Source: Trueperaceae bacterium
GTDB taxonomy: Bacteria > Deinococcota > Deinococci > Deinococcales > Trueperaceae
Length of the DNA: 50,194 nt
Direction of reading: 5' to 3'
NCBI GenBank assembly: GCA_035306665.1
Contig: DATGNP010000071.1
Span: forward strand, 1-50,194
Under the pieces are notes generated by a model. It saw nothing but the letters and a program-made list of their open reading frames with translations, did not search any database and was not told where the DNA came from. Of this stretch, positions 1 to 50,194 are shown one piece after another. Position 1 is the stretch's first letter. Every line of letters begins with the position of its first letter. The translations under genes and the position numbers were made by a program.

Positions 1-73
1 CCATGGAAGCCTCGGACCCGCCCTCGAACGCAACGTAAGCCTGCCGGCCGGGCAGCGCCAGGTATGAACGCCC

Positions 74-709
74 TTGCGCGATCCGGACGCTGCCCAGGAG
101 GACCCGCGCGGGGCCGCCGCGGCGGGTCGCCTGCTAGAGTCTGCGTTCGTGCCGAGGGTGCCCTCACGCATCGCGTGGGCCGTGGACGCGGTAGCGAGGC
201 TGGGCCCGCGCAGCGTCCTGGAGGTCGGTTGCGGCCGTGGGGTCGCGCTCGAGTCGCTGGCGGCGGCGCTGCCGGAAGCCAGGCTCGCCGGCGTGGACCG
301 CTCGAAGACGGCCATAGAGGCCGCCCGCGAGCGCGACCGCGGGCTGGTCGAGGCGGGCAGGCTAGAGCTGCTGTGCGCCGACGTCAGCGACGCGGCCGGC
401 GCGTCCCTCGCGGCGGCGCCGTTCGACGTCGTCTTCGCCGTGAACGTCAACGCCTTCTGGCTCGACCCGCGGCGCGAGCTCGCCGCGACGAGAGCCCTGC
501 TCGCGGCGGAGGGCCGGCTGCTGCTCCTCTACGAGCCGCCCTCGGCGACCCAGGGCGGCCGCATCGCTCGCGACCTCCCCGTCAGGCTCGAGGAGCATGG
601 CTTCGCGCTGCTCGAAGGCCTCTCGCGACCGCTCGGGAAGGTCGAGGGCGTGGGGGTCGTGGCGGCGCCTCGTCGAGCTCGGGAGCGGTCGGCCGACAGC
701 GCGCGCTGA
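74..709 (+). CDS. Class I SAM-dependent methyltransferase
   Basis: The translation has the motif I signature VLEVGCGRG, then DVVFAVNV and a GRLLLLY post-I/II pattern. The start is TTG at 74; an alternative in-frame GTG lies at 158. Confidence 0.75.
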   Translation: MRDPDAAQEDPRGAAAAGRLLESAFVPRVPSRIAWAVDAVARLGPRSVLEVGCGRGVALESLAAALPEARLAGVDRSKTAIEAARERDRGLVEAGRLELLCADVSDAAGASLAAAPFDVVFAVNVNAFWLDPRRELAATRALLAAEGRLLLLYEPPSATQGGRIARDLPVRLEEHGFALLEGLSRPLGKVEGVGVVAAPRRARERSADSAR

Positions 710-710
710 C

Positions 711-775
711 GGCGCGGCCGCTCCGCGCCGGCCAGAGCGGCGCGAGCCAGGTACGCGCCGCCCGCTCCGGCGGGC
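711..775. terminator. Two GC-rich hairpins in a convergent spacer, possibly terminators
   Basis: GGCGCGG-ccgct-CCGCGCC at 711-729 and GCCCGC-tccg-GCGGGC at 760-775. They lie between the stop of the methyltransferase (707-709) and the stop of the DinB gene (776-778). Neither has a clear U-tract. Confidence 0.3.
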
Positions 776-1270
776 TCACCAGGTGTCGCCGCCTCCCGGC
801 GGCGGCCAGGCGCCGACGAGGCGCCTGAGCAGGATCACCTGGCCGAGGTGATGGGCGTCGTGCATGTGGTAGGACGCCACCGCCGCGCCCACCGAGCGGT
901 CCTTGCCCGCGACCAGCGGCCGGCTCAGCTCGGCCTCGTCGGCGGCCAGCGCCCGGAAACGCTCGCGGTTGGCGAGGAAGCGCGCGACCAGGTCGGGCCA
1001 CTCGCCCGCGCTCACGGCGGGCCAACCGTCGGAGGCGTGCGGCACGGGGCTCGGCGGCTCGCCGTCGACCATGCGCAGGAAGCGGTCCTGCCAGAACACC
1101 AGGTGCGCGACGACCTCGGCGACGCTGTGGGGGCTGCCGTCGGGGCGCCTCACGGCGTCCTCGCCGCTGAGCCCGTCGAGGGCGCGGGCGAACGGCGTGA
1201 AGCCGCCTGACTGGTCGGCCAGCAGGAACCGCATGAAGTCCGAGCTCGGTGCCACCAGGGGTTCGCTCAT
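776..1270 (-). CDS. DinB family protein
   Basis: Only the C-terminal part of ORF 776..1675 looks protein-like: HSVAEVVAHLVFWQDRF ... SYHMHDAHHLGQVILLRR, a DinB-type His triad pattern. The start is ATG at 1270 (MSEPLV), or ATG at 1282. The upstream part of the ORF is Ala/Arg-rich low-complexity sequence. Confidence 0.8.
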   Translation of the reverse strand: MSEPLVAPSSDFMRFLLADQSGGFTPFARALDGLSGEDAVRRPDGSPHSVAEVVAHLVFWQDRFLRMVDGEPPSPVPHASDGWPAVSAGEWPDLVARFLANRERFRALAADEAELSRPLVAGKDRSVGAAVASYHMHDAHHLGQVILLRRLVGAWPPPGGGDTW

Positions 1271-1364
1271 GACCAAGATCATGCGCGCTCGCGCGGCGTC
1301 CGTGCGGCGTCGCTCGGCACCGCGGGCGACGCGGGTGGCTGCCCTGGTCGTGCCAGGATCGGCC

Positions 1365-2465
1365 ATGGCGACCACGGAGCCCGGTAGGGCAGGGCCGGCG
1401 CGGGCACCGCGGGGCGGGGCCGTCGTGCCGTCCGCAGCCGCAGCGCCCGGACGGGCCCGGCGCGCTGGGAGCGTCTCGGCCGCTCGGGCCGGGAGCGTCT
1501 CGTCGGCAGCGGTCGCGGCGGTCGCCGTCCTCCCTGTCTTCCGGGTCGTACTGGCCGCGCTCCTCGCGGTCGCGGGCGCCGCTGCGGCGCAGGCGTACCC
1601 GAACGCCAGGCTGCTCGCCGACCCGGCGTGGCTGTCCGGCCGACTCGGTGACGACACCATGCTCGTCGTCGACATGCGCAGCGCCGCGGCTCACGCCTCG
1701 GGCCATGTCCCCGGCGCGGTGAGCCTGCCCGTGGACGCGATCGTCGCGACCGTCGACCGCGTCCCGTTCGAGCTCGACGAGGACAGTGTCGTGGGCGCCC
1801 TCCGCGCCGTCGGCCTGCGAAGTGACCACACGGTGGTCATCTACGACGACCTAGGGATGATGAACGCCGCGCGCCTCTTCTGGACGCTCGAGTACCTCGG
1901 CCACGAGGACGTCAGGGTCCTCGACGGCGGCTGGGACGCCTGGGTGGAGCACGGCGGCCCGGTCGAGAGCGGGCCGGTAGCGACCAGCCCCTCGGGCTTC
2001 GAGGCCGCCCCCCGTCCAGGGCGCCTCGTCACCGCCGAGGAGCTCGCCGGTCGACTGGGCGAGCACGGGCTGGTGATCGCCGACGCGCGCTCGCGCGCCG
2101 AGTACCTGGGCGAGACGACGTTCTCGGGCCGGGCAGGCAGGATCCCGGGGGCCGTGCACCTGCCCTGGTTCGACGTCTTCACCGGCGGCGACGTCGTCCC
2201 CACCACCCAGCCCGGCTGGCAGGCCGACCTGACGGACCCCGACGTCGAGCGGATGAGGCCCGCGGCGGAGCTGCGTGCCTGGCTGGAAGCTGCGGGCGTG
2301 ACCCCCGACGCCGAGGTCGTCACCTACTGCCAGACGTTCTGGCGCGGCGCCCACCTCTACTTCGTGCTGCGCCTGATGGGCTTCGAGGACGTGCGCGGCT
2401 ACGACGGCTCGTGGGCCGAGTGGAGCGTCACCGACCTGCCGATCGAGACCGGCGCGCCGCGCTGA
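1365..2465 (+). CDS. Thiosulfate/3-mercaptopyruvate sulfurtransferase with tandem rhodanese domains and an N-terminal signal or anchor
   Basis: Two rhodanese modules: GHVPGAVSLP in the first, and the active-site loop YCQTFWRGAH in the second. A hydrophobic stretch VLPVFRVVLAALLAVAGAAAAQA precedes the domains. The start is uncertain; ATG 1365 was chosen. Confidence 0.8.
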   Translation: MATTEPGRAGPARAPRGGAVVPSAAAAPGRARRAGSVSAARAGSVSSAAVAAVAVLPVFRVVLAALLAVAGAAAAQAYPNARLLADPAWLSGRLGDDTMLVVDMRSAAAHASGHVPGAVSLPVDAIVATVDRVPFELDEDSVVGALRAVGLRSDHTVVIYDDLGMMNAARLFWTLEYLGHEDVRVLDGGWDAWVEHGGPVESGPVATSPSGFEAAPRPGRLVTAEELAGRLGEHGLVIADARSRAEYLGETTFSGRAGRIPGAVHLPWFDVFTGGDVVPTTQPGWQADLTDPDVERMRPAAELRAWLEAAGVTPDAEVVTYCQTFWRGAHLYFVLRLMGFEDVRGYDGSWAEWSVTDLPIETGAPR

Positions 2466-2516
2466 CGGCCGGCCGGAACAGGCCGCGCCGCGGACGGGCC
2501 TGCGGCCGGCGGCCGC

Positions 2517-3122
2517 CTAGGCCGCCCGCGGCTCGTGCTCCGGGCAGTCGACGCGGAGGTCCTCGCGCTCCAGCGGCAGCTCGAGGAGCGCGCACCAGTA
2601 GGGCGTGTCGGTGCCCTCCCTGAGGAACCGGCAGGTGCGGCACATGCGCGCCACCGACACGACTCCCTCGGCCTGGAGGCCGGCGATCAGCGCCGTCAGG
2701 GTCGCGAACGCCTGCAGCTTGTCCGCCGTGGGCAGCGCGGCTGCCAGGGCCGTGACGCCGTCCGCCCAGCCCTCGGCGCGGCTCGCGACCTCGCGGCCGG
2801 CGGCGGTCAGCTCGAGCTCGACCGCGCGCCGGTCGTCGGCGGCAGGGCGGCGCACGACCAGCCCCTTCGCCTCGAGGGCGGCCACGGCGTCGCTGAGGGT
2901 CGGCGCCGACACGTCGAACCGGGCCGCCAGCGCGCCCACCCGCTTGGGGTAGGCGCGCTGGCCGACCTGGATCAGCACCTGCAGCTGGACGGGGCTCAGC
3001 CCGTGACGGCGCGCCTCGCGGCGCAGCAGGGCGCGGAGCGCCTGGCCCAGTCGCTCTGCCGCCGCGACGAGCTTGGCGTCGAGGTCCCAGTGCTGCTGGT
3101 CCAGGTCGAACGTGCCGGGCAC
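2517..3122 (-). CDS. MarR family transcriptional regulator with a C-terminal C-x2-C-x12-C-x15-C extension
   Basis: MarR-like wHTH core: LSPVQLQVLIQV ... VSAPTLSDAVAALEAKGLVVRRPAADDRRAVELELTAAG. The extra tail carries Cys161, Cys164, Cys177 and Cys193. Confidence 0.8.
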   Translation of the reverse strand: MPGTFDLDQQHWDLDAKLVAAAERLGQALRALLRREARRHGLSPVQLQVLIQVGQRAYPKRVGALAARFDVSAPTLSDAVAALEAKGLVVRRPAADDRRAVELELTAAGREVASRAEGWADGVTALAAALPTADKLQAFATLTALIAGLQAEGVVSVARMCRTCRFLREGTDTPYWCALLELPLEREDLRVDCPEHEPRAA

Positions 3123-3130
3123 GCCGGATG

Positions 3131-3889
3131 CTACCTGGCCGTCACCTCGAACGGCAGGCTCAGGTCGCCCGAGAGCACCTCGTAGACCTGGTACACGCCG
3201 AGCATCGGCCTGGCGTCGTCGCTGGTGTTCACCTCCAGGTAGGCCGCGACGGCGTCGAAGGCGAACGAGGTCTCGCCCCTGACGCGCCAGGCCGGCACCA
3301 GGACCCTCAGCGTCGCGCCGTCGAGCACCACCGAGAGGCCGGGCGAGTCCATGTACATCGGCATCCCCGGGTTCGTCGGCGGCAGCACGGCGTCGGCGCC
3401 GTCGGCGACCTCGACGACGGAGAGCCCGCCGGCCACCCGGTCGTCAGGGGCCAGCACGACCCAGTGCGTGTGGAAGACCAGGCCGTCGTCGTCGTAGTCG
3501 CCGTCGCCGTCCTCGTCCCACAACGGCGTGTCGTCGAAGTCGGGGTGCGCGGTGACGGCGAGGGTCAGGACGCCGTCGACCGGCCCGAACCCGACGGCCG
3601 CGGGGTCGAGCGTGGTCGGGAAGGCGTAGGCGAGGACGGGCGCGCCGTCGAGCCTGCCCGCCGCCACCGGGACCGTGCCGCCCGCCGCGCCCTCGACCGT
3701 CACCGCGAAGACGAGCAGGTCGAGCTCGGCGTCGTACCTCACGCTGGCCGCGACGATGTCGAGGTCGGGCGTCGCCGGCGGGGCCAGCGCCGCCGTCTGG
3801 GCGCACGCCGCGCCCAGCGTCAGCGCCACGCCCAGCGCGAGCGCTGCCACCGCGAGCCTGCCGGGGTCCGGGGCGTATACGTGCCTCAT
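3131..3889 (-). CDS. Hypothetical secreted lipoprotein with an acidic Asp/Gly cluster
   Basis: ATG at 3889 is preceded by GGAGGTGGAG. The signal peptide has a lipobox-like LTLGAAC. An internal DEDGDGDYDDDG run is present. It sits 8 nt upstream of the MarR gene on the same strand. Confidence 0.6.
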   Translation of the reverse strand: MRHVYAPDPGRLAVAALALGVALTLGAACAQTAALAPPATPDLDIVAASVRYDAELDLLVFAVTVEGAAGGTVPVAAGRLDGAPVLAYAFPTTLDPAAVGFGPVDGVLTLAVTAHPDFDDTPLWDEDGDGDYDDDGLVFHTHWVVLAPDDRVAGGLSVVEVADGADAVLPPTNPGMPMYMDSPGLSVVLDGATLRVLVPAWRVRGETSFAFDAVAAYLEVNTSDDARPMLGVYQVYEVLSGDLSLPFEVTAR

Positions 3890-3906
3890 GCTCCACCTCC
3901 AGATAG

Positions 3907-3919
3907 TTAGGACTCCTAA
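3907..3919. promoter_or_regulatory. Perfect 6-1-6 palindrome TTAGGAcTCCTAA in a divergent promoter region, a candidate operator
   Basis: It lies in the only AT-rich patch (about 3900-3930) between the lipoprotein-MarR operon on the minus strand and atpD on the plus strand. Confidence 0.35.
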
Positions 3920-3953
3920 ATACACTGTCGTGGCGACGGCGCGCAAGGGGTGA

Positions 3954-5886
<1,933 letters not shown>

Positions 5887-5890
<4 letters not shown>

Positions 5891-6180
5891 GCGCCGCGGG
5901 ACGCGACGACGAGCTCCTCGAGACGGTCGCGCGCAAGCAGGCCCGCAAGGTCCGCGCCCGCCGGGAGCGCAGGCCGGAGCTCCTCAGGGGCCTCGGGGCT
6001 ACCGGGATCGTCGGCTGGTCGATCGCGATCCCCACGCTCCTCGGGATCGCCGTGGGCGTGTGGCTCGACGGCCGCTACGAGGGAGAGTACTCGTGGACGC
6101 TGACGCTGATGGCCGTGGGCCTGGTGCTGGGCTGCGTCACGGCCTGGTACTGGGTGAAGCAGGAGGCCGAACGTGACTGA
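5887..6180 (+). CDS. atpQ: N-ATPase small membrane subunit AtpQ (AtpZ / ATPase_gene1-like)
   Basis: ATGA overlap with the atpC stop. The protein is 97 aa with a basic N-terminus and two TM helices; it contains IAIPTLLGIAVGVWLDGRY ... WTLTLMAVGLVLG. Confidence 0.7.
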
Positions 6181-6490
6181 CGGCGCGCTGGGCCTGGCCC
6201 TGGGCGCGGTCGCCGGCTGCGTGCTCGGGGCGGCGTTCTACGCCGGGCTCTGGCTGACGGTGAGGCGCGTGACGACCGCTCGCAGCCCGCGCGCCGCCCT
6301 CCTCCTGAGCTTCGGCGTCAGGTCGGTGCTCGTCGGGGCGGCGTTCGTCCTCATCGCCCGCCAGGGGGCGCTGCCGCTCCTGGGCGCCCTCGTCGGGTTC
6401 GTCGGCGCCAGGCCGCTCGTGACGTGGGCCGTGACGGGCCGGCCGCGGGCCGGGCACGGGGCCGGCGCCGAGGACGGAGGCCGGGCGTGA
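6173..6490 (+). CDS. atpR: N-ATPase small membrane subunit AtpR
   Basis: The GTG start overlaps the atpQ end by 8 nt. The protein is 105 aa with predicted TM helices and an Arg in LWLTVRRV. It occupies the position between atpQ and atpB. Confidence 0.7.
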   Translation: MTDGALGLALGAVAGCVLGAAFYAGLWLTVRRVTTARSPRAALLLSFGVRSVLVGAAFVLIARQGALPLLGALVGFVGARPLVTWAVTGRPRAGHGAGAEDGGRA

Positions 6491-7191
6491 CGCTGTCCCC
6501 CGACGAGCTCGTCTACTTCACCGTCGGCCCGTTCGCGGTGACCGCCACGCTCGTGTTCACCTGGGTCGTGATGGCCGTCCTCGTCGTCTCCTCGGCGCTG
6601 GTCACGCGCGGGCTGCGCGTCGAGCCGCCGCTGGGCCGCGGGCAGCTCCTGTTCGAGGCCCTCATCGCGTTCGTCCTCGACCAGATACGCGAGGTCACGC
6701 GGCAGGAGCCGCGGCGCTACCTGCCCTTCGCCGCCACGCTGTTCCTCTTCATCCTCGTCTCGAACGTGCTCGACGTCGTGCCGGGGTTCCACGCGCCGAC
6801 CGGCTCCCTGACGACCACGGCCGCGCTGGCCCTGGCCGTGTTCTTCGCCGTGCCGGCCTTCGGCATCGCGCGCCTTGGCCTGCTCGGCTACCTGCGCACC
6901 TACCTCGAGCCGACGCCGCTGATGCTGCCGTTCACCGTTCTCGGTGAGCTGACGCGCACGCTGGCGCTGGCGATGCGCCTCTTCGGCAACGTGATGTCGA
7001 GCGGGATCCTCGTCGCGATCCTGCTCGCCGTGGCCCCGTTCGTCTTCCCCGCGCTGATGCAGGCGTTCGGGCTGTTCTTCGGCGTCCTGCACGCGTACAT
7101 CTTCACGATCCTCGCGCTCGTCTACATCGCGTCCGGCACCGCCCAGGCGGAGAAGCGGGCACCCGCAAGGAACGGAGGAGGGCATGTCTGA
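6487..7191 (+). CDS. atpB: ATP synthase Fo a subunit
   Basis: GTGA overlap with the atpR stop. It carries the stator-arginine helix LTRTLALAMRLFGNVMSG and the C-terminal helix LHAYIFTILALVYI. Confidence 0.85.
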   Translation: MTLSPDELVYFTVGPFAVTATLVFTWVVMAVLVVSSALVTRGLRVEPPLGRGQLLFEALIAFVLDQIREVTRQEPRRYLPFAATLFLFILVSNVLDVVPGFHAPTGSLTTTAALALAVFFAVPAFGIARLGLLGYLRTYLEPTPLMLPFTVLGELTRTLALAMRLFGNVMSSGILVAILLAVAPFVFPALMQAFGLFFGVLHAYIFTILALVYIASGTAQAEKRAPARNGGGHV

Positions 7192-7447
7192 AACGGCTCT
7201 CGTGGCCATCGTCTCGATCTTCACGGCCGGCATCACGACGGCGATCGGCTCGGCGGCCGCGGCCATCGGCGAGGGACGCGCGGCCGCGCAGGCCCTGCAG
7301 AGCATCGCCCAGCAGCCCGACGAGGCCAACACGATCTCGCGCACGATGTTCATCGGCCTCGCGATGGTCGAGACGAGCGGCATCTACTGCTTCGTTATCG
7401 GCCTGATCCTGATCTTCGCCAACCCGTTCTGGGGAGCGTTCTCGTGA
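7184..7447 (+). CDS. atpE: ATP synthase Fo c subunit (rotor ring)
   Basis: An 87-aa helical hairpin. It has the QQPD loop, AIGEG in helix 1 and MVETSGIY in helix 2. Confidence 0.9.
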   Translation: MSETALVAIVSIFTAGITTAIGSAAAAIGEGRAAAQALQSIAQQPDEANTISRTMFIGLAMVETSGIYCFVIGLILIFANPFWGAFS

Positions 7448-7464
7448 GGGGCTAGGCAGCCCGG

Positions 7465-8238
7465 ATGACCATCGACTGGTTCACCCTCCTCGCGCAGCTC
7501 TTCAACTTCGCCCTGCTGCTCGTGCTGCTGCGGGTCTTCCTCTACCGGCCCGTGCTCGCCACCATGCGCCGGCGCGAGGAGCTGGCGATGTCGGCGCTGC
7601 AGGGCGCCCGCGAGCTGCAGGCCGAGGCCGAGGCCCAACGGCGCGAGCTCGAGGCCGCGCGCGAGCGCGAGGAGCGCGAGCGCCAGGCCCGGCTGGCCGC
7701 GCTCGACGCGGAGGTGGAGGCGCTGCGGCGCGACCGGCTCGAGGCCGTCGAGCGGGAGGCCGAGGCGCTGAGGCGAGCCCGGTCGGAGGCCGTGGAGCGC
7801 GGCGTGGAGCGCGCCGTCGAGCGACTGCGCTCCGAGCTGGCCGCCGTCGTCCTCGACGAGGTGAGGCAGACCCTCGCGTGGCTGGCGGACGCCGAGCTCG
7901 AGCGCCAGGCGGTGGCGCGGTTCCTCGCCAGGCTCGAGGCCCTGCCGGCGGAGGAGCGCGGCGAGCTGGCCGCGGCGGCCGCGGACGGCGAGGTCAGGTT
8001 CGTGACCGCCCACGCGCTCGACGAGGGCGCCAGGTCGGCGGTTAGGGACGCCCTGGCTCGGGCGCTCGGCGTCGACGGCGTGAGCTTCGCGACGGAGCCC
8101 GACCTCCTCGCGGGCGCCGTGCTCGAGGTCGGCGGGCTGCGCCTCGACGGCTCGGCGGCGGCCCGCGTCAGGGCCCTCGACGAGCGCTTCACGCGCGTGC
8201 TTGCGGACCTCCGCGGCGGCGACGAGGGGGCGGCGTGA
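7465..8238 (+). CDS. atpF: ATP synthase Fo b subunit with a delta(OSCP)-like C-terminal extension
   Basis: An N-terminal TM helix (WFTLLAQLFNFALLLVLL), then a long Ala/Glu/Arg coiled coil. The C-terminus LLAGAVLEVGGLRLDGSAAARVRALDERF resembles the end of delta subunits. No separate atpH gene is present in the operon. Confidence 0.8.
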   Translation: MTIDWFTLLAQLFNFALLLVLLRVFLYRPVLATMRRREELAMSALQGARELQAEAEAQRRELEAAREREERERQARLAALDAEVEALRRDRLEAVEREAEALRRARSEAVERGVERAVERLRSELAAVVLDEVRQTLAWLADAELERQAVARFLARLEALPAEERGELAAAAADGEVRFVTAHALDEGARSAVRDALARALGVDGVSFATEPDLLAGAVLEVGGLRLDGSAAARVRALDERFTRVLADLRGGDEGAA

Positions 8239-8281
8239 GCCGCGACGCGGGTCCACGCGCGGCCCGCGGCGAGGTGCCCGC

Positions 8282-9820
8282 GTGAGCCGCGCCGGCGGCG
8301 GCGACCTGGGTGAAGCCCTGGCCGCTGGCCTCGCCGCGCTCGACCGCGCCCGGCGCGAGGTCCCGCGCGACCTGGCGTACGACGAGGTCGGCACGGTCAG
8401 GTCGGTGGCGCAGGGCGTGGCCCTCGTCGACGGGCTGCCGGGCGTGACCGCGGGCGAGACCGTGACCCTGGGCCCGGGCGCCCTCGGGATCGTCAGCGAC
8501 CTGCGCGAGGACCTGGCCGGCGTCGTGCTGCTGCGCGGGTCGCGCGCGGTCGCCGCCGGCGTCACGGTGCGGCGCACCGGCCGCGTGCTCGCGGTGCCGG
8601 TCGGCGAGGCGGTCCTCGGCAGGGTCGTGGACGCCCTCGGCGACCCGCTCGACGAGAACGGCCCGCTCGAGGCCACGGCGCGGCTGCCGGTCGAGCGCCC
8701 CGCGACGCCGATCGTCGACAGGGCACCGGTCACCGAGCCGCTGCACACCGGCGTGAAGGTCGTCGACGCCCTCTTCCCCATCGGCCGCGGCCAGCGCGAG
8801 CTGATCGTCGGCGACCGCCAGACGGGTAAGACGGTGCTGGCGCTCACCGCGATCCTGGCGCAGCGCGACACGGGCGTCCGCTGCGTCTACTGCTCGATCG
8901 GCCGCCGCGGCGCCGAGGTGGCCCAGACCGTGGCCCGGCTCCGCCGCGCCGGCGCGATGGCCTACACGACGGTCGTCGTGGCGTCGTCGGAGTCCGAGCC
9001 GGGCCTGCGGCAGGTCGCGCCGTTCGCGGCCATGAGCATCGCCGAGTCGTGGATGGAGGCGGGGAGCCACGTGCTGGTGGTCCTCGACGACCTCGTCCAG
9101 CACGCCAGGGCCCACCGCGAGGTGTCGCTGCTGCTGAGGCGCCCGCCCGGCAGGGAGGCCTACCCGGGCGACGTCTTCTACCTGCACGCGCGGCTCCTCG
9201 AGCGCGCCACCCAGCTCAAGCCCGAGCGCGGCGGCGGGTCCCTGACCGCCCTGCCGATCGTCGAGACGCAGGAGCGCAACCTGGCCGCCTACATCCCCAC
9301 GAACCTGATCTCGATCACCGACGGCCAGATCGTCCTCTCGCCGGAGCTGTTCGGCCGCGGGCAGCTGCCCGCCGTCGACGTCGGCCTCTCGGTGTCGCGC
9401 GTGGGCGGCAAGGCCCAGCTCCCCGCCTACCGCGCGGTGGCCGGCGGCGTGCGGCTCTCCTACGCGCAGTTCGAGGAGCTGGAGGAGTTCGCGCGCCTGG
9501 GCGCCGACCTCGACGAGGCCACCCGCCACGCGCTCAGGCGCGGCCGGCGCGTCAGGGAGGTCCTGCGTCAGGGCGCGCTCGAGACGGTGCCGGTGGTGAG
9601 GCAGGTCGCGACGCTGCTGGCCGTCGACTCCGGCCTCTTCGACGCGGTGCCGACGCGACGGATCGGGGAGCTCGAGGAGGCGATCGGCCGCGAGGTGCTG
9701 GCGCGGGCTCCCCACGTGGCCGCGGGCATCGAGGCCGGGGCGGAGCTGAGCGAGGAAGACCGCGCCGCCCTGTACGAGGCGGCGCGGCGCGTCGTCGCTG
9801 CGGCGGTGCCGGGGCCGTGA
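8282..9820 (+). CDS. atpA: F-type (N-ATPase) ATP synthase alpha subunit
   Basis: Walker A GDRQTGKT, then LVVLDDL, then PGREAYPGDVFYLHARLLERA. GTG at 8282 was chosen. The in-frame TTG at 8201 lies inside atpF. Confidence 0.9.
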   Translation: MSRAGGGDLGEALAAGLAALDRARREVPRDLAYDEVGTVRSVAQGVALVDGLPGVTAGETVTLGPGALGIVSDLREDLAGVVLLRGSRAVAAGVTVRRTGRVLAVPVGEAVLGRVVDALGDPLDENGPLEATARLPVERPATPIVDRAPVTEPLHTGVKVVDALFPIGRGQRELIVGDRQTGKTVLALTAILAQRDTGVRCVYCSIGRRGAEVAQTVARLRRAGAMAYTTVVVASSESEPGLRQVAPFAAMSIAESWMEAGSHVLVVLDDLVQHARAHREVSLLLRRPPGREAYPGDVFYLHARLLERATQLKPERGGGSLTALPIVETQERNLAAYIPTNLISITDGQIVLSPELFGRGQLPAVDVGLSVSRVGGKAQLPAYRAVAGGVRLSYAQFEELEEFARLGADLDEATRHALRRGRRVREVLRQGALETVPVVRQVATLLAVDSGLFDAVPTRRIGELEEAIGREVLARAPHVAAGIEAGAELSEEDRAALYEAARRVVAAAVPGP

Positions 9821-10698
9821 GCGGCAGCGCGCGGATCAGGCGCCAGCTCGAGAGCGCCGAGGGCCTGAGCGGGGTCGTGGGCACCATGAAGAGCCTCGCG
9901 TCGGTGCGCGTGAGCCAGTACCGCCGGACGATGCGCGCCCTCGACGCCTCGACGCGCACGCTCGACCACGCCGCCCGGGCGCTGCTGCACCTCCACCCCG
10001 AGCTGGCCGAGCCCGAGGACCCGAGGCAGGAGTCCGGCGCGGCCGTCGTCGTGTTCGGCTCCGACAGGGGGCTGTGCGGCCCGTTCAACGACCGCATGGC
10101 GCGCTACGCCGCCCGCGAGCTGGCCGCCGGGCGCGGCGGTCACGAGGCGGAGGTCGTCGCGGTCGGCAGGCGCCTCGCCAGCCGGCTGCGCGCCGCCGGG
10201 GTCGAACCGCGCGTGCAACTCCCGGCGCCCAGCTCCCTCGACGCCCTCGACGTCGCCGTGGCCGAGCTGCTCGGGCTCGTGACCGCGTGGCGCGACGAGG
10301 GCCGCGCCGCCCGCCTCCTGCTCCTCTACTCCCGCCCGGCGGGCGCGACGAGCTTCGCGCCGCGCACCGTCCAGGTGCTGCCGATCGACGCCGACTGGCT
10401 CAGGCAGCTGCGCGAGAAGCCGTGGCCTTCGCGGCGGGTGCCGATGCAGCTCTCGGACCCGCGGCGCCTGGTCGCCGGCGTGATCCGCCAGCGCATGGCG
10501 CTGTCGTTCGTCAAGGCGTTCGGCTCGTCCCTGGCGGCGGAGAACGCGGCCCGGCTGGCGGCGATGGAGGCGGCGTCGCGCAACATCGAGGAGCTGCTCG
10601 AGCAGCTCCGCACCGCGTACCACACGGCCCGGCAGGCCGCGGTCACCGAGGAGCTCCTCGACATCCAGGCCGCCGCCGCGGCGCTGGAGGGGTCCTGA
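9817..10698 (+). CDS. atpG: ATP synthase gamma subunit
   Basis: GTGA overlap with the atpA stop. The N-terminus IRRQLESAEGLSGVVGTMKSLASVR and the C-terminus ENAARLAAMEAASRNIEELL ... ITEELLDI follow the gamma pattern. Confidence 0.85.
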   Translation: MSGSARIRRQLESAEGLSGVVGTMKSLASVRVSQYRRTMRALDASTRTLDHAARALLHLHPELAEPEDPRQESGAAVVVFGSDRGLCGPFNDRMARYAARELAAGRGGHEAEVVAVGRRLASRLRAAGVEPRVQLPAPSSLDALDVAVAELLGLVTAWRDEGRAARLLLLYSRPAGATSFAPRTVQVLPIDADWLRQLREKPWPSRRVPMQLSDPRRLVAGVIRQRMALSFVKAFGSSLAAENAARLAAMEAASRNIEELLEQLRTAYHTARQAAVTEELLDIQAAAAALEGS

Positions 10699-10732
10699 AG
10701 GGCGCGTGCGGTCCCGGCGGCCCGGCACGCCC

Positions 10733-11716
10733 TCAGCGCGTGCGTCCGGAGTCGGGGTCGACCATCAGCGACGAGACGTCGACGGCCTCGAAGTCGGCGC
10801 CGGTGACGCGCCTGAGGTCCCTGAGCGCGTCGTCGTCCCAGCGCTCGTCGGGGGCGCCCGAGAGGTACCACGCCGAGCCGTTGTCGGCCAGGACGATGCC
10901 GTAGCGCTTGAGCGCCGTGACGATCACGCGCGCCTCGTCCGAGAAGCCGGTGTCGTCGAAGTCGGCGCGCAGCCTGAAGCGCTGCCCCATGGGCGGGTAC
11001 TCGGGGCCCGTGAGGTCGGAAGCGTGGTGCCTGGCGGGCCAGACGTGCGCCGCTCGCGTCCGCGGCGCCGTGAAGCGCAGGGCGTGACCGATCTCGCCGG
11101 CCGCCACCTCGTCGTACCTGACGAGCCCGGGGAGGATGGGCAGGCCGGCGGCGTCGGCCGAGGTCCAGCCGTCGGGCCTGAGCTCGTACCCGCCGAGGTC
11201 GAACACGGCACCCGAGCCCGCCCGCCAGGAGCCGTCCGGCTGTTTGACGGCCGCGAACAGCTCGTAGAGCACGCAGGCCGACGCGTCGACGACCAGGACG
11301 TGCCTGTCGCCGCCGGCGGCGACGCCCCCCGGCGGGGCTCCCTCCACGGGCGCGTCGGGCGGCACGGGGTAGGGGCCGGGGTCGCTCTCGTCGGCCCAGG
11401 TGAAGCTCACCGCGACCCGTGGCTGCGAGCCGTCGACGACCGTGTAGGGGATGCCGATCGGCGCGCCCTCCCACAGGCCCGACCCGAAGTCGGGGTGGAC
11501 GGGACGGTCGGCGCCGATCGTCGCGACCCACGCCGCGGAGCTGGGGTGCACGGGCAGGTGGTCGACGCGGACGTTCCAGACGTGGTCGGCGGGGAACACG
11601 TCGCAGCCCGCCAGCGTGGGCGGCGGCCCGGCCGGGCCGCCGCGGGGCGCGGTGCCGCAGGCGACGAGGGCGAGCAGCGACGCCAACGCCGTACGGAGCC
11701 TACTCGGCGGTCTCAC
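10733..11716 (-). CDS. Hypothetical secreted lipoprotein
   Basis: Signal peptide with lipobox LLALVACG. The rest is a globular, Trp/Asp-rich domain with no motif I can name. GTG at 11716 sits 7 nt after AGGA and is preferred; GTG at 11722 is also in frame. Confidence 0.6.
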   Translation of the reverse strand: MRPPSRLRTALASLLALVACGTAPRGGPAGPPPTLAGCDVFPADHVWNVRVDHLPVHPSSAAWVATIGADRPVHPDFGSGLWEGAPIGIPYTVVDGSQPRVAVSFTWADESDPGPYPVPPDAPVEGAPPGGVAAGGDRHVLVVDASACVLYELFAAVKQPDGSWRAGSGAVFDLGGYELRPDGWTSADAAGLPILPGLVRYDEVAAGEIGHALRFTAPRTRAAHVWPARHHASDLTGPEYPPMGQRFRLRADFDDTGFSDEARVIVTALKRYGIVLADNGSAWYLSGAPDERWDDDALRDLRRVTGADFEAVDVSSLMVDPDSGRTR

Positions 11717-11788
11717 GCGCACATCCTAGGCGGCGCCCGCGCGTGCCCGCCGCGAGGCGAGTAATCCTGCCGTAAGAGCGCTCGGGGC

Positions 11789-13222
11789 ATGCTCCCCGTC
11801 GTGAGGAACATGCAGGCTCTGGTGGGCCCGCTCGCGGGGTCGCTGCTGGCGTTCCTCGTCTTCTGGCTGATCTACTCGACGCCGGATGCCGACCCCCGCC
11901 TGGCCGCGCCGCTGGCCCACTTCTGGGTCGTGTCGCTGACGTCGCTCCTGGCCGTCGCGGTCGCCGTCGTCGTGGGCGTGGCAGGCGCCAGGGCCGGCGA
12001 CTCCCGCGTCGTGTTCCTCGCCGGCGGCTTCGCGAGCATGGCGGGGTTCTTCGCCCTGCACGGGCTCTCCACGCCGTTCGTGCTCCTCGGCCCCAACGTC
12101 GTGACGCCGATCGCCTCGCAGCTCGCCATGATCGCGTTCGCCGCGTCGATGGTCGCCGCCGCCTACCTGCGTCCCTGCGAGGGACGCGGCTCCCTGGCGC
12201 GCACGCTGGCCGGCTGGGTCGGGGCGATCGTGCTGTTCGACGTCGTGCTCATGGCCCGGCCGGACCTGGCGCGCTTCGTGCCCGTCCACCTCGCGCCGCT
12301 GAAGCACGCGGTCGCCGTGGTCGTGATCGGCCTGCTGGCGCTTGCCGGCACGCGGTTCCTCGAGAGCTACCGCCTGGCGCGGTCGAGCATCCACCTCGTG
12401 ATGCTCCACGTCGTGGGCTGGGTGATGGTCGCCCAGCTGATCATGACCCTGGGCGAGACGTTCCGCCTGTCGTGGTGGCTCTACCACCTCGTGCTGCTGC
12501 TGGCCGTCACGCTCATGCTCGTGACGTTCGCGCGGCAGCTCCGCGCCGGGCAGCTCGGCTCCGACCTCAACGCGCTCCTCGACGACGACGCGGTGCGCCG
12601 CCTGGCCTACGGGCTGCGGCCCGAGGTGCGGGCGCTCGTCGTCGCGACCGAGGCGAAGGACCACTACACCGCCGGCCACATGCAGCGCGTCGCCGAGCTG
12701 GCCGTGCGCGTCGGCAAGCGCATGGGGCTGCAGGCCGAGGACCTCCGCGTGCTGGCGCAGGCCGGCGTGATCCACGACGTCGGCAAGATCGAGGTGCCGG
12801 ACGCGGTGCTCAACAAGCCCACGCGCCTCGAGCCGCACGAGCGCGACCTGATCGAGCAGCACCCCGCCAACGGCGAGCGCATCGGCCGGACCCTCGGTCT
12901 GCACCGGCTCGAGCTCGAGGTCATCAGGCACCATCACGAGCGCTGGGACGGCAGCGGCTACCCCGACAAGCTCGAGGGCGGGTCGATCCCGCTCCTCGCC
13001 CGCATCATGGCCGTGGCCGACGTCTACGACGCCCTCACGTCCGCGCGGGCCTACCGACCCGCCTGGACGCAGGAGGCGGCCCGCACCCTGCTGCAGCGCG
13101 AGGCCGGCACGTCGTTCGACCCGCGGGTCGTAGCGGCCACGCTCGAGGTGCTGCGCGGCGACGCCCAGCCGGTCGCGGCCAGGCAGCGCGACGTCAGGCT
13201 GACCCTGGCCGGCGCCGACTAG
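11789..13222 (+). CDS. HD-GYP domain phosphodiesterase (c-di-GMP type) with a polytopic membrane N-terminal domain
   Basis: The C-terminal half has HYTAGHMQRV, HDVGKIEVP and HHERWDGSGYP. The first 250 aa or so are predicted to form multiple TM helices. Confidence 0.85.
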   Translation: MLPVVRNMQALVGPLAGSLLAFLVFWLIYSTPDADPRLAAPLAHFWVVSLTSLLAVAVAVVVGVAGARAGDSRVVFLAGGFASMAGFFALHGLSTPFVLLGPNVVTPIASQLAMIAFAASMVAAAYLRPCEGRGSLARTLAGWVGAIVLFDVVLMARPDLARFVPVHLAPLKHAVAVVVIGLLALAGTRFLESYRLARSSIHLVMLHVVGWVMVAQLIMTLGETFRLSWWLYHLVLLLAVTLMLVTFARQLRAGQLGSDLNALLDDDAVRRLAYGLRPEVRALVVATEAKDHYTAGHMQRVAELAVRVGKRMGLQAEDLRVLAQAGVIHDVGKIEVPDAVLNKPTRLEPHERDLIEQHPANGERIGRTLGLHRLELEVIRHHHERWDGSGYPDKLEGGSIPLLARIMAVADVYDALTSARAYRPAWTQEAARTLLQREAGTSFDPRVVAATLEVLRGDAQPVAARQRDVRLTLAGAD

Positions 13223-13422
13223 CTCGGCTCGGCCCGGCCGCCGGCGCCGACCTCGCCCGGCGCCGCCTAGGTGCCCGGCTCGGTTGCCGAGTGGTAGCCT
13301 GCGCCTCCTGGCCGAGCGTCGCCTGACAGCGGCACCTCCGGGCGCCGCGGGGCCAGGCCGGGCGCTCCGCGCGCACGGACCTCCATCCCCATGGCCACGC
13401 GCGTCTCGGTAGGAAAGCTGGC

Positions 13423-14373
13423 ATGAACCTCGTCGTCGGTCTCCTCCTCGCCCTCGCCTCCGCCAGCGCCTTCGGCACCTCGGGCGCGCTGGCGAAGGGC
13501 CTCCTGACGGCGGGCTGGACGCCGGCCGCCGCCGTGACGTGGCGCGTGGCCGTGGGCGCGCTGGCGCTGCTCGTCCCGGCGGCGCTCGCCATGCGCCGCC
13601 GCTGGCACACGCTGCGCGCCGGCTGGAGGAGCGTGCTCCTCTTCGGCCTCGTGGCGGTCGCGGGCTGCCAGCTCACGTACTTCCTGGCCGTCGAGCGGCT
13701 CACGGTCGCCGTCGCGCTGCTGCTCGAGTACTGCGGCGTCCTCCTCGTCGTCCTGTGGCACTGGCTGCGGCGCGGGCGCCGGCCCCGTCCCCTGACCCTC
13801 ATCGGCACGGCGCTGGCCCTGGTGGGCCTGGCGCTGGTCCTCGACGTGTTCGGGCCCGTGCGGGTCGACCCCCTGGGGGTGATGTGGGGCCTCATCGCCG
13901 CCGCGGGCCTGGCCACGTACTTCGTCGTGTCGGAGGACGAGAGCCACGGCATGCCACCCCTCGCCCTCGCCACCGGCGGCCTCGCCATCGGGGCGCTGGT
14001 GCTGCTGCTCGCCGGCGGCGTCGGGCTCCTCGAGACGACGTGGGTGGCGACCGACGTCGAGCTCGCCGGCCGCGTCGTGCCGTGGTGGGTGACGGTGCTG
14101 GCGCTGGGGCTGTTCGCGGCCGCCTTCGCCTACGCCACGGGGATCGCCAGCGTGCGCCGCCTCGGCTCGAAGCTGGCCTCGTTCGTCGGCCTCTCCGAGG
14201 TCCTCTTCGCCGTCGCCTGGGCGTGGCTGCTGCTGGGCGAGGCCCCGGCGCCCGTGCAGCTCGCCGGCGGCGTGCTGGTGCTGGCCGGCGTGTTCGTCGT
14301 CAGGCTCGACGAGGAGCCGAAGGGCGAGGCCGGGACCGTCCCGGTGGAGGCCCTGGGCACGCCGGGCGACTGA
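13423..14373 (+). CDS. EamA/DMT family transporter
   Basis: Ten-TM-like hydrophobic profile with two repeated halves, and a typical GEAPAPVQLAGGVLVLAGVFVV C-terminal helix. Confidence 0.8.
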   Translation: MNLVVGLLLALASASAFGTSGALAKGLLTAGWTPAAAVTWRVAVGALALLVPAALAMRRRWHTLRAGWRSVLLFGLVAVAGCQLTYFLAVERLTVAVALLLEYCGVLLVVLWHWLRRGRRPRPLTLIGTALALVGLALVLDVFGPVRVDPLGVMWGLIAAAGLATYFVVSEDESHGMPPLALATGGLAIGALVLLLAGGVGLLETTWVATDVELAGRVVPWWVTVLALGLFAAAFAYATGIASVRRLGSKLASFVGLSEVLFAVAWAWLLLGEAPAPVQLAGGVLVLAGVFVVRLDEEPKGEAGTVPVEALGTPGD

Positions 14374-14379
14374 GCCGGC

Positions 14380-15363
14380 TCACGCCAACCCGAGCCAGCG
14401 CAGCACGTCCCAGCCGTGCGCCTCGAACGCCGCGTCGGCGTGCTCCCGCGCCCACACGACGGTCGTGAGGCCGCCCAGCGCGGCGACCCGCCGCAGCGTC
14501 TCCTCCTCGTCGGCCGTCAGGTCGCGGCCGTAGCCGGCGAGGAAAGCCTCCCGGAGCGCCGGTTCGCGGCGCCACTCGCCGACCCAGAGCCGCTCGAGGT
14601 CGGCGACGCCCAGGTCGGGGCGGGCGTGCTCGAAGTCGAGCACGACCAGCTCGCCGCCCTCCCGCGCCAGCCAGTTGCGCGGCGTGTAGTCGCGGTGGCA
14701 GCGGACGCGCGACAGCGTCGCCAAGGCCGGGAGCGCCTCGGTGAGGGCGGCGCCGACATCGGCGACGACGGCGTCCGGCACCACGCCGCGCGCGCGCTCC
14801 GACCAGGCGGCCAGGCGCCGGGCGTAAGCCTCGTCGAGCGGCACGGGGTCCGGGTCCGCGAAGGGCAGGTCGTGGAGAGCGCGCAGGAACGCCCCGGCGC
14901 GGGCGCGCAGGTCGTGCGCCGCGGGCCCCGACGGCTCGAGGTCCGCCACTAGCGCGCCCCGCTCCCACGTCAGCACGACCCCGCGCGGGTGCTCATCCCG
15001 GTGGGCCAGCAGGCGCGGGGTCCCGATGCCGGGCGGGAAGGCGCGGCGTACCTCCGGGGCGCCAGCCTCGCCGGTGGGGAGGGTCCCGGCGGCGCCCGCG
15101 TCGGCGGGCTCGAGCAGCGGCAGCCACTCGCGGTAGGCGGTCAGCTCCTGCGCGAACTTGCGTCGCTGCCGATGCCCCTTCAGCGCGACGACGCCCGCCG
15201 GCCCCGCCACGCGCCACACCGCCGACTCGCCGTGGTCCCAGGAGAGGTCGGCGACCGCGGTCGGGGCGCCTACGTGCGCCGCGGCGAGGACGAGGAGCTC
15301 GCGCGGCGGCGTCCCTCGCCCGGACCTGGTCGACCCGCTCGACACGGCCGGCCAAGCTAGCAC
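14380..15363 (-). CDS. Phosphotransferase (APH / choline kinase-like) family protein
   Basis: Catalytic-loop pattern CHRDYTPRNWL followed by VVLDFEHARPD. The start is GTG. Confidence 0.75.
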   Translation of the reverse strand: MLAWPAVSSGSTRSGRGTPPRELLVLAAAHVGAPTAVADLSWDHGESAVWRVAGPAGVVALKGHRQRRKFAQELTAYREWLPLLEPADAGAAGTLPTGEAGAPEVRRAFPPGIGTPRLLAHRDEHPRGVVLTWERGALVADLEPSGPAAHDLRARAGAFLRALHDLPFADPDPVPLDEAYARRLAAWSERARGVVPDAVVADVGAALTEALPALATLSRVRCHRDYTPRNWLAREGGELVVLDFEHARPDLGVADLERLWVGEWRREPALREAFLAGYGRDLTADEEETLRRVAALGGLTTVVWAREHADAAFEAHGWDVLRWLGLA

Positions 15364-15388
15364 GCGCCGCCGCGGTCAGGCGGCTACC

Positions 15389-16594
15389 TCAGCGGGCGGC
15401 CGCGGCGGCGCGTTCCGGAGGCGCGGCCGGCCAGCCGGCCGGCGGACCCAGGTAGCTGGCGTCTAGGTCGTGGACCGAGGGGCAGCCGAGGAGCTTGAGC
15501 GTGCGCTCGAGCTCGGTGCGCAGGATGTCGATCGCCTTGGCGACGCCCTCGCGCCCGGCGGCGCCGAGACCGTAGGCGTAGGCGCGGCCCACCAGGACGG
15601 CCCTGGCGCCCAGCGCCAGCGCCTTGGCGACGTCGCCACCGCGCCTGACCCCGCCGTCCAGCAGGACCTCGACACGGTCCCCGACGGCGGCGACGACCTC
15701 GGGCAGGACCCGCAACGTGGCCGCCACGCCGTCGAGCTGCCTCCCGCCGTGGTTGGACACGACGACGGCGCTGGCGCCGACGTCGACGGCGCGCCTGGCG
15801 TCGTCGGCGGTGTGCACGCCCTTCACGACGATCGGGCCGTCCCAGGCCTCGGCGATCCAGGCGACGTCGTCCCAGGACACCGCCGCGGCGGCGAGCTGGG
15901 CGCCGATGTCGGCGTACGGCATCGGGCCCTCGGGCAGCAGGATGTTCGGGAAGTCCATGGGGAAGCCGTCGCGCCAGAAGTCGAGGACCCACCCAGGCTT
16001 GACGAGCACCTGGGGCAGGAAGGGCACGACGTCGGGGAAGCGCCTGGCGATCAGCTGCGCCGAGCCGTTGCGCACGTCGCGCTCGCGCATGCCGGCGACG
16101 GGGGTGTCGATCGTCACGACCAGCGCCGAGTAGCCGCAGGCCTTCGCCCGCGCGACCGCTTCGAGCCCCACCTCGCGCCCGCCGCAGAGGTAGAGCTGGT
16201 ACCAGCACGGCCCCGAGCTCGCCTCCCTGACCTCCTCCATGCGCGTGCCGGACAGCGTGGAGAGGGTGTAGACGGTGCCCGCCTCGCCCGCCGCAGCGGC
16301 CGCCTGGGCCTCGCCGCGCGGCCAGAACATGCGGCTCGAGCCCACCGGCGCGAGGATCACGGGTAGCGACAGCTCGTGGCCGAGCACGGTGGTCCGCAGG
16401 TCGACCTCGGGGTGCACCACCGCCGAGCGCGGGCGCCAGGTCAGCTCCGCGAAGGCGGCCTCGTTGGCGCGCAGGGTGCGCTCGTCCTCCGCGCCGCCGT
16501 CGATGTAGTCGAACACCATCCGCGGCAGCCGGCGCCGCGCGAGCCTACGCAGGTCGGCGACGCTGACGACGGTCGGTCCCAGTCTCGGCAACAC
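15389..16594 (-). CDS. FMN-dependent alpha-hydroxy acid dehydrogenase/oxidase (L-lactate dehydrogenase/glycolate oxidase family)
   Basis: FDYIDGGAEDERTLRAN, then VVSNHGGRQLDG, then LDGGVRRGGDVAKALALGA. The start is GTG. Confidence 0.85.
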   Translation of the reverse strand: MLPRLGPTVVSVADLRRLARRRLPRMVFDYIDGGAEDERTLRANEAAFAELTWRPRSAVVHPEVDLRTTVLGHELSLPVILAPVGSSRMFWPRGEAQAAAAAGEAGTVYTLSTLSGTRMEEVREASSGPCWYQLYLCGGREVGLEAVARAKACGYSALVVTIDTPVAGMRERDVRNGSAQLIARRFPDVVPFLPQVLVKPGWVLDFWRDGFPMDFPNILLPEGPMPYADIGAQLAAAAVSWDDVAWIAEAWDGPIVVKGVHTADDARRAVDVGASAVVVSNHGGRQLDGVAATLRVLPEVVAAVGDRVEVLLDGGVRRGGDVAKALALGARAVLVGRAYAYGLGAAGREGVAKAIDILRTELERTLKLLGCPSVHDLDASYLGPPAGWPAAPPERAAAAAR

Positions 16595-16628
16595 GGCGAG
16601 TATAGCCGCGAGGCGTTACGCTCCGCCG

Positions 16629-17870
16629 GTGCTAACGGTCCCCCGCCTCGACGCCCGCACGGCCCGCCGCGTCAGCGACCGGCACGGACTGGCGGCGGCG
16701 CGGGCCCTGGTCCTCGCCCACGGCTGGAACTCGACGTCGCACCAGGTGCTCGACCCGGGGATGCTGCTCTGGTTCAGCGGGGCCGGCGACGCCGTCGTCG
16801 GCTACGTCAGGGCGGCGGGGTTCAGGGTCGTGGCCGGCGCGCCCGTCGCGCCCGGCGAGCGGCTCGCGGCCGTCGCGGCAGAGTTCGAGGCCGACGCCCG
16901 CCGAGCCGGCGAGCGTGTCTGTTACTTCGCCGTCGAGGAGCGCTTCGCCGCCGCGCTGGGAGCCGGCCGGGGAGAGCCCGGCGGGGGTGGTGCGGGGCCG
17001 GCCCATGCCGGGGGCGCGCCTCCCGCCCGCCGTCACGCCCGGCACCTCATCGGCCTCCAGCCGGTGTGGGAGGCGGCCGCGTGGTCGCGGCGGTTCGACG
17101 CCAAGGCGTCGCTGCGGGCGCAGCGCAACCGGGCGGCGAACAAGGGGATCACCGTGGCCGCGGCGCCGGCGACCGCCGAGGGATCGCCCGAGCTGCGCGC
17201 GTGTCACGCGGCGTGGCTGCGCGCCAAGCGCCTGCCGCGGCTGGGCTTCCTGGCGCACTCGGACTCCGCCCGCGCCGACCCGCGCGTGCTGCGCGACCGC
17301 CGCCTGTTCGTCGCGCGGCACGGCGGGACCGGCGCGGCCGCCGGCCGGGTCGCGGCCTACCTCGCGGCGTGCCCGGTGCCGAAGCGCCGCGGCTGGCTCG
17401 TCGAGAAGGTCGTGCGCGACCCCGCAGCGCCCAACGGCTCCTGCGAGCTGCTGCTAGACGCCGCCCTGCGTGCCCTCTCCGCCGAGGCCGACCGGTTCAC
17501 CCTCGGGCTCGCGCCGCTGGCGCCCACGGCGGCGCGGCCGCGCGGGCCGGGGCCCCGCGACGGCGGCGGGCCGGTGGACGGCGACCGCGCGGGGCAGGGG
17601 ACGCGCGGCCGCCGCGAGCCGGAGGCCGCCACCGGGCACGCACCCGATGACGTCGCCCGCCACGCGACCGAGGCCCCGCCGCGGTGGCTGAGCCGGGTGG
17701 AGGCGCTCGCCGTCCGCTACGGCCGAGGGCTCTACGACCTCGCCGGCCTGCACGCCTTCAAGGGCAAGTTCGAGCCCGACGCGTGGGAGCCCGTCTACCT
17801 CCTCAGCGCCGAGCCGCGGCTCACGCCGCGCGCGGTCCTGGCCGTGGGCGCCGCGTTCCTCGCCGCCTGA
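16629..17870 (+). CDS. DUF2156 (aminoacyl-phosphatidylglycerol synthase C-terminal domain-like) protein, stand-alone
   Basis: Family-like blocks are present: HGWNSTSHQVLDPGMLLWF, SLRAQRNRAANKGITV, FLAHSD, GLHAFKGKFEPDAWEPVYL. There is no membrane flippase domain. Two Gly/Pro/Arg-rich inserts are present. Confidence 0.65.
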   Translation: MLTVPRLDARTARRVSDRHGLAAARALVLAHGWNSTSHQVLDPGMLLWFSGAGDAVVGYVRAAGFRVVAGAPVAPGERLAAVAAEFEADARRAGERVCYFAVEERFAAALGAGRGEPGGGGAGPAHAGGAPPARRHARHLIGLQPVWEAAAWSRRFDAKASLRAQRNRAANKGITVAAAPATAEGSPELRACHAAWLRAKRLPRLGFLAHSDSARADPRVLRDRRLFVARHGGTGAAAGRVAAYLAACPVPKRRGWLVEKVVRDPAAPNGSCELLLDAALRALSAEADRFTLGLAPLAPTAARPRGPGPRDGGGPVDGDRAGQGTRGRREPEAATGHAPDDVARHATEAPPRWLSRVEALAVRYGRGLYDLAGLHAFKGKFEPDAWEPVYLLSAEPRLTPRAVLAVGAAFLAA

Positions 17871-17939
17871 CCGGGCCGGGCGTCACGCCGGGGCGCCCCG
17901 GTCAGGCGGGGCTCGCCACCCGGCGGGCTCGCACCTGCG

Positions 17940-18509
17940 CTACGCCGTCTGCCCGGCGTGCACGCCCTCGGCGACCTCCTCGACGAGCTTGCGGGTGAAG
18001 GCAGGCAGGTCGGCGGGCTTGCGGCTCGTGACCAGACCCTGGTCGACGACGACCTCCTGGTCGAGCCACTCGCCGCCGGCGTTCTGGATGTCGGTCCGGA
18101 GGCTCGGGTACGAGGTGAGCTGGCGACCCTCGACGACACCCGCCTCGACCAGCACCCACGGCCCGTGGCAGATCGCCGCGACCGGCTTGCCCGCCTCGAA
18201 GAACGAGCGCACGAACCTCACGACGTCGTCGTTCAGGCGCAGCCTGTCGGCGCCCACGGTCCCGCCCGGTATGACGACCGCGTCGTAGTCGCTCTCCCTC
18301 GCGTCCGGGTAGGCGACGTCGACGTCGTACTCGCTGCCGGGCTCGAGGTCGTGGTTGTTCGTCCTCGCCTTGCCCTCCGGCGGGCCGACGATCACGGTCT
18401 CCGCCCCGGCCTCCAGCACGGCGCGCATCGGCTCGACGAGCTCGATGTCCTCGGTGCCCTTGTCGGCGATCAGGAACGCCACCTTCTTGCCTCTCAGGTC
18501 AGCCGCCAT
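17940..18509 (-). CDS. DJ-1/PfpI family protein (type 1 glutamine amidotransferase-like)
   Basis: KKVAFLIADKGTEDIEL, the nucleophile elbow AAICHGPW, and the C-terminal KPADLPAF. A GGAGGTGGGAC sequence precedes the ATG. Confidence 0.85.
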   Translation of the reverse strand: MAADLRGKKVAFLIADKGTEDIELVEPMRAVLEAGAETVIVGPPEGKARTNNHDLEPGSEYDVDVAYPDARESDYDAVVIPGGTVGADRLRLNDDVVRFVRSFFEAGKPVAAICHGPWVLVEAGVVEGRQLTSYPSLRTDIQNAGGEWLDQEVVVDQGLVTSRKPADLPAFTRKLVEEVAEGVHAGQTA

Positions 18510-18627
18510 GTCCCACCTCCGTGGCCGCTGAAGCTAGGGGCGGCCGCGATGAGGAGGGTGGCAGGAGAGCGTGCCCAGGTGAGGGCGCGGGCGCTGCGGT
18601 AAGTGCCCCGCCCGAACGCGCGGACGT

Positions 18628-20868
18628 CTAGCCGAGCGCGCCGGCGCGCCACGGGCCGGCTTCCGGCGACCCCAGCCACGCGTCGAGCGTCTCGCTGGCG
18701 TGCCGGTAACCGACCGCGATCGTCTCCTCGTGGTGGTCGAACTCCAGCGAGGTCACGGCACTCGACGGGTAGGTCACGACCAGGTCGGCGTACCTCGCGG
18801 CCTCGTCGAGCAGGCGCTTGCTCGCCAGCGAGGTCGCCCGCATCAGGGTCCCCAGCAGGCTCGGCGCCTTGACCCGCGGGCCGAACGGGAGCAGCTTCGA
18901 GCGCAGCACCGCCCACCCGGACACGTCGTCCCCGAAGGACATGGGCTTGCCGTCGGTCTTGCCGCCGTAGGCGTTCGAGGCGATCACCGTGCCGGCGCCG
19001 AGGAAGCCCCTCAGCAGGTCGACGGGGAGGTTGTTCATGACGCCGCCGTCGACGAGCACCTCGCTCCCGCCCTCCGCCATCACGGGCGTGAACACGCCGG
19101 GGATCGCGGCCGACGCCCGCACGGCGCGCCACATCGGGCCGCGGTCGTGCAGCCTCAGCTCGGCGTTCGTGAGGCTGGCCGACACGCAGGCGAACGGGAC
19201 CCACAGGTCCTCGACGCGGGTCTCGGGGCCGAACATCGAGCGCAGCGCCTCGTTCACGCGCCGCGACCGCGTCAGGGCGACGAGCGGCAGGGTCCGGTCC
19301 ATGAGCTGCTTCCTGTCGCCGAACCGGCCCGCCAGCCTGCCGCACGCCTCGGCGTCCTGCGTGAGCGCGTACGCGCCGCCGATGACCGCGCCCATCGACG
19401 TGCCGAACACGACGTCGACCGGGACCTCCCGCTCCTCGAGCGCCCGCAGGAGGCCGATGTGGACGTAGCCCCTCGCGCCCCCGCCCGACAGAGCCAGCCC
19501 GACCGCCCTGCCGGCGACGCGGCGGGCCAGGCGGCCGAGGTCGCTGTCACGCCCGAGGCGAACGTGATGGTGGGCCCTCGGCCGCAGGGCGTCGAGCCAG
19601 CGCGCGGTCCCCGCCGGGAGCGCGGTGTCGTCGGGGTGGACGAGCACCAGCTCGCGCGGCAGGTCGTGCGCCGTGCCCTCCTCGGACCCCCGGCCCGCGT
19701 CCGCCGCATGCGGCGCGACCGGCGCCCGGGCCGGGTCCAGGGGCTCCTCGCCCGCGGCCGCCACGAGCAGGGCCGTGTCGGCGAGCTGCAGGCAGCGCCG
19801 GGTCCACGGGGTGGGCTCGGGGTCCGCGACGAGGACGACGTGCTCGTGGTCGCGGAGCTGCTGGTCGAGCCACATCGCGAGGGCGGGCGCGAGGCCGTGG
19901 CCCGCGCCGGCCTGGGACGTGCCCGCGCGTCCGAAGCGCTCGTCTACGGCACGGCTCGAGAGCTCCAGCGTCGGCCCCCAGGCGCGCAGGCGCGCGACGA
20001 CGGCGGCCGCGACGGCGTCCACGGGGGCGCCGGAGGAGGCGGGCAGGAACACGACCCTCGCCCCCGCCGTGCCGTCGACGCCGGGGTGGGTGGACCTCGC
20101 GATCAGGTCGCCGGCGAGCCGCGCCATGAACCTGGCGCTGGCGGCCGCCGCCCCGGCCGGGAAGGCCGCGACGTCGGTCTCCCTGAGCGCGACGACGGCG
20201 TGACGCCTGGCGCCGTCCCCGACGACTGCTGACTCCCCCACGACGGCGCCGCGACCGGCGGTGCGGACGCGCTCGCCGGACTCGTCCCTGACCGCCAGCA
20301 GCCCGGACACGACGAGGTAGACCTCCTCGGCGGGGTCGCCCAGACCGAAGAGCGCCTCGCCGCGCGCCAGGCGGCGCCACACGGCGCGCGCGTGCCACGC
20401 GGCCACGTCGGCGTCCGTGGCCGCTCCGAAGCGGTCGGCCAGCAGGGGCGCGAGCTGCGCCCGCTCGAGCCGGGGCGCCGTGACGGCGTGGACGGACTCG
20501 AGGAGCGCGGGGTGCGTGGCCACGAGGTGCTCGAAGTCCGACCGCACCAGGCGCCACAGGAGCGCCCCGTCGCCCGCGGCCGTCACCGTCGCGCTGCGCT
20601 CCGGCGCCGTGAGCAGGGCCATCTCGCCGACGACCGACCCGGGCCCCAGCCTGTCGACGACGGCGCCGTCCACCGCGACGGCGAGCTCGCCCCTCTCCAG
20701 CAGGCACATGAAGTCGCCGACCTCCCCCTGGCGGAACAGGGTCTCCCCCTGCTCGAGCGCGAGCGGCTCGAACCGGGTCGCCAGCGCGTCGAGGTCGTGC
20801 GCGGCGAGGCCGGAGAAGACGGGGACCTGGGCGAGGAGCTGGCGGACGGCGTGCGAGGTGGCTGTCAA
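18628..20868 (-). CDS. Patatin-like phospholipase with two N-terminal cyclic-nucleotide-binding domains (NTE-like architecture)
   Basis: Two CAP_ED-like modules ([18 protein letters not shown] ... GEMALL, and [10 protein letters not shown] ... VGESAV). Patatin motifs follow: [17 protein letters not shown] and VDGGVMNN. The proposed TTG start at 20868 follows GGGGAGA. The ORF is open up to 21156. Confidence 0.8.
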
Positions 20869-21007
20869 GGTCTCCCCTTGTGCGGCGTTGCGGAGTCGCC
20901 ACCAAGGTAGCAGCCGCGCGGGCCGCCTGGCACGGATCCGGTCCCGGGCCGCGGTCGTGGTGAGGGAGCGTGCACGCGGCGAGCGCGCGCCTGGGTAGCC
21001 TGTCGGG

Positions 21008-22249
21008 ATGAGCGAGAAGCTGTCCGCCGCCGAGGCCCGGCGCGTGTTCCTCCACGCCCAGGGCCTGGCGCGGCGCCGACCGAGCGGACGCGTCGGCGTG
21101 CGCCGCTTCCGCGAGTACCTGCGAAGGCAGGGCGTCCTGCAGCTCGACAGCGTCAACGTGCTGGCCCGGGCGCACTACCTGCCGCTCTTCTCGCGCTTCG
21201 GCGCCTACGACCACGCCGCCCTCGACGACTACCTGTGGTCCTCGGGCGAGACCTTCGAGCATTGGGGCCACCAGGCCTCGGTGATGCCTCGCTCGCTCCT
21301 GCCGGCGCTGCGCCACCGCATGGCGTACGAGGAGGAGCGGTGGTCGCGGTGGCTCGCGAAGCAGAAGAGCGAGCGCCTCACGCCCGCGCTCTTCGCGGCG
21401 GTCGAGCGCGCCGTGCACGAGCGCGGGCCCCTCAGCGCCAAGGACCTGGAGCACCTCGAGGCCCGAGGCAGGCGCCGCGGGAGCTGGTGGGACTGGAGCG
21501 ACACCAAGCTCGCCCTCGAGTACCTGTTCATCACGGGCCGCGCCGCGGTCGCGGCGCGGCCGAACTTCCAGCGCCTCTACGCGTCTCCCGCGCAGGTCTG
21601 GGGCGAGCACGCCTGCCTGCCGGCGCTCGAGCGGCGCGAGGCCCAACAGGCCCTCTTCGACCTGGCGCTGGCGGCCAACGGGATCGGCACCGTCGCCGAC
21701 CTGGCCGACCACTTCAGGCTGAAGGTCACCGACGCGAGGCCCCTGGCCGAGTCGGCCGTGGCCCGCGGCCTGGCGCGCTGGGTGCGGGTCGAGGGCTGGC
21801 AGCAGCGGGCCCTGCTGCACGCGGACGCCACGGACCCCGGCCGTGCGACGGGCGCCGCCCTGCTGTCGCCGTTCGACCCCGCGTGCTGGTTCCGCGACAG
21901 GCTCCTGCGGCAGTTCGGCATGGACTACCGCATCGAGATCTACACGCCGGCCCACAAGCGGGTGTACGGTTACTACTCCCTGCCGTTCCTCCTCGGCGAC
22001 CAGATGGTCGCGCGCGTCGACCTCAAGGCCGAGCGCAAGGCCGGCGAGCTGCGGGTCCTGTCGGCTTGGGCGGAGGAGTCGCCTGCGCCCGGCGCGCGGC
22101 CGCGGCGGCGGACCGAGGTGGCGGCGGCGCTGGCGCGCGAGCTGCGCCTGATGGCGGCGTGGCTGGGGCTCTCCCACGTCGTCGTGTGCCCCGCCGGCAC
22201 GCTCGCGCCGGCGCTGGCGCGCGAGGTCGCCGCCGGGGGCGAGTCGTGA
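21008..22249 (+). CDS. YcaQ/AlkZ-like winged-helix DNA glycosylase family protein (DUF1006)
   Basis: The translation appears colinear with my recollection of E. coli YcaQ across the whole length: AEARRVFLHAQGL, LQLDSVNVLARAHYLPLFSR, EHWGHQASVMPRS, ALLSPFDPACW, EIYTPAHKRVYGYYSLPFL. Confidence 0.8.
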   Translation: MSEKLSAAEARRVFLHAQGLARRRPSGRVGVRRFREYLRRQGVLQLDSVNVLARAHYLPLFSRFGAYDHAALDDYLWSSGETFEHWGHQASVMPRSLLPALRHRMAYEEERWSRWLAKQKSERLTPALFAAVERAVHERGPLSAKDLEHLEARGRRRGSWWDWSDTKLALEYLFITGRAAVAARPNFQRLYASPAQVWGEHACLPALERREAQQALFDLALAANGIGTVADLADHFRLKVTDARPLAESAVARGLARWVRVEGWQQRALLHADATDPGRATGAALLSPFDPACWFRDRLLRQFGMDYRIEIYTPAHKRVYGYYSLPFLLGDQMVARVDLKAERKAGELRVLSAWAEESPAPGARPRRRTEVAAALARELRLMAAWLGLSHVVVCPAGTLAPALAREVAAGGES

Positions 22250-22737
22250 CGTCGCGGCTCAGCCCCGTCGAGGCCCGGAACCGCCTCATGCTCAGGGCGC
22301 GCGACGAGATGGACCGGCGCTACCGCGAGGAGCTCGACGTCAAGGGGCTGGCCGCCCTGGTCGGCATGTCGCCGGCGCACTTCATCCGGACCTTCAAGGA
22401 GGTCTACGGCGAGACCCCGCACCGCTACCTGCAGCGCCGGCGGGTCGAGCGGGCGATGTACCTGCTCCGGGAGCAGGAGCGCAGCGTCACCGACGCCTGC
22501 TTCGACGTGGGGTTCAACAGCCTCGGCACGTTCAGCCGCACGTTCAAGGAGATCGTCGGCGCCTCGCCCGCCGCGTACCGCCGGGGCAAGGGGCCGGCGC
22601 CGGTGCCGTCGTGCTTCGTCGCCGCGTGGACGCGGCCGAGCACTTTCGGAGAAGCACCCGGCGGCGCGCGTCCCTACAGTGACCCCCAGGCCGCAGGGGA
22701 CGACGCGAGCCCCGAGGCCGCGGAGGCGACACGATGA
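22246..22737 (+). CDS. AraC family transcriptional regulator (HTH domain only)
   Basis: The GTGA start overlaps the ycaQ-like stop. It has the AraC double HTH: LAALVGMSPAHFIRTFKEVYGETPHRYL ... DACFDVGFNSLGTFSRTFKEIVGASP. Confidence 0.8.
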   Translation: MTSRLSPVEARNRLMLRARDEMDRRYREELDVKGLAALVGMSPAHFIRTFKEVYGETPHRYLQRRRVERAMYLLREQERSVTDACFDVGFNSLGTFSRTFKEIVGASPAAYRRGKGPAPVPSCFVAAWTRPSTFGEAPGGARPYSDPQAAGDDASPEAAEATR

Positions 22738-23198
22738 TCAAGAGCATCAACATCTCGCACGTCTGGGTGTTCGACCAGGACGAGGCGCACGACTTCTACG
22801 TGAACAAGCTGGGCCTCGAGGTCAGCGCCGACATCGACATGGGCCCGATGCGCTGGCTGACGGTCAGGCCGCAGGGCGACCCGACGCGCGAGATCCTCCT
22901 CGAGCTCGTCGCGCCGCCCAGCGTCGACCCCGACGCCGTGGAGAAGATCCGCGAGGTCGTGTCGAAGGGCGCCTCCGGCTTCGCCGTCGGGTTCACCACC
23001 GACGACGCCCGCGCGACGTGCGAGGCCCTGAGGGCGAAGGGCGTGCTGATCCGCGAGGAGCCGGAGGAGCGGCCGTACGGCATCGACTTCGCGATCCGCG
23101 ACCCGTTCGGGAACCACATCCGCATCGTCGAGCAGCGGCCCTTCCAGATGCCCGCCGATTGGGAGGGCACGGTGGCGGACGCCCCCAGCGGCGACTGA
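22734..23198 (+). CDS. VOC (glyoxalase/bleomycin-resistance/dioxygenase) family protein
   Basis: ATGA overlap with the AraC stop. INISHVWVFDQDEAHDFYVNKLGLEV ... FAIRDPFGNHIRI follows the typical VOC pattern. Confidence 0.8.
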   Translation: MIKSINISHVWVFDQDEAHDFYVNKLGLEVSADIDMGPMRWLTVRPQGDPTREILLELVAPPSVDPDAVEKIREVVSKGASGFAVGFTTDDARATCEALRAKGVLIREEPEERPYGIDFAIRDPFGNHIRIVEQRPFQMPADWEGTVADAPSGD

Positions 23199-23242
23199 GC
23201 CGCCGCTTCCGGTCGGGCGGCGCGTCGGCTACTCTGACCCGC

Positions 23243-24028
23243 ATGGTCGGAGAGCCCGACGCGCCGCCTCCTCACGTCGCGCTCAACAGGCGCTACTGGG
23301 ACGCCACGGCCGCGTGGTGGGTCGAGCGGGGCGAGCGCGAGTGGGAGCGACGCGAGCCGGTGTGGGGCATCTGGAGCATCCCGGAGTCCGAGCTCCGGCT
23401 GCTGCCCGAGGACATGACGGGCCTCGACGCCGTCGAGCTCGGCTGCGGCACGGCGTACGTGTCCGGCTGGATGGCGCGGCGCGGGGCGAGGGTCACGGGC
23501 ATCGACAACTCGGCCGCGCAGCTCGCCACGGCGCGGCGCCTCGCCGAGCGGCACGGCGTCGCGCTCACGCTGGTGCATGGGGACGCCGAGAGGACCCCGT
23601 TCGCGGACGCGAGCTTCGACTTCGCGATCAGCGAGTACGGCGCCCCCATCTGGTGCGACCCCTACGCCTGGGTCCCCGAGGCGCACCGCGTCCTCCGACC
23701 CGGCGGGCGCCTGGTCTTCATGGGCAACCACCCCTTGCTCGCGCTGTGCAGCCCCGTGGACGGCGGCGACGTCGGCTACCGGCTCGAGCGCGACTACTTC
23801 TCCCTCCACCGCCTCGACTACAGCGCCGTCGCGGACGATCCCGGCGGCGTCGAGTTCAACCTGCCGTTCTCGGGCTGGCTCGCCCTGTTCGCGAGGGTCG
23901 GGTTCGAGGTCGAGGAGCTGCTCGAGCCGCGGGCGCCCGAGACGGCCACCGGCACGGAGTTCGCCGTTCCCGCCGAGTGGGCGAGGCGCTTCCCCAGCGA
24001 GCAGGTCTGGAAGCTGCGCAAGCGGTAG
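23243..24028 (+). CDS. Class I SAM-dependent methyltransferase
   Basis: AVELGCGTAY motif I, then VTGIDNSAAQL, then DFAISEYG. The ATG at 23243 lies inside the longer ORF 22679..24028. Confidence 0.8.
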   Translation: MVGEPDAPPPHVALNRRYWDATAAWWVERGEREWERREPVWGIWSIPESELRLLPEDMTGLDAVELGCGTAYVSGWMARRGARVTGIDNSAAQLATARRLAERHGVALTLVHGDAERTPFADASFDFAISEYGAPIWCDPYAWVPEAHRVLRPGGRLVFMGNHPLLALCSPVDGGDVGYRLERDYFSLHRLDYSAVADDPGGVEFNLPFSGWLALFARVGFEVEELLEPRAPETATGTEFAVPAEWARRFPSEQVWKLRKR

Positions 24029-24040
24029 GCGGCAGGGCCG

Positions 24041-24739
24041 CTACGGCTCCTCGCGCGGGTAGAGGGCGACGCTGAGCACGTAGCCCCTCGTCCCCTCTCG
24101 GCCCGAGCCGCCGCGCTCGAAGCGCTCGAGCGCCGCGTAGAGCAGACGCTGCAGCTCCGTGGCCTCCGCGGCGGTCAGCGCGAGGTCGACGACGTAGTCG
24201 ATGCCGATGCCGCGGCGCGGGTCGAGCCAGTCGAGGCGCGCCGCGGGGTCCCCTGCGCTCTCGATCCACGTCTCCCCGTGCTCGTCGCGGTAGAGGAGCT
24301 GGCCGGACCACCCGTGCTCCCTCAGGCGCTGTGCCTGGACCCTGACCCTCTGCTCCAGGTGCGGCCTGAGCTGCGCGAGCATCCTCTCCTCGAGGCTCGC
24401 GAACGGCGTGAGCTCGTACGGGACGAAGTAGGCGTCGCGCGTCGAGCGGTAGACCTTGACAGGTCTGCCCGGCCGCTTCACCTCGCGCACGACCGTCAGC
24501 AGCCCGGCCCGCAGGAACTGCCGCACGCGGTAGAGCACCGCGTTCAGGTCGGTCCCGGCCTCGCGGGCGGCCTCCGACGCGGTCCTGTCGCGGGCCAGGA
24601 ACGGGCGGAACAGGCGCTGGCTGGCGGCGTCCGTGAGGAGGCGCGCCTGCTCGGGGTCGGTGACGGTGAAGAACCCCGCGCCGCCCGCGGGAGCCGGACC
24701 CGCCCAGCGCTCCGACCTACCTGAACCGTCGTCTGCCAT
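24041..24739 (-). CDS. Winged-helix (ArsR-like) transcriptional regulator, putative
   Basis: An N-terminal HTH-like segment (TASEAAREAGTDLNAVLYRVRQFLRAGLL) and a C-terminal domain of unknown function. It is divergent from the MFS transporter with a 33-nt spacer. Confidence 0.55.
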   Translation of the reverse strand: MADDGSGRSERWAGPAPAGGAGFFTVTDPEQARLLTDAASQRLFRPFLARDRTASEAAREAGTDLNAVLYRVRQFLRAGLLTVVREVKRPGRPVKVYRSTRDAYFVPYELTPFASLEERMLAQLRPHLEQRVRVQAQRLREHGWSGQLLYRDEHGETWIESAGDPAARLDWLDPRRGIGIDYVVDLALTAAEATELQRLLYAALERFERGGSGREGTRGYVLSVALYPREEP

Positions 24740-24772
24740 TCACTGTAGGGTACCCGCCATCCTCGCCTCGAC

Positions 24773-26086
24773 ATGAGGCTCTCGGTCAGGAACGCCTACT
24801 GGCTGGTCACGTCGCTCAACTGGTTCGCCGCGGTGCTGCCGATGCCCGTGATGGTGCTGCTGGCGCAGTCGCGCGGCGTGACGCTGGCCGAGGTCGGCCT
24901 CTACATGGGCGTGTACGCGCTCGTCGTGGCCGCGCTCGAGGTGCCCTCGGGCGCCGTCGCCGACGCGATGGGCCGCAAGCGCGCGTACCTGCTGGGCGGC
25001 GCGCTGACCGTGGTGGCGCGCCTGGTCTACCTGGCGGCGTTCGACCTGTGGGCGTTCGTGCTGTTCGCGGCGCTCTTCGGCGCGGCCCGCGCCCTGACGT
25101 CGGGCGCGCTCGAGGCCTGGTTCGTCGACGCCCTGCAGGCCGAGGACGAGGGCGTGGACCTGCAGCCGGCCCTCGCGACGGCGGGCAGCTTCCAGCTCGC
25201 CGCCCTGGCGCTCGGCACCCTCGGCGGCGGGGCGCTGCCGGCGCTGTTCGCCCGCCTGCCGGAGGCCGGCGCGGTCACGCCGCTCGCCGTCCCTCTGCTC
25301 GTCTCGGCGCTGCTGCAGGTCCTCGTGCTGGCGCTGGCGGCAGCGGTCGTCGTCGAGCGTCGGCCGGCCGCTGCCGGTTCCCTGAGCACGGCCGTGAGCC
25401 CTCTCGCCGTCGTGGCGCTGGTGCGGCAGGCGTTCGTGGCCGTGGCGCGCGCGCCGCGCCTGCGGCTGCTGCTGGCCGCCGACGTCGTCGTCGGCGCCGC
25501 GCTGGCCGCGTCGGAGAACCTGTGGCAGCCGTTCTTCGCGGCGCTCCTGCCCGGCGACGGCGCCGCCGTGGCCGCGGGCGGCGGGACGCTGGCGCTGGGC
25601 GCGATCCTGGGCGGCTCGTTCGCCGTCGGCATCCTCGGGAACCTGCTCGCCACGCGCCTCGCAGCGGCGCTGGGCAGGCGTCACGCGCTGGTCGCCGCGC
25701 TGTTCCAGCTCGCCCAGGGGGCTGCCTTCGTGCTGCTGGCCCTGGCGGGCGGCTTCGTCGCGGCGGCCGCGCTGTTCCTCGGCACCTACCTCGCCCGCGC
25801 CGCCCTGAGCTCGCCGCACATGGCGCTGTACAACCGCGAGGTCACCGCGGACCGGCGCTCGGTGATGCTCTCGGTGCAGTCGCTGGCCTCGTTCGCCGGC
25901 GCCTTCGTCGGGAGCGTGGCGCTGGGGACCCTCGCCGAGGCGGCGTCGATCGCGACCGCCTGGGCCGTCGCCGGCGCGGCCGTGGCCGCGACCTCCCTCC
26001 TCTACCTGCGCCTCGACCGCGAGGCGCGCCGCGAGCGCGGCGCCGCCTACCGCGGCACGAAGCTGTCCGTCGTCGACGACATGTGA
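24773..26086 (+). CDS. MFS transporter
   Basis: 12-TM-like profile and the MFS loop 2-3 motif GAVADAMGRKR. Confidence 0.8.
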   Translation: MRLSVRNAYWLVTSLNWFAAVLPMPVMVLLAQSRGVTLAEVGLYMGVYALVVAALEVPSGAVADAMGRKRAYLLGGALTVVARLVYLAAFDLWAFVLFAALFGAARALTSGALEAWFVDALQAEDEGVDLQPALATAGSFQLAALALGTLGGGALPALFARLPEAGAVTPLAVPLLVSALLQVLVLALAAAVVVERRPAAAGSLSTAVSPLAVVALVRQAFVAVARAPRLRLLLAADVVVGAALAASENLWQPFFAALLPGDGAAVAAGGGTLALGAILGGSFAVGILGNLLATRLAAALGRRHALVAALFQLAQGAAFVLLALAGGFVAAAALFLGTYLARAALSSPHMALYNREVTADRRSVMLSVQSLASFAGAFVGSVALGTLAEAASIATAWAVAGAAVAATSLLYLRLDREARRERGAAYRGTKLSVVDDM

Positions 26087-26493
26087 CGGTAGCCGAGCGC
26101 GGCGAGCTCGCGCAGCACGTCCAGGTCGACGTCGGCGAGCTTGTTCACGTAGACGCAGGAGGCGCCCTGCCGGTGCTTGCCGAGGCGCTGCAGCAGCTCC
26201 TCCGACCCCGGCGCCGAGTTGAACCCGTAGAGCACGAGGTTCGCCTTCCGCGGCGCGAACCCGATCCTGCCAACGTCGCCCTCGCGGCCCGAGGAGTGGC
26301 GGTAGTGGTGGTCGCCGAAGCCGACGATCCCGTACGTCCACACGACCGGCTCCTCGCCGGTGACCTCGCGGAGCAGGCTCACCAGCGCCTCGGCGTCGGC
26401 GCGGCGCCTCCCGTTCTCGATACCGGCCAGGAACTCCTCGATCGGCGTGTCGGTGGGGACCAGCTTGAGCGCGGCGTCCTTCTTGGCAGCCAT
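26047..26493 (-). CDS. DUF1801 (YdhG-like) domain protein
   Basis: IEEFLAGIENGRRRADAEALVSLLREVTGEEPVVW ... VGFAPRKANLVLY pattern. Its 3' end overlaps the MFS gene by 40 nt. Confidence 0.7.
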   Translation of the reverse strand: MAAKKDAALKLVPTDTPIEEFLAGIENGRRRADAEALVSLLREVTGEEPVVWTYGIVGFGDHHYRHSSGREGDVGRIGFAPRKANLVLYGFNSAPGSEELLQRLGKHRQGASCVYVNKLADVDLDVLRELAALGYRHMSSTTDSFVPR

Positions 26494-26542
26494 GCGCCAG
26501 TATGGCAGGCCACGCCCACGGCGCCGGGACCGGCGGCTAGGG

Positions 26543-27118
26543 CTAGGTCGCCTCGGCCGTCGCGGCCTCCGCCTCGGCCGCCTGCAGCACCGCCTGCACG
26601 TCGATCTCGATCCTCACCTTGTTCGCCACCAGCACGCCGCCGGTCTCCAGGGCCTGGTTCCACTTCAGGCCCCAATCCCGCCTATCGATCTCCGTCGAGG
26701 CCGTGAAGCCGACGCGCTCGTTGCCCCACGGGTCCTGCCCACGGCCCTGGAACATCACGTCGAGCACGACCTCCTGGACCGTGTTCGCGATCGTCAGGTC
26801 GCCGGTGACGCGGAAGCGCGCGCCCTCCTCGGGCACGGCGCCCATGACCTGCTTGCTGCGGAACTCGATGTCGGGGTAGTTCTCGGCGTCGAAGAAGTCG
26901 GGGCCGCGCAGGTGCGCGTCGCGATCTGGGGCGCCCGTATCGAGGCTGGCCGCCCTGACCTTGACCTCGCACCACGAGCGGTCGGGGTCCTCCCTGTCGA
27001 GGTGGAGGACCCCCTCGAACTCCTTGAACCGCCCCCGCACCGTCGTGAACATCATGTGCTTCGTCGAGAACTCGATGGTGGAGTGGCTCGGGTCGATGAT
27101 CCAGGTCCTGTACGCCAT
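26543..27118 (-). CDS. YceI family protein
   Basis: WIIDPSHSTIEFSTKHMMFTTVRGRFKEFEG ... LTIANTV is a typical YceI signature. Confidence 0.85.
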   Translation of the reverse strand: MAYRTWIIDPSHSTIEFSTKHMMFTTVRGRFKEFEGVLHLDREDPDRSWCEVKVRAASLDTGAPDRDAHLRGPDFFDAENYPDIEFRSKQVMGAVPEEGARFRVTGDLTIANTVQEVVLDVMFQGRGQDPWGNERVGFTASTEIDRRDWGLKWNQALETGGVLVANKVRIEIDVQAVLQAAEAEAATAEAT

Positions 27119-27264
27119 GGCCGTCCTCCATCTCCGGGAGCGCCCGGGCGTCCATGCTAGGCAGCCCAGATGTGCTGACTAGGTGCCGGGCCGCGGCGCT
27201 CTCACGCGGCACGCGACTGGCTCACGTGGGCGCCGCTAGGCTCGCCGCACGGAGGGAGGCGAAG

Positions 27265-27765
27265 ATGAGGGACACCGCCGCTGACGATACGAAAGCGCCG
27301 GGCACGCGCCCCGGGCGCGACGAGGAGCGGTTCGACGACGACCTCGGCGAGGAGCTGGAGGCCGAGCTGCGCGACCGGGGGAGCCCAGACGCCGTCGACC
27401 CGCTCGGTCCGGACTCCGACGAGGCGACGCCGGGCGGCACCGGCCTCACTGCCGACGCCCTCCCCGGCACGCCCAACGAGGACATGGGCAACCTCGCGGC
27501 GCCGCTGCCCGACGAGGACATGCAGCGCCTCTCCGACGACAACGACCTGGACCCCTCCGGCAGCGTGACGTTCCGACCTCACATGCGCGGCGTCTACGAG
27601 GCCATGGCGCGACGCGACGACATCGCGCGACGCGTGGAGGAGCTGCTCGTCGAGGTGCAGGAGTGGGCGGACGAGGACGGCTCGGACGAGGCCCGTGACG
27701 TTCTGGACGCGCTCGAGGACCTGGCCGAGCGTCTAGGGGAACCGCCGGAGGCCTCGGACACCTGA
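27265..27765 (+). CDS. Hypothetical highly acidic protein
   Basis: The ATG at 27265 is preceded by GGAGGGAGG. The 166-aa product is extremely Asp/Glu-rich with a helical C-terminal third. It has no recognisable domain. Confidence 0.45.
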   Translation: MRDTAADDTKAPGTRPGRDEERFDDDLGEELEAELRDRGSPDAVDPLGPDSDEATPGGTGLTADALPGTPNEDMGNLAAPLPDEDMQRLSDDNDLDPSGSVTFRPHMRGVYEAMARRDDIARRVEELLVEVQEWADEDGSDEARDVLDALEDLAERLGEPPEASDT

Positions 27766-27801
27766 TACGGTGGCCTCGCAAGCGCCCTTGCGAGGTGAGA
27801 G

Positions 27802-28326
27802 ATGGCCGACCAGCAGCCGCACCCCTGGCTCAGGGGACCCGTCGAAGGCGTCCCCGCCGAGCTCCAGCCCGTGGCCCACGCGCTGATCCAGACGCGCGAG
27901 GAGGTCGCCGCGTTCACGGCGGGCTTCCCCGACGCGCTGCTGTGGGAGGGCGTGGCGGGGCTCGCCCCGGTGGGGTTCCACCTCAAGCACATCGCCGGCG
28001 TGATCGACCGCCTGTTCGGCCAGGCGGAGCTGACGACCGTCACCGACGAGATGCGCGCCGCGCTGGCCGTGGAGCGGGCGCACGGCGAGCCCGTGGGCGC
28101 CACGACGGCCTCGCTCGTCGCGGCGGTCGACGCGGCCGTCGACCGCGCCATCGACCAGCTCAGGCGCACCGACCCGAGCACGCTCTACGACCACCGGCCC
28201 GTAGGCTCGAAGCGGCTGCCCTCCACCGTCGCCGGGATGCTGTTCCACGCCGCCGAGCACGCCCAGCGCCACTGCGGCCAGCTGCTCGTGACCACGCGGT
28301 CCCTGCTCGCCGGCGTGGCCGACTAG
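27802..28326 (+). CDS. DinB family protein
   Basis: HLKHIAGVIDRL ... MLFHAAEHAQRHCGQLL, a DinB His pattern. Confidence 0.8.
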   Translation: MADQQPHPWLRGPVEGVPAELQPVAHALIQTREEVAAFTAGFPDALLWEGVAGLAPVGFHLKHIAGVIDRLFGQAELTTVTDEMRAALAVERAHGEPVGATTASLVAAVDAAVDRAIDQLRRTDPSTLYDHRPVGSKRLPSTVAGMLFHAAEHAQRHCGQLLVTTRSLLAGVAD

Positions 28327-28400
28327 GCCGTCTCGGCAGCCGGCCCGGCCGCCGCGACCGGTCGGCTTACGGCCTCGGCGACCCGCGCCGGTCGGGAGCG

Positions 28401-29612
28401 CTACTCCTCGCCGAAGAAGCGTCGCCGCGCGCGCTCGTCGCTGGGGCCGTCGGGGCCCACGCCCACGACGTCAGGCGCGCGGGTCGGGTCGGCGGCGAAG
28501 AGCGGCAACGCGCGCTCGCGCAGGGCGTCCGCCTCCGGGCCCGGCGTCCTGAACACCGTGGTCAGCCAGCCGGTCTGGCGCCGCAGCGCGGCGTGGTAGG
28601 CGTCGTGCTCCGCGGCGTAGGCGCCGCCGGCCGCCGCCGGGTCGCCTGACGCCAGGAGGGCGCCGCTGAGGGCCCGGACGTCGCGCCATGCCAGCGCCAG
28701 CCCGCAGCCCCAGTTGGGGTCGCTCACGGCGGCGGCGTCGCCGACGAGGGCCACGCCGTCGCGCCACGGGTGCGGCGCCCACAGGTCGGCGCCCGAGAAC
28801 TCGGCCAGCGGGCCCACCAGCCGGGCGCCCTCGAACCAGGCGGCCGGCATGCCGGCCGCCGTCGCCGTCGCGACGAAGGCCGGGAGCGCGCTCGAGCCGC
28901 TCAGGTGCCGCCGCCCCGTCGCCAGGTGGTAGCCGGCGTAGACGCGGTGGCGGCCGCCGCCCACGTTCATGGCCATGCCGAGCTCGCCGCCGCCCGGCCG
29001 CATGTAGACGTGGCCGGCGCCCGCGGGGACGCCGGCGCCCGCGACCAGCGCTCCGGCCAGCACCAGGGCCTCGGGCGCGCGCTCCACGGCGAAGCCGGCG
29101 GTGGTCCTCACGGCCGAGTCGCGGCCGTCGGCGCCCACGACGAGGCGGGCGGTGTGCCTGGCCTCGCGGCGGGCCGCCCCCTCGCGGGCCACGACGGCGG
29201 GCTGGGCGCCAGGCTCCACCCCGACCACGGCGGCGCCCCTCACGACGCGGGCGCCCGCGGCCTCGGCCGCCGCCAGCAGCAGCGCCTGGACCTCGGGATG
29301 GTGGAACGCCAGGGCCGGCTCCCCGGCCGGCGTGGTCGCGGGCAGGTCCCGCCTACGGCCGGGCAGCGGGTCGATGGTCGTGTTCCAGGCGCGCAGCTCC
29401 GTGACCGCCGGCGCCACGTGCTCGAGGAGCCCCAAGCGCCGCCCCTCGGCGACGCCCCAGGGGTAGATCACCTCGCCCCTGACGCGGTCGCGGAACTCGC
29501 GCTCGCGCTCGAGGACCAGTACGTCGACGCCGGCGCGGGCCAGGACGAGGGCCAGGGCCGCGCCCGCGAAGCCGCCACCGACGACCACGACGTCGTGCCG
29601 GGACACGGCCAA
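28401..29612 (-). CDS. FAD-dependent monooxygenase/oxidoreductase
   Basis: N-terminal Rossmann motif DVVVVGGGFAGAALALVLARAG and a later GDAAAVSDPNWGCG (GD motif). The start is TTG at 29612 or GTG at 29606. Confidence 0.8.
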   Translation of the reverse strand: MAVSRHDVVVVGGGFAGAALALVLARAGVDVLVLEREREFRDRVRGEVIYPWGVAEGRRLGLLEHVAPAVTELRAWNTTIDPLPGRRRDLPATTPAGEPALAFHHPEVQALLLAAAEAAGARVVRGAAVVGVEPGAQPAVVAREGAARREARHTARLVVGADGRDSAVRTTAGFAVERAPEALVLAGALVAGAGVPAGAGHVYMRPGGGELGMAMNVGGGRHRVYAGYHLATGRRHLSGSSALPAFVATATAAGMPAAWFEGARLVGPLAEFSGADLWAPHPWRDGVALVGDAAAVSDPNWGCGLALAWRDVRALSGALLASGDPAAAGGAYAAEHDAYHAALRRQTGWLTTVFRTPGPEADALRERALPLFAADPTRAPDVVGVGPDGPSDERARRRFFGEE

Positions 29613-29741
29613 GGTTTAGCACGCGCGCTCCCGGAGCCACGACCACGCCGTCGGCGGCCACGTCGCCGCACGAGGGAGCCCGCGCCGTGACGGCGCGGGC
29701 TCGGCACGTCCCGCCCGGCGCCTGAAGCGCCCGGTCACGGG

Positions 29742-30326
29742 TCAGTAGCGGTCGCGGTCCCCCGGCACGTCGGGCTCGATGCGGTCGCTCTCGGTCGACA
29801 CCGTCGTCGCCGGGCCCATGCGGTCGACGGACCGCTCCGCCTCGCCGATCACGCGGTCGCGCTCGGCGGCCGCGACGGAGCGGTCGACGGGGTCGTGCCA
29901 GCCCGACACGGCCTCGCCGCTCTCGGCGAGCTCCTTGAAGCGCCTCAGGTCGCCGCTCATGCGGCCGTTCACGAGGCCGAGGGCGGCGCCGACGTTCTCC
30001 ACGAAGCCCTCGGGGTCGTACTCGACGTGGAGGTGGACGCGGGTGGTGTCGGCGTCGACCTTCTCGAAGCGGACCTCGCCGGCGTTGCGGGCTCCCGCCA
30101 CGCTCTCCCAGGCGATGCGGGTGTCGGGCTCGTCGGCCACGACCCGCGCCTCCCATTCCTCCTCCCTGCCGCCGATGTTCGCGCGCCAGTAGAGGCGGTC
30201 GGGTCCCTCGCGCCTGACCTCCTCGACCCCCTCCATGAAGGCAGGGAAGCGCTCGAACTGCCGGAACAGGGCGTAAGCCTGCGTCACAGGCACGTGGACG
30301 TCCATCGATTCGTCGAATGCAGCCAT
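29742..30326 (-). CDS. SRPBCC (polyketide cyclase/dehydrase-like) family protein with a C-terminal tail
   Basis: The ATG at 30326 is preceded by GAGGAGC. VPVTQAYALFRQFERFPAFMEGV ... WESVAG ... VHLHVEYDP follows the SRPBCC pattern. Confidence 0.75.
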   Translation of the reverse strand: MAAFDESMDVHVPVTQAYALFRQFERFPAFMEGVEEVRREGPDRLYWRANIGGREEEWEARVVADEPDTRIAWESVAGARNAGEVRFEKVDADTTRVHLHVEYDPEGFVENVGAALGLVNGRMSGDLRRFKELAESGEAVSGWHDPVDRSVAAAERDRVIGEAERSVDRMGPATTVSTESDRIEPDVPGDRDRY

Positions 30327-30553
30327 GGCAGTGCTCCTCTCGGCCCGGATGGTAGGGACGGCGCAGATGGGAATCGTCCGGGCTGGCTGAGAGCCCCTGG
30401 GGCGGCGACCCGCCCACCCGGCCCGGCCGGCCCGAGCGCCTCTCCTGGCCGGCGCCGGATGTGACGCCAACTCAAGCCCCTCTAACGCGAGCCGAGGGGA
30501 GTCGCTCAATAGTCGGGCACCAGCGGCGAGGCCCTGGCACCAGGAGGTGAGCC

Positions 30554-31135
30554 GTGGCAGCGAACGAGGCGGGGGACGTCCCCATCGAGTCGGCCGGCGT
30601 GCGTCCCTCGCGCGAGGACCCGCCCGACCTGCCCGAGCCGCCCGAGATCGACAAGCGCATCGTCTTCCACCCCACCCAGGTCGCGGGCCTGGTCATGGTC
30701 GGCCTGCTCCCGCTCCTGTCGTTCTTCGGCCTGTTCGGCATCGGGCGCGGGACGGTAGAGGGCACGGACGGGACCGTCGCCGTGCGCGTCGAGCACCCGA
30801 CCTGGCACCGCCTGCGCGTGAGGCAGCCCCTGCTCCTGCAGGTCACGAACGCGACGGACGCGGCGGTGAGCGGGGTAGAGCTCCGCGTCCCGCGCTCCTA
30901 CCTGTCCGCCTTCGCCGACGTCGCGTTCACGCCGGGACCCGACCGCGTCGACGCCCGGGACTACGTCTTCGCCCTTGCCGACCTGTCACCGGGCGAGACG
31001 CGGACCGTGACGGCGGAGATGCAGGCGAGCGGCTACTGGCGGCACGAGGCCGCCGTGTCGTGGCGCGTGCTGGGCGAAGCCGGCGACCAGCTCGACGCGG
31101 GGTCCGTGGCGTTCGCCACCTTCGTGTGGCCGTGA
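30554..31135 (+). CDS. Hypothetical single-pass membrane protein
   Basis: The GTG start follows AGGAGGTGAGCC. One TM helix (VAGLVMVGLLPLLSFFGLFGI) is followed by a beta-rich domain. The next gene starts 11 nt downstream. Confidence 0.5.
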   Translation: MAANEAGDVPIESAGVRPSREDPPDLPEPPEIDKRIVFHPTQVAGLVMVGLLPLLSFFGLFGIGRGTVEGTDGTVAVRVEHPTWHRLRVRQPLLLQVTNATDAAVSGVELRVPRSYLSAFADVAFTPGPDRVDARDYVFALADLSPGETRTVTAEMQASGYWRHEAAVSWRVLGEAGDQLDAGSVAFATFVWP

Positions 31136-31145
31136 GGAGGCCGTC

Positions 31146-31595
31146 GTGGAGAGCGTGATCCGCGTGGCGATCGTCTACCTGTTCGTCCTGTTCGCGCTGC
31201 GGCTGCTGGGCAAGCGCGAGTTCGGCGACCTGTCGCCGCACGAGTTCGTGATGCTGATGCTGATCCCCGACATCGTCGCGCAGGGCATCGTCAAGGAGGA
31301 CTTCTCGCTCACGAACGGGCTCGTCGCGGTGAGCACGATCATGCTCCTGGTGGCGCTCACCTCGCTCCTGATACACGTCAGCCGCCCGGCGGAGCTGGCC
31401 GTCACCCCGCGGCCGACCGTGCTGCTGTTCGACGGGAACCTCTACACCTCGAACCTGAACAAGGAGCGCGTCTCGGCCGACGAGGTCCTCCAGGTAGCGC
31501 GCGAGTCCGGCCTCGAGACGCTCGACCAGGTGAAGTGGGCGATCCTGCAGTCGGACGGCAAGATCGCGATCGTCCCCAAGGAGGCCGCGTCCTAG
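31146..31595 (+). CDS. DUF421 (YetF-like) membrane protein
   Basis: VIRVAIVYLFVLFALRLLGKREFGDLSPHEFVMLMLI is a typical DUF421 N-terminus. Confidence 0.75.
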   Translation: MESVIRVAIVYLFVLFALRLLGKREFGDLSPHEFVMLMLIPDIVAQGIVKEDFSLTNGLVAVSTIMLLVALTSLLIHVSRPAELAVTPRPTVLLFDGNLYTSNLNKERVSADEVLQVARESGLETLDQVKWAILQSDGKIAIVPKEAAS

Positions 31596-31641
31596 CGGCG
31601 CGGGAGGCAGCGGCGGGCCGCGGAAGCGCTACGCTCCGGCC

Positions 31642-32298
31642 ATGACGATCCCGCGCGAACAGCTCCATCCGCCCGAGGTCAGGGCCAGCGCCGGGGCGCC
31701 GCTCGCGAGCGCGAAGGCGGCGACGGTCCTCGTGCACGGCCGCGGCGACAGCGCCAACGGCATCCTCGGCCTCGCCACCGTGGTGGACGCGCCTGAGGTC
31801 GCCTTCCTGGCGCCCGAGGCGCGCTACAACGTCTGGTACCCCCACACGTTCCTCGCCCCGCCCGAGCAGAACGAGCCGTGGCTGAGCTCGGCGCTGGAGG
31901 CCGTCGACGCCGTCGTGCGCGCCGCCGTCGACGGCGGCGTGCCGCGCGAGAAGGTCGTCCTGCTCGGCTTCTCCCAGGGCGCGTGCCTCGTCTCCGAGTA
32001 CGCGGCCAGGCAGGGCGGCCGCTTCGGCGGCGTCGTCGCGCTCTCCGGCGGCGTGATCGGCGACCGCGTCGAGCGCGGCCGCTACGCGGGCTCGCTCGAC
32101 GGCACCCCGGTGTTCCTCGGCTGCTCCGACGTCGACCCCTACATCCCGGTCGAGCGCGTGCACGAGACGGCGGCCCTGTTCCGCGAGCTCGGCGCCGAGG
32201 TCGAGGAGCGCATCTACCCTGGCTTCGCGCACAGCGTCAACCAGGACGAGGTCGACTGGTGGCAGGCGCTGCTCGATGCCCTAACATCTGGCGCATGA
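31642..32298 (+). CDS. Alpha/beta hydrolase (phospholipase/carboxylesterase family)
   Basis: VLVHGRGDS, the nucleophile elbow GFSQGA, and a later DPYIP ... H pattern. Confidence 0.8.
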   Translation: MTIPREQLHPPEVRASAGAPLASAKAATVLVHGRGDSANGILGLATVVDAPEVAFLAPEARYNVWYPHTFLAPPEQNEPWLSSALEAVDAVVRAAVDGGVPREKVVLLGFSQGACLVSEYAARQGGRFGGVVALSGGVIGDRVERGRYAGSLDGTPVFLGCSDVDPYIPVERVHETAALFRELGAEVEERIYPGFAHSVNQDEVDWWQALLDALTSGA

Positions 32299-34331
32299 CA
32301 CGCGGTACGCGCACGTTCTCGCTCGCGTTGGCCCTGGCGCTGACCGCCCCCGCTGCGCTCGCGCAGGGGGCGCCGGGAGGAGACCCCATGCCCGCCCCAG
32401 CCGACCTGCCGGTCACGAGGGTGGTCCTGTTCACCAGCGGCGTCGCCTACTTCGAGCACGAGGGCACGGTCGTAGGCGACCGCGCGTTCGAGCTCAGCGT
32501 GCCGCCGTCCGAGATGGACGACATGCTGCAGACGCTGGTGCTGCAGGACCTCGACGGCGGGACGATCGAGCCCGTCACCTACGACTCGCGCGAGCCGCTC
32601 GGCCGCATCCTGGCCGGCTACTCGATCGACCTCTCGGGCGCGCCGACGCTCGCCCAGATCCTCGGCCAGCTCAGGGGCGAGGTCGTGCAACTCGAGGCGT
32701 CGCGACCCTTGACCGGCGCCATCGTCTCCGTCGAGCGCGTCGAAGCGCCGGAGGAGGCGCCCCGCACCTTCCTCACGCTCGCCACGTCCGGCGGCCTGAC
32801 GCGCGTCGACCTCGCCGAGGTCACCAGCGTCAGGCTCGACGACCCCGAGCTCCAGGCCGAGCTCGACGCGGCCCTCGCGGCCGTCGCGCGCCACCGCGCC
32901 GCCGAGGCCACCACGCTGCGCCTGTCGTTCTCGGGCGATGGCGCCCGGCGCGTGCGCGTCGGGTACGTGCGCGAGATGCCGGTGTGGAAGAGCACCTACC
33001 GCCTGGTCGTGGACGACGACGGCACGGGCACGCTCCAGGGCTGGGCGATCTTCGACAACCCCACCGACCTCGACCTCGAGGACGTGCGCGTCTCGTTCGT
33101 CGCCGGCCAGCCGGCGGCGTTCGTGACGACCCTCTACGACCCCGTCTACGCCGAGCGCGGCCGGGTCGCGCCGCCCACCGCCGCCGAGCTGACCCCGCGC
33201 GCCGACGCGGGGGTCGTGGGCGCGGCGCGCGCGTTGGCGCCGGCGGCGGCGCCCCAGGCCCAGGCGTTCGAGGCCGCCGACCTCGCCGCCGGCGTGACGG
33301 CGATGGCCACGGGCGAGCGCAGCGGCGCGACGTTCGCCTACCACGTCGACACGCCCGTGAGCGTGGGCCGCCACCAGTCGGTGATGGTGCCGATCGTGCT
33401 GACCGAGGTCGCGGCCGCGAAGGTCGCCCACTACGACGAGCGCGTCCTCGCCGAGCACCCGCTGGCGGCCGTCAGGCTCGTCAACGACACCGGCCTCCAC
33501 CTCGCCGGCGGGACCGTCACCGTCTACGACGCCAACGGGTTCGCGGGCAACGCCCTCATGGCCGACGTCGTGCCCGGCGACGCCCGCGTGCTCGCCTACG
33601 CCGTCGACCTCGAGGTCGCGGCCGACGTCGAGGCGGCGAGCCAGCCCGAGCGCGTGGTGGCGGCGCGGCTCGTGCGCGGCCTGCTCGAGACCGAGGTCAG
33701 GCAGCGCCTGACCCGGACCGTGCGCCTGACGCCGCGGACCGAGGAGGAGCGCCTCGTCCTCGTCGACGTGCCGCGCGCCTCCGGCTACGAGGTCGTCTCT
33801 CCCGAGCCCGCGCCCCTCGTCACGCCCGACGCCCTGCGCTTCGCCGTCGTCCTGAACGCGGGCGCGGACGCGCGTGCGCCCGAGGGCGTGCCCGTGCAGC
33901 AGCGCTGCGCGGCCGGCGACGGGTCGTGCGCGCTCGAGGTCGTGCTCGAGCGCGTGACGCGCCGCTCGGTGTCGCTGATCGACCTCGCCCCCGACGTCAT
34001 CGCCGTGTACCTCGAGGACCTGCGGCTCGACGACCGCACCCGCGGCGCGCTGCAGGAGGTCATGGCGCTCCAGCGCGAGGCGGCCGGGCTGCGCGCCGAC
34101 CTCGCCGCCCGCGAGGCGCGCGTGCAGGAGATCGCCGCCGACCAGGAGCGGATCCGGGCGAACATGGCGAGCCTGGACCGGAACTCGAGCCTCTACCGGC
34201 GTTACGTCTCGGACCTCGAGGCGCAGGAGGGCGAGCTGGACGCGCTCGAGGCCGAGATCGCCACGCTCAGGCAGCGCGTGCAGGAGGTCCAGCGGGCGCT
34301 GCAGGACCTCGTCGGCACGCTCGGCGGCTGA
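32295..34331 (+). CDS. DUF4140/DUF4139 family secreted protein with a C-terminal coiled coil
   Basis: ATGA overlap with the esterase stop. Signal peptide LALALALTAPAALAQG. Family-like blocks: VTRVVLFTSGVAYFEHEG, PVWKSTYRLVV and WAIFDNPTDLDLEDVRVSFVAGQP. The last 100 aa or so are heptad-like. Confidence 0.7.
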   Translation: MTRGTRTFSLALALALTAPAALAQGAPGGDPMPAPADLPVTRVVLFTSGVAYFEHEGTVVGDRAFELSVPPSEMDDMLQTLVLQDLDGGTIEPVTYDSREPLGRILAGYSIDLSGAPTLAQILGQLRGEVVQLEASRPLTGAIVSVERVEAPEEAPRTFLTLATSGGLTRVDLAEVTSVRLDDPELQAELDAALAAVARHRAAEATTLRLSFSGDGARRVRVGYVREMPVWKSTYRLVVDDDGTGTLQGWAIFDNPTDLDLEDVRVSFVAGQPAAFVTTLYDPVYAERGRVAPPTAAELTPRADAGVVGAARALAPAAAPQAQAFEAADLAAGVTAMATGERSGATFAYHVDTPVSVGRHQSVMVPIVLTEVAAAKVAHYDERVLAEHPLAAVRLVNDTGLHLAGGTVTVYDANGFAGNALMADVVPGDARVLAYAVDLEVAADVEAASQPERVVAARLVRGLLETEVRQRLTRTVRLTPRTEEERLVLVDVPRASGYEVVSPEPAPLVTPDALRFAVVLNAGADARAPEGVPVQQRCAAGDGSCALEVVLERVTRRSVSLIDLAPDVIAVYLEDLRLDDRTRGALQEVMALQREAAGLRADLAAREARVQEIAADQERIRANMASLDRNSSLYRRYVSDLEAQEGELDALEAEIATLRQRVQEVQRALQDLVGTLGG

Positions 34332-34365
34332 GCCCAGCGCCTGGCCGACGCGTTCGCGGCGCGCC

Positions 34366-35334
34366 TCAGACGAGGCGCGTGCCGCCGTCGGCCAGGCGGA
34401 ACCTGACCTCGCGCAGGCCGGGGAGGGCGGCCCTCACCGCCTCCTGCTGGCCGTCGGGGCAGCACACGACGGCGTAGGCGCCGATCTTCCCGCCGGGGAA
34501 CTGGACGCTCGCGCCCAGGGCTGCGACGGCCGCGCCCACGGCCTCGACGAACCCGTCGACGAACGCGCCCGGCAGGCGCTGCTTCAGGCGCTGCTGCTCC
34601 CCGATCGCATGGGCCACGGCCGGCAGGTCGCCGCGCTCGAACGCCGCGGCCGTCGCCTCGCCCAGCGCCTTGATCTCGTGCAGGACCTCGAGCGCGCCCG
34701 CGATGCCGTCGGCGAGCCGTCGCAGGCTCGCCTTCGTGCTCGCGGCTCGGCCCGTCTCGAAGAACAGCAGCGAGCGCTCGAAGCGCTCCAGGAACCCGGC
34801 CGGCGGCTCGAGGCGTCGCGCCGCGACGTCGGCGCCCCGGTACGTGACGTGGAGCAGCCCGCCGCGGGCGCAGACGTGCGGGTCGTGGTAGCCCGACGCG
34901 CCCCCCAGGCGCTCGACCTCGACGTGCGCGGCGTCGGCGGCGACCTCCTCGACCGTCACCGACCGGCCCATCAGCGCGCGCAGCGCGTGCACGACCCCGA
35001 CCGTGACGGCGCCGGAGGCCCCCAGGCCGCCGTGGTCGGCGGCGTCGAGGCTGACGGTCACGGTGAGCGGCGGTCCGTCGTAGCCCACCTGCAGCACCGA
35101 CTCGCGCACGAGGTCGACGTCGAGGTCCTCAAGACGCCACGCCTCCTGCGTCCTGCCGCCCCACTCGACGCGCCACGGCCCCGCGGCGGGCGCGGCCGTT
35201 ACGACGGCGCCGCGGTCGATGGTCGCGCTCACGGTCACCCCGCCGAAGCGCTCGGCGTACTCCTTGAGGTCTGTCAGCCCGCCCGCGAACGGCACGCGCA
35301 GGGGCGTGAACGTCGTGACCACGCGCCCACTCAC
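34366..35334 (-). CDS. GHMP family sugar kinase
   Basis: The GTG start overlaps the stop of the upstream gene (GTGA). N-terminal RVPFAGGLTDL and a GHMP motif II variant HGGLGASGAVTVGVV are present. Confidence 0.75.
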   Translation of the reverse strand: MSGRVVTTFTPLRVPFAGGLTDLKEYAERFGGVTVSATIDRGAVVTAAPAAGPWRVEWGGRTQEAWRLEDLDVDLVRESVLQVGYDGPPLTVTVSLDAADHGGLGASGAVTVGVVHALRALMGRSVTVEEVAADAAHVEVERLGGASGYHDPHVCARGGLLHVTYRGADVAARRLEPPAGFLERFERSLLFFETGRAASTKASLRRLADGIAGALEVLHEIKALGEATAAAFERGDLPAVAHAIGEQQRLKQRLPGAFVDGFVEAVGAAVAALGASVQFPGGKIGAYAVVCCPDGQQEAVRAALPGLREVRFRLADGGTRLV

Positions 35335-36068
35335 GCCCGCGGCGCGGCCGGCGCGTGCTCGAGCACGCGCCGCACGACGCTCCTGACGTTCTCCTCGGGG
35401 CTCGGCAGGGTGCCGCCGAGGTGGACCCACTCGTCGGTGACGACGTACCCGCAGGCCTCGCCGGAGTCGATCGCCCGCTGCAGGTTCACGAGCATCCTGA
35501 CCTCGCCGCTCTCCGCCCTCGCCTCGCCGATGCGGGCCAGCACCGCCGGCGAGAGCTTCCACAGGCCCACGTCGTACAGGGGTCCCTCGCCCTCCCACAC
35601 GCGCGTGACGCGGTCGCCCGCGACGGTGGCCCTCAGGAAGGCGGGCTCGTCGGCGTGGCCGGGCCCGAGGCTGACGACGGTGCCCGCCGGGTGCGCCGCC
35701 ACGGCGCGGAACATGTCGGCGGTGACGAAGAGGTCGGCCTGCCAGGCGATCACGCTGGCCTGCGGCCCGAGAGCGTCGCGCGCCAGCGAGAGGGCGTGGC
35801 CGGTGCCGCGCCGCTCGGCCTGGTGTACGTAGACGACGTCGAGCCCCTCGAACCTCGCGCCGAAGTACGCGCGCACCTGCTCCTGGAGGTACCCCACGAC
35901 CAGCGTCAGGCGGTCCCGGCCCGGCACGGCCACGCCGCTCGCGAGGAGCTGCGTGAGCGTGTGCTCGAGGAACGGCCGCAGGCCGACCGGGTACATGCAC
36001 TTCTGCAGGTAGGTGCCGAGCCTGCCGAGGCGCGTGCCGTGGCCGGCGGCGAGACAGACGAGGTCCAC
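35331..36068 (-). CDS. Nucleotidyltransferase (sugar-1-phosphate NTP transferase family)
   Basis: N-terminal LAAGHGTRLG signature and an RGTGHAL block. The GTG start at 36068 is uncertain. The upstream part of the ORF is Arg/Pro-rich and looks non-coding. Confidence 0.7.
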   Translation of the reverse strand: MDLVCLAAGHGTRLGRLGTYLQKCMYPVGLRPFLEHTLTQLLASGVAVPGRDRLTLVVGYLQEQVRAYFGARFEGLDVVYVHQAERRGTGHALSLARDALGPQASVIAWQADLFVTADMFRAVAAHPAGTVVSLGPGHADEPAFLRATVAGDRVTRVWEGEGPLYDVGLWKLSPAVLARIGEARAESGEVRMLVNLQRAIDSGEACGYVVTDEWVHLGGTLPSPEENVRSVVRRVLEHAPAAPRA

Positions 36069-36301
36069 CAGCGAAAGGTAACACCCGCCCCGCCGACCCC
36101 GGGCGCGCGGCCGCCGGGACCGGGGACCGGCGCGGGGAGGGTCGCGGGACGCGCCGCCGAGCCAGCTGCCTGGCGCGCGCCGCCGAGCCCGACGCGGGGT
36201 CCGCGCCAAGAGGCCGGGACCGGTGCCGGCCACGGGTCCGCCGCGGTGCCGGGAGAGGATGAAGCCCGCCTCAGCCGCCGCCGTCGGGAAGCGATAGAGT
36301 C

Positions 36302-37939
36302 ATGGTCCGTCACGAACGGGTCGGACCCTCACGGGTCCGCGGCAGGAGGTCCTCTCGGCATGGTCGCAGGCGCGCTCGCAACGTCACCCTCGCGCGGGCC
36401 ACGGCGCGTGCAGGCGAGGCGCGCTTGACCGCGACCGTGAGGCCTCAGGTCAGGGCCCTGAGGCCACCGTTCGACGACGTCGTCGCCGGCGTCACCGTCG
36501 CGCTGGTCCTCGTCCCGCAAGCGCTGGCCTACGCCGCGCTGGCGGGCCTGCCGCCGTCCGCCGGGATCATGGCCGCGATCTTCCCGCCGCTGGCGTCGGC
36601 CCTCCTCGGCTCCAGCCCCTACCTGCAGACGGGTCCGACGGCCCTGACCGCGCTCCTGACGATGGGCGTGCTGGCGGGCACGTTCGTGCCCGGCAGCCCC
36701 GGCTACGTGCAGGCCGCGGCGCTGCTCGCGCTCATGGTCGGCGCCGTGCGGGTCGTGATCGGCCTGGCGCGCTTCGGCTCGCTGGCGTACTTCATGAGCC
36801 TGCCGGTGCTGCGCGGGTTCACCAGCGGCGCCGCCGTGATCATCATCGTCTCGCAGGTGCCGGCGCTGCTCGGGCGCGGCTCCGCGGGGCTGGGCGTGTG
36901 GGCGGCGGCCTGGCGGGCGGTGAGCGACCCGGCTGCGTACAACTACGTCGCGATCGGCCTGGGCGCCCTGACCGTCGTGGTCGTACGCGGCTTGCGCCGC
37001 GTCTCGCCCCTGATCCCCGGCGTGCTCGTCGCCGTGCTGCTGGGGCTGGCGGCCACGGCCGCGTTCGGGCGCGTCACGCCCGTCGTCGGCCCCATGCCCA
37101 CCACGCTCACCGCCCCGTCCCTCGACCTCCCCTGGAACCGGGCCAGCTCGCTGGTGCTGGGCGCGGCCGTTATCGCCGTCGTGGGCTTCGCCGAGCCGGC
37201 GGCGATCGCGCGCACGTTCGCCTCCCGCCGCCACCCGTGGGACGCCGACAGGGAGCTCGTCGCGCAGGGCGCCGCGAACCTGGTGTCGGGCCTGATGCAC
37301 GGCATGCCGGTGGGCGGCAGCTTCTCCCGCTCGGCGCTCAACCGCCAGGCCGGCGCGAGGACGCGCCTCTCGGGAGCGGTCGCCGGGCTGGCCGTCCTGG
37401 CGTTCCTGCCGTTCTCTGGCGTCCTCGAGGGCCTGCCGCGCGCCGTCCTGGCCGCGATCGTGATCGTCTCGGCCACCTCCCTGCTGCAGCTCGGCGCCCT
37501 GCTCAAGCTGTGGCGCTACGCGAAGATGCAGGCCACCACGGCCCTGGTCACGTTCGTGCTCACGCTCGTCATGACCCCACGCATCGACTACGCCGTCGTC
37601 CTCGGCATCTCGCTGGCGGTGATCACCCACCTCTACCGCGAGGCCCAGCTCGGCGTGACCGTCGAGCGCGACGGCGGCACGGTCACGATCCGCTTCGAGG
37701 GCGTGCTGTGGTTCGGCTCGCTGCAGGCCCTGGAGCGCGTCCTGCAGCGCCTGGAGGAGGACCTCACCGGCGTCGAGCGCGTGGTCCTCGACACGAGCCG
37801 GCTCGGCCGCGTCGACTTCTCGGCCCTGATGCTCCTCTACGACGCCGAGCAGCGGCTGTCCGACCAGGGCCTGGACGTCGCGATCACCGGCCTACACGGC
37901 CGCGGCGAGATGATCATGGGGCGGATCAGGCGGGGCTGA
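36302..37939 (+). CDS. SulP family anion permease with a C-terminal STAS domain
   Basis: VAGVTVALVLVPQALAYAALAGLPP, then a polytopic core, then a STAS-like tail (IRFEGVLWFGS ... VVLDTSRLGRVDFSAL). The start is uncertain; TTG at 36426 and GTG at 36438 are also in frame. Confidence 0.85.
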   Translation: MVRHERVGPSRVRGRRSSRHGRRRARNVTLARATARAGEARLTATVRPQVRALRPPFDDVVAGVTVALVLVPQALAYAALAGLPPSAGIMAAIFPPLASALLGSSPYLQTGPTALTALLTMGVLAGTFVPGSPGYVQAAALLALMVGAVRVVIGLARFGSLAYFMSLPVLRGFTSGAAVIIIVSQVPALLGRGSAGLGVWAAAWRAVSDPAAYNYVAIGLGALTVVVVRGLRRVSPLIPGVLVAVLLGLAATAAFGRVTPVVGPMPTTLTAPSLDLPWNRASSLVLGAAVIAVVGFAEPAAIARTFASRRHPWDADRELVAQGAANLVSGLMHGMPVGGSFSRSALNRQAGARTRLSGAVAGLAVLAFLPFSGVLEGLPRAVLAAIVIVSATSLLQLGALLKLWRYAKMQATTALVTFVLTLVMTPRIDYAVVLGISLAVITHLYREAQLGVTVERDGGTVTIRFEGVLWFGSLQALERVLQRLEEDLTGVERVVLDTSRLGRVDFSALMLLYDAEQRLSDQGLDVAITGLHGRGEMIMGRIRRG

Positions 37940-37946
37940 GGTCCCG

Positions 37947-38393
37947 TCAGTCCTCCTCGGGGCTCCTGACCATCAGGAACGGCTTGTCCGCCCGGCGCAG
38001 CGCGCCCTCGGCCACCGAGCCGAACATCCAGCGGTTGAAGCCGCGGCGTCCGTGCGTGCCCATCACGACGCAGTCGTGGTCCTTGCTGGCCTCGACGATC
38101 GCCTTCACGGGGTCGCCGTCCTCGACCATCCGCGTCGTGGCCGACACGCCGGCCGCCTCGGCGCGCGCCGCGGCCTCCTGGAGGATCTGCTCCCCGCTGG
38201 CCCTGAGGTCCTGGTAGAGCTGCGCGGCGTAGGGCATCGCCTCGGGCGTCGCGTACCCGCTGGTGAGGGGGTTCTCGAGCACGTGGAGGAACGTCACCCT
38301 GGCGCCGGCGAGCCGGGCGAGCTCCAGGCCCTTCTCGATGGCCTTGTCGGAGGTGCTGCTGCCGTCGGTCGGTATCAGGATCGACTCGAACAC
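37947..38393 (-). CDS. Universal stress protein (UspA family)
   Basis: The GTG at 38393 is preceded by GAGAGGAG. ILIPTDGSSTSDKA ... VVMGTHGRRGFNRWMFGSVAE is a USP signature. Confidence 0.8.
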   Translation of the reverse strand: MFESILIPTDGSSTSDKAIEKGLELARLAGARVTFLHVLENPLTSGYATPEAMPYAAQLYQDLRASGEQILQEAAARAEAAGVSATTRMVEDGDPVKAIVEASKDHDCVVMGTHGRRGFNRWMFGSVAEGALRRADKPFLMVRSPEED

Positions 38394-38530
38394 GGTGATA
38401 CTCCTCTCACGACCATCGTAATGCCGCGCCACGGGACGTCCGTCCCCCACGCTCCCGTATCATGAGTCGACCCCCGGCGGCAGCCGGCGAGGGGAGCGCG
38501 GAGCACTCGGGCCGCGCCGCTGGAGGACCC

Positions 38531-39367
38531 ATGCGCATCCTGCACCCGACTGACTTCTCGCGCACGGCCGAGAAGGCGCTCATCGTGGCGCGCGACCTGG
38601 CGGACCGCCTCGGCGGTTCCCTGCACGTCGTGCACGTGCAGACGCGGTTCGAGGAGACGCTCGGCGCGGTGCGCCTCCGGCCGCACCTCGACAACGTCAA
38701 CCCCGAGCTGGAGCGGCGCCTCGAGGAGGCACGCCGCGAGGAGGTGCAGCGGCTCAACGACATGCTGCGCAGCCTCGCCAGCCCGAACGGGACGTACGAG
38801 CTGCGGTGGGGCGACCCCCTGCCTGAGCTGCTCGCCATGCAGGACGACTTCGACCTGGTCGTGATGGGCGCGCACGGCTCCGACCGGCTCGACAGCTTCT
38901 TCCTCGGCGGCGTGGCCGGGCGGTTCCTGCGCCGCACCCGCGTGCCCGTGATCACCGTGCGCGAGGAGAGCACGACGACGAGCGTGCGGCGCGCTCTGGT
39001 CGCTACCGACTTCAGCCTGGCCGCCGACGGGGCCGTCGCGGCGGCGCGCCAGCTGGGGGAGCACGGCGTGAGGCTCGTGCTCTGCCACGTCGTCGACGAC
39101 CCGCGCTTCCGCGACGACCCCGCCTACATCAACACCGTCACCGACTCGCTGAACCTCCTGGGGGAGGGCTTCGAGCGGCACGTGATCCGCTACGGCGACC
39201 CGGCGAAGGAGCTGCCCGCCGCCGCGGGCGAGGTCGGCGCCGACCTGATCGTCATCGGGCTCAAGCAGCAGCGCGGTGCGATCGGCCTCCTGCTGGGCAG
39301 CCGCGTCGACGCGCTGATCCGCTCTAGCGCCGTCCCCGTCTTAGCCGTGCCCACAGAGGTCGACTGA
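38531..39367 (+). CDS. Universal stress protein, tandem-domain type
   Basis: The ATG at 38531 follows GGAGGA. Two USP modules are present: ILHPTDFS ... VVMGAHGSDRLDSFFLGGVAG, and ALVATDFS ... IVIGLKQQRGAIGLLLGSRVD. Confidence 0.8.
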   Translation: MRILHPTDFSRTAEKALIVARDLADRLGGSLHVVHVQTRFEETLGAVRLRPHLDNVNPELERRLEEARREEVQRLNDMLRSLASPNGTYELRWGDPLPELLAMQDDFDLVVMGAHGSDRLDSFFLGGVAGRFLRRTRVPVITVREESTTTSVRRALVATDFSLAADGAVAAARQLGEHGVRLVLCHVVDDPRFRDDPAYINTVTDSLNLLGEGFERHVIRYGDPAKELPAAAGEVGADLIVIGLKQQRGAIGLLLGSRVDALIRSSAVPVLAVPTEVD

Positions 39368-40190
39368 CCTCGCCGCCCTCGGGCTCGGCGGCGCCCGAGG
39401 CGGGCTCCGGAGCGCCGGGCGCCGGCTCCGGCGGGGCCGCGGCCGGCGGCTGCGCCGGGGCCGGGTATGGCCGTGACGACGGCGGCAGCGCCCGCTCCCC
39501 GGCCGTCGCCGCCGCGCTCCCGCGCCACACCATGGCCGTGCCGCTGGCGATGAGGGCGACGGCGATGAGCGTCTCGACGAGGCGACCCGTGAACAGCGAG
39601 ATCAGCGCCAGAGCGGCCAGGGCGATCGACAGGTAGAGCCCCCAGCCGGGCCCGCTCGGGGTCCGCCGGTGCAGCATGAACAGCGTCGCGGCGAGGCCGG
39701 CGAACAGCACCCAGCCGTTGTCGAGCCGCGGGAACGCGCCCTCCAGCAAGGACATCAGCGCCAGGCTCACGAGAGCGCCGCCCACGAGCAGGAGCCAGCG
39801 GCCGCCGCTCTCGCGCAGGAACAGCACGATGCACGCCGCGCCGGCCAGGCCCAGGAGCAGCCCGCCGCCGACGTTGCCGGCGACGACGGCCGCCGCCAGC
39901 GCCACGAGCCCGAAGCCCGGGTACAGGGCCCACCAGTGACGGCGGTCGCGGGCGTAGAGCACCAGGAACGCCGCCGCTCCGGCCGCGAACAGGAGGGCCC
40001 ACAGCACGCTCCTGATGCCGACGGCCCAGGCGAACCTGTCGACGAGGAAGAGCGCGCCGAGCCCGATCAGCAGCGGGCCGAAGGCGTTGGGGCCGAGCGC
40101 CGTCCGCGCCCTGCCCGCGTCCGGCGGGGTGGGCAGCGGGGGCGGCGGCTCCGGCGCCGGCTCGGGCGCCTGGCCCCGTCTGCGCCTCAC
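39324..40190 (-). CDS. Hypothetical polytopic membrane protein with Pro-rich termini
   Basis: The GTG start overlaps the pgm stop (GTGA). Paired TM hairpins repeat, separated by short Arg/Trp-rich loops. The 3' end overlaps the convergent USP gene by 44 nt. Confidence 0.5.
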
Positions 40191-41917
40191 GACGCCACCC
40201 CGGCGGCGGCGAACGCCGCGGCGACGAGCTCCTGCGCCTCCGCCTTGAGCCTCTCGAGATGGTCCGCGCCCGCGAAGCTCTCGGCGTAGACCTTGTAGAC
40301 GTCCTCGGTGCCCGACGGCCGCGCCGCGAACCAGCCGCTCTCGGTCACGACCTTGATCCCGCCCAAGGGCGCGCCGTTGCCGGCCGCCTCGCCCTGGACC
40401 GCCAGCACCCGCTCGCCGGCGAGCTCGGTGGCGCGCACGTCCTCGGGGCGGAGGCGCTTCAGGACCTCGCGCTGCGCCCTGTCCGCCGGGGCGTCGACGC
40501 GCGCGTAGGCGGGCTCGCCCAGGCGCGCCGTCAGCGCGGCGTAGCGCTCGGCAGGGTCCTGCCCCGTGGCGGCCGCGATCTCGGCGGCGAGGAGGCCCAT
40601 CACGATCCCGTCCTTGTCGGTCGTCCAGGTCAGGCCGTCGCGCCGGAGCAGGGTAGCTCCCGCGCTCTCCTCGCCGGCCAGGCCGAGGCGACCCTCGGCG
40701 AGGCCGGGCACGAACCACTTGAAGCCCACGGGCACCTCGGTCACCTCCCGTCCCGCCTCGGCCGCCACGCGGTCGAGCAGCGCGGTCGTGACGGCGGTCC
40801 TGCCGAGGCCGGCGCCCGCCGGCCAGCCCGGACGGTGCTGGAAGAGGTACTCGGCGGCGACGCACAGGAAGTGGTTGGGGCTCATCAGGCCGCCCGCGCG
40901 CGTCACGACGCCGTGGCGGTCGGCGTCGGGGTCGGTGCCGAAGGCGACGTCGTAGCGGTCCTTGGCCGCCACCAGGCCGGCCATCGCGTACGGCGAGGAG
41001 CAGTCCATGCGGACCTTGCCGTCGTGGTCGACGTGCATGAACCCGAACGCCGGGTCCACGGCGTCGGAGATCACCTCGAGGTCGAGGCCGTAGCGCTCGG
41101 CCAGGGGCGCCAGGTAGGGCAGCGCCGAGCCGCCGAGCGGGTCGACGCCGACCCTCACGCCGGCGGCCACGACGCGGTCGAGGTCCACGACCTCGGCGAG
41201 GTCCTCGACGTAGGGGCTCACGAGGTCGCGGAGCTCCACGTCACCGCTCGCGAACGCGCGGTCCACCGGGACGCGCTCGACCCTTCGCAGGCCCTCGTCG
41301 AGGTGGCGGTTCGCGGCCGCCTGGATGGCCGCGGTCTCGTCGGTGTCGGCGGGCCCGCCGTGCGGCGGGTTGTACTTGAAGCCGCCGTCCTCGGGCGGGT
41401 TGTGCGAGGGCGTGATCACGATCCCGTCGGCGCGGCCGGCGGCGGCCCCGCCCCGGCGGCCGGCGTTGTGGCTCACGACGGCGTGGGACACGACCGGGGT
41501 GGGTACGGGCAGCAGGTCGGGCAGCGGCCCGCCGGGCGTCCTCCGCCCCTGCCACGCGCCCGGCGGGGCCGCCTGGGCGCTGGACACGACGACGTGCACG
41601 CCGTTGGCCGCCAGGACCTCGACGGCGGTGAGGAGCGCCGGGCTCGACAGCGCGTGCGTGTCCGCCCCGAGGAACAGCGGGCCGGTCACCCCCCGCGCGG
41701 CCCTGTGGTCGGCCACGGCCTGGCAGATCGCGGCGATGTGGTCCTCGTTGAACGAGCGCTCCTCGGACGTGCCCCTGTGCCCCGAGGTGCCGAAAGACAC
41801 GGACTCGCCCGCGCGCTTCGGGTCGGGCTTCAGGGCGTAGTAAGCGGCCACGAGGCGGGGGACGTCGATCAGGAGGCTGCGTGGCGCCGGCTTCCCGGCC
41901 AGAGGATGGGTGCTCAC
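40187..41917 (-). CDS. pgm: Phosphoglucomutase, alpha-D-glucose phosphate-specific
   Basis: The translation appears colinear with my recollection of E. coli Pgm: [63 protein letters not shown]. The GTG at 41917 follows GGAGGT. There is an extra segment of about 20 aa before the PTPVVSHA block. Confidence 0.9.
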
Positions 41918-42047
41918 GTGGCTTACCTCCGACAGTAGCGACCACGTTACAACCCGAGCGTGAGGCGGCCGCGTCGGGAGCGGGGGCCGCGGTACTGGTG
42001 GTAGACTCCTTGTCGCTATTCCGGCCCGGCGCCGGACAGGAAGCTGC

Positions 42048-42072
42048 GGTCGCGGTACTGGGTGCCGCGACC
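42048..42072 (+). promoter_or_regulatory. Hairpin in the hppA leader
   Basis: GGTCGCGG-tactgggtg-CCGCGACC, 49 nt upstream of the hppA ATG. Its 5' arm repeats the motif CGCGGTACTGG, which also occurs at 41988-41998. Confidence 0.25.
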
Positions 42073-42120
42073 GCGCGCAGTGCTGGGACCGGACGACCAC
42101 AGGCACCAAGTGGAGGAACG

Positions 42121-44229
<2,109 letters not shown>

Positions 44230-44249
44230 GCCAGACAACGCAGGCACGC

Positions 44250-44293
44250 GAAGGCGCCGGCGGGCCCTGTTCCGCCGGCGCCTTCGTTCGTCT
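44250..44293 (+). terminator. Intrinsic terminator downstream of hppA
   Basis: A perfect 14-bp stem, GAAGGCGCCGGCGG-gccctgtt-CCGCCGGCGCCTTC (44250-44285), followed by GTTCGTCT. It begins 21 nt after the hppA stop. Confidence 0.7.
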
Positions 44294-44392
44294 CCGCTCG
44301 TGTAAGCCCACCGGGGGACGAGACCCGGGTGCGGCACGCGCGCCGCGGGAGCCGAGGTCGCGCACAGGCGGCCCCTGAGCGCCGAGCACCAC

Positions 44393-44690
44393 GCGGGTTA
44401 CGCGCCATGACCGGCCCGGTATGCCTTACGGTAGGCCCAAAGAACGATGATAACCCGCATCCGCGGGCCGCAATAGGACGCACGACCATACTTGGGTCCT
44501 ACGCCATGGCGTAGCATCGTAGGCGAAGGAGGTTCTGTTATAGACGAACAGACCCACTTCTTAGGAGAGCGGCCCCAGTCCCACTAGAGGCTCGACCGAG
44601 TCACCCGCGGCCCAGACGCCGAGAACCGGGAACCGACGGAGCACGAAAAGGCGACGGGGTCGTTCTTCATTGTTGCGCCGCGTAGCCCTG
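44393..44690. ncRNA. Candidate unclassified structured RNA in a locally low-GC segment
   Basis: My hand count over 44421-44560 gives roughly 55-60% GC, in an otherwise much GC-richer window. Two long-range helices are nested: 44395-44404 pairs with 44679-88 (10 bp), and 44440-48 pairs with 44659-67 (9 bp). Several local hairpins and mutually exclusive alternative pairings are also present. There is no credible ORF and no match to any RNA family I can recognise. G-U pairs slightly favour the plus strand. Confidence 0.3.
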
Positions 44691-44806
44691 GGTCGGCGCC
44701 GCACTGTCCGTCGCCCCCGCGCGCCCCGCCCCCGCCCGGCACGCACGTCAGGCCGACTCCGGTACCGGCCTCGGCCGGCAGGTGCCCCGCTGTGACGCAT
44801 CACGCC

Positions 44807-44836
44807 TTGCCGGGCACGCTCGGCAACTGTCACACT
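44807..44836 (+). promoter_or_regulatory. Possible sigma-70-type promoter for the ferredoxin gene
   Basis: TTGCCG (44807-12), an 18-nt spacer ending in TGt, then CACACT (44831-36). It lies about 50 nt upstream of the ferredoxin ATG. The match to consensus is weak. Confidence 0.2.
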
Positions 44837-44888
44837 CTCCTTGGCCGCCGTCCATCAGCCCGTGGGCGCGGCGCCTGGAGAGGAAGTC

Positions 44889-45125
44889 ATGGCTTACGTC
44901 ATCGCCGAGCCCTGCATCGGCACGAAGGACGCCTCCTGCGTCGACGTCTGCCCCGTCGAGTGCATCTACGAGGCCGACGACCAGTTCTACATCCACCCCG
45001 AGGAGTGCATCGACTGCGGGGCCTGCGTCCCGGCCTGCCCGGTCGACGCGATCTTCCCCGAGATCGACGTGCCCGCCGAGTGGGAGACGTACATCGAGAA
45101 GAACGCCCGACTCTCGGGCCTCTGA
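44889..45125 (+). CDS. fdxA: 7Fe ferredoxin ([3Fe-4S][4Fe-4S], FdxA type)
   Basis: The ATG follows GGAGAGGAAG. MAYVIAEPCIGTKDASCVDVCPVECIY ... HPEECIDCGACVPACPVDAI. The translation is very close to the Thermus ferredoxin sequence as I remember it. Confidence 0.9.
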   Translation: MAYVIAEPCIGTKDASCVDVCPVECIYEADDQFYIHPEECIDCGACVPACPVDAIFPEIDVPAEWETYIEKNARLSGL

Positions 45126-45314
45126 GGCTCGCCCGGCCCGACGGCCGGGAGGCGCGTCCGGCCTAGGCGGCCCCAGGCGCGCCGCCGCGACCGGGCGCGG
45201 TGCCGGCGCCCCGCGCCCCGGCGGCCCGGCGCGGCGCGACCGCCCGCTCGCCCCTTCTCATCGCCCGACTGCCTAGCTTGGCTAGCGACGACCCTTCGAT
45301 CTCGAGGAGGTCCC

Positions 45315-46469
45315 ATGCTGGCTCCAGAGCAGGTCCGTTCCCTCTCCGAGCAGCTCGCCCCGTACGGCGACAGAGTCATCAGCCTCTACCTCGACGTCAA
45401 CCCGGCCTCCGCGGACAACCAGCGCAAGGCCTGGGTCCTGCGCGCGCGGGCGGCGATGGAGCAGCTCGGGCTGCCCAACGGCAGCGCGCGACGCATCGCC
45501 GAGCGCCTTCGGGGCCAGGTCTTCGAGGGGGCCAGGACGGTGGCGGTCTTCGCCCATCCCGACGACGAGGAGCTGTTCCACACCGTCCCCATCGAGCACA
45601 CGCTCCGCGCCGTCACGGGGCACGACGGCGCGATCGCGCGCTTCGGCGAGGCGTTCCTCGCGCCGATCCAGCTCAACCTCCTGAGGCGCCGGCCCAGCCT
45701 GGTGCTGCAGGTCGTGGGCGACCGCGTCAGGGTCTTCCTCGTCTCGCCGGGACGCATCGAGGAGCTGGCGAAGGTGCAGCAGACGTGGGACGAGACGTTC
45801 TGGCGCACCGACGAGGCGACCGGCTCGTTCAAGCCGGGCGAGACGCAGCGCGGCGGCTCGCCGAAGGACGCCTACGAGGAGCGCACGGCGGACTGGATCG
45901 CCAGGCTCTACAAGCGCGTCGCCGCCGACCTGCGCCAGCTCGTCGCGAAGCACGGCGCCGCCCGCGTGATCCTCTCGGGCACGGCCCCCGACCTCGCCGC
46001 GTTCGAGGAGCAGCTCGACCCCGCCACCGCCGCCAAGGTCACGGGCCGCATCCCGCTGCAGCCGAACCCCGAGGCCTCTGCCGGCTCCCTCCACGCGCTG
46101 TTCCTCGAGGCCGTCGCCGCCGCCGAGGAGGCCGAGGCGTCGGCCGACCTCGCGCGCGCGAAGGAGGAGGGCGTCGTCGGCGCCGAGCCGACCCTGGGCG
46201 CCGTCAACGAGAGCCGCGTCCACCTGCTGATCGTCCCCGACGTGCCTTACCAGGAGGTCTGGCGCTGCCGCGACACCGGCCGCGTGTTCGCCACGCGGGA
46301 GCGCGGGGCCGCCGAGTGTGACGGGGCCGGGCTCGAGCCCCTGCCCCTCGCCGACGCCCTGCCGCGCCTCGCCCAGGACCACGGCATGGAGCTGCGCTTC
46401 GTCAGCGGCGACGCCGACCGTCGGCTGCGCGAGGAGCTGGGGGGCCTGGCCGGCCTGCTGCGCTGGTAG
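45315..46469 (+). CDS. Bacterial eRF1/Pelota-like protein (baeRF / VLRF1-type peptidyl-tRNA hydrolase superfamily), putative
   Basis: The ATG follows GAGGAGG. The N-terminal VISLYLDVNP block is typical of bacterial eRF1-like families. The extreme C-terminus LGGLAGLLRW matches the GG(I/V)xxxLR(Y/F) ending of eRF1/Pelota domain 3. A central Gly/Gln loop PGETQRGGS is present. Confidence 0.65.
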   Translation: MLAPEQVRSLSEQLAPYGDRVISLYLDVNPASADNQRKAWVLRARAAMEQLGLPNGSARRIAERLRGQVFEGARTVAVFAHPDDEELFHTVPIEHTLRAVTGHDGAIARFGEAFLAPIQLNLLRRRPSLVLQVVGDRVRVFLVSPGRIEELAKVQQTWDETFWRTDEATGSFKPGETQRGGSPKDAYEERTADWIARLYKRVAADLRQLVAKHGAARVILSGTAPDLAAFEEQLDPATAAKVTGRIPLQPNPEASAGSLHALFLEAVAAAEEAEASADLARAKEEGVVGAEPTLGAVNESRVHLLIVPDVPYQEVWRCRDTGRVFATRERGAAECDGAGLEPLPLADALPRLAQDHGMELRFVSGDADRRLREELGGLAGLLRW

Positions 46470-47256
46470 CCGGCGGCGCGGCCCCACGCGCGGCCGCCTC
46501 CGGTCCGTCCGACCTCCCGCCGGCCGCGGCCCTGAGGTCCTCGAGCTCCACCGCCATGTCGGCGACCTGCGCCTTCGCGGCGACGACGGCGGCCTTCGCC
46601 GCCTCCAGCGAGCTCAGCGCCCTCTCCAACGCGGCCAGCGCGCCGCCGTCCTCGAGCAGCGCCCGCCGCGCCAGGCGGCGCTCGCGCCAGCGCAGCAGCG
46701 CCGCGGGCGCCCCGGCGCCGAAGCCGGCGAGCGCGGTGCCGGCCAGCACGGCGGCCAGGAGGTTGTAGAGGGTCGCGGCCGCCGGCCCGCCGCCGAGGTA
46801 GTAGTCGAGGAGCGGCGTGAGGAACGGCGCCGAGCTCACGAACGCGACGTCGATGACCGCCAGGTGGAACCGGAAGGCCGCCGCCGCCACGACGCCGACG
46901 CCCAGCCCCCACCACCCCAGGCCGGCGAGGCGCCCGCTCCTGGGGGCGCCGCCCCGCACGAGGCCGCGTAGGTCCTGCGGACCGGCGGCGCGGGCGAAGA
47001 GCGCCATGCCCACGAGCGCTCCCGCGAGGGCACCGAGGCCCACCCAGCGCCTCAGCGTCGCCGAGAGCCACGCCGTGGGGGTCAGGAACACGGCCAGCAG
47101 CGCCAGCACCGCCGGCACGAGCTGAACGACGGTGACGGCCGTGCCGTAGACGCCGAGGGCCTCCTTCAGCCACTCGTAGGCCTTGTTGCCGGCACCGATG
47201 AGCTTCTTCGGGCTAGCGCCCCTCGCCCCCCGGCTCGCGGGGCCGCGTGCTGCCAT
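46402..47256 (-). CDS. Hypothetical polytopic membrane protein with a C-terminal coiled coil and low-complexity tail
   Basis: The ATG at 47256 overlaps the stop of the upstream gene by 1 nt. Four to five TM helices are followed by ALERALSSLEAAKAAVVAAKAQVADMAVELEDL. The 3' end overlaps the convergent eRF1-like gene by 68 nt. Confidence 0.5.
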   Translation of the reverse strand: MAARGPASRGARGASPKKLIGAGNKAYEWLKEALGVYGTAVTVVQLVPAVLALLAVFLTPTAWLSATLRRWVGLGALAGALVGMALFARAAGPQDLRGLVRGGAPRSGRLAGLGWWGLGVGVVAAAAFRFHLAVIDVAFVSSAPFLTPLLDYYLGGGPAAATLYNLLAAVLAGTALAGFGAGAPAALLRWRERRLARRALLEDGGALAALERALSSLEAAKAAVVAAKAQVADMAVELEDLRAAAGGRSDGPEAAARGAAPPATSAAGRPGPPAPRAADGRRRR

Positions 47257-48179
47257 CAGGGCCTCGGGAGGAACGCCGGCAGCACCACCGTGAGGAGGTC
47301 CGCGCCGCCCGCGCCGGGCTCGCGGACCGTCAGGGTGAGGAGGTCCCGGTAGGCGGCGCCGCCCGCCGGCACGCGGACGCTCACGGCGCCCGGCGCGCGG
47401 TGCGTGACGGGCACGAACGCTCCCGTGGCGGCAGCTCGGAAGGGGCTGGGGCCGGTGACCGCGGCGTCGGCGGCGCCCGGCAGCAGGTCGAAGGCCTCCC
47501 ACGCCAGCACGAAGCGGGTGCCGTCGAGCTGTGTCGGGTCGTCGGCCGTGGCCTCGTAGACGAGCGTGAGGCCGTCCTCCCCGCGCTCGAAGCGCGACTT
47601 CACGACCAGGTCGAGCGCGACGGCGCGCCCCTGCGAGTCGACGACCGTGCCCGCTACCTCGGTACCGACGCTGGCCGCGGCGGCGCCCACGTCCGGGGAG
47701 CTGAAGGCGACGAGGCCGGGGCTGGTGACGTGGAAGGAGTCGGCGTTCAGGCCGTAGCCGATCGTGGTCTCGCCGCCGACGAAGTCACCGTCGAAGTAGC
47801 GCGCGACCTCCAGCCAGGGGCACTCCTGGTCCCGGGGGCAGCGCGCGAGCCTGGCGACGTCGACGAGGACCTCGGAGCCGGCGGCCCACCTCACGGGCGT
47901 CGGCGGGCTGCCCGGCAGGTTCCGCAGGCGGTAGGCCGTGCAAGCGCGGCCGTCGGCGGCCGTGCCGCCCAGGGACTCGAACACGAACGCGAAGCCGCCC
48001 TCCCGCGCCTCGGCGGGCGGGACGGGCAGGCTCTGGGCCACCTGGCAGGCGAGGACCGTGGCGGCCGCGTCGGGTCCGCCGGCCGCCTGACCGCCTGGGG
48101 CGGAGGCGTGGGAGACGCAGAGGAACAGCGTTGCCGCCGCCGTCAGGGCCCGTACTGCTGGGCACCGCGGGTCGGGCAT
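47256..48179 (-). CDS. Hypothetical secreted Cys-containing protein
   Basis: Signal peptide ALTAAATLFLCVSHASA. The mature part is beta-rich with six Cys and has no recognisable domain. Confidence 0.55.
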   Translation of the reverse strand: MPDPRCPAVRALTAAATLFLCVSHASAPGGQAAGGPDAAATVLACQVAQSLPVPPAEAREGGFAFVFESLGGTAADGRACTAYRLRNLPGSPPTPVRWAAGSEVLVDVARLARCPRDQECPWLEVARYFDGDFVGGETTIGYGLNADSFHVTSPGLVAFSSPDVGAAAASVGTEVAGTVVDSQGRAVALDLVVKSRFERGEDGLTLVYEATADDPTQLDGTRFVLAWEAFDLLPGAADAAVTGPSPFRAAATGAFVPVTHRAPGAVSVRVPAGGAAYRDLLTLTVREPGAGGADLLTVVLPAFLPRP

Positions 48180-48188
48180 GGCGGCATG

Positions 48189-48977
48189 TTAGGGCACGCC
48201 GGCGCCCCGGTCACGTCCCGCCACGCGCCTCGCCCTGAGCGCGAGGAACAACGGGATCTCGGGGTTCGAGCGCCCCTCCTCGTCCTTGACCGGGTCGGGC
48301 AGCTCGACGAGGGCGTCGACCCACAGACCCTCGGCGGCCAGCGCGTTCACGTAGTCCTGCAGCGGCCTGTGGAAGCTGATGGTGGCGCCGCGCGGCGCGC
48401 CCTTCCTCACCTCGGCGTACTCCTTCATCGGCACAGCCCCAGCCGTGAGGTAGCGCTCGACGCGCCGGTAGGTGAGCTTGCGCTTGGGGTCGTAGCCCCA
48501 GCCGCTGCCCCGCGGCGGCCGGAACGCAGGGTGGACCATGAAGGCCACGACGCGGCCGTCCGGCTTGAGGACCCGCGCCGTCGAGGCGAAGACCTGGTCG
48601 AGGGGGTCCATGTCCTGCAGGCTGAGCAGGAACACGGCCGCGTCGAAGGTGCCGGGCGCGGCCGACGTCGTGCCGGCGAGGTCGCGGGCGTCGCCCTCCT
48701 CGAACCGCCCGTCCTCGCCCCGGCGCCGGCGCGCCAGGCGGATCATCTGAGCGCTGGCGTCGACGCCGAGGTACTCGGCGCCGGCCTTGACGACGTGGAA
48801 CGCGAGCACGCCCGTGCCGCAGCCGACGTCGATCACGCGCTCGCCCCGCCTCAGGTCGGCCAGGCGCATCACGGTGGGGATCGCGGCCTTGCGGTGGTGT
48901 GGGCTGCCGCGCACGCCCACCGTGGCGTCGTACCAGCCCGCGACCGCGTCCCAGCTGGAGCGGCTGCCCCTCTTCAC
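48189..48977 (-). CDS. Class I SAM-dependent methyltransferase
   Basis: VIDVGCGTGVL motif I, YLGVDASAQM and LKPDGRVV. GTG at 48977 was chosen. The stop lies 9 nt before the next gene's start. Confidence 0.8.
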   Translation of the reverse strand: MKRGSRSSWDAVAGWYDATVGVRGSPHHRKAAIPTVMRLADLRRGERVIDVGCGTGVLAFHVVKAGAEYLGVDASAQMIRLARRRRGEDGRFEEGDARDLAGTTSAAPGTFDAAVFLLSLQDMDPLDQVFASTARVLKPDGRVVAFMVHPAFRPPRGSGWGYDPKRKLTYRRVERYLTAGAVPMKEYAEVRKGAPRGATISFHRPLQDYVNALAAEGLWVDALVELPDPVKDEEGRSNPEIPLFLALRARRVAGRDRGAGVP

Positions 48978-49232
48978 GCCGGGACTATACGCGGCCGCGA
49001 CGCGAGATGGCCCCCGGCCGAGCCGCCGCGCGGCCGGCCCGGCGCGTGCGCCCGCCGGGACCCGCCGCCGCAGGGACGCGAGCCCGTCGGGACGCGCGCC
49101 CACCGGATCGCGCGGCCGCCGGGTCGCGCGGCCGCCCCACCTCGTCCCCCGCCCGCCTGTCACGTCCCACGTTGTCTCGCGGCGCGGCGCCGCCCTTGAC
49201 ACCCGCCACCCGGTCTACATACGCTCCGGTCA

Positions 49233-49259
49233 ACCTGACACCTGATTCGCCCGTCAGGT
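49233..49259. promoter_or_regulatory. 7-bp inverted repeat upstream of the TetR gene, a candidate operator or leader hairpin
   Basis: ACCTGAC-N13-GTCAGGT, 38 nt upstream of the TetR ATG. A TTGACA hexamer lies at 49196-49201. Confidence 0.25.
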
Positions 49260-49296
49260 CTGGCGCTGGCCGGACCCTGGCGGCGGGACGAGGACG

Positions 49297-49932
49297 ATGA
49301 GCGAGCTACCCATCCCGAGCACGGCTCGGGGCGAGGCCACGAGGCGCAAGCTGCTGGACGCGGCGGAGGCGGAGATCGGCGAGAACGGCTACGCCGCCAC
49401 GTCGGTCGCCTCGATAACGCGCCGCGCCGGCGTCGCGCAGGGCACGTTCTACCTCTACTTCCCCAGCAAGAAGGACGCGCTGGTCGAGCTCGTCAGGCAC
49501 ATGGGGCACAGCCTCCGGCGAGCCCTGACCGAGGCGACCCGTGGCGCGACCGACCGGCTCGAGGCCGAGCGGCTCGGCTTCCAGGCGTTCGTCACGTTCT
49601 CCCTCGAGCACCAGAACCTCTACAAGGTCGTCATGGAGTCGCAGTTCGTGGAAGAGTCGGTGTACCGCGAGTACTACCAGACCCTCGCCGACGCCTACGC
49701 CGGGAACATCTCGCGGGCCCAGGGACGGGGGGAGGTGCGCGAAGGGGACCCGTCGGCGCTCGCGTGGGCGCTGATGGGCATCGCGCACTTCCTGGGCCTG
49801 CGCTTCCCCATCTGGGACCGCAGGCCGCCGCCGGCCGAGGTCATGGACACGGTCTTCGCGTTCATCCGCGCCGGCCTCGCCCCGCAGGAGAGCGGCGGCG
49901 CGGCGGCCGGGCCGGACGGCGAGGACGCGTGA
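49297..49932 (+). CDS. TetR/AcrR family transcriptional regulator
   Basis: TRRKLLDAAEAEIGENGYAATSVASITRRAGVAQGTFYLYFPSKKDAL is a canonical TetR N-terminal HTH. Confidence 0.85.
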   Translation: MSELPIPSTARGEATRRKLLDAAEAEIGENGYAATSVASITRRAGVAQGTFYLYFPSKKDALVELVRHMGHSLRRALTEATRGATDRLEAERLGFQAFVTFSLEHQNLYKVVMESQFVEESVYREYYQTLADAYAGNISRAQGRGEVREGDPSALAWALMGIAHFLGLRFPIWDRRPPPAEVMDTVFAFIRAGLAPQESGGAAAGPDGEDA

Positions 49933-50194
49933 GCGCGCCGGGGCCCGGCATCACCGGCATCGGCACCTACCTGCCCGCCGGACGGATGAGCTCTGCTGAG
50001 CTCGCCGCCGCCAGCGGGCTGCCCGAGTGGGTGGTGCGCGAGAAGCTCGGCGTCTCGGCCCGCGTCGTGCCCGGTCCCGACGACCACCCCACGGCGATGG
50101 GCGTGTGGGCGGCGGAGGCGGCCCTCGCCGACGCCGGCGTGAGGCCGGAGGACGTCGACGTCGTCGTCTCGATCACCGAGGAGTACAAGGAGTA
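49929..50194 (+). CDS. 3-oxoacyl-ACP synthase III (FabH-like) family protein, 5' fragment running off the window
   Basis: The GTGA start overlaps the TetR stop. ITGIGTYLPAGRMSSAELAAASGLPEWVVREKLGVSARVV ... DVDVVV matches the KAS III N-terminal pattern. It is truncated by the window end. Confidence 0.7.
   Translation, partial: MSAPGPGITGIGTYLPAGRMSSAELAAASGLPEWVVREKLGVSARVVPGPDDHPTAMGVWAAEAALADAGVRPEDVDVVVSITEEYKE

Follow-up and report, generated by a model that had tools for sequence, protein, structure and literature searches.

Type-I 3'-UTR small RNAs are promoter-bearing RNAs located at the 3' ends of protein genes, with DapZ and MicL of the enterobacteria as examples. The raiA, ROOL and OLE RNAs are orphan structured motifs that came from comparative genomics, and all three are represented in Rfam. 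Operator hairpins that sequester an SD sequence and leader-peptide attenuators are further described elements, and include the infC operator with its AUU start and the pyrBI leader. To our knowledge, Hfq is absent from the Deinococcota, and we know of almost no regulatory RNAs described from this phylum outside Deinococcus and Thermus.

The spacer between hppA and a ferredoxin gene in a Trueperaceae genome contains a conserved structured RNA on the plus strand, whose helices carry compensatory changes above background. It matches no Rfam family, nothing was found on it in the literature, and it is a previously undescribed family of bacterial structured sRNA. The best explanation, favoured with moderate confidence, is a stand-alone gene for a structured sRNA some 150 nt long, genetically linked to the 3' side of hppA. 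The features of the locus are collected in Table 1, where the window is the whole 50,194-nt stretch of DNA that was analysed.

Table 1. Features of the hppA-ferredoxin locus in window coordinates, with the evidence for each where given
Feature	Position	Strand	Evidence or detail
hppA, membrane pyrophosphatase, 702 aa	42118..44229	+	translation; homologues with PF03030
GC-rich post-hppA hairpin	44250..44285	+	sequence; 14-bp stem in weak ncS01 alignment
Small hairpin GCCT-tacggt-AGGC, CCCAA box (44436-40) and ATGATA (44447-52; TATCAT on the minus strand)	44423..44452	.	
Boxes ATAGGAC (consensus CTAGGAC) and CCATACTTG (consensus CCCTAC/GTC)	44473..44494	+	
TAGCAT, inferred -10 hexamer of the small RNA	44512..44517	+	TAnnnT conservation
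5' hairpin P_SD	44526..44562	+	AAGGAGGUUCUGUU (44526-39) with AACAGACC..CUUCUU (44547-62); loop AUAGACG (44540-46)
3' domain, long irregular hairpin	44564..44668	+	pair counts; MFE identical to comparative model
P_long	44564-79 with 44654-68	+	98.2% paired; 9/10 pairs changed on both sides
CC/GG step	44581-82 with 44650-51	+	
Conserved internal loop	44583-89 opposite 44643-49	+	ACUAGAG opposite ACGAAAA (nGAAAA across copies)
GCUC/GAGC helix, invariant	44590-93 with 44639-42	+	
Inner helix CG.GU..CCC / GGG.ACCG	44597-606 with 44628-35	+	6/7 pairs changed on both sides
Variable apical stem	44607-27	+	length and sequence wholly different between copies
U-rich tail UUCAUUGUU after P_long, probable transcript end	44666..44674	+	
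Ferredoxin promoter TTGCCG, 18 nt, TG-T-CACACT	44807..44836	+	conserved block
4Fe-4S ferredoxin gene, 78 aa	44889..45125	+	translation, tblastn; Pfam Fer4 in neighbours

The hppA gene starts at ATG 42118 rather than at the upstream GTG 41881, as judged from its translation and homologues. Its product falls in a 702-aa cluster at 100% identity and has more than 100 Trueperaceae homologues with PF03030, and the nearest HppA proteins are those of Trueperaceae/Deinococcota. hppA has an upstream element of its own, TGGTAGACT at 41999, whose -10 is comparable to the hexamer of the small RNA, as is that of the ferredoxin promoter. The preliminary description had singled out the spacer behind hppA for its length (given as 660 nt), its low-GC island, its strong hairpin and its lack of a credible ORF, and all four traits are borne out. 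The spacer is 659 nt long (44230-44888, from the hppA stop at 44229 to the ferredoxin ATG at 44889), none of its five ORFs has a Pfam match, and GC content falls to 57% at 44450-44599 versus 66-83% in the flanks and about 70% in the window as a whole. The GC-rich hairpin at 44250-44285 is present and is probably the hppA terminator, judging from its sequence, which is not kept in relatives.

Homologous copies of the element are found in 22 distinct full versions and one truncated version, all in Trueperaceae-like contigs. The conservation in relatives that had been put forward as a check is confirmed by nhmmer, which finds the spacer kept 3' of hppA in the two relatives L010 and L008, and the same conserved blocks are recognised by eye in L005, a relative of 40% GC. 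A pattern built from three conserved blocks yields nine distinct true homologues in metagenomes, the lookup of nine HppA homologue loci yields eight further copies, and three further loci, taken up after model building, yield one copy in L119 and two in L120. The two L120 copies are arranged in tandem 354 nt apart, each with its own upstream boxes, and are the only case of multiplicity.

Every copy lies on the hppA strand, and all 20 copies with available upstream flank are directly 3' of hppA; L092 and L103 are contigs cut upstream and stand outside this count. The linkage holds although the flanking genes on both sides of hppA vary between loci, and the ferredoxin gene often, but not obligatorily, adjoins the element. 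The element is absent from loci L118, L121, L001-L004, L006 and L007, and a search of 819 kb of retrieved DNA with covariance model R1 brings up no further significant copy. A 21.9-bit match to the covariance model in L101 was rejected as the SD, or ribosome-binding site, of a real ORF, and a pattern scan of viral contigs gave chance matches only. Judged by the contigs in which they lie, the copies found are restricted to Trueperaceae within the Deinococcota.

The core of the RNA is about 150 nt long (44524-44674) and folds into two domains, on which RNAalifold and a hand-checked model agree. A structured RNA of about 300 nt had been proposed at 44393-44690: that such an RNA exists and lies on the plus strand is upheld, whereas the size and both boundaries fail. 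Folding of 44385-44700 favours the same strand (z -3.2 on plus, -0.6 on minus), and the frequent G-U pairs, which would turn into C-A mismatches on the opposite strand, fix it as plus. The window sequence alone adopts the same fold over 153 nt (44524-44676), with z -3.77 and an MFE frequency of 0.15.

The 5' domain is the hairpin P_SD, which is 90.9% paired according to RNAalifold and the pair counts. Its upper pairs covary (CG/UA/UG), and the local hairpin noted earlier at 44534-52 is real, being the apical part of this conserved helix. In its lower half the invariant AAGGAGGU pairs with CACUUCUU by way of a G-U pair and a bulge of 2-3 nt, the full pairing being AAGGAGGU(CU) with (AG)ACC-AC-UUCUU. 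The perfect AAGGAGG at 44526-32, first described as partly sequestered, does lie in a stem and is followed by no ATG, GTG or TTG.

The 3' domain is a long hairpin in which covarying helices alternate with conserved loops, with a 3x3 loop separating the GCUC/GAGC helix from the inner helix. Its invariant nucleotides are CC-ACUAGAG-GCUC-GA ... GAGC-nGAAAAGG, with AGGCUC and AGC unchanged in every one of the 22 copies, AT-rich L005 included. We infer that such loop nucleotides, together with covarying stems and a free apical stem, make up a pattern typical of an RNA recognised by protein, ribosome or ligand, and not that of an antisense seed.

Covariation was first computed on 19 copies and then on the 22-copy alignment, where 94.4% of cells hold standard pairs and 20 of 35 pairs show double-sided changes (71 cells). 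None of 500 shuffles matches any of the five measures, and registers slid by 1-3 columns are only 35-49% paired. Double-sided changes above shuffles are found, as the preliminary description had asked of its helices, but in the newly modelled helices. The possibility of a chance structure, decayed gene or mobile-element remnant without function is practically negligible, refuted by the covariation, which exceeds all shuffles and all slid controls, and by blocks that stay invariant across hosts of 40% (as in L005) to 65% GC. What can be said for it is that GC-rich DNA folds well by chance, that the minus strand is nearly as stable, and that low-GC islands can be foreign DNA. A pseudogene was rejected on the lack of Pfam matches for the spacer ORFs, and a MITE or dispersed repeat on the lack of a second copy in the 50-kb window, the placement of all copies at one syntenic site and the failure of the earlier proposed terminal pairing to be conserved; blastn of the spacer gives no plasmid or phage similarity.

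The pairings proposed earlier for the 300-nt version are largely replaced by this model. The inner long-range helix AAGAACGAT/GTCGTTCTT is present in the window, but its pairing in homologues, 49%, does not exceed that of shuffles (192/500); its 3' strand (44657-67) is really the 3' arm of P_long and covaries with 44566-76. The outer helix GGGTTACGCG/CGCGTAGCCC is complementary in the window but lies outside the conserved block, and duplexes between the flanks do not outdo shuffled sequence, either in the window (z 0.19) or across 16 relatives. Two mutually exclusive pairings had suggested a switch: CTACG/CGTAG is 39.5% paired in homologues and not conserved, and GCGGGTTA/TAACCCGC falls mostly beyond the conserved block.

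Two of the local hairpins are also superseded. GGCTC/GAGTC gives way to the long-range GCUC/GAGC and CG.GU/AC.CG pairings: it is kept among copies only because its sequence is invariant, and its U-A pair is broken in four copies at a place where the long-range model has a bulge. CGAC/GTCG is a competing local hairpin without covariation. A compact local terminator GGCGAC-GGG-GUCGUU in place of P_long was likewise rejected, being compatible with 12 of 15 sequences versus 75% by chance.

The element does not match known RNA families. The whole window gives no Rfam match at gathering score, and the spacer, for which an Rfam search had been recommended at the outset, and two homologues searched against Rfam 15 (4227 models, among them 6S, tmRNA, RNase P, SRP, riboswitches, raiA, ROOL and OLE) with E up to 10 give chance-level matches only (E at least 0.4), all well below gathering scores and none overlapping the core with a related architecture. 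ARAGORN finds no tmRNA, and comparison by eye finds no convincing likeness of the conserved loops to a kink-turn, loop E, hammerhead or SRP domain IV. A CsrB/Rsm-type sponge was rejected, since GGA occurs only 2-3 times in the core and its occurrences within AAGGAGG are base-paired. The literature search found nothing on Trueperaceae sRNAs or on an hppA-associated RNA.

The element is non-coding and has no conserved reading frame. None of the 22 copies has an ATG, GTG or TTG start, and 20 of the 22 have AUA, AUC or AUU 5-8 nt after the SD. A decidedly improbable alternative is a tiny translated ORF or translation-coupled attenuator, in which the SD would load a ribosome that starts at the near-cognate AUA (44540). 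By translating the 5' arm of P_long, this ribosome would keep the terminator from forming or yield a micropeptide. Several traits fit such a frame: the SD is invariant beyond the need of pairing, the spacing to AUH is optimal, the third base is A, C or U and never G, in the first 19 copies 12-21 codons stay open before a conserved UAG or UAA block ends the frame, and a 3-nt indel in L083 is in frame.

Other traits of the same frame argue against translation. A 1-nt length difference after CUUCUU places the invariant 25-nt block CCACUAGAGGCUCGACCGAGUAAC in different frames between lineages, and its conservation is not due to coding for that reason. The ORF after the SD ranges from 12 to more than 50 codons across copies, the longest being that of L119, which lacks both conserved stops and stays open through the terminator. 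The peptides have in common only what the helix strand encodes, an open frame of this kind is statistically ordinary for GC-rich sequence, and three loci lack the co-oriented downstream gene that an attenuator would control.

The SD may nevertheless have a role in the RNA. Both P_SD strands are invariant to a degree that pairing alone does not demand. This suggests that the 16S 3' end or an SD-binding factor reads the SD as such, and that access to it is controlled by the CU-rich strand. A quite unlikely extension is a ribosome-engaging regulator, in which the SD (pairing over up to 8-10 nt with the 16S 3' end) and AUH would capture a 30S subunit while the loops bind a protein or ligand linked to hppA function, i.e. 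to pyrophosphate or ion energetics. For capture to occur, the hairpin would have to be unmasked, or initiation fidelity (IF3) would decide it. The RNA would then serve as a 30S decoy, or ribosome loading would melt P_long and so change the fate of the RNA or allow read-through.

The DNA upstream of the core resembles a promoter and regulatory region. The 5' third of the RNA had been placed here (44436-44520) in the preliminary description, and this segment looks promoter-like or regulatory rather than transcribed. A conserved 5' RNA domain at 44453-44520 was considered and rejected, as single-sequence folds disagree and a hairpin termed H1 is strong in one clade only. Homologues lack a shared fold over these positions, and the region was therefore reread as a promoter.

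The distal part of this region is the CCCAA/ATGATA block, in which C2, A4, A12 and A17 are invariant and T16 is nearly so (alignment A1). The GC hairpin abuts CCAA in most homologues, and in L120 each of the tandem copies has its own version of the block. On the minus strand, a TAnnnT at 44452-44447 is conserved as well. From hppA to the CCCAA box no sequence conservation is seen among copies, and the distance varies from about 40 to 213 nt.

The proximal part contains two hexamers in promoter-like arrangement. In all 20 sequences TAnnnT precedes AAGGAGG by 8-9 nt, with varying inner positions, and it recurs in all three later copies (TATGAT, TAGCAT and TAGCAT), where 8 nt separate it from the purine-rich 5' run; in the first L120 copy a 7-nt insertion places TAnnnT 15 nt before AAGGAGG. 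The second upstream box, CCATACTTG, is at the -35 position (TACTTG, 44489-94), and a -35-like TA(C/G)T(C/T)n box is found 17-18 nt upstream of TAnnnT in 17 of 20 sequences. L117, L114 and L005 have other hexamers there, the box was not found in the L119 or L120 copies, and the spacer between the two hexamers is not conserved. Both hexamers are weak matches to TTGACA/TATAAT, and a consensus promoter scan reports no promoter in the window. In many relatives the CTAGGAC and -35-like boxes form an imperfect palindrome, CTAGG-N9-CCTAG, centred near -42, which may be an operator. From this arrangement, transcription is predicted to start at about 44523-44525, which would make the SD-like run the extreme 5' terminus of the transcript.

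The main alternative, an unlikely one, is that the element forms a structured 3' UTR of the hppA mRNA or an sRNA that arises from this UTR by processing. Transcripts from the hppA promoter would read through weak post-stop hairpins and end at P_long and the U tract, and the element would serve to stabilise or regulate the mRNA, or processing would set it free. In favour of this account, hppA is directly adjacent and co-oriented in all 20 copies with upstream flank despite varying neighbours, a strictness that an independent sRNA would not need. The hairpins behind hppA mostly have no U tract and run into CCCAA. The H1 hairpin lies between hppA and the core, upstream of the predicted start, with 10-13 bp and compensatory changes in six relatives; it is weak in other relatives and absent in the window and L112. 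H1 makes a longer isoform or an hppA 3'-UTR transcript possible.

Several observations speak instead for a separate promoter. In L005, hppA has a canonical terminator with a stem and U7 before the element, the second L120 copy sits behind a canonical terminator, and a GC hairpin of 14 bp or more follows hppA in the window. TAnnnT is invariant at a fixed distance from the 5' hairpin, and the sequence and length of the hppA-to-CCCAA stretch are not maintained.

The 3' end of the RNA is marked by a U-rich tail, which follows P_long in all copies and reaches U8 in L005 and U7 in L119. P_long is unusual as a terminator stem in that it encloses about 75 nt. L114 and the first L120 copy have an extra canonical terminator 10-30 nt downstream of the tail, and the window has a further hairpin at 44675-99. 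The transcript is predicted to end at about 44670 in the U-rich tract, or at the next hairpin.

In 14 loci the ferredoxin gene follows the element in the same orientation at about 140-420 nt. This could point to a riboswitch or 5' leader with termination at P_long, and the structured domain and U tract of the element resemble an aptamer with a terminator. This account is highly improbable and is largely refuted by synteny. Convergent genes follow the RNA in L005, L010 and L115, and other, unrelated genes follow it in L114, L116, L119 and L120, with the hppA linkage kept. A conserved -35/extended -10 promoter (cCTTGcc ... CTGCTAnAAC) intervenes between RNA and ferredoxin gene in 13 of 14 aligned loci, L112 being the one without it, and no Rfam riboswitch matches. 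A duplex search of the sRNA against ferredoxin translation-initiation regions gives z of about 0, a value from crude whole-length duplexes and thus uninformative.

In the favoured reading, the stand-alone sRNA gene would be transcribed from a promoter with TAGCAT as its -10 (44512-17) and a start at about 44523-25. The 5' hairpin masks the perfect SD AAGGAGGU by pairing it with the anti-SD-like CACUUCUU through G-U pairs and a bulge, and would gate the access of 30S subunits or an SD-binding factor to this SD mimic. The 3' domain would act as the binding module. Invariant loops, covarying stems and a variable tip together are the reason for proposing a trans-acting regulatory RNA, which would be under its own, possibly operator-controlled, promoter.

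The comparative support for this RNA is unusually clean, with 20 covarying pairs from only 22 copies. Its defined gene structure and absolute linkage to hppA, a gene of membrane energy coupling, make it a tractable entry to RNA regulation in Trueperaceae, and binding and toeprinting work has concrete starting points in its masked SD and internal loops, both invariant. If the RNA does engage ribosomes or sense a pyrophosphate-linked metabolite, it would represent a new regulatory principle; otherwise, it is one more lineage-specific sRNA.

The element shares traits with each of the described systems. Like infC- and pyrBI-type elements, it has a strong SD paired with a pyrimidine strand, a near-cognate AUH at optimal spacing, and a downstream stem and U tract that a translating ribosome could disrupt. 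Unlike these, it has no conserved frame or stop and no obligatory downstream gene, and the frame shifts between lineages while the nucleotides are invariant. Like raiA, ROOL and OLE, it has covarying helices around conserved loops, a variable apical stem and a lineage-restricted distribution. It differs from these motifs in its lack of a match to Rfam 15 models, its strict linkage to one gene and the perfect masked SD at its predicted 5' end, and it is much smaller than ROOL and OLE.

DapZ and MicL resemble the element in gene arrangement. As with these RNAs, it adjoins and is co-oriented with a conserved coding sequence, has an inferred promoter of its own, probably ends in a stem and U tract, and keeps its linkage to the host gene. 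Unlike theirs, its predicted promoter follows the stop codon and a terminator-like hairpin rather than lying inside the coding sequence, and in place of an evident single-stranded seed its conserved nucleotides are held in the internal loops of a long helix.

The CCCAA-N6-A-N3-TA block is separated from the conserved structured small RNA downstream of it by ~75-95 nt in the window and in all relatives. On the minus strand it presents a good -10 hexamer (TATCAT, TATAAT, TAGACT and others), with TTGGG 7 nt further on, and the block could serve as a divergent promoter for an antisense transcript that runs into the 3' end of hppA. Alternatively, read on the plus strand, it could be the TGnTAnnnC extended -10 element of a longer isoform of the RNA. 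In L120, a relative's locus with two tandem RNA units spaced 354 nt apart, each copy has one CCCAA block, so that the block is duplicated along with the RNA. Between the two units lie three ~15-nt direct repeats (GCGTGCATCTTTGGG) along with a canonical terminator.

Features of the window and of related loci, with their coordinates
Feature	Location	Strand	Remarks
Two tandem RNA units	L120 4780-4945 and 5134-5300		
CCCAA-N6-A-N3-TA block	window 44436-44452; L120 4700-4720 and 5045-5070		invariant across all relatives
Imperfect palindrome CTAGG-N9-CCTAG	window 44473-44494; upstream regions of L083, L085, L081, L010, L113, L103		overlaps -35 position
Hairpin GCGCCG-N13-CGGCGC	window 44675-44699		directly after U-rich tail of the RNA
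Ferredoxin promoter and 5' UTR	window 44807-44888 and aligned regions of 13 loci		conserved cCTTGcc-N17/18-CTGCTAnAAC
Bacterial eRF1-like protein gene	window 45315-46469		next gene after ferredoxin gene
hppA upstream region	window 41881-42117		240 nt with hppA promoter and ~110-nt 5' UTR
Duplicated hppA 3' end and insertion	L003 6065-6880		low-GC relative
tRNA-Phe call, 92 nt	window 2126-2217	-	ARAGORN

The palindrome at the -35 position of the RNA extends in one clade to an inverted repeat of 10-13 bp, in which compensatory changes occur (z -4.6 to -6.6). It could act as an operator, as the hppA terminator, or as a piece of a longer RNA. The window is otherwise strongly depleted in CTAG, with 29 occurrences observed versus 111 expected. 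At the other end of the RNA, the GCGCCG-N13-CGGCGC hairpin, which contains the CGCGTAGCCC element of the preliminary description, could mark where transcription actually ends in this genome.

Across the window and the aligned loci, the 5' UTR of the ferredoxin gene measures ~50-130 nt, and in several relatives this leader contains a conserved-looking GAGGG...CCCTCG hairpin that may be a regulatory element in its own right. The eRF1-like protein belongs to baeRF family 10 in the neighbours L110, L111, and L117, and a 41%-identical tblastn match lies after the ferredoxin gene in L010. That a gene resembling those for translation factors lies close to an RNA carrying a perfect Shine-Dalgarno mimic is noted as no more than a coincidence worth remembering.

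The ARAGORN tRNA-Phe call is probably a false positive, since it falls within long ORFs and the Rfam tRNA model gives no match at gathering score across the whole window.

The longest hppA ORF in the window starts at GTG 41881, but ATG 42118 is where all the homologues, ~700 aa in length, begin. The hppA promoter has an extended -10 element, TGGTAGACT (41999-42007), that is kept in relatives. In L003, a ~700-nt insertion is flanked on both sides by copies of a ~90-nt segment from the hppA 3' end, an arrangement that apparently arose when DNA inserted into the hppA terminus and duplicated its target. Two small ORFs on this insertion resemble a toxin-antitoxin pair.

Follow-up and report, generated by a model that had tools for sequence, protein, structure and literature searches.

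The product of the 384-aa open reading frame (ORF) described here, from a window of 50,194 nt (the whole stretch of Trueperaceae DNA that was analysed), is a bacterial homologue of aeRF1 with three domains. It belongs to the baeRF-1 clade (Pfam family 10) and lacks both NIKS and a catalytic Gln. We consider it likely, with a probability of roughly 0.7, that the protein is a non-catalytic, Balon-type A-site ribosome hibernation factor. Features of the gene and its surroundings are listed in Table 1.

A strong ribosome-binding site had been noticed for this ORF in a preliminary description of the DNA. That it is a real gene is borne out by its ATG at 45315, the GAGGAGG at 45304–45310, of which the AGGAGG core was kept in all aligned orthologous spacers, and its codon statistics. 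GC content by codon position was 0.77/0.49/0.97 (GC3 0.97), and differences from an 81%-identical orthologue were distributed 43/46/117 by codon position, a third-position bias; given this bias and the GC3, a 401-aa antisense ORF (45282–46487) and a 373-aa out-of-frame ORF are regarded as high-GC artefacts. Homologues of the protein numbered 22, at 34–100% identity. All motifs named in the preliminary description were present: DRVISLYLDVNPASADN at aa 19–35, KPGETQRGGSPKD at aa 173–185 and REELGGLAGLLRW at the C-terminus.

Table 1. Positions, strands and supporting evidence for features of the baeRF family 10 gene and its neighbourhood (positions in the window).
Feature	Position	Strand	Basis or remark
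78-aa 7Fe-type ferredoxin gene	44889..45125	+	Fer4 matches; upstream of CDS
GC-rich hairpin CCCGGCC-CGAC-GGCCGGG, no U-tract	45132..45149	+	just 3′ of ferredoxin stop codon
5′ block CTTCTCATCGCCCGACTGCCTAGCTTGGC ... GAGGAGGTCCC, candidate promoter or 5′UTR	45254..45314	+	conserved among genus-level orthologues
Shine-Dalgarno GAGGAGG	45304..45310	+	4 nt 5′ of ATG, read directly
CDS, 384-aa baeRF family 10 / Balon-like protein	45315..46469	+	ATG start; stop codon included
N-terminal domain, about aa 1–125, Balon-like	45315..45689	+	AF2 secondary structure and profile searches
Conserved block SLYLDVNPASADN (aa 23–35), then basic helix QRKAWVLRARAA	45381..45419	+	homologue alignment
Middle domain, RNase H-fold, aeRF1 catalytic-type (baeRF_family10 envelope, aa 116–266)	45660..46112	+	Pfam, 62.3 bits
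Loop KPGETQRGGSPKD, aa 173–185	45831..45869	+	HMM alignments to 4af1, loop statistics, Thermus alignment
Basic helix after loop, AYEERTADWIARLYK, aa 186–200	45870..45914	+	conserved R190, W194, R197, K200
Pelota/eRF1 domain-3-like domain, aa 279–384	46149..46466	+	weak eRF1_3 match; alignment to aRF1/eRF1 domain 3
Insertion aa 311–344 with predicted beta-hairpin, aRF1 zinc-ribbon site	46245..46346	+	AF2, 4af1 alignment
C-terminal motif GGLAGLLRW (in REELGGLAGLLRW)	46440..46466	+	aligns to FGGYAGILRY (aRF1), GVAAVLRW (Msmeg1130)
68-nt overlap with 3′ end of convergent membrane-protein ORF (46402–47502, minus)	46402..46469	both	ORF list

Family membership and predicted fold

Among all baeRF models in Pfam, baeRF_family10 (PF18854) gave the top match, scoring 62.3 bits against a gathering cut-off of 27.1; eRF1_3 was the sole eRF1_1–3 domain matched, below its cut-off (17.7 vs 25.8 bits). 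An AlphaFold (AF2) model of the protein (pLDDT 87.7, pTM 0.79) comprised three eRF1-like domains, for which Foldseek returned as top matches 8v9j_z and 8v9l_z, both the Msmeg1130 Balon (E 5e-18, TM 0.64–0.68). Matches to eRF1 (TM about 0.5) and Pelota (TM about 0.3, E about 1e-9) ranked below the Balon proteins (TM 0.55–0.68), and those to eRF1 and Balon spanned about 400 columns. Both the Pfam search and the structure prediction had been proposed as checks in the preliminary description, and both uphold its assignment of the protein to a bacterial eRF1-like (baeRF) family. The baeRF-1 architecture—three aeRF1 domains, with a two-strand insert replacing the zinc ribbon—was evident from the AF2 model, Foldseek and the alignment to 4af1.

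A single-sequence search of PDB sequences gave nothing useful and profiles were required. With these, Msmeg1130 Balon (E 9.1e-29) and Rv2629 Balon (E 1e-15) gave full-length matches; the match to P. urativorans Balon (E 4e-13) covered the N and M domains, and that to aRF1 (E 2e-14) was confined to M and C. Scores against the NCBIfam equivalog models lay far below cut-off (NF052288, the MSMEG_1130 family, 28.6 bits vs 480; NF052289, the Rv2629 family, 25.6 vs 320), and by this measure of sequence the protein is a distant relative, not an equivalog, of both families.

A VLRF1-type identity, offered as an alternative in the preliminary description, was rejected. The acVLRF1 model scored 19.1 bits against a cut-off of 27.1, the loop has no Gln (vs GxuQ or GGxSQ in VLRF1/Vms1-like proteins), and a full N-domain is present, which VLRF1 has lost. 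For these reasons the public name of an 83%-identical homologue, ‘VLRF1 family aeRF1-type release factor’, is unsupported, and the present assignment corrects that label.

The profile searches aligned the N-domain to its counterparts in Msmeg1130, Rv2629 and P. urativorans Balon, and not to aRF1/eRF1; direct reading of aa 1–125 found neither NIKS nor YxCxxxF. Residues S23, L24, Y25, V28, N29, P30, N35, K38, R43 and R45 were invariant in the homologue alignment, and the conserved block SLYLDVNPASADN and basic helix QRKAWVLRARAA presumably form the decoding-centre face. The N-domain HP motif of Balon contacts A1492/A1913 (PMC10901736). The block aligns to ‘SIFVKTHREHPAN’ of P. urativorans Balon, where ‘THREHPAN’ stands against ‘VNPASADN’ here and the His-Pro of the segment falls on S32–A33, the main text of PMC10901736 giving no residue numbers for the HP motif. 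Position 33 was Pro in 59/132 family representatives.

Towards the C-terminus, AF2 placed strands at 314–318 and about 323–325 within the insertion. In the 4af1 alignment C318 and C335 each fell on the leading Cys of a zinc knuckle. This is the position of the beta-strand insert described for baeRF-1 (PMC6514570) and probably also that of the hairpin with which Balon binds EF-Tu (PMC10901736). The two Cys kept here favour the view of Balon's hairpin as a zinc ribbon that has degenerated. The GGxxxxLR(Y/F) ending noticed in the preliminary description was found where expected, with G377 present in 123/132 and R383 in 125/132 family representatives.

The loop at the GGQ site and the proposed role

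The preliminary description had also singled out a central Gly/Gln-containing loop. Its location at the expected GGQ site holds, in a middle domain for which AF2 gave three beta-strands, then the loop, then a long helix; its reading as a GGQ-type catalytic loop does not. G180-G181-S182 (45852–45860) aligns to the GGQ of aRF1, the loop reading R-G-G-S-P-K, and K184 aligns to the Gln of the Thermus-type GGAGQ, so that neither candidate position, Ser182 or Lys184, holds Gln. Gln178 precedes the Gly-Gly pair, off the catalytic position, and was shared by no orthologue below 70% identity; AF2 pLDDT was <50 at residues 167–180. Among the baeRF families, Burroughs and Aravind picked out family 10 for a well-conserved, possibly catalytic loop Gln, and they assigned the conserved arginines of the post-loop helix to large-subunit rRNA binding (PMC6514570). 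The Gln missing here is a descriptive trait of the family rather than part of its Pfam definition.

Across 132 family representatives, the residue aligned to the GGQ Gln was Ala in 54 and Ser in 38, and any Gln within three positions after GG was seen in only 13. About a third of the family had RGDA, RDDA or RSDA in place of the Gly pair. Within the Trueperaceae clade, Gly-Gly and the preceding Arg were near-invariant, and such strong conservation of the R-G-G core argues against a purely passive loop.

These loops bear directly on whether the protein might instead be an active, codon-independent peptidyl-tRNA hydrolase, that is, a ribosome rescue factor whose R-G-G-S loop reaches the peptidyl-transferase centre. 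In RF1 and RF2, mutagenesis shows the Gln side chain of GGQ to matter less for hydrolysis than the glycines, and the near-invariant Arg and Gly-Gly, together with a fairly constrained loop length (20–24 residues in 94/132 representatives), would suit such an activity. Hydrolysis is, moreover, the role proposed for family 10, with its conserved Gln, by Burroughs and Aravind (PMC6514570). We nevertheless think it unlikely, given Ser and Lys at the two candidate positions, a Gln178 confined to close orthologues and upstream of GG, loss of the Gly pair from about a third of the family, and surroundings free of RtcB, nuclease or defence genes. The closest solved relatives are, furthermore, non-catalytic hibernation factors, including Msmeg1130, which has A-G-Q at the aligned site yet stays out of the catalytic centre (PMC10901736).

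For the preferred reading, a hibernation factor, the analysis establishes the fold, the family membership, the lack of NIKS and of the catalytic Gln, and the stress genes near relatives, whereas we infer ribosome binding, EF-Tu contact and a physiological trigger. Under stress or starvation the protein would take up a tRNA-like position in the ribosomal A site, its N-domain resting on the decoding centre through the SLYLDVNP block and basic helix, with no reading of mRNA. Beside the peptidyl-transferase centre, the loop of the middle domain and the Arg-rich helix after it would pack against 23S rRNA, with no hydrolysis of peptidyl-tRNA, and the C-domain with its beta-hairpin insert would point toward the factor-binding site, possibly touching EF-Tu. 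Ribosomes would in this way be both silenced and protected. Several observations weigh against this reading: the low identity to the solved Balon proteins, scores far below the equivalog cut-offs, the unconserved His-Pro of the P. urativorans segment, the strongly kept R-G-G core of the loop, and a CDS that adjoins neither a stress gene nor an HPF gene.

Locus and genome context

A 7Fe ferredoxin gene had been named as the neighbour, and the Fer4 matches and a directly read Cys pattern of C-x7-C-x3-C-P ... C-x2-C-x2-C-x3-C-P, as in 7Fe ferredoxins, agree. Ferredoxin lay upstream in 28 fetched orthologue loci (of at least about 38% identity; some represent one contig fetched twice), its identity across loci being 87–99% while that of the eRF1-like protein fell to about 40%. 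In Trueperaceae orthologues of about 40% identity, a USP gene sat directly upstream, between ferredoxin and the eRF1-like gene. The adjacency, which the preliminary description had thought undescribed, is inherited Trueperaceae synteny, not an operon, and remains after loss of the intervening USP gene; the ferredoxin is probably a syntenic neighbour on a separate transcript. The candidate RNA of the preliminary description lies at 44393–44690, upstream of the ferredoxin gene.

A terminator consensus scan of the + strand did not call the hairpin after the ferredoxin gene, and orthologues had stronger hairpins in the same place. The spacer between the two genes contained no sigma-70 consensus promoter, no Rfam match at E up to 1 and no folding signal (z-score −0.39). 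Since the conserved 5′ block occurs once in the genome, no regulon can be inferred from it. At the other end of the gene, the convergent overlap reported in the preliminary description was present at 68 nt (46402–46469); an identical overlap was called in one orthologous contig and not in another, and the minus-strand tail of the overlapping ORF is low-complexity Pro/Ala/Arg/Gly.

Ferredoxin and the eRF1-like gene could, as an addition compatible with the other readings, form a redox-linked dormancy pair. The mycobacterial DosR hypoxia regulon holds both fdxA and the Balon homologue Rv2629, and a same-strand ferredoxin was upstream in every orthologous locus examined at or above about 38% identity. 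This pairing seems improbable: the conservation of the ferredoxin is housekeeping-like, set against that of its neighbour; between the two genes lie a GC-rich hairpin, just after the ferredoxin stop codon, and a separately conserved 5′ block, before the eRF1-like gene; the USP gene intervenes in deeper-branching orthologues; and homologues outside the clade had no ferredoxin beside them.

Profiling of the neighbourhood across homologues, likewise suggested in the preliminary description, found, besides this ferredoxin synteny, stress genes near relatives. All five Thermus loci read clpB-rbr-baeRF10-hsp20, and Meiothermus loci baeRF10-USP-USP-hsp20. Stress-gene context has been published for Balon genes too (PMC10901736), and the proximity to USP, Hsp20 and ClpB genes makes the connection with stress firmer. 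In the window, the CDS has neither a stress gene nor an HPF gene beside it. No HPF/RaiA gene was found beside a homologue in 53 related loci, and a search of this genome for HPF/RaiA (PF02482) came up empty; as 58/60 family genomes have it, those of all 3 congeners among them, and completeness of the assembly is 89%, this is attributed to incompleteness, not biology. A second paralogue of the baeRF gene and normal RF1 and RF2 domains, which cover termination, lie elsewhere in the genome. Save for one generic methyltransferase-domain match, PADLOC returned no defence match for the protein, paralogue or neighbours, and so gives no backing to the framing of conflict and ribosome rescue in the preliminary description.

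The same neighbourhoods weigh on a non-catalytic rescue role like that of Pelota/Dom34, in which stalled ribosomes would be recognised and split rather than kept in long hibernation. The three-domain fold is common to both, Foldseek matches to Pelota were significant, and a Dom34-like non-catalytic role has been considered for baeRF families without Gln (PMC6514570). The Pelota TM of about 0.3 compares poorly with those of the Balon proteins, however, and the neighbours in relatives are chaperone and USP genes, not RNA-quality-control genes. The splitting partner ABCE1 is not known from bacteria. Such a rescue role is rather improbable.

Also with little probability, a natural switch may have turned active members of family 10 into inactive ones inside a single phylum, with the Trueperaceae R-G-G loop repurposed and ferredoxin-(USP)-Balon forming a co-regulated dormancy module. 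On such a reading, members with GG(x)(x)Q (Thermus, Roseithermus, some Spirochaetaceae) could still hydrolyse peptidyl-tRNA, and the R-G-G loop might act at the peptidyl-transferase centre, for example by holding A2602 or the CCA end.

Comparison with known systems

The protein is a fairly ordinary addition to the Balon/baeRF-1 family and leaves the current view of that family unchanged. It adds a lineage of Deinococcota (Trueperaceae) in which each genome has two paralogues, and a case in which the predicted catalytic Gln is lost and Gly-Gly kept, in the only baeRF family for which catalysis had been predicted. Thermus GGAGQ and Trueperaceae GGSPK form a natural pair that bears on whether any bacterial aeRF1 homologue hydrolyses peptidyl-tRNA. 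As regards PF18854 baeRF_family10, the protein passes the gathering threshold, and its Thermus/Meiothermus relatives are core members at 117 bits. A loop Gln occurs in Thermus (GGAGQ), Roseithermus (GGGQ) and some Spirochaetaceae (GGQ), whereas proteins of the Trueperaceae clade carry Lys or Arg, and Ser or Ala, in its place.

With aRF1/eRF1 (PDB 4AF1, 1DT9) the protein shares alignable M and C domains, a loop at the GGQ site, the C-terminal GGxAGxLR[YW] and a Cys pair at the zinc-ribbon site. Its aeRF1 architecture and C-terminal GGxxxxLR[YW] might suggest an archaeal-type class-I release factor that reads stop codons and supplements RF1 and RF2. That role is close to refuted: NIKS, YxCxxxF and GGQ with its Gln are missing, the N-domain is unalignable with those of aRF1/eRF1, RF1 and RF2 domains are already encoded, and the gene is patchy, being found in only 19/60 family genomes. 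Of the zinc ribbon, too, just a hairpin and 2 Cys are left here.

The preliminary description regarded most members of these families as experimentally uncharacterised, which is out of date: ribosome-bound structures of Balon of Psychrobacter urativorans (PDB 8RD8/8RDV/8RDW), Msmeg1130 of Mycobacterium smegmatis (8V9J/8V9L; NCBIfam NF052288) and Rv2629 of M. tuberculosis (8V9K) appeared in 2024 (PMC10901736). P. urativorans Balon and Rv2629 resemble the Trueperaceae protein in fold, family-level profile match, lack of NIKS and GGQ, and stress-gene context in relatives. They differ in sequence, at 12–17% identity (P. urativorans Balon 12–13%, structural alignment); S32–A33 stands here against the His-Pro of the P. 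urativorans segment, and the lasso loop and bL27 trap of Balon are not recognisable by sequence. The Balon traits seen here are the three-domain fold, the lack of NIKS, GGS for GGQ with Gly-Gly kept, and the predicted C-domain hairpin at aa 314–325.

Msmeg1130, the M. smegmatis Balon homologue, is the nearest comparison, being the best match both by sequence profile and by structure. Structural alignment gave 17–18% identity, the loop is RGGS here vs RAGQ in Msmeg1130, and the Trueperaceae protein, unlike Msmeg1130, keeps the two Cys of the C-domain insert. The two proteins nonetheless have in common their three domains, the SLY(F/L)..(D/N)P N-terminal block, the C-domain beta-strand insert and the ...LRW C-terminus.

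Coding frame and family assignment

A 384-aa ORF with a strong ribosome-binding site had been proposed in the preliminary description to encode an eRF1-like protein, and both features stand: its ATG follows a GAGGAGG read in the sequence, and the three sequence blocks quoted for the protein all lie within this ORF, with the residues given. At a window G+C content of 75%, long ORFs occur in several frames, and two of these, one antisense and one out of frame, cover the same DNA. GC at codon positions 1, 2 and 3 of the eRF1-like gene is 0.77, 0.49 and 0.97, and differences from an 81%-identical orthologue number 43, 46 and 117 at the respective positions; on both grounds the 384-aa frame is the coding one. 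The two rival ORFs were rejected as artefacts of base composition. The protein has 22 homologues at 34–100% identity with full-length coverage.

Coordinates of features discussed in the text (positions in the window unless a contig or locus is named)
Feature	Position	Strand	Remarks
Out-of-frame ORF	45200-46321	+	373 aa; overlies eRF1-like gene
Conserved 60-nt 5′ block	45254-45314	+	kept among genus-level orthologues; rest of ferredoxin to eRF1-like spacer not kept
Antisense ORF	45282-46487	-	401 aa; GC 0.95 at first codon position
GAGGAGG before ATG	45304-45310	+	
eRF1-like CDS	45315-46469	+	384 aa; ATG start
3′ overlap with convergent membrane-protein ORF	46402-46469	both	68 nt
Second baeRF family-10 paralogue	C242:1232-2392 (L006:1232-2392)	+	387 aa; 84 bits

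The best Pfam-A match was baeRF_family10 (62.3 bits, cut-off 27.1), an eRF1-superfamily profile, with weaker matches to baeRF families 5 and 2; family 12, acVLRF1 (19.1 against 27.1) and eRF1_3 (17.7 against 25.8) fell below threshold. Of the original baeRF/VLRF1-type call, the first half is therefore retained and the second dropped. In NCBIfam the two equivalogs titled ‘ribosome hibernation factor’ were the only matches, both very weak: 28.6 bits for the MSMEG_1130 family (cut-off 480) and 25.6 for the Rv2629 family (cut-off 320). Against PDB sequences, a narrow profile of the 22 close homologues aligned full length with Msmeg1130 at E 5.9e-11 (8V9J, which calls it ‘Ribosome hibernation factor Balon’), but with archaeal aRF1 (4AF1) only in the middle and C-terminal domains. 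A broad profile of 105 family representatives matched Msmeg1130 (E 9.1e-29), Rv2629 (1e-15), aRF1 (2e-14, M and C domains only) and Psychrobacter urativorans Balon (4e-13, N and M domains). Relatives among 1.84 billion representatives numbered 2,384 at E ≤1e-3 and 152 at E ≤1e-30. The public name of an 83%-identical homologue already includes ‘aeRF1-type release factor’; its other element, ‘VLRF1’, is not supported by Pfam. As a whole, the evidence assigns our protein to the baeRF-1 clade, with the Balon-type hibernation factors studied by experiment as its closest relatives.

Predicted fold, loop and mechanism

An AlphaFold2 model built on the 22-sequence alignment (pLDDT 87.7, pTM 0.79; disorder only at loop residues 167–180) has aeRF1-type secondary structure. 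Its N-domain is alpha/beta, its middle domain runs through three strands in succession to a long loop and then a long helix, and its C-domain carries a hairpin insertion. In a Foldseek search of the PDB the top match was Msmeg1130 (E 4.8e-18, TM 0.64/0.68), then mammalian and archaeal eRF1 (TM ~0.45–0.5), P. urativorans Balon (TM 0.55–0.61) and Rv2629, and, much lower, Pelota/Dom34 (TM ~0.3). NIKS and YxCxxxF motifs are absent from the N-domain, whose partners in the profile-search alignments were Balon homologues only. In the C-domain, an insert (aa 311–344) aligns with the zinc-ribbon site of aRF1 and keeps C318 and C335, matching the first Cys of each aRF1 zinc knuckle; these vestigial cysteines are of interest, and the alignment fits the suggestion that the two-strand baeRF insert may be a degenerate zinc ribbon. 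The site is probably the counterpart of Balon’s EF-Tu-binding hairpin (PMC10901736).

The loop had been described as sitting where a GGQ-type catalytic one would be expected. Its position holds, since G180-G181-S182 align with aRF1 G-G-Q, but Ser182 occupies the place of the catalytic Gln. The Gln noticed earlier, Q178, lies two residues before the GG and is retained only in orthologues with ≥70% identity. Burroughs and Aravind set family 10 apart for a conserved, possibly still catalytic Gln (PMC6514570), which gives a Gln-less loop retaining GG its interest. Such a residue is present in the core family-10 members of Thermus (117 bits; RGGAGQD), in Roseithermus (locus L074; GGGQD) and in some Spirochaetaceae (MAG loci L046 and L072; RGGQGKE), at sites where our protein has S182, P183 and K184. 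Among the 132 full-length representatives closest to it, 54 have Ala and 38 have Ser directly behind GG, Gln falls within three positions after GG in only 13, and about one-third replace the Gly pair with RGDA, RDDA or RSDA. The post-loop helix keeps R190, R197 and K/R200; its arginines have been assigned to large-subunit rRNA binding (PMC6514570).

The two signatures of a release factor, NIKS and the catalytic Gln, are thus both missing. Together with the baeRF-1 placement and the nearness to Balon factors, this makes Balon-like hibernation the most likely mechanism (probability about 0.7): the protein would occupy the A site independently of mRNA, and ribosomes would thereby be silenced and protected during stress. 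Its binding, EF-Tu contact and trigger we infer. The main alternative, a codon-independent peptidyl-tRNA hydrolase, has one feature in its favour, the conserved R-G-G loop, and is improbable. The Gln-keeping members (the Thermus loci, L054 among them; L046, L072 and P0039; L074) are the best candidates among bacterial aeRF1 homologues in which to test for such activity.

Ferredoxin synteny and the local neighbourhood

In the window, a spacer carrying a candidate small RNA separates pgm (-) and hppA (+) from the 78-aa 7Fe-type ferredoxin gene; next come the eRF1-like gene, a convergent cluster of methyltransferase, secreted- and membrane-protein genes (-) and a TetR operon. The ferredoxin neighbour, earlier read as an undescribed context, is indeed present, yet every orthologous locus with at least ~38% identity has it upstream on the same strand (10 loci from encoding contigs and genomes of the family, together with 18 genome-contig loci, some contigs counted twice). 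In orthologues of ~40% identity the two genes are 750–1,130 nt apart, a spacing filled by a universal stress protein (USP) gene (PF00582, 97 bits) that ends ~26 nt before the eRF1-like start. Ferredoxin identity is 87–99% across loci, against as little as 40% for the eRF1-like protein; 3′ of the ferredoxin stop codon lies a GC-rich hairpin, and the separate 5′ block occurs once in the genome, with no sigma-70 consensus and no RNA-family match. The unequal conservation, hairpin, 5′ block and intervening USP gene speak against the two genes working as a pair. Most simply, an ancestral ferredoxin–USP–baeRF order would have lost its USP gene in the window’s lineage, with direct adjacency as a by-product; the synteny, with or without USP, is itself of interest.

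USP genes were seen directly upstream of baeRF10 in Trueperaceae orthologues of ~34–42% identity (loci L035, 3511-3975; L033, L034, L036, L068, L017-L019, L020, L042), in most cases between it and a ferredoxin gene, which L020 and L042 lack. The window’s own USP genes are 6–7 kb away (37956-38390, -; 38462-39367, +).

The convergent overlap described earlier is borne out, and is also called in a 79% orthologue (L001), though not in a 53% one (L003). Its + strand encodes the invariant GGLAGLLRW; the - strand tail is low-complexity Pro/Ala/Arg/Gly. The suggested link to conflict effectors found no backing in PADLOC: apart from a generic methyltransferase-domain match, neither the protein nor its neighbours hit a defence model.

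Genome, family and stress contexts

In the source assembly (355 contigs, 89% complete), the second family-10 paralogue is ~33% identical to the eRF1-like protein, with loop ARGGADVD, C-terminus GGLAGLKRF and no Cys pair. It lies on another contig, where it follows an ACT domain from a RelA/SpoT-like gene as well as a weak Phd-antitoxin/PIN pair. Two RF-1-domain genes cover ordinary termination. HPF/RaiA (PF02482) was not found in the assembly; as 58/60 family genomes have HPF, all three congeners included, this is probably an assembly gap. The eRF1-like gene itself is patchy in the family (19/60 genomes, 13/36 genera).

Beyond the clade with ferredoxin upstream, baeRF10 has other neighbours. 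In 5/5 Thermus loci, clpB, a rubrerythrin-like gene, baeRF10, hsp20 and a metallophosphoesterase gene run with overlapping stops and starts, as at L054:1039-6307 (Thermus igniterrae) and likewise in L051, L055, L056 and L062. Meiothermus loci carry baeRF10, tandem USP and hsp20, and one Trueperaceae paralogue clade adjoins miaA and dnaJ. These neighbourhoods are the stress contexts published for Balon genes (PMC10901736).
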